Source: Schmidtea polychroa (taxonomy: Eukaryota). From it: a stretch of 64,000 nucleotides of DNA. Positions 1 through 64,000 of this stretch are shown here, piece after piece; the first letter of the stretch is position 1, and every line of letters starts with the position of its first letter. The stretch covers positions 28,770,001 through 28,834,000 of the forward strand of contig CM097885.1 in assembly GCA_044892525.1 (NCBI GenBank). The letters run 5' to 3'. The notes under the pieces are model-generated. The model was given only the letters and a program-made list of their open reading frames with translations, had not been told where the DNA came from and made no database searches. The position numbers and the translations under genes were made by a program.

Positions 1-620
1 GATAAGTACAATTTGTTTAAATATTTTATAACTTTGATTCGATTTGATAAAATTATTTATTAATTTTTATCATTTACTTAAATATTTTATTACTCTGTTA
101 TATTTTTTATTATTTTGTTACGATATGATAAATATTTCATAACTTTATAGAAAGCTATCAAAATATCTTATTACTTTGTTGTAATGTTTTTATTATTTTG
201 TTACGATTAGATAAATATTTTATGACTTTATGTAAATTTACCTTAAATATGTTATTCATTTGTTGTAATTTAATGAAAGGTTTCACAACTTAATGCAATA
301 TTTTATTAATTTGTTGTCTTTCATCGAAATAATGTATTACTTTATTTACAATTACTTAAACTATTTTATTACTTTGTTGTAATATTTTTTATTATTTTAT
401 TATTATTTGATAAATATTTTAGAAATTGGTTTAAGTTTACCGAAATTTGCTAATACTATGTTATAATTTGATGAAAAATGTATTTTGTTGTTGTAAATTG
501 CCTCATTAAAGTATTACTTTATTTCAATATTTTTATAATCTTATAATTTGATAAATATTTTACAAATTTGTTGAAATTTACCGAAATATGTTATTTGTTG
601 CAATTTGATGAAAATGAATT
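1..620. repeat. Degenerate AT-rich minisatellite (about 25-30 bp units)
   Basis: Recurring variants of AAATATTTTATTACTTTGTTGTAATTTGAT throughout; left end runs off the window. Confidence 0.6.
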
Positions 621-3600
621 GATTATAATTTGTGTATGTCGTTTTGAATGTTCTACACACATGTTTTGTACTAAATTTGAATTTTTCATCAATTTAGCAT
701 AGTTTTAAAGAATTTTGTAGTATAATGATGAATAGATAGAATTTAATTCTCCATAAATCAGTCTAAATATTATTTTATTTACAAACTTGTTTTAATTATT
801 GAATTTTTCTCTATTTTGGTGTTTTGTTGATAAATACAACAATGAATAATTATAATTTTCTAGAAGATTTGTCCGTCAAATATTTAATGTATTTTGTTTT
901 AATTATTGAATCTTTAATTTAATAATTTTAGTTTTATTATGTCTTCGTTAAATAAGTCAACTAGCGTCAAAATGTGTTTTTAAAATATATTTAAATTTTA
1001 AAATACCGCAACGTAATATATTAATTTTTTTCCTACCCCTTCCTTGATTTTGATTGATCAGAATTTGTTCGTATTTATTATCTTCAGTCTATAAACAATA
1101 ATTTATCATTAGTCACATTTAACAAATAGTTAACCTTTAAAAATGAATTCTTTAATAAAAAACGTTATGAATGTCCGTAGAAAAATTCAGAAATTCGGTA
1201 AATTTTAATTTATCGATTAATTAATTTATTAATTAATTTAGATAATATTAATGAAGACAATTTGAAATCGAAGATAAATGGAAATTTGAAAAGAAAAAGT
1301 AAACATAATTTTTAATTTATTGATTTAATTAATTAATAATTTAGGTAATACGAATAAATAGAAAAATTATGTCAATAAATCGAATTGAAAATTTACATTG
1401 TAAGTATTGATTATTTTTAATGATTTAAAGGAAATTTAATATAATTTTTTATTTAAGTAAATGTTAATATTTTTAATTTAGTAAATATTTTTAGTAATAA
1501 ACTTTGTAAATATTTCTTGGAATAAATAATAATTTGAAAATCTTTCCGTAAACATTAATTTAATCAGATTTCTTTAATATTATTTAGTAATAATAATAAT
1601 ATTTTGTGTAATAATTACAATTATATATCGAATTTCTGTTATTTTATGATATTTAAAAAACTTTTAAATAATTTTAATGGTATTTTATAATTAAGGTAAT
1701 CTTAACCCGAATTATTGTCAATGTAAAGTCCATGATGACCGCAATTGCCATAAAATAATGAAAAAATACTATCGACATGTGAATAAACGAGTCACCTTTT
1801 TTATATGTCCCATTTGTAAGAGCTCCCAAAATATAAAATTAATTTTCAAATTTTATAAATTTTAATTAATTTTTGCACTTTTATTCTTTTGGTGTTTATG
1901 CTCTATTTATTTTATATATTACCATAACATATTTTCACCTTTAATTAAGATTTGGCCCCCAATCTTTTTTTTCATTATTCTTTATATTTTGACTTTACTA
2001 GTGGTGGGTTACAGGTAAGCATACATTTTACCTTTTCGAGCGGTTCCAGCGTAACCCAGAATACAATGATGTGTTTTACTGCTTGATACCCATTGAGTGA
2101 TTAATGTTGTACTGTATCAAGTAGGTAAATGCTCGCATACAGTGAGCGCCTTACTTGCACTATAACTGTCAAGAACTCCTTGGGTTCACGGACTGCCGAT
2201 AAAAGGCTTATGTCCGATTTTGTCTGGTCCCTTTATTAGATTGTTTTCCCAACGCCATGACTCTTTCATCACGCTTATCAGATACGCCGTCTACCATTAT
2301 AAATTTGCACACACATATTCATGGGCGACTACCTGGTGGAAACTAATATCTATTTATTAACATATAACACGTATTCATATCAGGTCAGTTCCCAAAATAT
2401 TTTTCCAATCAATTATTAATAATAAATAAAACAACAGCATTAATAAATAATAATCACATCAATAAAATTATCAGGCACATAGTAAATATTAAAGTGGAAA
2501 ATAATAATTATATCGATAAAATTTATCCTGCATATGGAAAAGGTTAAAGTTTACGACGTCAAAACTTATTACTTCAAGGGCGCTCAAACTTATTAGGACG
2601 ACCCTGAAAACCATATTAGATTAACATGTCATTTTGCTAATTATAGGATAATTTTGACTCGAAGAAGTCTTGTGAATGAATAGCCTGTTGATTCGTACAC
2701 AACTGGGAATAATTATTTAGCTTAGTCTAATTATCTTGGTCTAATAAGTACAAAACTTGATATAAACCTATATTAATAATCAATAATTTCAATAACATCA
2801 AAACCCCAAAATCTAAAATTAAATGCATTTTCAAAAGTTATTCTTATTTAACTTCAATACAAAATATCAAATGAATCGATTTATTTTCTATAGTTATAAA
2901 TATTGTTTTTACTTGACTTAATTGTATGAAAGATGATGTAATATAATTTCAATTCGATGCCAAAATAGATCTCGAATTCTGAGAAAGTTAGCTTTGGTAT
3001 ATTATTAGTAAACAATGAATTGCTACGAAATTCATCGAAGAAAACCGGATTTAATAATTTACGTTATATATAGAATAATTGCTGTTAGTTCAATGACTGT
3101 CAATAGCGGTTTGTGCTATTTTGTGTTAATCATTGTAATGTATCGTTATATTTTATTTTATTTTATTTGTTGGTTGTTTTAGTTCCATGTAAGTAACAAT
3201 TCTGCATGTTGCACGTGGAGAAGGTTTTTTATTTTGTTTTTTAAAAAATAAACTATATAGCGATAATTTACCATAGTAAATTATCGCTATAGAAAATGGA
3301 TTACAAATAAAAAAAGTCAATAAAAATTATTAGAAATATTCTAGAAATTGTTCGTGGCAAGAAGTTAATCCAAATCTATTAGCCTATTCACTCTAATAAA
3401 TTATTAGAAATATTCTAGAAATTGTTCGTGGCAAGAAATATCTGGAACCGTATATTAACGAAACTATCCAAGAAGAAAAAAGCCAAAGACTAAAATAAGA
3501 AAAAGGGAGACCAAAACCAATAACTAAGGTCTTACTTTTATTGTTTTATAAATAAAGTTTGAAATTGTAAAACTGTTATTGATCGTTTTTAATAAAGTAT

Positions 3601-3915
3601 TTTTTTCAGTACATACATTCACCCCAGATGTCCCAAGACAGTTTCATTTAAAGGAGACTCGGCTGGGTTCTACAACTTTTCTTATACAGCACGAATTATC
3701 AAATAAACAAATAACAAATAATTTAAAATAACACATTCAGAACAATATAGGAAATCAACACTCTAACAATCATGAATGAAGGGCTCTCGGCAAATGATAT
3801 ACATTTAATTTAATAGCAAGACTCGTGAATCATTCTGACTTATTCATAGCAATGATCTTGATAATTAATTTAATATTCGTTCAATTATATGATGATATTA
3901 TAAATCTCGATTTAG

Positions 3916-4625
3916 ATTATTTTACAATTGTCGCAATATTTTGATTGTTTTGGAAATTATAACGCTGACGTTAACGGTTTTCGATCGATTGATAGCAATC
4001 ACCTATCCCACAACCAACAAATGGACGATAATAATGTAGTCATATGTGTAGTTATTATCGCCGTGAAAACGACCTATATTTGCTTAATTCCGATTGGTTC
4101 ACTCGTCTTAATGCTCTCAGCAACTTACAGAAATCAATCGTAAAGGTACTGGATAAAATATATGATTTTAACTCTCTTGTTGATATCTTTACTAAAATCC
4201 AAATGCTCAAATATAATTTTTGTATTGCCTAGGTGAATTGTGATAGAGTGATCCTAGCTCTTGCATGCCCCTTATCGTTTAAAAATAGAAGACTAGAATT
4301 GGAAATTTATACTGTCAGAAATCCATTTGATGCTGAACATGTTGAACATAAAGACAATGATCCGAAATCTCCAAGTATGATTGGTGTATACGATATTAAA
4401 TGCCATTCTCGGTATTTTTACCAGCTAGGTATGAATCCTGTAATTATTAACAATGCATTTATTTGTGATTTTTATTGTAAGGAAATGTTCAACAATGAAA
4501 GATACTTATTTGGAAATGAAACATGCTATCCTAGCTATAATGAAGTTGGGCTACGCATCGCAATCGATCAGTGCAGAAATATTCCAATTCTTATTAAACC
4601 AAACCTATTTCTGTTATTTATATAG
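3916..4625 (+). pseudogene. Disrupted Cys-rich coding sequence, unknown family
   Basis: ORFs 4044-4232 and 4233-4625 share a frame and are separated by one TAG; ORF 3928 joins by frameshift; hydrophobic C-terminus; candidate AG acceptor near 3915. Confidence 0.35.
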
Positions 4626-4658
4626 ATGTGGTCTTTACGTTGATTTGATGTTATAATC

Positions 4659-5023
4659 CAGGGGTGGGCACGCATGAGGTCCTAGAGACATGTATTATTT
4701 AAATATTGCTTATAAAAAGAATCAAACAAGGTAGAATGTAATAAGGAAATATTAAATTTTGATTCTAAATACCGCCATCGAATGACACTATAAATTTTAA
4801 TTCTGTTTACACCTATTTTGTGACACAGGTAAAAATGAACTAACCATGAAAATACAATTGCAACAAAAAATTTTTTTTTAAAAATTCAGTTGAAAAAATT
4901 TCAAAATAAAAAAATCGAATTCAATTTTCAAATTCAATTATCAAAAATTCAATTATCAATGAGCCGCAGTTTACTCAACGAAGAGCCGTATGCGGCTCTA
5001 AGAGCCGCATTTGCCCACCGTTG
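4659..5023. mobile_element. hAT (Charlie-type) MITE
   Basis: Ends CAGGGGTGGGCA / TGCCCACCGTTG; 8-bp TSD TTATAATC / TTATAACC; subterminal GAGCCG motifs. Confidence 0.85.
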
Positions 5024-5419
5024 TTATAACCCCTTTGTTATTTATATTCAGTAGATTTTCCATTAATAGATCTATGTAAATTTCAAGTACTCTACAGCTG
5101 ACAGACGTTGAATGGTTGGAAATTTATTTCGAACATCTGAAAAAAATCGTGGGGGTGATCAGATATGTATTTTATCCTCTATCATTCTTATCTTACAATA
5201 CAAACTTTAGCCCTGAATTTATTGAAAGTTATTATTTTGCAGAAATATTTTAAGTAGACATTATGGAATTTTAGTTTCAATGTTTTATATTTTCTTATAT
5301 TTCCTTATTGTGATATATTATAAAAATTTGCTCTGAACTTTTTATTATGATTTAATGAAATATTCTCTAGAATGGGTAGCAAATTAATTAAATTAATTAT
5401 TTTAAGGATAAGTATAAAT

Positions 5420-6636
5420 AAGATGGAGTGATGGTATATCTAGACGACATACTAATATTCACATAGACAGAAGAAGAACACTATAACGTATTTGGAAGAG
5501 TTCTAAGGAAGATCTCAACAGCAGGACTAAGATTGAACCCCGAAAAATGTCAAATATTTAGGAAAGAAGTGAAGTCTCTGGGACACATAATAAATAAAGA
5601 CGGCATACAGATCATGCTAAGATAGAAGCGATACAATCATTTCAAAAGTCAAAATATGTAAAGAATCTGAGGAGCTTTTTGGGTATCTATAACTATTATC
5701 GACGGTTCATTAAAGACTATGCAAAGAAGGCAAAAGCACTAGAAAGCATATGCGGAAAAAACAATGAGAAAATAAGATGGACAGGGATGTGTGAAAAGGC
5801 TTTCGGGGAAATGAAATAAGCATTGGTAACCGCCCCAGTATTGGTATTTCCCGACTTCAGAAAAGAATTAATATTAGACACAGACGCAAGCTTAGATACT
5901 ATTGGAGCAGTTCTTTCGCAAAAGGATGAAAAATGACATGAACGTGTCATTGCATATGGTTCACATGCGATGAGCAACCACGAAAAAGGAAAGAAGTATT
6001 GGCAATATACTATTTTTGTAAACATTTCAACCGTTACTTATATGGTAAAGATTCTCACTGAGAACGGACCATAAAGCTATTAAGTTTATGCTAACAACGA
6101 AGAAACCAATAACTGCTCAATTCCAGTCATGGATCAACTATTTAAGCAGTCTGGATATTAAAATGGAATACAGGAAAGGGACAAGTCATACAAATTCGGA
6201 TATGCTAACCAGGAAAACATGCGGAACATGTTTACAGTGTATGATGGAACACGAAGATCCAAAAACCGGAAATAGAATATACTTTAAATGCAACAGTTCA
6301 AAAAACAACGGGAGTAAGTCCAGCAGAGATTATATTTGGAAGGAAAATCGACAAAATGAAATGGTACACGAATAAAGGAATAAATAGAGAGGATATGGAA
6401 AAGAGAATAGAGGATAAAACACTAAGGCCAAACGGAAGCAGAGCAGTGAGAAACTTCGAAATGGGAGATATGGTGTTGATCAAACAAGAAATTAGAAATA
6501 AAGACGAAGCAAGATGGGAAGTGTCGAACAAAGTGATAGAGAAAATACATGAACGGATCTATTTACTTAAAGATCAAAATGGGAAGACGGTAGTTAGAAA
6601 TTTTGAGAAGATCAAGCATTTTAAAAAAGGAGGATA
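5420..6636 (+). mobile_element. Degenerate Ty3/Gypsy pol fragment (RT C-terminus, RNase H, 3' end) ending in a polypurine tract
   Basis: Reads GVMVYLDDILIF, LDTDAS..IGAVLSQKD, RTDHKAI, EYRKG..H.NSD; many stops and frameshifts; AAAAAAGGAGGATA followed by TG near 6637. Confidence 0.9.
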
Positions 6637-7183
6637 TGAGGAGTTAAAATTAAAATGTTAAATTAAAATTATTTCATGATTAAATTTTGTAAAATTAAAA
6701 GTGAAACTTAAATTATTTGAAATAAATTAGAATTAAAATGGTTAAAATTAAAATGAATATTTTAATTTTAATTTTGAAATACAATAATTTTTAATAAAAT
6801 TGCAATTCAAGTATGAATGTGGTATGTTGATATTTGGTTGAAATTGAAATTTATAAAAAGAAAATGTCCCAAGAATATTTGTTTATATAAGCAGATTTAA
6901 TGAAATATAATTTTGGATTTATTTAGTCTTAGTAATTTATTTGATGACAGAAGAATTGAATGTTATAGCTTCTAACAATAATAATAATAATAATATTAAC
7001 AATATTATTATTTATTTATCTTTACTAATAATAATAAGATCTTGAACACACAAATAATACTCAATATTGTTTTAACCGTATGCCTTTTGACATTGCAGCT
7101 ACATCTGTAAAATTTTAAAAGTTCATGAATAAAATATTAAGACCACTGAATGGCAAAGTTGTTTTTAATTAATTTATTATTTT

Positions 7184-7241
<58 letters not shown>
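7184..7241. repeat. (CA)n(TA)n microsatellite
   Basis: Seen directly. Confidence 0.95.
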
Positions 7242-7244
<3 letters not shown>

Positions 7245-8699
7245 TAATATATGATTAATATATGATTAATTCCTCAATTCTATTGAATGTTGACTGTGTT
7301 GAGAAAAAATTGAATTTAGACCCACATAGCAGTAATATGATCGAAATGCGTCGTCAAATTACATACAGACACAACACTAAGTAAAGTTAAAATAGAAACT
7401 TGTTAAATCACCAACTAAACACAAATTAAAGAACTGACATACCGTCAAAATGATAAAACACAAAAGTAAATTAAAACAAGACAAGAAGTGTTGAACGAAA
7501 CAAACTCCAACATAGCATAGATAAAGAACAGAAACTAAAAAAATGCGAATTATTGGCGATAAAAGAAAGTAGGAAAAAGAATGGAAAAGATTTCCAAAAA
7601 ATAGCATTAAAATGAATGATGAGTCAAAATTATAATAGAAATGATAAGAAATATCAGAATATTCTATGTAAATGGCGAAATCTATAATGGGCGCTACATA
7701 ACTAATTGAGGTTAAGTAAAATATAAAAATATAAAATTTAAATTACCACAAACTAAAATAAAACAACGTAAGAATTAAAAGAAATAGGAATTACATAATA
7801 AAATTTTTAAAGTAACATAGAATATTCTATAAACTGGCCAAATCCATCATGGCGACGAAATTTATTAAAATTAAATAGAATATAGTATAAAGTGAGTCCA
7901 TGTCAATCTCCTATCTTATAGTCGAAAATATTTTTATTAAATACATTATTCGCAGCAAAAGGTTTAAATTATCACTGAATTGTTTTAAATAAAATTTAAA
8001 AATCAGAAAATAAAATAAATCATAAATTATAAAAATTAGTCATCAAAATTGAAGAAATTAAAATTCAAAATTAATCAGAATTATAATAATTCAAATTTGT
8101 TTTATTGAATCAGTGTACGCACACATAATCGCACACCAAAATCAGACTATAAATACTGACACATTTCAGTCATAATCCAATGCTGATATTTTGGTTAGAC
8201 CAAGATTTTTCTGAATTTGGCCAACTTACGATCTTGTAATTGTAAGAACTTTATATCAACTTTATATATTATGCTTACGTATTATGAATTTTTGTTTTCT
8301 TTTGTTGTTATCAAAAGACGAATTCACTTTCACATGATGAAATCGCTAAACCTTTTCGGTCACAGCTTGCAAGATAGTAAACTATATGAGAACGTACCTT
8401 AACAAAGTATGACAACTAATTACATTAATAATCTAATTAATAATACCCTTATGCTGTCAAAGTACCACAACTATAGAGGGAAATGGTGGATGGAGACGAA
8501 AAGAAATATCTAGGGATTAGCCTCCTTACTAATTATACACTCAACTTGCAACTTATTTTTATTTCTGGGTATAAAACCATATTCTATTATCAATTTATCC
8601 TTATTGAAGCATATATTTTTAAATTTAAATTCTATTGTCTGTTTCCCGTAATTTTTCTTTAATCTTTCCTTTAAATCTTTTATGTAATCATCTACCTCG

Positions 8700-9720
8700 C
8701 AACGAATACAAATCGCACAGTTATTATTTTAGTTTACAACATCAATAAAAACAAAATCTAACCATTTGTTTTCTCTAAATGGTTTTCCAAATATTTTCAT
8801 CATATTTTCACTTTCATTTTTATTTTTTGAATTTACTTCATAATAATCAGCACATATCTCAATTACACTTCAATTTTCGTATACTCCGTAACATTTGATA
8901 ACATTTAGTATTTTAGACTTTTCTGTTGCTCTCAATTTCATTAATTTTCTTATCCACAACATAATTGTGTTACTTTTTCATTTTCTAAATCATCTCTAGT
9001 CACCTTTCCTTTCGGATCTGTTGCTGACCATTCTGACAGCAAGTTATTCATCATATGGTTATCAGTCTCTTCATCGGATTCAAACGTGCACATTAAACGA
9101 CTTAAACTTCGAATCATCCGTTTCATCTCAGTTTCGATTCTGTCATTAAAATCATCTGGTTGTACAAAAGCTATATTGTCTGATTGTGACTTATCCATTA
9201 AAAATCGGGTTTCCTTTAATATCGGTCTTTGAAATTTTTCACTATTCTTTGGACCCGATCTACCCATATGTCCATCACCCCTGCATGAGTGGCATTGAAT
9301 TTGACCTTGAAGGTTTACTTTACCTCACTGTGTTGATGGTGATGTTAATGGAGATCTTGCAAAACAATTTCGAGAAACATGACCTTTCCTTCCACAATTA
9401 TAACACTATATTGTCATTATTTCAGTGGTTATTGGCGTTCATTTTATTGAAACCTTTCTCACCATTACTTTTCAATCAATCTGGCCACATCCTCTTTGGA
9501 GTTCGTTGTCCATTATTCTTAAACCATCATTGATTATTTTCTTTGACAATGATCACATTGAACTGAGCTTGAGCTTCTTCGAAAATATTTTTTAAACCAA
9601 CATTGATTTAGGTTATGTCCTATTCTTTTACAATAACTGCATTGGATTGGCCTTTCTTTCTCATCATTTGACCTGTTTGTTGATTTTCTTACTTTATTTG
9701 TATACCATCAATAAAATTTC
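8700..9720 (-). mobile_element. Degenerate LTR-retrotransposon gag region
   Basis: Minus strand near 9640-9598 reads CSYCKRIGHNLNQC (perfect CX2CX4HX4C knuckle), then a second broken knuckle CDHCQRK*; ORF 8950-9267 lies downstream; LTR-like repeat upstream near 10 kb; boundaries approximate. Confidence 0.7.
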
Positions 9721-9736
9721 TATAATGTCATTGAAA

Positions 9737-9897
9737 AAGAAACAAATTGTCGTTAATAAAGAAACAATTAGCCATTAATAAAGAAACAATTTGATATTGG
9801 CAAAGGAACAATTCGCCATTGATAGAGAAACAACTTACCATTAGTAAAGAAATAATTCGCTATTAGTAAAGAAACAATAAAGCATTAAAAAAGAAAA
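9737..9897. repeat. 22-bp tandem repeat, about 7 copies, in the putative retroelement leader
   Basis: Variants of AAAGAAACAATTAGCCATTAAT head to tail. Confidence 0.85.
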
Positions 9898-9954
9898 TTA
9901 TCTAAAGAATTATCTAAAATTCTCTAACTGGGCGATTAAAGGTTTTTTTTATAT

Positions 9955-10200
9955 TATTATATAAATAAAAGTTTGTCATTTATAATTGTTACAATTTATA
10001 TAACCTATATTGTTATAACCCTACATACATTCACCCCAGCTATCCCGAGACAATGAACTTACCGGTGACTCGGCTGGATACTACAATATTTCTTATTGCA
10101 CTCACACTAACAAACGTAAATACAAACATAATATAATACATATAATATATTACAAATATAATACACACGGACATACTATAGAAACAATAACCCTTAATAC
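9955..10200. repeat. Dispersed LTR-like repeat, family C (other copies near 3530-3780 and 46015-46690)
   Basis: Shared core TACATACATTCACCCCAG..TCCC.AGAC...GACTCGGCTGG..CTACAA in all three places; boundaries approximate. Confidence 0.65.
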
Positions 10201-11538
10201 CATTCATCGTTTAGGGAACATCGTTTTGACTAAGCATCTTCAATTTCTTCCGCTAAAACAAACAAATATTAAAGATGCATTGTGGATATTTTTACAGTAG
10301 GCATTTTCACTTTCTTAAAAATTAATTGTATTTAAAACAGTCAATGCTTTTTTTGAGATTTCCCATGCTCCAGAGCTTCACAGAACGATAATTATACAAA
10401 CAGGGAAATAGTGAAACATTTAATGAAACAAAAATATGGAATGATGTAAAATTTCACCCCAAATATTTCATGTCAAAAAATCACTCCAAATTTCTTTTTA
10501 AAAATATAACAATAAAATATTTTACTGATTCATAGTAAAGTTTTTTAATAAATACGATGTCGATTGTAAAGAAATCAATGGTGAAAATCGAAAAAAGTTC
10601 TTAATAAAAATATTTATTAATAACTATTCTCGACATTTTCTTCATAATAATAATATTGTTTAGAATGTTCTAATATTTGTTTAAATAGATTCGTATTTAA
10701 GAATTCTCTTTATATACATTCTCTTTTTACACCTCGCATCTTCTAAATTATTTTTTAAATCCGGTTCAAAAATTAACGTCATAATTCCAAGTATTTATTT
10801 AATGAAATATTGTATAATTTTCAAACAAATTTTCAGCGTTGAATAAAATATTTTCAAAACCAATTATTAAAATTTCGATATTTAAAATATATTTATTTAA
10901 AAATTATTCACTAATAATCTTCTTTCAAAAAGCTATTTTAATTTTTTTATTTTTCAATTAAAAAATTTCAACTTAAAAAATCCAATTTAAAAATTATTTT
11001 AATAGTAATTATTTACAATTTAAAATTATCTTAATAAATCATTGAAATATTTAATTCTCAGCTGAAAAAACCTCACAGCCTTATTTCAGTTAGACTCTAG
11101 GTAGACTCTAGACGCTGGGTATGGAATCCTGTCTCAGGATCCACAAGGTTTTCATTGTAATTTACACAAAAAAGTTCATATCCTTCACGATATTCTGTTT
11201 TAAATAATTAATATCTTGTAAAATATTATTCTTGTATTTTTTACTTCATATATATTTTATTTTTTCAATCTATAGATCAATCTTTTATTTTAAATTTACC
11301 TCAAATTTTCTTATTGGATGATTATTATATTTTTTTCTAAAAATATAAGGATATTAAAAATAAAAATTGTGATTCTATGCAAGTTGAATGTTCATAAAGG
11401 ATTTGTATTTTTGGCAGAAAGATGATTTCTGGAGTTTATTAAATTAAGATGTTAAAGTAAGGGAAAGGTAAGGAAAGCCTAAAAACTACAATAATTTTAT
11501 TATTTTCAAAAAAGATTAAATAAAATGGTTGTTATAGG

Positions 11539-12448
11539 CTAACTTGGTAACGATGGCAGACGCAATTTCTTCTTCTTGATTCTTGGTTCCTTCAAAAATA
11601 GTGCGTCTTCTGACACTTCGGATTTAGCTTTCTCCAACTCGAAATTGAAGTTATCTATAACTTCATTGTTTAAAGCCACTAAATCGTTTTGAGAAGTAGT
11701 GAAACGTGGTTTTCTTTTAGATTTTGTAATTTTTTTCTTATATAAAGATCTCGTATCTGCTTGCTTAATAGAATTCTGAAAATGAAAATATATCATAATA
11801 ATGGGATAAAAACAAAAAAAATGATAACAAGATGTTTTTCCATGATTTCTCTAATCAATTGATCATCTTTTTCTTTTTTGAGATCACGTTCCTAAAAATT
11901 ATTTTAAAAACCTTCTAATGATAAAACATCAACTGGAATTCTCACAACATCCCCAATTGATAAATGTGGATAAAGGGTTCTAATCTCCGAATTCGGAACA
12001 TATCCTTAAAAAAGAATAATAAACATATAATAAAAATTAAAATTAAAAATTAAAAACCATCTGGAGCAATTATAAATTTAGATTTTTTCATATTCTTCGA
12101 TGTAAGATTGACCATCTTTAGGGGTGTATTTTCTTTCACTTCTCGATAAAAGGGCAAGCCAGTAAATTCTGACCTTAAATATTTATGTCCAGTAAAACAA
12201 GGCAATTTATTATTCCTAAATAAAAGATCGGTATCCGACAATGGTTCTGTTGGTGAGTCTGATGATGGATTCGATGGTTGGTCATTAAAAGTGTTGTCTT
12301 CGAAGACTGACATTATTACATCAAGTTCATGGTTAGGGAAAATTTTCCCGATGTCATCTGAGTTAATATTATTCTGACTTAATTGTGATTTGGAAAATGT
12401 TGGTTTATTTGATGAATTATTTGTCTTTTTAAATTTTTTTGCATGCAT
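11539..12448 (-). CDS. Predicted 4-exon gene, 255-aa hypothetical protein (exons 12448-12058, 12004-11928, 11891-11829, 11775-11539)
   Basis: GT-AG introns of 53, 36 and 53 nt join the two track ORFs through GYVPNSEIRTLYPHLSIGDVVRIPVD and ERDLKKEKDDQLIREIMEKHL into a 768-nt frame with no internal stop. Confidence 0.65.
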
Positions 12449-13019
12449 TTTAAATTTAAATCAATTATTAAAATGATTGATTTATTTTATTGTTTTGAAA
12501 TTAATTGGAATTAATAATTAAATTTAACTAGTTAATGGAAAAGCCAATAGATATTAATGAGCCCCTTCCTAAACTCCCTGAACCCTACCCCCTCCCCAGA
12601 ACTAGGTCATTTAATATTGATTAAACCAGATTAGGTTTTTATGGCTTTTAAGTCAATGAAGCTGTGATTAAAGTGAGAGCCTGTCTCAAGTTTTTTAAAA
12701 TAGATTTTGTCACTCCTAAAAAAGGCCAACTGGGTTAAGGCAATGTGATGATTGTACTATATTGAGGAGGTATTTGACCTAAAGCTTTTTATAATTAGGT
12801 TTCAATCTATCACTAAAAGCAACACCAGAATATTTGGTCTTAGTACTTTCTATAGGCCAAAAGAAATCAGATATATTTTGTAATAAAATATTTGAATAAA
12901 TAAATTTGGTTAATATAATTTTTGTACAGGGAAATAAATATTAAGTTAATTTTTTAGTGGAAATAAATCTTCGTAAGCATTAATATTAATAATAATCATC
13001 TTTATGAATAATCCCTAAC

Positions 13020-13894
13020 TGTTGGGTTTTTAATGTAAGTCGGTACTACGGTCTGACTCCTTTGTGTTCTTTTCCAAATAAATAAATAACCCAACACAAA
13101 ATCTTTATTGACTCTGATGCAGTTACACTTTTACACTTGTATTAGTTTACTCACACTTGATACAATCAGGTTTTGTCTGCACTTTTCAATTTGCCAACAA
13201 ATCTCACGCAGGGGTAGATCTTCCAACGGGAGATGTCCCTTTCTGGTACGTTCGATTTTTAAATGGTTTAATTTCTACTAACTTTAGTATTTCCTTTTTC
13301 GCTCTCGTCAAACTTCTATTTTCTTTTCTTCGACCAACTGGCAATTATGTTTCTTTGCTGGTTCCTTTTATACTTGACCCGTCAATTGATTTTAATTCAC
13401 CAAGCCCTTCGTATCAAATTTCCCCGGCTTCCTCCTATCTCTTTCTCTCATTGTCCTAATTTAATTTTCGTCGACCGATCTAATTTCCCCTTTGATCTAC
13501 CATTTAGGCTCTCCCATGACGCTAGGGCTTTCCATTATCTCGGGCTTCCCATTATCTCGGGTTTTTCACTATCTCGGGTTTCCCATTAGCTCGGGTTCTC
13601 CATTAGCTCGGGTTTCCCATTAGCTCGGGCTTCCCATTAGTTAATAAATTTTTAATGAAATTTTTGTTTTTTATAATTTATTCTTTCTAGGGACCCCCCA
13701 TTGATTTTATTTTATTATATTTGAACTCGTCTCATAATTTGGCATCCGCCCATACCAGTTTCCCCCGAAATTATTCAATTTTGTTTTTTTGATTATTTTA
13801 ATTAATATCTTTGTATTTTACATTTATTATTATGAATTTGATGTTTTCATTGATTTTCACCTCAATTTTGTATCTCTTTTATTGAACCCCAACA
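13020..13894. mobile_element. Solo LTR, family A
   Basis: TGTTGGG...CCCAACA termini; exact 4-bp TSD TAAC. Confidence 0.9.
13521..13640. repeat. 17-bp tandem repeat, about 7 copies, inside the solo LTR
   Basis: CTCGGG(T/C)TTCCCATTA(G/T) units with no spacers. Confidence 0.9.
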
Positions 13895-13898
13895 TAAC

Positions 13899-14157
13899 GA
13901 CAAACACTGAACACCATACAATCTATCGGTTTCAACGCAATATATCTAGATGGTATCTTTATCACAGCGAAGAGCAGAAAAGAAGCGGAAGAAATTATTT
14001 ATATATGTAATGCGACTCACCGAGATATTAAGTTTAAAATCAGATATCCAGAAGAAGATGGATCCCTCAATTTACTTAAAAAAATAAAAGTACATACTCA
14101 GAAAAACGGATTCTACAAAAAACTGCATACGAAGAGCTATTTATGTACCACAGATCA
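13899..14157 (+). mobile_element. Old fragment of PLE family 1 RT
   Basis: Diverged match to about 57411-57680 (e.g. GAAGAAGATGGATCCCTCAATTTA shared). Confidence 0.85.
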
Positions 14158-15484
14158 TGTGCCCTTCTCTGCTCTCCTCGGTTAATATACACAAAGATTA
14201 TTATTTCAATTCTTGCATACTACACCATACCTCCCAACATACCACAATATGAAATACTGCAACAGTCAAAAGTAATATAAAGAAAATATTTCCATCATTC
14301 CTTATTTATTTATCGATCAGTCGACTACTAATTATTGTTAAGTATTAACAACTTTATCAACGATCTATACTCGGAGTTTTACTACTCAGAAAAAATCGAC
14401 TTTAGGCTTTTTTTGCAAACACTACTTTCAATTCAGGTACGTGTTTGGAATTATTTATTTCATAAAATAACTACTCATTTTGAGAAGAGAGCGCTTAGTG
14501 TTTTATAATTTTTGTATTTAAATGTGATTTAGATATGTAGTCGTTATGCACTACAAGTCATTTACATTAATTAAGAAAGTTGTCCATCGCACCGGCCTAC
14601 TGGATTTCGATACGGTGAACCCTTGGTGTTGTGTTGGGACCTTGGAGCTACGCACGAACTAAAGGTTTACCGTGGCCTCGGTCGATTTAATTATTAACGT
14701 TTACACCATATGTAGACAACGTCGAAGCTGATCATTGTCCACACAGGTCACCAAGAAGTTCCTGATAAACAGGTTGGTAAAACTACTCCGTATACACGGC
14801 GCAGTGCAGCCATCACTCCTGGTTGGCATTCATTTTATTGACTTGTATTTGTAGTTGGGCGTGGGCCCGAAAAGAAGGAATGTAGTGTTGGAAACAATCC
14901 TACTAGTTCAAAAAGAAATTGCAAGACAAAAATTGATTATGCACAACCTTATATTCTGATAATACGATAGTAAACAAATAAATTATAACATGAAAATAAA
15001 AAGTAACCATACTAGTTAAATTTTAAGGATTTTAATATCTAATTCTCATTTTCTTTAATTCTGATGTATTCGTTTTTGCTTTTTTGTTTATTTAAATTAT
15101 TAAATGTTTATTTTTAGTTAACTTTGGTAAATTACTTGGTGGCCATAACGGATTTCGCATTTTTACAGAATATTCTAGTTTCCTATCCATTCTTATTGTA
15201 ATTTTTTATCTCTAATTCATTTTTGATGTTTGTTAGAAGAAGACATAGTTTCACAGAAATCTTTATTCACTTCAAAAATCTAAACGGAACACACAATCGT
15301 TATACTATTTATAGTACATTGAATTGCGTAATCTACAAAAGGGAGAATTATTAGTTTAAGTGATACTGTTGACACAGAAGACAAACATACTTACTTAATT
15401 TAGTTATACAAGCATTCCCGCATCATTCAATAGATATCAAGGTCTAGTGACCTGGTTATGTAAGTAATTCGTTGGAAATTATTA

Positions 15485-15730
15485 CACCTAATTCTGTTTT
15501 TACGCGAACATTTTTTACGCGAATTTGATTTAACGCGATTCAAAAAAATTATTTCGTTCTGTTTTTACGCGATTTGATTTGATTTAACGCGATTAAAAAA
15601 TATGTTTAATGATATATTTTGCCACTTTTTGTTTTACTAAAATGAATTTTTTGTATATCTTTTTTTACGCGATTTTTTTTTACGCGTATTTTCGGGGAAC
15701 GTATCTATCGCGTAAAAACAGAATTAGGTG
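15485..15730. mobile_element. Tc1/mariner-superfamily (pogo/Tigger-like) MITE
   Basis: Perfect 23-bp TIR CACCTAATTCTGTTTTTACGCGA; TA on both flanks; internal TTTTACGCGA repeats. Confidence 0.92.
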
Positions 15731-15927
15731 TATATCATCTTACAATGTTATTTTGTGGAAATCTTTCTGATTTTCGTTACTATCGCCATTAATTCAAATT
15801 TGTTACTTCTTTTATGTATTTATGTTCTATTTGAATTTGTTTCGTGTATTACACCTTGCTTTTGTTTGATTTTTCTTTAAACTTTGGTTTATTACTTTGT
15901 TTTTATGTGTATTCTAATAGTTATGTT

Positions 15928-16661
15928 TATTGGGGTTGGCAAGAAAACCAAAGAAATTTATATATAAAAGGAAGGCCTAACAGATATTGGTAAAATCAAT
16001 AAAAGTACAAAATAAATTAAAACTTACTAAAAATCAAAAATCAATATTGAACGAGCGTATCGAGTATAGTTGAAAGCTAAATTGAAGCCAAAACGAGTTC
16101 AGAAAGTATAATGAAAATTTAATAAAGGGTTCACAGAGAAAGTAAATGCGAAAAAACAAATTAATTAAAATTAATTAATCTGTAATGGAAATCCCGAGGC
16201 AATGGGAAGCCTGAGTCCATGGTAAACCTGAGTACAGAAAGAAACTCGAAACGCAGTGAGACCCAATCGATCAGAGCACCAGTCTAGAAAAAACAAGTTA
16301 AAATAATTTGGAAACCCTCAGATATATACCTAGGATTCCCAGGAGATAATTAATTGGAATTCTGTAGATAATTGATCTCTTAGAAACAAAGAGAAGCCCG
16401 GAGAATCAGGTGATCAGTGATCAGAGAACGAAATATAGTAATTGGAAAAAAGGTTTAATTCTGGTACCAGAAAAGGTAATTGCCCCTTGGGTTATCTACC
16501 TTAGCGAGCAATATTTATATTGAGCGAAAGGTGCCAATATAGTGGCAAATTGTAATTTGATTGAAATTGAATAAAGTTATTCTGTGTTGAGTTTCGATTT
16601 ATTTGTTTAAAAAAGAACACAAGGAATCAGAGGGAACCGACTTGACAAATAAAACCCAACA
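15928..16661. mobile_element. Solo LTR related to family A, opposite orientation
   Basis: Right end is the reverse complement of the family A start (TGTTGGGTTTT..AAGTCGG..TCTGA.TCC..TGTGTTCTTTT); flanks TGTT/TGAT. Confidence 0.75.
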
Positions 16662-16699
16662 TGATTTGTTGTTGTTTTTTTCCCTAATTTAATTTGACT

Positions 16700-17597
16700 T
16701 ACTGCTATGTTTGCGTGTTATGTTCCGTCGTATTTCGTCACGTTGCTTATACCTGAACCTAAATTCAGTTGGTTGTCTGTCAGTTTTTGATGATTAGAAA
16801 GTTGGTCTGTCTTGTGAAATTTCTGAACAAAAAAGAGAGGATTGTTTGCGAATTGTGTTTGAAGGATTCCAAATTACTTCAAGAATATCTCATAGCTTTT
16901 GTATATGATTACAGAATATGTGCATGTCATCCTGAATGAATTGGCATCTAATTTCGTCCCACTTTTTCTTTCCCCTGAGGTGTGAAAATCGAAGGGAATG
17001 CAATCTGGAAAACCGTCTTATTTTTGATGAAGATGGTTACCAATTGCTCAGAAATATCATTACTGTTGATGAAATATATTTATCCCGATATGTATCTGAG
17101 ACAAAGTGTGAGTCAAGTAAATAGAAATTCCCTGAAGAAATGGGCTTCAAAAAGATAAGATCTGGAACATGTCATCGAAAATCATTGATGTTGACAATCC
17201 TTAATCTATACGGATTACACTGAAAAGGCCTGAAAATTCCTCCAAGACAACACTTCAATCTACAAAATCGTGGAAACAACGGGAGTTGTTGAAAATATGG
17301 ATTTTTTTCTATTAAACCACTCTCTCTACAGTTCCAATCTTGCGCCCCGCAACTTTTATCTTTTCAGATATACAAAGAAACAAGGATGTTGAACCTTTCT
17401 TGAGAAATCAAAGGCCAATTTATATCAAAAATGGCTTTGAGGAATTCTTGCATCGTCAGAGGAAGTATTCGAACCACAATGGATTTTATATTGAAAAATA
17501 AAGCTTACATACTTTTGTTGTTCTTATGGTAAAACACATCGTTCCTATTCGTTTCATTTAGCACCAAGGCCGTGTATTTATTGAATGCATCACATAT
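16700..17597 (+). mobile_element. Degenerate mariner transposase relic
   Basis: LLRNIITVDE resembles mariner IVTGDE; 17311-17368 reads LNHSLYSSNLAPRNFYLFR, resembling HPPYSPDLAPSDY; boundaries approximate. Confidence 0.8.
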
Positions 17598-17783
17598 GTT
17601 TCATTCCATAATTTAAGCGCCTTGGTGTAGCAAAGAATAACACCAAGGTGAGTTTGTATGTTTCTATAATATAAGGTTATTGATTTTTATTATAGAAAAT
17701 GTATCTCATTAAAATAATTAATTAACTGTATTGCATGTGGGATAAAGATTATTTCTTAACAATTTCATGATGTTTTCATTAGA

Positions 17784-20700
17784 ATGAATTCTGAGACTTT
17801 TGAATTTATTAATACATTGATGAGAAAAGGAAATGAAGGAGGATTTTTTGTTTATTATGAAGATAAGCTGTCGAAATGTGTCTACGTAAATCAAAGAAAT
17901 AATGAAAATGGAAAATATCTTTATATGGTTAAAACTAAAGAAGAATTTGCTCATTTAGTAAACGCAAATAAAGGTTATACGTACTATAACCAAGACGAGA
18001 AAGACTATCTCATTCAAGTATCTTCTATTGACAGCGGCAGCTATGATGAGAGTTTCATTGTTCCAAGTGAATATTCTCAAACCCTACCAGAGAACCGTAA
18101 ACCTTCAAATTATTCTCAGCCCGAAGAAGATAAAGCAGTCCAAGTACCCAGATCATTTGGGAATATTTATGAAAATATAACTGAGGAAGAAAATTATATA
18201 AACTTTCCAAATCTCAACTCCATTCGTCCTTCAAAAGATATTTATGAGTCTTCCATCAATAAAAATTTTTTAGATGGTGAAAAAGAAATTAAAAATCCTC
18301 AACAAGAGATTTCTGGTGTAAAATATGTTGATATTCAGAACTCTTTTCTCCAACAGGATGACAGGATAACTTCTCAAACTATTGCAAAACCTTCTAAGCA
18401 ATATAGCTTAAAGAACACGACAGATACAATGGTAAATTCAAATGAGAAAACTGAGAGGTCGACTATAAGAGGTATTCAGGATGTTAGTACCAATTCACTA
18501 TCAAATGGACATATGAAATCAAACAAACCTTTGACGGAAAGTTCACAAAATTATGTAAAAGATAATATAGAAAATCAAAACCAATTTGATTCCAATCTCA
18601 ATCGCTCATTGTCCGATATCAAGAATATAAAAAATGAAGTAAAACAATCAAAAAACAGTGAAGAACAAAATAAAGAAGTAATAAAGCAAGAATCAGGAAA
18701 AGGCTATTCTCACGAAGATGTTACAGATGAGAATAAAATTGTTAACAAAAAGATTTCATCTTTGAGCAATTTGAATTTGGAGTATGACACAAATAAGGGT
18801 AATAAAATCATCCAAGAGGAAGATCTTATGAGCTCCGACATAAATGAAGTACAAAGTATCACTGAAAACCGAATAACGGACAATAAAAACATTCAACAAA
18901 GTACCCAAAAAACAGTTGATGATAGAAAAACAATTCTAGATATGCAAGGAAATCAATCTCTGAATACTACAGAAAATATTGAATTAACAGAAAGTTTATC
19001 TAAGAAAGGTTTGAATGAAAATAAAATTACAGAAATAAGGTCGAGTAATACCCAGCAAAATAGTTCAATTGATAAACTCAAATCACAAGACAATGAAGTC
19101 TTCATATTGGAGTCAGAACCCTGGCCAAAGTCTAGTCTTATCTCATCTTATAAAAAGGCAATTTCAACTAGTACCAATGAAATAAGCAATAGTAAAGAAA
19201 AGAAGTCAACTCATTTTAATGAAACCAAAAACGTCATTCTTATAGATCCAAATAATGATGACTCCAAACAACTTAAAAGCAAAACATCGAATATAGATCA
19301 ACAAGCCGACATTCATAGCGACCAAAGGATTTCAAAGGATAATAAAGAGAATATATCAGATGAGATTTATATAACGTTGAATGAAGAACCAAACAAAATA
19401 GATATACATGAATCCATAATAGAGAAAAGAAATGAAATAGACATGCAATCTATAAAATTATCCAAAAAACATAGCAGTAATAATGTTCCATCAACGGATC
19501 GAAACAATGAAAAGGATTTATCATTCCATAATCAAGCGAAAGGATCCTACTCTAGGGTTGACAATAAAAGTGACGGAGAAAATAACACTGATAACATTCA
19601 AACAAATAAAGGAATTCTACTAACAAATGATCAACCAAATCCTTTGAAATCTGTATCAGAAATCAACTCGAGAGAAAGGAGTTGCATCAAAATGCCAAAT
19701 GATATCAAGAAAAAAAATGGCTTTGAAGATCCTCAACATAAATTAAGTTCAAAAGATCAAAATGTAGACAGCAAAGTTTTAAGAGAAGAATATTTCGATT
19801 TAAATTATCAACTTAATCAAAGGCGTTCTGCTCACGACGATTCAAATAGTTTGTCTGATTTCAAAGACTTCGAATCTAAGGATGTTGAACCCAAAGAAAT
19901 TCCAATGGAAAAAGATAATGACTTTTTGAAAGTTTCAGACTTGAAACATAGTAACCCAAAAGTCCTTCCAAATCTAAATAACTTACCAAAAAATGATGAA
20001 TCGAATAAAGTCAGTAACAAAAGTGAACCACCTATTTTTGATAATGAACAAAGCAAAGATTTTAAAAATATAAAGAATAAAGAATCAATAGAGTCCCGAA
20101 AGAACTTTGAAATTGATAATTTGTCTAAATCCGCAAAGAATGGACCACTGAACAGTCAGCAGTTCATTTTAACAGACTCTGATCTCTCAAATATCTCCAA
20201 ACTTTCTAATCTACATGCTAATAATGAGGATAAAACTTATCAAAGTACGAAAAATAGTTCAAAAAAGGATTCAAATTTGCAAAAGAAATTTATTAATGAT
20301 GATGAAAATACCGATAGAAAAGATGGTAGAAAATCTGATTTAATACCAATAGAAAAGGGACATCTTGAAGTACCGTCATACAAAGATCTAGACAAAAGGA
20401 TTTCGAAACCAAAGAAGTTAATTGGTGACAATGATGATGAGGAACATGAATCTCAAATATTTCGATTAACAGAAATTGGTTCAAAAGAAGTCTCAATAGC
20501 AAACGTTCAAAACAAGTTACCTAAAACAAAAGGATTTTTTGATGATATTGATAATAGCGATAAAATAGAATCCCAACAATATCGTTTATCCAAAGACAAT
20601 AGTAGAAAATCTGACTTTGAACGATTTGACGAAGAAAGTTTGAAAAGACAATCATTTACCGACTTTGATAAAAACCTCGACAAAACTCCTAAAGAACATA

Positions 20701-21218
20701 AAGAGAAGAAACTACCTCAATATATTTATCCTCAACTCCAAAAAGATCCCAGGAATGATCACATCAGTGGAAATGTCACCCATGACTTTAGTATAAACAT
20801 AAATGAAATCAACTGCAATACAAATGACTGTATGTGTTCTAAAAATTGCCATAAAACATTCGAAGCGGGTATAAATGGCCAAGTGAAAGATCTCCATCAA
20901 GATCTAGGATATTATCAATCCAATACTTTATGCAGTGTTAAACCTCTGAAATCACCATTATTACTTCAAAATACTCAGGAAAAAGATTCAAACCATTTAG
21001 AAAAACAAGTTTGTATCAATCAAATTGTTTCTTTAGTAAACATTCCCAATGAAAACGAAAGACCTTCTAATAAAGGAATAATAAATAAAAATGTTTACAT
21101 GAAATATGACTCTGTTTCAGATTCGAAATTAGCTAATAAATGTTGCATGAAATGTAAATGGCAGTGTAATTTGGGAGCAGAAGAATGTTTAGCGAATTTG
21201 AGGAAGTTTTTCGAATAA
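17784..21218 (+). CDS. 1144-aa hypothetical protein; N/S/K/D/E-rich, probably disordered, with an aromatic N-terminal block and Cys-rich C-terminus
   Basis: 3.4-kb stop-free ORF in very AT-rich DNA; TTTTCATTAG acceptor just before the ATG and a GTGAGT donor at 17648 suggest an upstream intron. Confidence 0.8.
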   Translation: MNSETFEFINTLMRKGNEGGFFVYYEDKLSKCVYVNQRNNENGKYLYMVKTKEEFAHLVNANKGYTYYNQDEKDYLIQVSSIDSGSYDESFIVPSEYSQTLPENRKPSNYSQPEEDKAVQVPRSFGNIYENITEEENYINFPNLNSIRPSKDIYESSINKNFLDGEKEIKNPQQEISGVKYVDIQNSFLQQDDRITSQTIAKPSKQYSLKNTTDTMVNSNEKTERSTIRGIQDVSTNSLSNGHMKSNKPLTESSQNYVKDNIENQNQFDSNLNRSLSDIKNIKNEVKQSKNSEEQNKEVIKQESGKGYSHEDVTDENKIVNKKISSLSNLNLEYDTNKGNKIIQEEDLMSSDINEVQSITENRITDNKNIQQSTQKTVDDRKTILDMQGNQSLNTTENIELTESLSKKGLNENKITEIRSSNTQQNSSIDKLKSQDNEVFILESEPWPKSSLISSYKKAISTSTNEISNSKEKKSTHFNETKNVILIDPNNDDSKQLKSKTSNIDQQADIHSDQRISKDNKENISDEIYITLNEEPNKIDIHESIIEKRNEIDMQSIKLSKKHSSNNVPSTDRNNEKDLSFHNQAKGSYSRVDNKSDGENNTDNIQTNKGILLTNDQPNPLKSVSEINSRERSCIKMPNDIKKKNGFEDPQHKLSSKDQNVDSKVLREEYFDLNYQLNQRRSAHDDSNSLSDFKDFESKDVEPKEIPMEKDNDFLKVSDLKHSNPKVLPNLNNLPKNDESNKVSNKSEPPIFDNEQSKDFKNIKNKESIESRKNFEIDNLSKSAKNGPLNSQQFILTDSDLSNISKLSNLHANNEDKTYQSTKNSSKKDSNLQKKFINDDENTDRKDGRKSDLIPIEKGHLEVPSYKDLDKRISKPKKLIGDNDDEEHESQIFRLTEIGSKEVSIANVQNKLPKTKGFFDDIDNSDKIESQQYRLSKDNSRKSDFERFDEESLKRQSFTDFDKNLDKTPKEHKEKKLPQYIYPQLQKDPRNDHISGNVTHDFSININEINCNTNDCMCSKNCHKTFEAGINGQVKDLHQDLGYYQSNTLCSVKPLKSPLLLQNTQEKDSNHLEKQVCINQIVSLVNIPNENERPSNKGIINKNVYMKYDSVSDSKLANKCCMKCKWQCNLGAEECLANLRKFFE

Positions 21219-21600
21219 AACTATGAAATTATTTTCGGAACACCTTTTTTGCTTCTAGTTTATAAATTTAAAACACAGCCGATTTTTGTGCGATCAAAAT
21301 ACCAAATCAATTAATTACACAAATTTTAGGGACAGCCTTTATCAAGTTTAGGTTTTATAAGTATTGCTTTTGACACATTTTGACATCGATAATTGAAAAA
21401 AAGAAATTTTATTAAAAATTCCAATAAGATAATATTTAATTAAAAAACAAAGATTTTCAATGAGGTCTTCATATCATGTATTTATATCTTTAAGTGAATC
21501 AAATGTTTCTATGAATACGATTTCGACTGAGAATAAGATAATATAAATTTCAGAATTTCACTCAATTTTTCGGAATTTCTATATATGAAATGTGATTTAA

Positions 21601-21842
21601 CACTCTGAGGGCGACATGCGACTACAGTCGCACAACTTTATTTTGGTCTTGAGGGCGAAATTCTACTCTAGTCCACTAAATGCCAAAAACTTCTAGCTTG
21701 CACCAATACATTCTACAGCTTGTAATAGTTGTCAAAATAGCCATATTTTTAATTATACGTCAATTTAGGAAAAATTCATTTTTTATGGCAAAATTGCACC
21801 TTTGGGGGAATAAAAAATTTTGAGACCGTCGCCCTCAAATGG
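21601..21842. mobile_element. piggyBac-type MITE
   Basis: TTAA on both flanks; ends CACTCTGAGGGCGAC / GTCGCCCTCAAATGG. Confidence 0.85.
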
Positions 21843-22334
21843 TTAAACAGATTAAATTGAAATGTTTTTCAATTATTTATTTTAAAGATAAATTCTACAA
21901 GTTCTTTAATATCTATTTATTTTTACTTCAAAAAATTAAAATTTTTGTTTTTGCTTTTATTTATATTCGTTTGCGTTGTTTCTCTGGTACCAATTAATCA
22001 CGCAAACCGATGTATTGGTGTATATTTTAATATTTCACAATTATACAATAATAAACCATTAATTAGTTTATTTTATTTAAAACGATTCTATTTAAAAAAT
22101 TTTATAAATTGTGTAAAAATTTAAATAAACTTCATTTATAAGGCTATTCGTTTATTATTATGACCTTTGCATTTTATATTGTTAATATTTCATTTAATTA
22201 TAGTAATCTTTCAAATAATACTGGTTTATATTTGATTTCATATATAGTTTATTTATAATTATTATTTGCATGAATTATAATACAAAATGAGTTCAATGAA
22301 AGTATAAAATAAAATAAAATAATATCATATTATT

Positions 22335-25300
22335 CAGAGGCGCTCCAAGCGGGCGTGCAACGCGTGCGTAACACGCAGGCGGCCGTTTGAAAGGCGGCAA
22401 ATTAAAAAAATGCATTTGCAAAAACAACAATTTCATTTTGTAAAATTCATTTTTTCATTTTATAAAATAAAAAAAAAGTTTCGACTATTTTGTTACTGAA
22501 CGCACACAGTTTGTGTAGTATCATTGAACGCATTCCATTAATTTTTATATATCTGTCTTGGCTTGTCATTGACAAATACTATTACACTAAATAACTTTGA
22601 CAAGTTGTCAAAGTCATTTAGTGTTTTAATTTTGGATTCAAAACAACATTAATATTTCCAGTTTTTAAATTTATAAAAATCAATAAGATTTTTATTTTAA
22701 AAAAAAATAGAGATATATAATATTAGATTAGAAAGCAGGATTGTATTATAGAATTTGGTAAGTATAATGCCACTTTTTCTATATTTTTGTTAAACATAAG
22801 TGTTATGATGTACGTTAGATATTTATTATTTGTATTATTTGCACCATTAGATATGACCGGAAGAAAAACAAAACGTTTATCTGGCGCACAATACAAAAAG
22901 CAGCGTTTAAATAAACTGAAATCAATGCAGAGTTTGAAGAATTCGCTTTCAAAATATTTTGAAAATACACCAACAGCGTCGTCAAGCACACCTATAGAAA
23001 TAGAAAATAATGTCACCATATCTGTTGACGATAATAAAAGTTCTAGCGATAGCGATGAGAATGAATATGAAATTTTTACAGAAATTCGGTCTGAAAATTC
23101 ATCTGTTGGAAATTCAACTGACGAAAATTGTGAAGCAAATATAATATTGGACGATCCAGGTATGTGGGCAAATAATATATCAAGTATTACCGCATGTAAC
23201 CTTGTTGAAAGAGGACCGATTCAAATAAAAAATTTCGAATTTCCATTGTCAAGTGGGCGTAAATTTTCAAAAAAGTATTATTTAAGACAATTGCCGAACG
23301 GAGAAGAAACACAACGCGAATGGCTTGTGTATTCAATTACTAAAAATCTGTGTATTGTTTTTGCTGTAGGATATTTGATTTCAGTGATAAAAGCAGTCTT
23401 TCCGATTCATCTGGTTTTTCTGATTGGCAACATTTATCTTTAACTTTGTCTCGACATGAAAAAAGTCAGTTTCATAATGAAAATATAAAAAAATGGATAT
23501 TGTTAAATAAATCATTAAAAAATAATACTACAGTTGATAGTGCGAACCAAAGACTATTACAAGCCGAACGAAAGTATTGGTATGAAGTAATTCAACGAAT
23601 AATATCTATTATTCAATATCTTTCTAGGCAATGCCTTGCCATAAGAGGAAAGTCAAATCAATTATATGCAAATAACAATGGAAACTTTTTGAAAGCAGTA
23701 GAAATGGTTGCCAGATTTGACCCTATTATGCAAGAGCATGTACAACGGATTGAAAAGTCTCGAAACAATTTGAAATATATGCCTCATTATTTGGGGGGTA
23801 AAATACAAAACGAAATTATCAATATTATTAGCACAAGTATTAAAAACGCTATATTAGATTTAATTAGAAAAGCAAAATATTTTTCAATTATATTAGATTG
23901 CACACCAGATGTTAGTCATACTGAGCAATTAACTATTGTAATAAGAATTGTGAATTTGGAATCAAAAAAAATTGAAATACGTGAACATTTTTTGGGTTTC
24001 TATCAAATAACAAATACTACCGGCGAGGGGTTAACCGAATTTGTTTCAAAAGAACTTTCAAATCTAAATTTAAATATTCATAATATGCGTGGACAGGGAT
24101 ATGACAATGGTGCCAATATGCGAGGAAAGCATAATGGCTTACAAAAAAGAATTTTAAATATCAACCCGCGAGCATTTTTTGTACCATGTTCTGCTCATAG
24201 CTTAAATTTAGTTGTTAATGATGCGGCACATATTTCACATGAAACAGTAACATTTTTTGATTTAGTACAAGAAATATATGTAGTTTTTTCGGCGTCAACT
24301 AAAAGATGGACGATAATAGTAAAATATTTACCGAATTTAAAATTAAAACCCCTGAGCGATACAAGGTGGTCAAGTAGAATTGATGCCATACAACCACTAA
24401 GGTATCATACTGAACAAATTTATAAATCTCTTCTTGAAATATCAAATGATCAATTGATTGACTTTAAAACCAGACATGTGGCAAATTCTCTTTCACTAAA
24501 AATATCAAGTTATCGTTATTTATGTTCCATTGTTATTTGGCATGAAATTTTGATGAAAATTAATGTTGTTAGTCAAATATTACAGAACCCAAACACCGAT
24601 ATCAATAGAAGCGTTACCGCGTTAGATGATTTAATAGAGTTTTTTAAAAATTGTCGTAATGATAATGGATTTGAAAAAATGCTTACATCAGCTAGTGAAT
24701 TAGCCGAAAAATTACACGTAGAACCTAAATTTCCAGAAGTTTCAAGTTTAAGAATAAGAAGAAAAACAACAAATTTTGATTATGAAGGCAAGGATGAACC
24801 AATATTAGATCCAAAAACAAATTTTGAAATTAACTTTTATTTCTGCATTATCGACCAAGCATTAGTATCAATTACAACAAGATTCGAAGCGTTAAAATCG
24901 TATAATGATATATTTGGATTTATGTATACTATTAAAGATATAACAGAAGAAATACTTTTGAAAAGCTGCAAAGATTTACATTTGAAATTAACTGACGAAC
25001 AAAGAAATGAGTCCGATATTAATGGAATTGATTTATTCGAAGAGATAAAAACTATAAAGGTATTTTTAAAAGAAGAAGATATTAAACCTCAATCTATATT
25101 ATTATATATTTTACAAAATGATCTTCAGGCAACATTCCCAAATATATTTATTGTGACCAGAATTCTATTAACATTACCAATCTCAGTTGCAACAGGTGAA
25201 AGATCGTTTTCAAAATTGAAGATAATTAAAAATTATTTACGATCAACTATGCTCCAGGAACGTTTAAGTAATATATCAATAATTTCAATAGAACATGAAA

Positions 25301-25644
25301 TCCTAGATAATTTAGATATGCATGACTTAATTTCACAATTTGCTTTGAACAAGGCAAGAAAAGTCTCTTTTGTATGAGTAGTAAACTATTAATTTCATAA
25401 ACTTTTTATTGTTTGTGTGTACTAAACTATAACTTTCCTAAACTTATCTGTTTTGTGATTAATAAACTATAATTTTCATAAACTATTGCATGTGATATGT
25501 GTGTTCTTCCGTAGTTAATTTAATTTTTACTTTAATTAAATGTTATTTTTATTTTGGATTATAGAAACTTTTTTTGCAGCAAGGATGAAGAGCGGCGGGA
25601 AATTATTTTGCACTCAAGCGGCCTAACAGCTCGGCGCGCCCCTG
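22335..25644 (+). mobile_element. hAT transposon (Tip100/ZMYM1-like), full length
   Basis: Exact 8-bp TSD ATATTATT; imperfect TIR CAGAGGCGCTCC / GGCGCGCCCCTG; transposase inside. Confidence 0.95.
22853..25377 (+). pseudogene. hAT transposase with one frameshift near 23345
   Basis: WLVYS..[fs]..YCFCC zinc finger, ILDCTPDVSH, GQGYDNG, CSAHSLNL, TRW, GERSFSKLK dimerisation domain. Confidence 0.92.
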
Positions 25645-26886
25645 ATATTATTTATATTATTTATATATTATATTATATTATATATAATATTATATTATTT
25701 ATTCTGAGGAAGTTTATCCAATTTTGAAATTTTGCTGTAATTGGCTTTTTTGTTAAGATAAACTTGAATTCTTTATGATAAATCCTCAAAATAAATTTCT
25801 TTCAATAAAGATAGGGTTTAAAATGTTGGAAAAAATAGATAACAAATAATAATTCTTTTCTCGTTATGCAATATCCAATCTCAAGCTTATTCATATTTTT
25901 CAATCCATATGTTATTATCTTTTCTTCACTATTGTCACCTTTTTGGGGATAAAATAGCACCAATACATTCAAAGCTAGCATCTGTATTAAAAATAAACCT
26001 TTTACTAAAGTTCGAATAATATAGTAACGATGAACTGGTCAAATTATGCTTTAATTTATCAAAAACATCATGACGTTGAGTTGTCCAAGCAAGGCCACCT
26101 ATCAAAGATTCCAATGATCTTGCTATTTTGGAATAATTTTGAATAAACTTTCGATAGTAATCACATAATTGTTGGCTTATTATTTAACAAAGTCGGTTAG
26201 TTTCTGACTCCCGTGTTCTTTATTATTGCAATCAAATAACTAAAACCCAGCACAAAACATTTTATACAATTTTGATCACAGTTACAACTCTTTACTGAAT
26301 TTGCACCTTTCTTTCGAAATAATTAATCTATAAACTATGTTGCCCAATAGGTAATCACTTTTTCTGTTAAGATAATTTGTATTTTCTTTAATTTCATTTA
26401 GATTTTAACTTTCGCTTCTATCAGAGCTTCGGAAACGTTCACAAATTCTTTATTACATTATTCAACCAAAACCCAATGCGCTTCTCAACAGCTCTCTTTT
26501 CAACAATTATGTTGAGGATACCTAAATAACAATTTATAAAGAAATAAATAAAATTACCTGGGGGAAGATCGCCATGACAAACGGGACGATCTATTAGAAC
26601 TCAGAAAAGAAAACGGAAGTAAAAAGAAACTAAAAATGTGAAAGATGAAGGAAATAAAAGGAATCAAACAGGAAAATGAAAACCAAGGTCAGTACTAATT
26701 AATTAGTACAAAAAGGAAAAGGAATTTTGAAATCGAGGAAAAAGGAAAACAACAATATCCTTATCTTGACAGCGTGCTAGTGATAACAGAATTTATGGTA
26801 GAAGGCGGTCAAACAAAAAGGGAAAGGGAAAAGGAAAAACAACTTGACAGCTATCAGAGATAAAAATGGGACAGTCGGGGAAAGCA

Positions 26887-29800
26887 CAGGCCCGACGCTA
26901 GAGTATTTGGCGCCCTAGGCAAACTAAAAAAATGGCGCCTCTAGTCTAGAAACAAACCCAATAATTAAAGAAGTAAATGAAAATAAAATAACTATACTTC
27001 ATTTATTTATTACACAAAAATATATATAAAAACAAAAACCATTTAAAATTTAATTTTTCGTGCTTTTAGTTTAGCGAAATCTTCAAGCAGCAACTTCGTA
27101 TCTATATCACGCGCCATTTCGTGTTCAATCGACAATATTGCTAATCCCACAAGCCGTTCTTGTGACATTGTAGATCTTATATATGTTTTGATCTGTTTAA
27201 GCTTCGAAAAGCTTCGTTCACCGCTTGCCACAGAAACTGGTAGGGTTAATAAAATTCGCAAAGCAACAAATATATTTGGAACGCTGTCCACTATATTATT
27301 TTTACAAATATAATTAAGTACATCTTCCGGCAATAAGTTTTTTGGAATATGTCTAGCTATAAATATCAATTCGTTCAATAAATCTGTACCATCAATATCT
27401 TTAGAATCATCGTGCCGTAAAAATTTTCCAGTTTAAGACAATCCTCTAATATTTTCTTTGACGAAATATATTGCAAATTATGTATGTTGTATAGAAATCC
27501 AAATGTTGAATTTATCGTTGACATTTGGGTGAATCTTTGCTCAACAGATTTTAAAGCTCTATCCAAAACTGCGAAGTAAAAGCTGATCTTAAATTTTTCT
27601 TTTGGGTTCTGAATGGGCTCATCGTTGGCTTCATATTCGAACTGTTTTTTTTGTTTTCTGATACGCTGAGTTTGTTTAAAGATTGGGGAAATTTCTGATT
27701 CTTCAGCAAGTTCTCGCGCATCTACCAATATTCTTTCAAAACCTTCATCATTTCGGGAGTTGAATAGAAATTTTTTGGTATCTTCTAGTAGCTTCATAGC
27801 ATCTTGAATATTAATTTTCTCAGATTGAAGTTGTTTGCTTTTAATATTTATGTTGAAAAGAATATCATACCAGATAATAACAGAAACTACAAACTCGAAA
27901 TTCGAAATAGCTTTAGCAAGGCCCTGTGCTTCTATACGTGAAGTATTACCAGAAACTCCTGTTTGAGAAGTATCTTGAAAAATATCAATAAGTGCAGCAA
28001 TAACTTTACTTAGCTGATAGCGTAGAGGTTTAAGGGCATCGATTCGGCTCTCCCATCTTGTATCGCTCAATGGCTTCACTGTCAAGTTTGAAGCATGACG
28101 TTTTAAAACTTCCCATCGACGTGTTGAAGCGGCAAAATAGACATATATTCGTTGCACTAACATAAAAAATGATGTAGCATCTAAACAACAGCTTACAGCG
28201 TCATTAACAACCAGATTCAAAGAATGCGCAGAACAAGGAACAAATAGTGCTCGTGGATTTAGATTCAGAATTCGCCGTTGCACGCCATTTTCTTTGCCTT
28301 TCATATTGCTACCATTATCGTATCCTTGGCCACGCAAGTTCTCAATAGGTAATGACATATCTGCTAACATCTGAACGATTTCATCGGTCATACCAGCACC
28401 AGTTGTATCTGTTAGTTTCACAAATCCCAAAAAATGTTCTCTTATGCATATGGGATCTAAATCACAATTTTCTGTATTTGTATGGACAAAACGAATAATC
28501 AACGTCATTTGTTCAGTATGGCTAACGTCTGGTGTGCAATCCAGGATTATTGAAAAATATTTAGCCATGGAAATCGATTTTAAAATTTTTGTTTTAATAC
28601 TCTTAGATAAAAGTTGTATTAACTCATTCTGAATATCTTTTCCCAAATAATGAACTTGTGTTTCATTGTTCTTTATTCTGCGAAGATGCTCACCCATAAT
28701 TGGATCAAAAGAGGCCAAATATTCTACAAAGCTAAGGAAGTTTCCATTTCCAGGAGAATACAATTTTTCATTGCTTCCGCGAAATGCAATATTTTGCGTA
28801 GCAAGCACTTTAACTAGACCTATAAGACGCTCTAAGACTTGTTGCCAGTGTCTCTCTTCTTGTTTTATGAGACGCAAATTATCCTGGTCAATAGTTTTAT
28901 TCTTTTTTAAACGCAATTCTAGCTCCTTCCAAGTTTGAAAATTAATTAAATGATCCTTATTTTTCTCATGTCTTTCTAAAATTACAGACATATTTTTCCA
29001 ATCGCTTGATCCTTTATCGGAGAGATGTATTACACGCTGGTTATTATTAAAAATTTTGCAACAAAAGCAGAAAGCCGAATTAGTTGTTTTGGAATACTGT
29101 AGCCAATGACGCCGCATTTCTTCTCCATTTGCAAGTCTCCTTCTATAAAAATTCATTGAAAATTTTCTATGGCTCTCATTTTGAGGAAAATCAAATTCTT
29201 CAATTTGTTCTGGTCCGTGTTCAACCAAAATTTGCCTCAAACGGCCAGAACGTAAGTCATGTGAATTTAACCAAGTTGCCGGATCACTATAATCAAGACT
29301 CGAATTTACGCTTTCTAATATTTCAAAAGTTTCATTAATTAAAATTTCTTCAGTGTCTTCTATAGTTTCTAATACAATTTCTTCTATAGGTTCTTCAACA
29401 GTTTCTTCAATTGTTTCAACTTCAGTTTCTTCTATAGTTTCTTCCACATTCGTATGTGGAAACTCAGTCAAAATAGGCACCTCTGCATTTCTAGTTGTAG
29501 AGTTCCTATCCATTTGCTCTTCCAAATTGCAGTATACTTGTTTTCTCGGAGTCATTTCATTTCGATTTTTATCTTGTGATTGTTGACGACAAATATATTT
29601 CAGAAAAGCACCTTCTTGCTTTTTTTCTTCATTTTTCTTTTCAGCTTTACGTTTTCTATTTTGTGCGCCAGATAATTTTTTTCTATCTGCCATTATGCTA
29701 CCTCAAGTAAAAATTAATAGAATATAATAGATTTAATAATAGGTGTAGAAAAATCCAATATAAATTAAATTACTGTGTTGTATATATGTAAAAATTATAC

Positions 29801-30167
29801 TGGAAGTACGACCGAAATTATATATACTTTAAATAAAAAAAATTTGAGCCCTGCACTAATTAAATTTTATTTTTTTTTTCACTTTCTGTTTATTTATTTT
29901 TTAACTTTTTTAACATTTACTTTAGTCTTTTAAAACTTTACTGCATGTGACTTTATTCTTTTAAAATAAAACTAAAAATTATTGCGTAATTTAAAAAAAT
30001 TTCAGAGCATGCTATATGCTAAATTTTTTTTAAAACCGCTTTCCAGTTAACTTTTTTGAACTTGCAAAATATTTTTTTAAATCGATTTTCCGTTGTATTT
30101 TTTTAAATTTTAAAAGAAATAAGTAATCGGTATCGGACTAAAACAACGATGGAATTACATGTTTTAC

Positions 30168-30234
<67 letters not shown>

Positions 30235-30383
30235 AATTCATACATATGTATATATCAATATAAAGATAGAAAGTTTATAAAATATTTAATTTACTTGATA
30301 AAAAAGCAGAACTATTTGGCGCCCGCTTGTAAATCGGCGCCCTAGGCTGCTGCCGACGTCGCCTATGCCTAAAACCGGGCCTG
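26887..30383 (-). mobile_element. hAT transposon (Tip100/ZMYM1-like), full length
   Basis: Exact 8-bp TSD GGAAAGCA; TIR CAGGCCCG / CGGGCCTG; subterminal GGCGCCCTAGGC at both ends; (TA)n at 30172-30232. Confidence 0.95.
27043..29693 (-). pseudogene. hAT transposase with one frameshift near 27420
   Basis: Same motifs as the first hAT (ILDCTPDVSH, GQGYDNG, CSAHSLNL, GERSFSKLK); one extra T restores ENFLRHDDSKDIDGTDLLNEL. Confidence 0.92.
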
Positions 30384-32904
30384 GGAAAGCAGGAGAAGGA
30401 AAATGGAAAACACTTGATTATCTAGAGTGCCACCAGAAAAGCGAACTATTTAAGGGAAAACTGGTGGACATGAAAGGAGAACGAAAATTAGAGACAAAAG
30501 GGACGCGAAATATTAAACAATTTGAAACACGATTTGAGAGACGATCTGAGAGACGATTATTGATAAAATTATTGGAGAAAATTAGACGTTAGACGAAACG
30601 TTGTTGGACAAACGATTGTCAAAAATAATTGTAAAGGAAATAATTGTGGAAAATTATTATTGGAGAAGAGTTGAAGAAAAGAATTAGTTGAATCATAAAA
30701 CGAAAAGAAGTTATTTGATTATTTGAATAAAGTTGTGAAGAAAGTCAAAGAAAACAACCAGCTCAAAATCCCAGTTTAGAAACCAATCAGTAATTTGTGA
30801 TCTTTTAATCCGGTGTTATACACAAGTGCTATTCCTCACCGAGTGTTGTAATGAGCATTGTATAGTCACCAAGCAGAGTGTTGAATTTATTGTCACTGTC
30901 AAGTGAAAGTTTATTTGTGATTATCAATAAAGATTTCTGTTGTCAAGTGTTATTTGTCACGCTTGGAGTCAGAGTAACATTTAAAATTATCACCAACTCA
31001 ATAACCCAACAATTATTACCTCACTTCGAGTCTAATTACTTCAACAACAAGTAAATTGCTCGACCCCGCTTCTGATGCTTCATCTAAACCTATTCTGATC
31101 ATTTAATAATCTCTCGGACTCCCATCACTACTCGGCTGTCTAAACACTGACTCGGGCTTCCCCCTAACTGATTAATTAATTTGTTTTTACTTTATAAGTT
31201 TTAGTTGGGACTCCTCGATAAGTTTTTAATATTATTCAAGGGCTTGTCTTTCGATTTGGCATTTAACCATTCCAATTTCCTCTAATCAATATTATTTTTC
31301 AAATTTTTATAAATTTTTAATTAATTTTTGCACTTTTGTCAATTCGATATTTTTATTGATTTTATTTGTGTTTCCATTTTATTTTTGTGCTTTGATGTAT
31401 TACCCAAAGTAGTGGTCCCAATGTAGTTCATAAAAACTCCTGAGATATTTTATACAGGTAGACTGTTTCACATTTTAATTGTATTTATTTTTTGAATTAT
31501 CTGGTTTAGCCCTGTGTTATTAATTACGTGTCCCAAAAAATTTCAATTTAGATACTACAAACTATCATTTTCAGGATTTGCTTTCAGTTTACTACTTTTT
31601 ATGGATGTTTTACTTAGTTTTTATTTTCTTGTAATTATTCCTATATTCTAAGTTAAGTAAACACATTTAAATCTTAATTCTTACCACTCTAAGCCCAACT
31701 AAAACATTTAATTATATATCTAGGCGTTATGTATTTTGTTTATCTTCATTCTTTCAAACTTTAGATCAATTTTTTGTTTTCGAATGAATCCATTGATAAG
31801 AAGTTAGGGAAAATTTAAATATATGAAAAAGAAATTATATAAGCAAAACGTTGTTGAGGGAAGAGAAATACAATATAAATAATAAAAAAAATTAACCAGG
31901 GTTTAATAACAAGAATTTTATTAAACCTAAGCAAAAATGTTTTAATGCAATTAGTTTATTAGTTTCTGAAAAAATTATTCAGGAAAACCATTTTTCATTT
32001 TACGATTTTCGGCTTGTCTTTGTAACAGTTATTTATTGAAACAAATTATTACGATTTTTTCAAAATAGTTTTATTTTTCATTATTTAAAATGAAAATATT
32101 TTTATAATTTTGCCTCTTGAATACTTGACAGGTAATAATTGAGAAATTTTAAAATTCTGTCATCTTCTTTGTGGCAATAATTACCGAAAAAACTCCAATT
32201 TCAATTTTAATTAATAAATGAAATTAATAATTTATTATGTTTCTATATTCTAAATTTAAAGAAATAAATAAAAATAAATAAATGAATTAAATAATATTAT
32301 AAGAAGTTTTTACAATTTTCACCACTGAATTCTTTTCAATTTTGAATTTTCAAGTTTTTTGAATTATTAAAGCAAGCAAAATGAGAGGGAGGTATAAAAT
32401 AATGGGTATATTGATACAGAATTCTGAGAACCAGATGCGAAGGGAGAAATAGAAATATGAAAAGAAAATAACAAATTAATAAAATCAAACAATGAAATAC
32501 GACAAGGTCATTCTTAATTAACAAATACATATTGAAAATAGAAAACAAAAAACAAATTAGAAAATGGAATTGCTATATTTCGATGGCTTCGCCGAGAAAA
32601 GGAATCGAATTGAGGAAGTTGACAATCGGAATCAGTAGAAAGAGTCTTGTCTACCAAATTGATACCAGTTGGTTAATTTCAACTACGTCGAGTTATTGAA
32701 TTTATTGCGCGTTTTTTTCTTAGAGTTTATTATGGGATTTTGATTGAGATTGATTGGAACTTTGTGATTAATTTGATTTCTGACGATTTTGTTTGATTTT
32801 GTGGTTATTCGAATTCCTGTAGTTTCAAAAAATATATTTTTTCCATCATTGTTGTTCAATTGTTTTTTGAAGAATAATTATTAGTTTATTAATTCAATAT
32901 TTCG

Positions 32905-33170
32905 TGATATTACTATCTTTGTAATTACAATGGATCTTTTATGTCCAAAGCCGGATTTGCTTGGTATGATGCTCCAAAAGCTGTTATCCCTCTATTATCG
33001 TATGATCTCGTATTTGGCCAGAAGCTCAATCCAAAAGTTATTTTTGACGATAAAATATCCCATTGAACATGACATTGTTATTAACTGGCATCATACATTT
33101 TACAATGAATTCAAAATTGCACCAGAAGAGTATGCCGGCATTGTTTTACATTCTGGAGCTGGTGTACAAA
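32905..33170 (+). pseudogene. act: Actin pseudogene fragment
   Basis: Across frames [68 protein letters not shown] align to the actin N-terminal third with deletions. Confidence 0.9.
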
Positions 33171-33479
33171 AATATATGAAACTTAAACACCAGTAGTGTG
33201 ATTCACATTAATAATAGTCTTAAAGCATCTGAAGACAACCAGATCGAATTACCAATTATAGTTTTCAGTTCAGCACCTATATAAATTTGCTATCAAAAGT
33301 GGTATTTCTTTAAATGTCTTGCAATAAACACTGAATATAATCTCGAATATTTGACGTCGTAGTAATTGTGCAATCATCTATGCTAATCAAAAAAGTTTTA
33401 CATTATCTGGAATTTGTTGCTGTTGTTACCAGATAACACACGGTTGGAGTGGGATCAATAATTTGTACACCTAATTCAG

Positions 33480-33780
33480 AGATATAAAAGATTTTATAAT
33501 AATCTTTGGTGTGTACACCATTTGTAGGTAACTCAACCTTTATGAAGTTTGTAACTTCATTTATTCAATTTTAGAAATGGTTATCATGTTTATTTTAATA
33601 TTCAGTAAATTTAGGGGCTTGAACTTTGATTTTATATAATTATGAGATCATTCTTCAAGTTCTTAAATAATACTTTTAGTCGAAATTTGCATTATAAATT
33701 ATTTTTAATTAATTTTCAGATATTTTTAGGAATTTTATGAAATTTATTTTAGAATTATTTCGAATTATTTATTAAAGAAA
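33480..33780. repeat. Dispersed repeat of unknown class (inverted copy about 38330-38620, direct copy about 52360-52620)
   Basis: Shared GGTGTGTACA and TATGAGATCATT.TTCAAG.TCTTAAATA..ACTTTT blocks. Confidence 0.7.
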
Positions 33781-33871
33781 ATGATTGCCAAACACATTAA
33801 TTTTTTAATACATTCTCAGCAAATTTTTCAAATTCATAGTAATACTCTCACCAAATAACATGTGAAAGAAA

Positions 33872-33873
<2 letters not shown>

Positions 33874-33954
<81 letters not shown>
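33874..33954. repeat. (TA)n microsatellite
   Basis: Seen directly. Confidence 0.95.
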
Positions 33955-33956
<2 letters not shown>

Positions 33957-34576
33957 TTGGCGCTATGAAAATAAACACTAACATTTTCATATTGCTACCT
34001 TTGATTTCTAGAAATAATAGAATATTAATATTTATTTATCTATATCACAATGCGAAAATTCTTATCCTAAACATTAATGATGAACACAAACTTTAAAAAT
34101 GGTGATGTACATATAATAAGTCTTTGGTAATTTTTCAACCTTATCACCTCCAAGGCAGACACGCATCGAAATTACATTATTTTCACCAATAAAATAATAT
34201 TCAAAATTAAAATGTTAAACAAAACTTACTTGCAATATTTTAACAATTCAAATTACTTTTTATATAATACTGTAATTTTATAAATTTATATTGTTTATGG
34301 TTATAACCAAATTTTAAGAACCAAATTATTAAGAAGGACCCCGAATAAATTTTTGCATAGAGACCCAAAGCCTAGATGTGATGCATTGTTTTTATTTATA
34401 CATGAACAAATACACATCACAGTAAAATTCGCTTAAATATATTTGAAAGATTTCTCATTGTCTCGCTCAATTCTGATTGGTTTAAATTCCATCCAATAGG
34501 AAATTATATTTTTGATAAAATTTTAAATTTGAATCGGGTTTAGAAAAATAAAGAAAAGGCCTCAAATATCAGAAAA

Positions 34577-51423
<16,847 letters not shown>

Positions 51424-51579
51424 TAATAAATTTCCCAAATATGTAGGTTATTAATTTTATAGTAAATGAAATTATTCTTTTTTTCTATTAAATATTTGAA
51501 GTCTTTGAAGGAAATGGAACAAAATTGTTATATTTATCACAATAAAACACATTTACTTATAATTGAAAAATCGGTATAA

Positions 51580-51804
<225 letters not shown>

Positions 51805-53023
51805 ATAATTGTTGAAAAAAGCCTTTTACTGACTTGCTCAAACCCCATACAAAGGTATCTGCCTAAATGGAAGTAATTTGGTTCAAGCAAAGATTTGAAT
51901 AAGAAATTCTTCCTATTATATATCTAAGAGAATTAATAGAAAAGATAAAATTAACATAAAAACAGAACATAGTACATAAGGAATGCAAAATTTCAATATT
52001 CTTCCAAAATTCCATGACAGAACATCACTTTAAATTATGCGGAAAATGAAAATAAAACATCATAATAATAAATAATAATAATAACATGAACATTAACATT
52101 GCACTGATTTAAATTGTTTTCGACAGGCTCGAACTCATCATCAGGTAGGATAGAAAAAACCTATAAATACGGCTAATCAGCATTCTCCAAATTTTAAAAA
52201 CAAAGTTATTTTACATATAAATTTAACCATTCAATACATTTGAAAACAATGACAACCTACATACCTTCAATTTAACATCCAAACTATTTAAAAGCATTCA
52301 AAGCCAGAGTGTTCAGATATTGTTTGTATACACCCGCTTGCAGTGAACAAACGCATTCATAATATGGGTTGGTGTGTACAACCAATCATAGATGCGTCAC
52401 TATTTCTAATGAATGATTAAATTTCGGAATTAGGTGTAGTTAATTTAAGATTTACTATTTTAGCCGTTTTATAAATGTCTTTCAAGTAATTTTTTTTATT
52501 TAAAGGAAATTTTATGACTTGAATTTTGATCAATATATACTATATATTATATAGATATGAGATCATTATTCAAGCTCTTAAATATTACTTTTTATCAACA
52601 TTTTTTATTAAAATTTATCAATTTATATGTAGTGGTTGTTATGCTATACACAATGGAGATGCTGTCCTTTATTAGAGTACTCCAGTTCTTGAACATTTTC
52701 AATCATTATCAATCACCCAAATGAACGTACGTAATACGTAATATCGCCCGAACGCTACAAGCCGTATTCCGTATGTTCAGGTACAAAAAACTATATATTT
52801 TATTACAAATATTATTTGGTGACATCTAATATTGGAGCATCTGACTTGCAAAAAATACAAAAAAAAGTTCATATCTATCTATCTAATTGTAAGTATTTGT
52901 CTGGTATATTGTAAAGAAAGTAATGTTATTGCGAAATATAATAAAAAAACCCAATGTTTTTTTACCTACGTTTTGAATCATATCCCAAAGGTAGGGCGGT
53001 TAATCACAATAATGATTCTAAGC

Positions 53024-53214
53024 CAGGGGTTCTTAACCTTTTCAAACTTATGGACCCCATAAATATAAAATTGGTACCGACGGACCCCTGAAATGTTAAA
53101 AAATTAATAAATTGATAGTAAAACACATACATTTTTTAATAATTATTTATAAATCTGTTTATTCAGCTTCAAACAAAAATAATAGCTTTTTGTAAATAGT
53201 GCCGCGAACCACTG
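53024..53214. mobile_element. hAT (Charlie-type) MITE
   Basis: Ends CAGGGGTTC / GAACCACTG; exact 8-bp TSD TTCTAAGC. Confidence 0.9.
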
Positions 53215-54206
53215 TTCTAAGCAGATGATATGAGTAAAAACGATATACTTGATTTTAACATTTTATGAAAATAATTGAATAATTATTCAGAAAATGTGAT
53301 AATTGAAGCGTAGTTGATAAATTTATGTGCAAATTCTGTAAACTCGCTTTTTTTGCATTTTATTTTTTGCATCTATTTTTTAAATAATATTTTCATTATT
53401 TGGTTTTATTTCAAGAGTCAAACTGAGAAAGATTTTGAAATAATAGAGGATAAAATACTTTTCATGCGTTCATTGAACAGAAATAAAATAAATTCCAATC
53501 TCTGTCAAAGTTGACCTGGAAAGCAATTGTTAAAATTAATGAAATAGGATAAGAAACATTTTTGTAAAACTCTTGATACTGAGGGAAAGCAATTAACGAC
53601 TGTAAATAAGAAATAATTTTTAGATTAGAGAAATAATGGGAAATGTGGGTAACCTGATGCTTCATTAAAATAGATTTCAGGCGAAATTTCTTTCTGATTA
53701 TTTACAGTTTTTAAATAAAACAATTCCTTCGATTTTCTCAACTTATCTCGTGTCTCTGTAAATAATTATTCTAGTTGGTTATAATACAAGGATTTTGGAA
53801 ATAAATTTTTCGAATATAGAAAAATAACGTTTTATTATTAGAATACAATAATTAATAATTTCTCGCTTTCAATAAATCTTTTTGCACATAATATGTCGCA
53901 ATAATATTTTATAATAATTCATTTTTATGTCTATTTGAAGTTTAATTATTTTATTTAATTTAAATTATTTATTTAATTTAAATTAAAATCATTTGAATTA
54001 ATTAATTAATTAAATCAACTCTTTTTTTAAAACTTTTATAATTGTCTACATTTTAGGAAGAAATTAAACATCAATCGATAGAGAAAAATCAATTTACAAA
54101 TAATATTGAAATAAAAATATTACGTTGATTAAAATTAAAATTTTCCATGACCATCAATTATATATTAATAATCAAGAACTGTTAGGTCAAATTTATAAAA
54201 TTCGGT

Positions 54207-54256
<50 letters not shown>

Positions 54257-54261
<5 letters not shown>

Positions 54262-54470
54262 CACTAAAATGATAATTTAAGCCCTTTGCTGCAAATAATG
54301 TATTTAATGAAAGAATTTTCGACTATACGATAGTCCTTGTCAATGAGATTGACAAGGACTATCGTATAGTCGAAAATTCTTTCATTAAATACATTATTTG
54401 CAGCAAAAGGCTTAAATTATCATTTTAGTGTTTTAAATAATAAATGCTGCTACCAAGCAATCATCATTTT
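54257..54470. mobile_element. Non-coding palindromic mini-insertion of the PLE family 1 3' end, between (TAA)n tracts
   Basis: 88-bp arms 54257-54344 and 54348-54435 with a GAG loop and one mismatch, then the same 35-nt tail as at 58871-58905. Confidence 0.9.
54342..54386 (+). ncRNA. Minimal hammerhead ribozyme, U3-A8 core variant
   Basis: AATGAGA TTGACAA G GACTAT-CGT-ATAGTC GAAA ATTC TTTCATT; 7-bp stem I with one G-U; mirror copy on the minus strand (core 54337-54343) lacks stem I. Confidence 0.7.
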
Positions 54471-54540
54471 ATAATAATAATAATAATAATAATAAACAAT
54501 AAAATGATAATTTAAGCCTTTTGCTGCAAATAATGTATTT

Positions 54541-54583
54541 AATGAAAGAATTTTCGACTATAAGATAGTCCTTGTCAATCTCC
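54541..54583 (-). ncRNA. Minimal hammerhead ribozyme, U3-A8 variant, in the inverted duplicate
   Basis: Reverse complement of 58779-58821. Confidence 0.65.
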
Positions 54584-54974
54584 TGGAATTTAGCAATGTT
54601 CTTCCCCAAAATACCTTTCAATCTTTCTTTTATTTCCTTTCTCTTAATTCTCATTGGTTGTAAATATAATGAATTGTTTTACTAAAAACTTTTAAAATTT
54701 TTACATTTAAAATTTCAAAATGACATAAACTAAAAATTTTTAAATTTTTTACAGCTTCTATAATTAGCTTCTAGAAGCCTAATAAAATATTTGAATATAT
54801 TTTAAATAAAGCCTCCAATAACTACTTATATATGCTATTTAAATATTTCAATAAATGTGTCAATTTTGATTTTCAAACCCTATTTTTTAAAATTTTTTTA
54901 TATTATTCTAATTATTACTTTTTAATTTATTCTATTTTTTTAATTTCTTTATATATTGTCAGTTATTCTCAAAC

Positions 54975-56029
54975 TCAATGACAACAGATCAAATTCATGA
55001 TTTCATTGATTTCTTCTTTAGTGTTGATCTTTGGCTGTCTGTTTATGATGAGAATTGCTTCTTTGATTCTGACATTTTTCTTTTGGATGTTTCCATTAGC
55101 TATGATTTCTATTGAAATATTTTTTCTTTCTTCTGTTGGCTGACACTGCCGGAGATGTCTGCCCAACGAGGATGTTCCACCAGGATCTAGATGTTCTTTA
55201 ACTCTTTGGTGCAATGTCCTGAGGGTACTTCCAATGTAGATTTCATTGCATACATTGCACGTGATGCAATAGACGATGTTTTTTCTAAAGCACATATCTT
55301 TCGGTGTCTGGCAGTTTTTCATTGTGCAATTGTTTTCTCTATTTATGTTGCCTGCCAGAGCCCTTCTCAATGTCCAAGATTTATGTGCTATCCGAATTGG
55401 AAGACCGGTACGTTTAAGTTCTTTCAGGATCTTGAAGTCGAGTATGTCACTGATGAATGGGATATTCAGATAGAAATATTTCTGATTCTTTTGTGTTAAT
55501 TCCCTAGATCTTCTTGGGGTAGAATTCATTCTTTCAATGTCCTCACCTTGGTATCCGTTTCGGTGTAGGATTTTATTGAAATTTGATTGCTCTATAAAGT
55601 TTTCTTTTTCTCCGTGCATCGATTGGCTATTCTTCGTTTCTCGTTTCTTATGACATGTACTTTCTGTAAGTATGGAAGCGCTGATCTTTGGTGCATAAAT
55701 ATTTCTTTGCGAGCTGGTTTTCTGTAGAACCCGTATGTTGGAGTATTTTCTTCTATTTTGATTCTCAAATCCAATAAATTGAGGGATCCATCTTCTTCCG
55801 GATATTCGATTTCGAACTTAATATCTTGATGAGCCGCATTGAATGTATGAAATATTTCCTCCGCTTCTTTTTTGTTTTTGGTCGTGATGAAGATATCATC
55901 AACATATCTTGCATAGAAACCGATGGGTTGTATGGTCCTCAGTGTCTGTCGTTCGAGGTTATCCATAAAAATGATTGCTAGCAGTCCTGATATGCTAGAA
56001 CCCATAGGCAGACCTTTAACTTGTTTATA
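54975..56029 (-). pseudogene. Inverted partial RT plus GIY-YIG copy with a 1-nt frameshift near 55605
   Basis: Track ORFs 55592-56005 and 54975-55619 duplicate the C-terminal part of the 788-aa ORF. Confidence 0.93.
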
Positions 56030-58387
56030 AAGAGAAATAAAAACATCAAAGATTATATTTTAACAAATTTAATTAGAAGTATGTACGGAGAAACTCATCG
56101 AGAACAAAAGAATCAAGAAAACATTTTGAAAACGTATTTGAATAACCACCCAAAAGAATTGATCTACGAGGTACAAAGACAATCCTTCATGACAGCAGAA
56201 GCACATTATTCCTTGCGATTTGAAAAAAGAATCAAACACCTTTTGAGAAAAAAGGAGCTCAAAGCAGGCCTTGTTATGAACAATGAAACACTGGACGGAA
56301 ACGAAAGCATTACAGTGAACAAAGAACTAGTAACCGATCTCACAAATTGTCTATCCAAAGGTGAAAAAGGATTACTTTCACTAGGACCAAAGTTCAGTAT
56401 AAACAGAGAAATAGATGAAGCAGCCATCCTCAATTTCAAAACAGCTCTTTGTCGCATTGCGTACCAGATCAAATGGAACAATACAATACCGCATGAAAAT
56501 GAAAATAGCGAAAACCAGCTCCCAGTATACATAAACACAGATAAACTCTATCAACCAAATCCTGATGCAGAATTAGATTCAACACTCTCAAAGGTCTGTC
56601 ACAAAATCATGGAGATAGTTGAAAAGGAAAGAAGAAAACCATATCTCTCAAACCTAACGAAAGACGAAAAGGCAATATTAAAATCCCTTAAAAAGAAACC
56701 GTACGTTTACTTACCAAGTGACAAGGGGGGAGAATTTTGCATTATAGAGAAGAATCGTTACTGTGAAGCTGGTTACGAACACCTCGGCAACATCGAAACA
56801 TACAAGAAAGTCAGCCGCATGTCACCAAACACCATCGAAATGAAGATCAACAAAGTATGGAAAGCCATAACTTTGGAAATGAAGCTCAACAACAGAATAA
56901 CCAACAGCTTCGTCACAAAAAATTCTGATCTTCCTAACTTCTACCACCTAATTAAAACTCACAAAGAGGGTCCTGGTATCAAAATTAGACCTATAGTGTC
57001 CAACAAAAATGGACCAACAACTAAAACAAGTTGGCTCCTTGCAAAGATCTTGAAACCTTTATTAGACACGATACCACACCATCTTCAAAGCAGCGACTGC
57101 CTCATGACAAGACTAAATAATAACATGATTTGTCATAGAGAATTCCAATACCCATTTAGTCTTGATGTCGTATCACTATACACATCTATCGAACCAACAG
57201 AGGCTATTCAATGTTTAGAAAAGAAATTAAGAGAAAGCAACTTGTTAATAAAGGAAATGAATATCGAGAATATCACCAAACTACTTACTGTTATCCTCGA
57301 GAACACCTATTTTACCTTTGAACAAAATATCTATAAACAAGTTAAAGGTCTGCCTATGGGTTCTAGCATATCAGGACTGCTAGCAATCATCTTTATGGAT
57401 AACCTCGAACGACAGACACTGAGGACCATACAACCCATCGGTTTCTATGCAAGATATGTTGATGATATCTTCATCACGACCAAAAACAAAAAAGAAGCGG
57501 AGGAAATATTTCATACATTCAATGCGGCTCATCAAGATATTAAGTTCGAAATCGAATATCCGGAAGAAGATGGATCCCTCAATTTATTGGATTTGAGAAT
57601 CAAAATAGAAGAAAATACTCCAACATACGGGTTCTACAGAAAACCAGCTCGCAAAGAAATATTTATGCACCAAAGATCAGCGCTTCCATACTTACAGAAA
57701 GTACATGTCATAAGAAACGAGAAACGAAGAATAGCCAATCGATGCACGGAGAAAAAAGAAAACTTTATAGAGCAATCAAATTTCAATAAAATCCTACACC
57801 GAAACGGATACCAAGGTGAGGACATTGAAAGAATCAATTCTACTCCAAGAAGATCTAGGGAATTAACACAAAAGAATCAGAAATATTTCTATCTGAATAT
57901 CCCATTCATCAGTGACATACTCGACTTCAAGATCCTGAAAGAACTTAAACGTACCGGTCTTCCAATTCGGATAGCACATAAATCTTGGACATTGAGAAGG
58001 GCTCTGGCAGGCAACATAAATAGAGAAAACAATTGCACAATGAAAAACTGCCAGACACCGAAAGATATGTGCTTTAGAAAAAACATCGTCTATTGCATCA
58101 CGTGCAATGTATGCAATGAAATCTACATTGGAAGTACCCTCAGGACATTGCACCAAAGAGTTAAAGAACATCTAGATCCTGGTGGAACATCCTCGTTGGG
58201 CAGACATCTCCGGCAGTGTCAGCCAACAGAAGAAAGAAAAAATATTTCAATAGAAATCATAGCTAATGGAAACATCCAAAAGAAAAATGTCAGAATCAAA
58301 GAAGCAATTCTCATCATAAACAGACAGCCAAAGATCAACACTAAAGAAGAAATCAATGAAATCATGAATTTGATCTGTTGTCATTGA
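56021..58387 (+). CDS. PLE reverse transcriptase plus GIY-YIG endonuclease, N-terminally truncated
   Basis: PSDKGG, IKTHK..IRPIVS, SLDVVSLYTSI, GLPMGS, RYVDD, LLDL, YRKP, IVYCITC..C..IYIGST.R.L.QR.KEH. Confidence 0.95.
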   Translation: MFIKRNKNIKDYILTNLIRSMYGETHREQKNQENILKTYLNNHPKELIYEVQRQSFMTAEAHYSLRFEKRIKHLLRKKELKAGLVMNNETLDGNESITVNKELVTDLTNCLSKGEKGLLSLGPKFSINREIDEAAILNFKTALCRIAYQIKWNNTIPHENENSENQLPVYINTDKLYQPNPDAELDSTLSKVCHKIMEIVEKERRKPYLSNLTKDEKAILKSLKKKPYVYLPSDKGGEFCIIEKNRYCEAGYEHLGNIETYKKVSRMSPNTIEMKINKVWKAITLEMKLNNRITNSFVTKNSDLPNFYHLIKTHKEGPGIKIRPIVSNKNGPTTKTSWLLAKILKPLLDTIPHHLQSSDCLMTRLNNNMICHREFQYPFSLDVVSLYTSIEPTEAIQCLEKKLRESNLLIKEMNIENITKLLTVILENTYFTFEQNIYKQVKGLPMGSSISGLLAIIFMDNLERQTLRTIQPIGFYARYVDDIFITTKNKKEAEEIFHTFNAAHQDIKFEIEYPEEDGSLNLLDLRIKIEENTPTYGFYRKPARKEIFMHQRSALPYLQKVHVIRNEKRRIANRCTEKKENFIEQSNFNKILHRNGYQGEDIERINSTPRRSRELTQKNQKYFYLNIPFISDILDFKILKELKRTGLPIRIAHKSWTLRRALAGNINRENNCTMKNCQTPKDMCFRKNIVYCITCNVCNEIYIGSTLRTLHQRVKEHLDPGGTSSLGRHLRQCQPTEERKNISIEIIANGNIQKKNVRIKEAILIINRQPKINTKEEINEIMNLICCH

Positions 58388-58778
58388 GTTTGAGAATAAC
58401 TGACAATATATAAAGAAATTAAAAAAATAGAATAAATTAAAAAGTAATAATTAGAATAATATAAAAAAATTTTAAAAAATAGGGTTTGAAAATCAAAATT
58501 GACACATTTATTGAAATATTTAAATAGCATATATAAGTAGTTATTGGAGGCTTTATTTAAAATATTTTCAAATATTTTATTAGGCTTCTAGAAGCTAATT
58601 ATAGAAGCTGTAAAAAATTTAAAAATTTTTAGTTTATGTCATTTTGAAATTTTAAATGTAAAAATTTTAAAAGTTTTTAGTAAAACAATTCATTATATTT
58701 ACAACCAATGAGAATTAAGAGAAAGGAAATAAAAGAAAGATTGAAAGGTATTTTGGGGAAGAACATTGCTAAATTCCA

Positions 58779-58821
58779 GGAGATTGACAAGGACTATCTT
58801 ATAGTCGAAAATTCTTTCATT
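58779..58821 (+). ncRNA. Minimal hammerhead ribozyme, U3-A8 variant, in the PLE 3' region
   Basis: GAGA TTGACAA G GACTAT-CTT-ATAGTC GAAA ATTC TTTC; predicted cut after C58814; palindromic AATT stem III. Confidence 0.68.
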
Positions 58822-58909
58822 AAATACATTATTTGCAGCAAAAGGCTTAAATTATCATTTTATTGTTTTAAATAATAAATGCTGCTACCAAGCAATCATC
58901 ATTTTATAC

Positions 58910-59039
<130 letters not shown>

Positions 59040-60590
59040 CAAACATTCTTTTCACGATATATTTCGACAGTTTTCTTGTCATCATCAGGTAGGATATAAT
59101 AACTATATAAATTAAGGATTTTAAACAAATTTATAAATTTTATTAACTATATAAAAAACATTTTATTTAATAAAAACATTTCATTCTTTTTTTTAAAAAT
59201 TATAATGAAAATAATATTTTATTTTTCAAATTTTAACATTTTGAATTTAATTTAATAATTTAAAAATTTTTTTATTAATTATTTAATTTAACAAACAACA
59301 TCCAATATACAGCAAATTATTTAGAAACATTTAAAAACAAGTATTCAATGCATTCTGCACATTAATTTTTGGATTCAATGACTTTATCAACAACGCCTCA
59401 CAAATCACACGTTCCCAATAATTATCGAAATGTTTTAATAAAATTTTAAAATTAGACATACCTATTTTACTTTTACAGCCCTTATTGTGCTCAATAATAT
59501 TGGTCAAAACCTTCGATCTATAATGCTCTCGAGGTCGAATACAGAGATGACGGGAAGTCTCTTCAATGTATGTGGCATTACACCCATTACATGTAAATTG
59601 ATAAACGAGATCGGAATATAATTCGACCGCAGTGTTAGACTTATTAATAAACATATTGCGTACTTTCCATGAAGTTGACACTATCCTATAGTTTAAATTC
59701 CCTAACTGGTTTCTTATCTTCACTTTATAATCCTTAAAACCTTCTAAGTACGGCAATACTAACACAAATTTAAGCTTATCATTCTTGCTCACACTATTTA
59801 ATTTATTTAAATCATCAGACTCACACGCCTCAACAAAATCACACCCAGATTTTCTCAAACATGGATCTTTAGGATTTTTAATAAATTTGTCAACAGTCTC
59901 TTTTACCATAATTAATAAAAAGGATTTCGAATAACCGTTCTTCATTAACATTTCAACCAATTTGTCAACACTTTTTACTGAATTTACAAAAGTAGAAGAC
60001 AAAGATCTACGTTTTCAACCACTTCACCATATTTCTTTTATACTTGAATTCACAAAAACTTTCGGATGAAGTATAGAGACCAGTATCAGTTGGTTTTCTA
60101 TAAATCTCTGTCTCATAGTGTTTCTCTTTGCGTTGTATTAACAGATCCAAGAAAACAAGTGATGATTTTTTCTCCATTTCACTTTGAATACAATGTTTTA
60201 TGTAGACTATTCATACAATGCAAAAACGGATGAACATGCAAGAAATCATCAAAATATAAGAAAAACATCATGCAATTTTCTTTTCTAAGCATGCCAAAAC
60301 AATTGAAGCCATCGTTGGTGTGAGGCGTTTTAGCAATTTGTATTAAAATAATGGTGTGATATTGTGCATGTTTGATTGTATGTTGAAATCCTTACTTATA
60401 CATTAATTATTATTTTTTAGAAACTCCTCAAACAAATTAACGTTATATTTTGTTTTAATAGTTTTTGTATTTTGAATAATAAACGTGTTAGTATAATTTG
60501 TTATTATGGATTCGATTAATACCGTATCTCTGTGGCTAATAGTTGGTGCTAAAGGCGAACCCATAGCAACTCCATCTATTTGTTGATACC
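59040..60590 (-). mobile_element. Penelope-like retroelement, family 2, degenerate
   Basis: YQQIDGVAMGSPLAPT, FLDLLI, IYRKPTDTGLY, VLPYL, LVYQFTC.GC.ATYI.ETSRHL..R.REH; frameshifts and a short interruption near 60330-60535. Confidence 0.9.
59053..59091 (-). ncRNA. Minimal hammerhead ribozyme, canonical core
   Basis: Minus strand TAC CTGATGA T GACA-AGAAAAC-TGTC GAAA TATATC GTG; palindromic ATATAT stem III. Confidence 0.8.
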
Positions 60591-61188
60591 ATTGAATTAA
60601 CCGAATTGAACGAATAACAATTTTATTTGAAATAGACTCGATGGAGTCGGCTCTATGTGGCAACAAAATTTCACAGCATTGAATGATCTGTTCGAAATCA
60701 TAATTTACATAAACATCATCACTTAAGTCATAATCCGATTTCATAAAGTCTAAGTTTGATTTTATCACATCGCTCGTTATAGTAGAAGAAATTCTTCCTG
60801 TAGCCACAATGCATAAATATCTCGTTTCCTTTGCTAATTGAACTCCTGATGGATTGAGACTCGCAATATTGCGTAACTTGTAAATCATAGATCCGTCAAC
60901 ATCAACCATAGATGAGGCAATATATTGAATTTTGTTATCATCTAATAAATTCCAAAACAATTTTGTATTAGAAGGCATTTCTACAGAAGATTGTAGTAGA
61001 TTACATTTGACCACGAGGAGCGCAAACTCACAATTTGCTGTCCGATTATTTGACAATACAGAAGGGTAATTAATATTTGATGGAATTTTTCTTAAAAACA
61101 TCTCAAAATCTTCAGGATTGGCACAAATCTCAATTTTGCTATCAGAATCATCACTAAAATGATATTTCATCCATGAAATAAACGCCAT
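60403..61188 (-). CDS. Chimeric ORF: about 200 aa of unrecognised sequence fused in frame to a PLE RT motif
   Basis: 261-aa track ORF; only WYQQIDGVAMGSPLAPT is recognisable. Confidence 0.45.
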   Translation of the reverse strand: MAFISWMKYHFSDDSDSKIEICANPEDFEMFLRKIPSNINYPSVLSNNRTANCEFALLVVKCNLLQSSVEMPSNTKLFWNLLDDNKIQYIASSMVDVDGSMIYKLRNIASLNPSGVQLAKETRYLCIVATGRISSTITSDVIKSNLDFMKSDYDLSDDVYVNYDFEQIIQCCEILLPHRADSIESISNKIVIRSIRLIQWYQQIDGVAMGSPLAPTISHRDTVLIESIITNYTNTFIIQNTKTIKTKYNVNLFEEFLKNNN

Positions 61189-61334
61189 TTTAACAAAGGA
61201 ACTTGTTCCAGAACCGAAAGCCCTTTTTAAACTTCCACCAATAACAAACCAATTTAAAACAAATCAATTCGAATTAAAAATCCAGAATTTCTGCCAAAAA
61301 CCATTTATCATATAAAAAATTAACAATTAATCAA

Positions 61335-61513
61335 AACCTACTTCTCGCGTCTGTGTGCGCACACCAACAAGAATCGGTCTAACCAGACCGCGCACACAGA
61401 CGCGATAGAAAAAAGCCAAACCACACCCACAACTATATGCGTCTGTGTGCGCCCACAGCCAACAACACAAGTATAGTAAAAGGCGCACACAGACCCGAAC
61501 ATCGAATTAAACA
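61335..61513 (-). repeat. Start of the BEL/Pao 3' LTR, with four alternating GTCTGTGTGCGC motifs
   Basis: On the minus strand the polypurine tract AAGGGGGGAGGA is followed by TGT at 61513; distal LTR end not identified. Confidence 0.8.
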
Positions 61514-64000
61514 TCCTCCCCCCTTGACCCTTTGGTGTCAATCTCACATCCCCATTAACTTCTCCTTCTTTTGTGATCAAGCATAATTTAGATATGCACC
61601 TTAATACCTCCTTTCCTTCACATTTTATCCTCATCACGCGTAGCTTTCCGTCTTCTCCCGGTATCACTTCGATTACTCTCCACATTGGCCACTTCCCATA
61701 CTCATTCCTTTTGTCTAAAACCCACACTGTTGACCCTGTCTTGACATCATCTTCTATCTTATTCCATTTCGCCCTTTGCCGCCAACACGGGACCAATTCT
61801 TTCATCCATCGCCGCCAGAAGTGCTCGGTTAACTCCTGAATTCGTCTCCACCGAAACACCGTACATGACATTTTCTTCCCTTTATATTTTCCACAGCTTC
61901 TCCTTTCCAACCGGCAATTAATAAATGATTTGGAGTTAGCACAGCGTCTTCCTTACTGTCTACTGCCTGAACCACTAAGGGCCGAGAATTTATCAACATT
62001 TCAGCCCTTGTCAAAACATTTCCCAATTCTTCGTCGGTCACATCTGCACTTGTCAGTATGGCATTCATAGCTCGCTTTGCCGATTTGATCATGGACTCAA
62101 AAACTCCCCCAAAATGCGGTGCTGATGGAGGATTGAAGATCCAACTACATTGATGCTTCGACAACTCTCTTTGAGTTTTATAGTTGTCGATTACAAAATT
62201 CTTTACTGTAGAAGTGGCGCCTATGAAATTTGTGCCATTGTCTGAGATCATCAATTTTGGCATCCCCCGCCTCGCTGCAAACCTCATAAACGCTCGAATG
62301 AATGAGTCTGTGTCCAACCCATATGCCATTTCAATATGCACCGCCCGTGACTTTAAACATACGAATAGGCAAATGTACCTTTTATTTCTCACCTTTCCTC
62401 TGCCTACTTTAGTTTCAAACGGTCCTGCAAAATCTCCTGCCGAGTGAACCAAGGCTCTAAAAGGTTCTGAAACCCTGAACGCCGGTAACGGTGCCATTAT
62501 TTGACTCATTCCTTTAGCTTTTCTTTTTCTACACATTCCGCAATCTGTCTCACACTGTTTGATCATTACTTTGGCCTTCAAAATCCAATATTTTTCGTTC
62601 AACACACTTAAGACATGTTGAGTTCCTGCATAATGGCTCAAACTTTCATGGCAATCTTTGATGATTAGTCTGGTGACCCAACTCTTGTCCGATAGAATTA
62701 TTGGATATTTTGTCTCCCATGGTAAATTCTTTGCATGAATTATGCGGCTATTACTTCGTAACACAGTCATCTCATCTAAAACTGGTGTCAACTTTAACAA
62801 ACGGCTTCTGATATCTACCCTTTCATTCTTGATAAGTCGTGCCAGGTCCTCAGAGAAAAACTTCGCCTGCTCTCCTTTAATTACATTGAGTTCCATTCTT
62901 TTAAGCTCCTCAGTTGTAAGTTGTCCTGTGGTTCTTTGGGACTGTGTCGTTCTCGTGTTCAAAATAAATCGCTCCACCCAGGCCCGCACCCTGATCAATC
63001 TCTGCCATGAGGAAAAGGTTTCTACTTTGAAACAGTCCGTGTTCCCTATTCGTCTTTGCCCCTCTACACACGCCATCATTGTTATTCCCTTTCGCAACTC
63101 CTTTGTTACACTGGATTGGTTTAACTCCGTCGCTGGCCAATTTCTAGTAGAAATTTCGGTCCCTCCCACCACATGGTGCTGTTTATCAAATCCGATGCCG
63201 ATAATCCTCTTGTGATCAAATCCGATGGATTTTCACTTGTTGGAACATAATGCCATTGCCCAGGTTTGGTCATTTCTTGAATGAACCCAATTCGATTAGC
63301 TACGAATGGCTTGAATAGTCTCGAATAATTTCGAACCCAATGTATTACGTCTTTACTATCGGACCAGAACCATATCTCACTCATCGGTTTCCCGAGCACT
63401 TCTGAAACCCGTCTTGCTAATTTAACTCCAGTACACGCGGCCATTAATTCCAACCTTGGTATACTTATAATTTGCACTGGAGCTACCTTTGCCCTTGACG
63501 CAATTAACACACTTTTAGGTCCCACCATAGTTTCTTCCCGTAGATATATAGCTGACCCATATGCGGTGCTTGACGCATCGGAGAAGACATGTAATTGCCA
63601 TTCATTTTTCATTTGAGTCCTTAAACATCTCGCAATTCGCAGATCTCCGAGATTATTTGTGTCCTCTACCCACTTGTGTATTTCTTTATTCAACTTTGGA
63701 GGTAGCTTTTCGTCCCAATCAAGCCCTGACAACCACAACTTCTGAATAATCTTTTTCCCTATGATTATGAATGGGCCTAACAGTCCCAATGGATCAAAGA
63801 TTCTTGCCACTATGCTCAATACCTTTCTTTTCGATAAACATTCCTCATTCGGCAGATCTACTTGAAAACTAAATTCATCGTCTTCCGAGTACCATTTCAA
63901 ACCTAGGGTCTTGACGGCCATTGTCGTTTCCTTTTCAATATTCAGTGTTTTAGCTCGTTCTTCAATTGGGATTGTTGCCATAATTCTTTCCGAGTTGGAC
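61514..64000 (-). mobile_element. BEL/Pao LTR retrotransposon pol (RT end, RNase H, integrase, C-terminal domain), two frameshifts, runs off the window
   Basis: KTLGLKW, IFDPLG, LHVFSDASSTAYG, IPRLEL, ENPSDLITRG, H..G..C..C, DFAGP, SDNGTNF, PHFGGVFE, LTPNHLL, FWRRW.KE. Confidence 0.95.

What the first reader, a model, noticed from the sequence alone, without database searches (positions are those of the whole stretch)
54257..54470. 214-bp palindromic, ribozyme-only mini-insertion with the same architecture as the 4.4-kb PLE
Seen: an 88-bp near-perfect palindrome holding back-to-back hammerhead cores, plus the 35-nt tail, flanked by (TAA)n. It differs from the large neighbour at diagnostic sites (CGT/CTT loop, TAGTG/TATTG), so it is a separate insertion. 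The fold-back junction supplies a 7-bp stem I (AATGAGA/TTTCATT), longer than the 4 bp in the large copy. Inference: either an extremely truncated inverted PLE insertion or a retrozyme-like non-autonomous unit; it would also be a hairpin small-RNA source if transcribed.
Basis: partly seen in the sequence, partly recalled or inferred. Interest (0 to 1): 0.7.

Follow-up and report, generated by a model that had tools for sequence, protein, structure and literature searches.

The report
Head-to-head Penelope retrotransposon leader stub
This 214-base hairpin-shaped insert is two short end-pieces of a very abundant Penelope-like jumping gene joined head to head in a TAA repeat, a known insertion layout; it was likely made once at this site from the element's RNA, and its ribozyme motif is predicted to be locked inside the hairpin, so it is probably not a self-copying ribozyme element.

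Summary
In detail: 88-bp arms (one mismatch) around a 3-nt loop, a 35-nt one-sided tail, (TAA)n flanks, and two alleles that separate it from the 4.4-kb RT/GIY-YIG neighbour. Three corrections. (1) It is not ribozyme-only: the tail holds the element's likely ORF start (MLL..., 95 nt after the hammerhead core; 80-104 nt in 8 of 15 motif hits in relatives). (2) Only the + strand core has a stem I. (3) The 7-bp stem I is a roughly 9% coincidence and is predicted to be unusable: the hammerhead fold lies 52.6 kcal/mol above the hairpin. The family is very abundant in public runs and the CGT allele is common. No listed contig bridges this junction, while other fold-back junctions appear singly. Verdict: a one-off, extremely short head-to-head Penelope-like insertion, not a retrozyme. 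Likely mechanism: both cut target strands prime at the two start sites flanking the tail and copy back to the hammerhead's 5' edge, possibly the RNA's 5' end; a second stub in the window stops at the same edge. The layout is published, and this scan noted such stubs many times in this and other genomes. Interest low.

The parts
54209..54259 (+). (TAA)17 target microsatellite, left flank; last 3 nt overlap the inverted arm (microhomology)
54257..54344 (-). Inverted arm: copy of large-element positions 58783-58870, ending at the family's tail-less 3' end; one private substitution at 54284
   Evidence: loose ends at 58870/58878
54313..54343 (-). Minimal U3:A8 hammerhead core on the - strand, with only 1 bp of stem I
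54345..54347 (+). Loop = first 3 nt of the sense arm (large-element 58780-58782); junction between 54344 and 54345 has no microhomology to the large copy's upstream sequence
54345..54435 (+). Sense arm: copy of large-element 58780-58870 (hammerhead and 5' leader)
54342..54386 (+). Minimal type I hammerhead motif: stem I 54342-54348/54380-54386, core from 54349, stem II 54357-54362/54366-54371, predicted cut after 54379; predicted sequestered in the hairpin
   Evidence: motif definition PMC4209133
54436..54470 (+). One-sided 35-nt tail; holds the likely ORF start codon at 54444 (MLLPSNHHF)
   Evidence: loose ends at 58907/58908
54472..54495 (+). (TAA)8 spacer between the stub and the large element
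54494..58909 (+). Neighbouring large insertion of the same family: inverted arm 54494-56029, 5'-truncated sense copy 56030-58909 with RT and C-terminal GIY-YIG (open frame 55991-58387), hammerhead at 58784, tail with ATG at 58879
7883..7993 (.). Second, older stub of the same family: inverted tail end (7883-7895, 12/13 to 58899-58911), inverted 58779-58794 (7896-7911, 15/16), then sense 58795-58876 (7912-7993, 73/82)

Best explanation
The feature is two short copies of the end module (hammerhead, leader, first codons) of an abundant endonuclease-bearing Penelope-like element joined head to head in a TAA repeat, and it was likely made once at this site when both cut target strands primed reverse transcription at the element's two start sites, 35 nt apart, and each copy likely ran back about 90-125 nt to the 5' edge of the hammerhead before the two were joined. 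Shown: the anatomy, the parent family, the two 3' ends shared with the family, the separate origin from the neighbour. From published work on another PLE: both strands are nicked at ATT and extended from two internal start sites that bound the tail (PMC11167929). [quoted passage not shown] Predicted: if read through, the RNA folds as one 88-bp hairpin and does not self-cleave, so the copy is a dead end.
For: Same layout as the neighbour, which encodes RT + GIY-YIG. Arms end at the two 3' positions where family contigs run into TAA/TTA repeats (58870/58878 and 58907/58908). Both arms share two alleles absent from the neighbour; one (58799 G) is a common family allele, 14-29% of summed depth in 4 of 4 runs. 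Other fold-back junctions at other positions, 4 of 4 rows each in one contig of one run; one X1 contig has a sibling junction 2 nt shorter. Tail = ORF start: 20 of 45 homologues of 820-920 aa have ML[LI] in their first 60 aa; 8 of 15 hammerhead hits in 43 related loci have ATG-ML[LM] 80-104 nt after the core start, expected 0.016 per window; 95 nt here. Three 5' ends in the window lie at 58779, 58780 and 58783. The older stub at 7883-7993 has an inverted arm that starts at the tail end, skips what the sense arm copied and resumes exactly at the base next to the sense arm's start, as twin priming on one RNA predicts (background for the 13-nt match 7 of 58,991 positions). Summed contig depth rises 2.2-3.0 fold at 58779 in 4 of 4 runs. 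Hairpin beats the hammerhead fold by 52.6 kcal/mol and at every transcript length tested.
Against: The junction itself was not recovered: none of the 32 listed pieces (of 3,191) in 4 runs bridges it, so uniqueness is inferred, not counted; no genome was available. The depth step is ambiguous: the tool warns depth is no copy number, and 62-75% of depth at 58814 comes from a divergent subfamily whose upstream part may fall below the 90% threshold. No pooled loose end at 58780 is among the 24 rows shown (1,119 not shown), and 5' ends seen scatter over 58780-58810, a range that the query itself limited. The two arms of the large neighbour stop kilobases away, and the related locus L003 starts 20 nt after its cut site. 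Only two independent events in the window support the shared stop point (chance 2-10%). Self-priming on an antisense template is the published alternative for such junctions (PMC3846280).
Confidence: 0.8

Rival explanations
1. Same kind of object, other route: one short cDNA (or an antisense template) folded back and primed its own inverted copy, or both arms are ordinary random 5' truncations with no defined stop point.
For: Both arms share the same two alleles, which one-template copying also gives. Self-priming is proposed in PMC3846280. 5' ends in contigs scatter over 30 nt.
Against: No stem near the cDNA 3' end to fold back on, given the large copy's upstream sequence. A fold-back copy must still end at the family's second natural 3' end, which twin priming gives directly. 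The stub at 7883-7993 needs two primers or a template jump.
Confidence: 0.3
2. A non-autonomous, retrozyme-like unit with a fixed junction that is transcribed, self-cleaves through the 7-bp stem I and is re-inserted by the PLE protein.
For: The isolated sense arm with the 3 extra bases folds as a hammerhead with stem I pair probabilities 0.73-0.97 versus about 0.1 in the large copy. A sibling junction 2 nt shorter exists in one contig. Animal retrozymes are proposed to derive from pLTRs (10.64898/2026.07.22.740005).
Against: In the full unit stem I probability is about 1e-36. On each strand the antisense arm is made first. No tandem same-strand units; minimal hammerheads showed no detectable cleavage as monomers (PMC4209133). 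A high-copy exact junction would be expected among the longest pieces and was not listed. 7 bp arises at 10 of 112 fold-back points.
Confidence: 0.05
3. The template was a spliced leader RNA: the sense arm begins right after a CAG, and a donor at 58658 would leave an exon ending in AAT, giving the same 7-bp stem I and a 3-nt overlap with the inverted arm.
For: The sense arm starts exactly after the only CAG|G among 13 YAG sites in 58390-58910. One of 11 upstream GT sites gives the identical 7-bp stem. In D. virilis the PLE intron ends at the 5' end of helix I (PMC4209133).
Against: One hit in 11 donors is what a 9% chance rate gives. Only 2 of 15 related motifs have any AG in the 14 nt before the core. 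No such joint among the 15 rows shown (49 not shown). The putative RNA run X7 shows the unspliced upstream sequence. PLEs are reported to retain introns on transposition (PMC2377424, PMC8557442).
Confidence: 0.05
4. Assembly or library fold-back artefact.
For: No listed contig bridges the junction in 4 runs; the two best runs lack 7-9% of sampled words of 53000-54600.
Against: The mirror stops at the element's natural tail-less end instead of running into tail and flank; the arms differ at one site; both carry alleles unlike the neighbour; comparable fold-back joints occur in contigs.
Confidence: 0.03

Closest known systems
Complex insertion units of EN+ Penelope-like elements: inverted 5'-truncated copy head-to-head with the element and a 30-40-bp tail on one end (PMC8557442, passages read; PMC3846280, passages and Discussion read)
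   Same: Head-to-head arms, one-sided 35-nt tail, simple AT-rich repeat target; pLTR plus tail includes the first codons of the ORF, as for Pen2a_Av
   Different: Both arms are only 88-126 nt, so the whole insertion is pLTR-derived; both stop within 3 nt of each other at the hammerhead's 5' edge; target is (TAA)n
Poseidon_Ac (PAc) in vitro mechanism (PMC11167929, abstract, main text and start of methods read)
   Same: Two internal RT start sites bounding the tail, cleavage at ATT in AT-rich DNA, both strands extended, hammerhead near the ORF start and not needed for insertion
   Different: In PAc the ORF starts inside the hammerhead and RT starts 111-118 nt into the ORF; here the ATG is 95 nt after the core and inside the tail. 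The parent has a cysteine linker before GIY-YIG, which PMC8557442 gives for Neptune/Nematis, not Penelope/Poseidon; clade not resolved by a tree
Minimal type I hammerheads of metazoan PLE pLTRs, U3:A8 variant (PMC4209133, results and discussion read)
   Same: U3:A8 core, unpaired base between 9 and 10.1, G10.1-C11.1, long stem II, short stem I, palindromic 15.2-16.2; that paper already reports dual motifs 100-700 bp apart on opposite strands
   Different: The two cores here lie only a few nt apart at the apex of one hairpin; the junction lengthens stem I on one strand by chance
Non-LTR (animal) retrozymes (PMC7229834, passages read; 10.64898/2026.07.22.740005, parts 1-3 of 5 read)
   Same: Short, non-coding, hammerhead-bearing, pLTR-related
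   Different: Retrozymes are same-strand tandem repeats with at least two hammerheads that release a monomer able to circularise; this is an inverted pair with one core per strand inside a hairpin

Membership tests
EN+ PLE complex insertion | Sequence belongs to the pLTR of an element with RT and GIY-YIG in one ORF | tested here: met
   98% identical to 58780-58906; neighbour ORF has RVT_1 and GIY-YIG; homologues up to 41% identical over 97% of its length
EN+ PLE complex insertion | Inverted 5'-truncated copy joined head to head | tested here: met
EN+ PLE complex insertion | 30-40-bp tail on one end only | tested here: met
   35 nt, 54436-54470; both ends recur in family contigs
EN+ PLE complex insertion | AT-rich or simple-repeat target | tested here: met
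   (TAA)17 and (TAA)8 flanks
EN+ PLE complex insertion | Target-site duplication | tested here: inconclusive
   Cannot be delimited inside a TAA tract; no empty allele available
EN+ PLE complex insertion | pLTR and tail contain the ORF's first codons | tested here: met
   the match beyond MLL is weak (rank 16-17 of 1,209 open ATG 10-mers)
Minimal PLE hammerhead (min-HHR) | Conserved core with paired 3:8, extra base after 9, G10.1-C11.1, palindromic minimal helix III | tested here: met
   against the definition
Minimal PLE hammerhead (min-HHR) | Self-cleavage (as dimer or protein-assisted) | not testable with these tools
   Folding predicts sequestration in this copy
Non-LTR retrozyme | Same-strand tandem repeat with two or more consecutive hammerhead units | tested here: not met
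   One core per strand within the unit; on the - strand the neighbour's core lies 235 nt upstream, but the second core lacks stem I
Non-LTR retrozyme | Canonical or stably folding hammerhead able to release a monomer | tested here: not met
   Minimal motif; 52.6 kcal/mol above the hairpin
Non-LTR retrozyme | Unit propagates as a family with fixed boundaries | tested here: inconclusive
   Exact junction not among 32 listed pieces of 3,191; other junctions single; no genome to count in
Non-LTR retrozyme | Expressed as circular RNA | not testable with these tools
   No RNA holder listed
Neptune/Nematis clade (parent) | Cysteine-rich linker between RT and EN, plus CCHH in EN | tested here: inconclusive
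   C-x4-C-x6-C linker conserved with homologues, not the exact CX2-5CxxC of PMC8557442; no labelled references for a tree

The most novel reading that the evidence does not exclude
The stub is a copy of a spliced leader RNA of the element: splicing to the acceptor at the hammerhead's 5' edge replaces a 4-bp stem I with a 7-bp one and so switches the ribozyme on, and twin-primed run-off from that leader leaves hairpin stubs whose junction preserves the last three exon bases. Such stubs would map the processed 5' end of PLE RNA from genome sequence alone and show that spliced PLE RNA can be retrotransposed.
Probability: 0.05. Interest if true: 0.55.

Novelty: new member of a known kind. Interest (0 to 1): 0.22.

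Why it matters
As an object it is transposon debris of a published layout. Its use is as one data point on how Penelope-like elements make their inverted ends, which is still open: if stubs pile up at the hammerhead's 5' edge, the genome records twin priming from the two tail start sites and run-off at the RNA 5' end, a prediction that one genome-wide count and one 5' RACE can test. The older stub at 7883-7993 is the more informative of the two for that question.

Tried and rejected
Genome-wide BLAST for the junction: not possible, no genome held. Look-up of earlier findings by the stub's sequence: nothing. Rfam: no hammerhead family hit; only a weak miRNA-model match to the hairpin apex, E 0.036, far below gathering score, taken as chance. 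Expression: no RNA holder listed; the guessed RNA run X7 gave 43 contigs on the multi-copy arms and none listed across the junction, which says nothing on this locus. Junction in short-read contigs: not listed in 4 runs; hairpin dropout, the tool's filter or another individual may explain it. Empty-site test: not attempted, the TAA tracts are longer than the contig word size. Selected 7-bp stem I: rejected as chance. Conserved splice acceptor at helix I: not supported in relatives. Native hairpin at the junction that could self-prime: the large copy and the older stub both have a different upstream sequence. Dimer fold of two sense arms: the MFE dimer keeps one stem I and pairs stem II strands between molecules, not a double hammerhead; not informative. 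A profile of homologue N-termini ranks the tail peptide only 16-17 of 1,209, so the ORF-start call rests on MLL plus position. Literature searches listed no paper devoted to pLTR-only head-to-head stubs as run-off products; most subscription papers are outside the library and no supplements were opened.

Full report
Observation. The feature is as described. Arms 54257-54344 and 54348-54435 are complementary at 87 of 88 positions around a 3-nt loop; a 35-nt tail follows on the right only; (TAA)17 and (TAA)8 flank it. It folds at -134.9 kcal/mol, z -25.8. A pattern search finds a minimal hammerhead core on each strand; five such motifs occur in the window against 0.02 in shuffles. The motif matches the U3:A8 variant defined in PMC4209133 (results and discussion read), which already mentions dual motifs close together on opposite strands.

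Parent. The right 127 nt are 98% identical to 58780-58906, the end of the neighbouring 4.4-kb element. That element has the same plan on a larger scale: a 1,537-nt inverted arm at 99.7% identity, a sense copy and a one-sided tail. [quoted passage not shown] Both arms of the stub carry G at the large copy's 58799 and 58863, so the stub came from another RNA than the neighbour. The 58799 allele is common in the family, 14-29% of summed depth in 4 of 4 runs, so it marks a separate insertion, not a separate family.

The tail is the start of the gene. It reads MLLPSNHHF from 54444. Of 45 homologues of 820-920 aa (from 120 listed), 20 have ML[LI] in their first 60 residues and 16 begin with MLL. In 43 related loci from metagenomes a search gave 15 hammerhead hits; 8 of 15 have ATG-ML[LM] 80-104 nt after the core start, against 0.016 expected per window, one hit has too little sequence, and the distance here is 95 nt. 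Beyond MLL the peptide match is weak. This fits Pen2a_Av, whose pLTR and tail hold the first 12-22 codons (PMC3846280, passages). So the stub is a piece of the element's leader: hammerhead, untranslated region, first codons. It is not ribozyme-only.

The ribozyme is predicted to be off. Forcing stems I and II costs 52.6 kcal/mol against the hairpin, and stem I pair probabilities are about 1e-36. On either strand the antisense arm is transcribed first, and stem II never forms at any of 7 transcript lengths tested on the + strand. The - strand core has 1 bp of stem I. The 7-bp stem on the + strand is real in the isolated arm (probabilities 0.73-0.97), but 10 of 112 simulated fold-back points give 7 bp or more when the sense arm starts at 58780. 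Minimal hammerheads did not cleave as monomers (PMC4209133), and cleavage was not needed for insertion by PAc in vitro (PMC11167929).

Family evidence. No genome is held, so I used assembled contigs of public runs. On 58250-58910, 10,049 to 39,868 contigs were laid per run; loose ends into TAA/TTA repeats pool at 58870/58878 and 58907/58908, the two ends used by the stub. On 54296-54396, none of the 32 listed pieces (of 3,191) bridges the junction; the four fold-back joints listed lie at other positions (inverted arm to 58801-58810, sense arm from 58784-58805), each in one contig of one run; several copies start at 58780-58800 next to ATT repeats or other DNA; one X1 contig joins an inverted arm ending at 58783 to a sense arm starting at 58782 with the other loop allele (19 loose-end rows shown, 13 not). 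I read this as many independent stubs with variable junctions. It is not a count, and a hole in contigs proves nothing.

Mechanism. PAc nicks both strands at ATT in AT-rich DNA and extends both from two internal sites that bound the tail; shortening the RNA 5' end shortens the product (PMC11167929). Applied here (inference): the top-strand nick primed at 58870, the bottom-strand nick at 58906, each over a few T/A bases shared with the TAA tract, and the two cDNAs stopped at 58783 and 58780 and were joined. Why they stop there is the open step. For it: a second, older stub at 7883-7993 also ends at 58779; its inverted arm starts at the tail end (12/13), skips the part copied by the sense arm and resumes at 58794, next to the sense arm's first base 58795, as two primers on one RNA would give; summed depth rises 2.2-3.0 fold at 58779 in 4 of 4 runs. 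Against it: only two independent events (chance 2-10%); the depth step can come from a divergent subfamily; no pooled 5' end at 58780 among the rows shown; the neighbour's arms and L003 stop elsewhere. I put the one-off head-to-head stub at about 0.88, twin priming at about 0.65, and run-off at a defined RNA 5' end at about 0.5.

Rivals. Self-priming (PMC3846280, Discussion) or plain early drop-off gives the same kind of object. A retrozyme-like family fails on tandem layout and fold (definitions in PMC7229834, passages; 10.64898/2026.07.22.740005, parts 1-3). A spliced template is attractive because the sense arm starts after a CAG, a donor at 58658 rebuilds the same 7-bp stem, and the D. virilis intron ends at helix I, but the numbers are at chance level and relatives lack the acceptor. 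An artefact is unlikely because the mirror stops at a natural element end and the arms differ.

Novelty and verdict. The layout is published (PMC8557442, passages; PMC3846280). My seven paper searches listed no paper on pLTR-only head-to-head stubs as run-off products; supplements, such as Fig. S2 of PMC11167929, were not opened and may bear on this. This scan has noted the same kind of stub repeatedly in this genome and others; those notes are unchecked and are not counted as support. New member of a known kind; interest 0.22.

Noticed in passing
window 7883-7993: Older stub of the same family with a three-part structure (inverted tail end, inverted 16 nt of the hammerhead's 5' part, sense arm) that looks like twin priming with a template jump on one RNA; more informative on mechanism than the finding itself.
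   Followed up: yes
window 59041-60400 (- strand): A second PLE family abuts the same TAA tract from the right: C3:G8 minimal hammerhead at 59088, GIY-YIG-like frame 59331-60014, related copies at 43265-43831 and 49099-49467. Three PLE insertions thus share one (TAA)n site.
   Followed up: partly
window 58748-58779: A 32-nt GT..AG stretch ends right before the hammerhead; one contig in each of 4 runs skips 58750-58780, one base off a clean splice of it. Unexplained.
   Followed up: partly
L001:2044, L006:2078, L010:2159, L019:2307: Related PLE hammerheads with an A3:U8 core pair, a third state beside C3:G8 and U3:A8; most relatives have a U-rich tract just before helix I.
   Followed up: no
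window 58836-58849; L001, L002, L006: A short GCAGCA..GG-like motif between hammerhead and start codon recurs in relatives about 40% identical in protein; candidate cis element.
   Followed up: no
window 33608-33669 (+), 38440-38500 (-), 52508-52584 (+): Three mir-753/bantam-like hairpins, all below Rfam's gathering score; the last lies 1.7 kb upstream of the stub on the + strand, so read-through into the hairpin is conceivable.
   Followed up: no
window 50359-51423: Intronless rhodopsin-family GPCR frame between inverted tetranucleotide tracts (50180-50314 and 51576-51790).
   Followed up: no
window 22727-25377, 27375-29702 (-), 39862-41718 (-): Long frames that resemble hAT-type transposases (recalled resemblance, not scanned).
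   Followed up: no
window 13896-14157: Diverged RT fragment of the same PLE group, 76% DNA identity to the large element.
   Followed up: no

Follow-up and report, generated by a model that had tools for sequence, protein, structure and literature searches.

A predicted minimal U3-A8 hammerhead ribozyme in the terminal repeat of a Penelope-like element, and a substitution hot spot beside its predicted cut site

Introduction

Whether the hammerhead ribozymes of Penelope elements cut in vivo, and for what purpose, is an open question; in vitro they are slow. A stretch of 64,000 nucleotides from Schmidtea polychroa (the window) raises this question, as a preliminary description made from its letters proposed four copies of a non-canonical, self-cleaving U3-A8 hammerhead carried by a Penelope-like family. 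Hammerheads with a U3-A8 pair have been reported active in vitro, and one is known from a flatworm Penelope element, with about 1,300 hits in Schistosoma (PMC4209133). The motif described here shares its bulge, its palindrome and its short stem I with the published consensus of minimal hammerheads, in which U3-A8 is listed. Those of Penelope-like elements cut poorly, as dimers, or solely with protein, and in vitro these elements can insert without cutting.

Results

The host has a single open reading frame combining a reverse transcriptase (RVT_1, E 2.9e-14) with a C-terminal GIY-YIG domain (E 5e-05; 24 bits against a cut-off of 22.6), which bears out its assignment as a Penelope-like element. 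The element's end has about 4,150 genomic matches, and its copies show partial tandems, an inverted 5'-truncated arm and a one-sided tail of 30-40 nt, which are traits of EN+ Penelope-like elements. The window holds two insertions, each made of an inverted and a direct arm:

54209..54259: (AAT)n target tract, left
54257..54472: small insertion
54257-54344, minus strand: its inverted arm, equivalent to 58783-58870
from 54345, plus strand: its direct arm, equivalent to 58780 onward, tailed
54494..56029, minus strand: the large insertion's inverted arm, corresponding to 57332-58868, tail-less, with a one-base frameshift near 55600
56030..58912, plus strand: direct arm of the large insertion, a 5'-truncated element with 3' UTR/pseudo-LTR and tail
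56030..58387, plus strand: open RT and GIY-YIG reading frame, without about 71 initial codons present in the tandem copy L064
58879..58912, plus strand: start codon (58879) and initial codons of the tandem unit that follows
58910..59040: (AAT)n target tract, right

The junction between the pseudo-LTR and a following reading frame was found in L064 and in 11 of 30 loci with an ORF start and an in-line upstream end. In L064 the hammerhead lies between the ORF stop and the next ORF start, the placement of a pseudo-LTR.

Searching with the pattern TTGACAAG-N-GAAAATTC returned exactly four matches in the window, at 54313-54343 (-), 54349-54379 (+), 54548-54578 (-) and 58784-58814 (+), and none in 100 shuffles, so that the motif is present four times, as first described. 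The arms carrying them are 96-99.7% identical. Because they are arms of two inverted insertions of one transposon, the four copies count as a single motif and add no evidence to one another. The stem II loop reads CGT in 54313-54343 and 54349-54379 and CTT in 54548-54578 and 58784-58814, above an identical 6-bp stem; this difference had been noted correctly, but the loop bases are unpaired and the change is not covariation. A fifth remnant without the core (7911-7992) had been overlooked. The hammerheads are:

58780..58818, plus strand: intact copy, with stem I at 58780-83/58815-18
54544..54582, minus strand: intact copy of the same sequence, in the large insertion's inverted arm
54345..54383, plus strand: CGT-loop copy at the extreme 5' end of the small insertion's direct arm
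54309..54343, minus strand: CGT-loop copy without the 5' strand of stem I, in the small insertion's inverted arm

That all four could cut is not supported. One member of the small-insertion pair lacks half of stem I, and the two are predicted to be locked in a mutual 88-bp hairpin (-131.5 kcal/mol); both are probably dead.

The intact copy has the anatomy of a minimal type I hammerhead:

58784 (U3), 58789 (A8), 58791 (unpaired G), 58807 (G12) and 58814 (C17), plus strand: single positions
58792-97/58801-06, plus strand: stem II, 6 bp
58810-13, plus strand: palindrome AAUU, followed by C17

The core boxes UUGACAA and GAAA are joined by a Watson-Crick 3-8 pair, G58791 is the unpaired base between 9 and 10.1, and G10.1-C11.1 is present, as is stem II. 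The palindromic 15.1-16.1 segment forms a stem III without a loop, and an NUH triplet is present; the outer A-U pair of the palindrome occurs in 12 of 13 alignment rows. Stem I has 4 bp in three of the copies and none in 54343(-). The predicted cut, after C17 at 58814 or 54379, falls where the preliminary description had placed it.

Conservation was assessed in homologous elements. Of 43 homologous metagenome loci belonging to other organisms, six have a C3-G8 hammerhead of the same shape directly 3' of the stretch that matches the ORF, with three further inverted copies. Across a 13-row alignment the 3-8 pair is C-G in nine rows, U-A in four and broken in none, and G10.1-C11.1 is present in all 13. 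Paired cells amount to 89.9%, against 30-47% for slid controls, the pairing being inflated by the hammerhead-shaped filter through which rows were chosen; misalignment of stem I in two rows, whose palindrome is 6 nt long, brings pairing there down to 80%. Since homologous elements carry C3-G8 within the same fold, the covariation to U3-A8 is real, as had been proposed. The four U3-A8 rows are relatives within one genome, and the switch may have been a single event. A CUGANGA search does miss the motif, as anticipated. Neither novelty nor rarity can be claimed for U3-A8, which was already published for the Cercyon elements of Schistosoma and earlier for other natural hammerheads; the present case is one more host family.

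Folding predictions suggest weak activity. The monomer is not more stable than shuffled sequences (z -0.59), and a predicted +0.3 kcal/mol was obtained for the dimer helix formed by AAUU. In the C17 version an inactive, slipped stem I has a predicted probability of 0.51, against 0.11 for the active one; in a U17 version found elsewhere in the genome the slipped fold falls to just 0.009. These models count against the main reading, which we hold to be fairly probable: a minimal type I hammerhead fold with a known U3-A8 core in a Penelope-like terminal repeat, predicted to cut weakly after 58814 and likely aided by dimerisation or the element's protein.

The ends of genomic copies were used to place the ribozyme on the element's RNA. 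Among 90 sampled copies, 34 had their 5' end at 58778-85 and 20 at 58786-800 (54/90 together), none at 58749-77, and three, one of them doubtful, at 58812-17:

58778..58785, plus strand: sharp 5' wall of short genomic copies, the putative RNA 5' end

This wall likely puts the ribozyme at the element's RNA 5' end. No run-off peak was seen at the cut site, where those three ends lay and targeted searches gave scattered cases alone; several were explained by 2-nt microhomology, and the site was rejected as a run-off hot spot. Templates thus likely seldom end at the predicted cut. An intron or trans-splicing event ending at 58779, where the sequence resembles a 3' splice site as it does in Penelope of Drosophila, was also considered; short copies share no common upstream exon, and this explanation is not supported. 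The 3' ends fall into two clusters (114/259 and 131/259), with AAT/ATT repeats following 200 of 259, and the segment 58879..58912 lies in an optional tail between both clusters.

From these copy ends we infer the RNA start and the route of reverse transcription. Tandem source copies would be transcribed from about 58778, a start read from DNA alone, so that the ribozyme would form the initial 41 nt of a 101-nt 5' UTR, with the predicted cut 64 nt before the start codon. Reverse transcription would begin at two sites flanking this codon. Short copies would arise where it runs off the RNA 5' end, and long copies where it proceeds far back through read-through RNA. Most short copies span the cut site, which indicates that cutting is not needed for insertion and that most templates would be uncut or rejoined. 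The copies in the window would be passive products; all lack an upstream repeat that could drive them in the sense direction.

The base preceding C17 is variable elsewhere in the genome:

58813..58813, plus strand: position 16.1, unchanged here and substituted in 45% of U17-subfamily copies genome-wide

Within identical 30-nt flanks, U17 copies carried A, C or G at 58813 in 700 cases and T in 845 (n=1,545). At the control position 58815, in the same T run, A, C or G occurred in 14 of 859 (odds ratio 50), and positions 58815-17 are clean. The first 100 substituted bases listed were, by eye count, about 51 A, 35 C and 14 G. In sets that include loci picked for their junction, 13 of 21 in-register arm pairs had the substitution, shared by both arms in none, and its frequency was flat with age (13/40, 14/36, 7/19). 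The subfamily marker at 58858 agreed between arms in 29 of 35 pairs. Inheritance of the base by subfamily was rejected, as arms of one insertion disagree; linkage of A at 58813 with the marker 58834 was weak (p 0.011). Substitution was found in 3/70 CGT and 0/21 CTT/C17 copies of the young C17 subfamilies, and in 1/25 of a second, canonical hammerhead family; on the latter count a scar common to all hammerheads was also rejected. We found no description of a hypervariable 16.1 in the literature. The near-random base beside the predicted cut in older copies is what is new here.

Discussion

The hot spot could be a scar of cleavage, a reading that we put forward tentatively. Members of the older U17 subfamily would have been cut often in vivo, possibly in about half of their templates, and abnormal rejoining or bridging by reverse transcriptase would have left a near-random base at 16.1; the later C17 version would have turned cutting down. 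The excess over 58815 within identical flanks, the discordance between arms that otherwise agree, the constancy with age and the predicted avoidance by U17 of the slipped fold that dominates C17 are all consistent with frequent cleavage. So is one chimeric insertion in which an internal RT start is joined exactly to 58815, although its ten matches are one event, copied; they lie in one 0.3-Mb cluster, for which reason a family of satellite or circular RNA with its start at the cut was discarded. Reverse transcription errors at viroid hammerhead ligation sites offer a precedent. Against frequent cleavage, the young C17 and canonical families barely show the substitution, 16.1 misses the cleavage nucleotide by one position unless a one-base shift occurs in stem I, and near-complete bridging of a nick that frees a 36-nt piece is hard to explain. 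The 58834 linkage also hints at partial inheritance, and the arm-pair and age sets are in part junction-selected.

Slightly less likely than cleavage scarring is the reading that the fold is a 5'-end signal for protein binding or dimerisation that no longer cuts, the variation at 58813 stemming from reverse transcription errors at A4-U6 or from a modified uridine. The hot spot is limited to the subfamily with an uninterrupted U6 run, the cut shows no run-off peak, Penelope-like insertion proceeds in vitro with dead ribozymes, and in Anolis no RNA ends were detected at the cut. Plain slippage, however, would give A/T swaps at the edge of the run, not C and G at its second T, and 58815-17 in that run are clean. 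Elements with proteins about 40% identical moreover retain the catalytic core and the 3-8 pair, suggesting that catalysis is under selection. A hairpin arisen by chance in AT-rich DNA, or the precursor of a microRNA, is a highly improbable reading of the motif. Rfam, run on 50000-64000, matched no hammerhead family at E up to 5 and gave only weak hits of microRNA type, at 54305-54387, but these lie far under gathering scores and follow the hairpin of the inversion. The canonical hammerhead at 59088(-) is overlooked by Rfam as well, and U3-A8 is therefore not the cause of the miss. The relaxed U3-A8 pattern matches the genome 10,635 times and its reversed control 1,678 times, and the fold is kept at the same place in homologous elements, which refutes a chance origin.

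The family offers a test of whether such ribozymes act. It occurs naturally with C17 and with U17, and the two versions are set apart by their predicted folds and by a 50-fold substitution hot spot, arising per insertion, next to the cut; the RNA 5' end is also sharply marked. If frequent cleavage is correct, the genome itself would testify to a minimal U3-A8 Penelope hammerhead at work in the animal, and the activity of ribozymes could be traced through such scars from one genome to another.

The closest known hammerheads are those of Schistosoma Cercyon (Sm3, Sm4; Cervera and De la Pena 2014, PMC4209133), which share U3-A8, the unpaired base at 9/10.1, G10.1-C11.1, a long stem II, a 4-bp stem I, palindromic 15-16 without loop III and a pseudo-LTR position within a flatworm element. 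Here the sequence and host are different, copies are young, near-identical and in the thousands, the palindrome is AAUU, and 16.1 is hypervariable in one subfamily. Variation newly made at each copying beside a cut is also known from viroid ligation sites (Flores et al. 2009, review, PMC3185496) and from ribozyme-shaped R2 5' junctions (PMC3774820). Those cases involve deletion after the cut or variation at element-end junctions, whereas here a length-preserving substitution lies inside the copy, one base before the cleavage nucleotide. Non-LTR retrozymes are non-coding tandem repeats of 150-450 bp with a canonical type I hammerhead; the copies studied here are dispersed ends of a coding element, and that class was set aside.

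PAc, a Poseidon element of Anolis (Frangieh et al. 2024, PMC11167929), is alike in its hammerhead near the ORF start, ATT-rich targets, two internal RT start sites that define the tail, and uncut RNA as chief substrate. It has C3-G8 and is cut 26 nt after the start codon, not before it as predicted here, and the present element differs in having a Cys linker ahead of GIY-YIG. The Nematis-type EN+ element PNL2_SM (Craig et al. 2021, Fig. S2, PMC8557442) resembles the present element in a C-terminal GIY-YIG with CCHH, a DKG motif, a short Cys-rich linker (compared by eye), an inverted 5'-truncated arm and a one-sided tail; the linker found here differs in reading C-x4-C-x6-C.

Four motif copies in two insertions of a Penelope-like element

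The four copies of the U3-A8 hammerhead motif announced in the preliminary description were all recovered, at 54313-54343 (-), 54349-54379 (+), 54548-54578 (-) and 58784-58814 (+), and shuffled sequences contained none (0/100). The Penelope-like host was borne out by a frame at 55991-58387 that matches RVT_1 and GIY-YIG. All four copies sit on the arms of two insertions nested within (AAT)n tracts; they are therefore one motif and do not count as independent evidence. The loop change CGT versus CTT is an unpaired difference between subfamilies. The anatomy below follows the established hammerhead numbering and NUH rule.

Insertion arms and parts of the 58784-58814 (+) hammerhead
54257-54344: small insertion, inverted arm
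from 54345: small insertion, direct arm
54494-56029: large insertion, inverted arm (99.7% identity to 57332-58868)
56030-58912: large insertion, direct arm
Core: U3=58784, A8=58789, A9=58790, G12=58807, C17=58814
G58791: unpaired base
58792-97/58801-06: stem II
58780-83/58815-18: stem I
58810-13: palindrome AAUU

The final 35-40 nt were present on direct arms only and absent from inverted arms; an inverted, one-tailed layout is known for Penelope-like elements (PLEs; PMC8557442). The motif pair of the small insertion was predicted to fold into an 88-bp hairpin. A core-less remnant of the same element family, with A at the equivalent of 58813, was seen at 7911-7992 (+).

The element protein had 158 relatives at E up to 1e-40 (7,999 scored), the best sharing 41-44% identity. 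Ahead of GIY-YIG, its Cys linker looks like that of PNL2_SM, a Nematis-type row of a published alignment, a clade placement made by eye only. In the tandem copy at locus L064 the reading frame begins in line after the motif region, which puts the element start codon at the equivalent of 58879; compared with L064, the frame of the window copy lacks about 71 codons. An in-line upstream element end was counted by eye at 11/30 loci containing the ORF start, and the 19-nt anchor directly downstream of the motif gave 4,152 genomic matches. At L064:3296-10000, short copies of the element's end lie densely stacked in both orientations, repeatedly inserted into one another's AAT tails. Further degraded PLE fragments lie at 13896-14157 and 43265-43504 (76% DNA identity; weak protein match).

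The motif corresponds to a published minimal hammerhead

The motif is the published U3-A8 minimal PLE hammerhead, here in a high-copy family. The same minimal hammerhead is defined in PMC4209133, bulge and palindrome included, and U3-A8 is known there from Schistosoma Cercyon elements (about 1,300 hits). That paper was the sole result of a literature search pairing hammerhead with U3-A8, and an Rfam search returned no hammerhead match at the motif. In PMC4209133 the monomers are described as not cutting and the dimers as cutting poorly; natural U3-A8 hammerheads are reported, with in vitro activity cited, in PMC3088659. Judged from homology, the predicted ribozyme is likely to be catalytic. 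Related literature includes 10.64898/2026.07.22.740005, PMC3846280, PMC6765202, PMC7229834, PMC3884650 and PMC4918200.

Of 43 metagenome-derived homologous loci, six carried a hammerhead-shaped motif directly 3' to their ORF match in the same orientation, and in three more the motif was inverted. C3-G8 was present in all nine motifs, together with a single bulged base and a palindrome of 4 nt. Two other pattern hits were apparently unrelated. Seven metagenome motifs were aligned with three diverged U3-A8 relatives, the window copy and two copies of the second family, another PLE of this genome with a canonical C3-G8 hammerhead. Pair 3-8 was C-G in 9 of these 13 rows and U-A in 4, and 89.9% of 138 cells were paired, against 63% in shuffles and 30-47% in slid alignments. 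Because the rows had been selected for hammerhead shape and the U-A rows are related to one another, the alignment shows homology and one 3-8 switch, not many. Older U3-A8 relatives at L208:1020, L209:1013 and L034:1501 have other stem II sequences with consistent G-U and compensatory changes.

Fold stability was unremarkable (z -0.59), and the AAUU duplex by itself was predicted at +0.3 kcal/mol. Subfamilies are named C17 or U17 (T17 in DNA) by the base at 58814, after which the cut is predicted. For the C17 version, folding predictions gave a probability of 0.51 to a slipped stem I with the cut site buried and 0.11 to the active register; for U17 the values were 0.009 and 0.30, and a one-base-shifted register that would put the cleavage base at 58813 reached 0.29.

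Many sampled copies begin at or just past a wall ahead of the predicted ribozyme

We sampled 5' ends in the first 91 non-cluster anchor matches (90 once identical contexts were merged), excluding 9 rows of one segmental cluster. In this sample 28/90 copies reached far upstream and none (0/90) started at 58749-58777, whereas 34 started at 58778-85 (8 of them exactly at 58778), 20 at 58786-800, 5 at 58801-11 and 3 at 58812-17. The wall at 58778 is best read as an RNA 5' end, since stalling at helices would halt reverse transcriptase (RT) before they are crossed. Contigs from sequencing run X10 showed head-to-tail joints back to 58778-83, possibly in the same DNA. Copy 3' ends formed two clusters flanking the start codon (114/259 and 131/259), as also seen for the Anolis element PAc (PMC11167929), whose hammerhead is described there as cutting only with protein and dispensable for insertion in vitro. 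From the copy end positions, most templates are therefore read through the cut site.

The chimeric short insertion L155:2040-2480 joins about the first 75 ORF bases exactly to 58815, the predicted cut site; it is present as ten copies spread over five segmental duplicates, all in one cluster (G000:C1 15.61-15.93 Mb). In a single case, L287 (G000:C1:238363408-238363468), core, stem II and AAUUC are cleanly deleted between the stem I strands with 2-nt microhomology, as if RT had skipped the folded ribozyme. Ahead of stem I, the stretch 58765-58780 has the look of a 3' splice site with its branch point, a resemblance shared with Penelope of Drosophila virilis, but no spliced product was seen.

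Position 58813 is a substitution hot spot in the T17 subfamily

In an unbiased sample, 58813 (position 16.1) was A, C or G in 10/82 in-register copies, each time with T at 58814; other sites averaged about 1%. Genome-wide, with identical 30-nt flanks, 58813 was A, C or G in 700 copies and T in 845 (45%), against 14 copies (1.6%) for the same-flank control at 58815. T at 58814 marks the older CTT-loop subfamily (background 4%), and 58813 varied in 15/47 unselected T17 copies versus 3/70 CGT and 0/21 CTT/C17 copies. The junction differed between arms in 32/35 pairs with a T17 arm, whereas marker 58858 agreed in 29/35; 13/21 in-register pairs had a 58813 substitution, never common to both arms, in sets that contain loci selected for their junction. 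Since substitutions were unshared and their frequency did not increase with divergence, the change is made per arm, about the time of insertion. A at 58813 was weakly linked with marker 58834 (p 0.011), and a one-base slip of C17 is another reading of the C variant. Among the literature titles listed, none described a comparable hot spot in copies of PLEs.

A scar of ribozyme cleavage is a possible but rather doubtful source of the hot spot. It would suit the position beside the predicted cut, the three-way substitution spectrum and the modelled escape of U17 from the slipped fold, and viroid ligation sites (PMC3185496) and R2 junctions (PMC3774820) offer precedents. However, in the second family, whose hammerhead pattern had 3,397 matches, only 1/25 showed a substitution, young C17 copies were clean, the T17 subfamily is also the sole one with a U6 run, and almost complete bridging of a nick is difficult to account for. 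Whether PLE hammerheads cut in vivo becomes testable through this per-insertion hot spot taken together with the 5' wall.

Neighbouring features

The canonical C3-G8 minimal hammerhead of the second family, at 59053-59091 (-), faces the U3-A8 element across a common (AAT)n tract; its host is a Perere-like remnant (59331-60014 (-)) whose match to the Perere_Smed row points to a planarian as the probable host animal, and a decayed copy lies at 52118-52168. An imperfect inverted repeat at 52508-52584 had a weak microRNA precursor score. An LTR retrotransposon integrase remnant, BEL/Pao-like by its motifs, occupies 61338-63616 (-). A rhodopsin-family GPCR open frame was found at 50359-51423 (+) between inverted (GATA)n/(TATC)n arrays.
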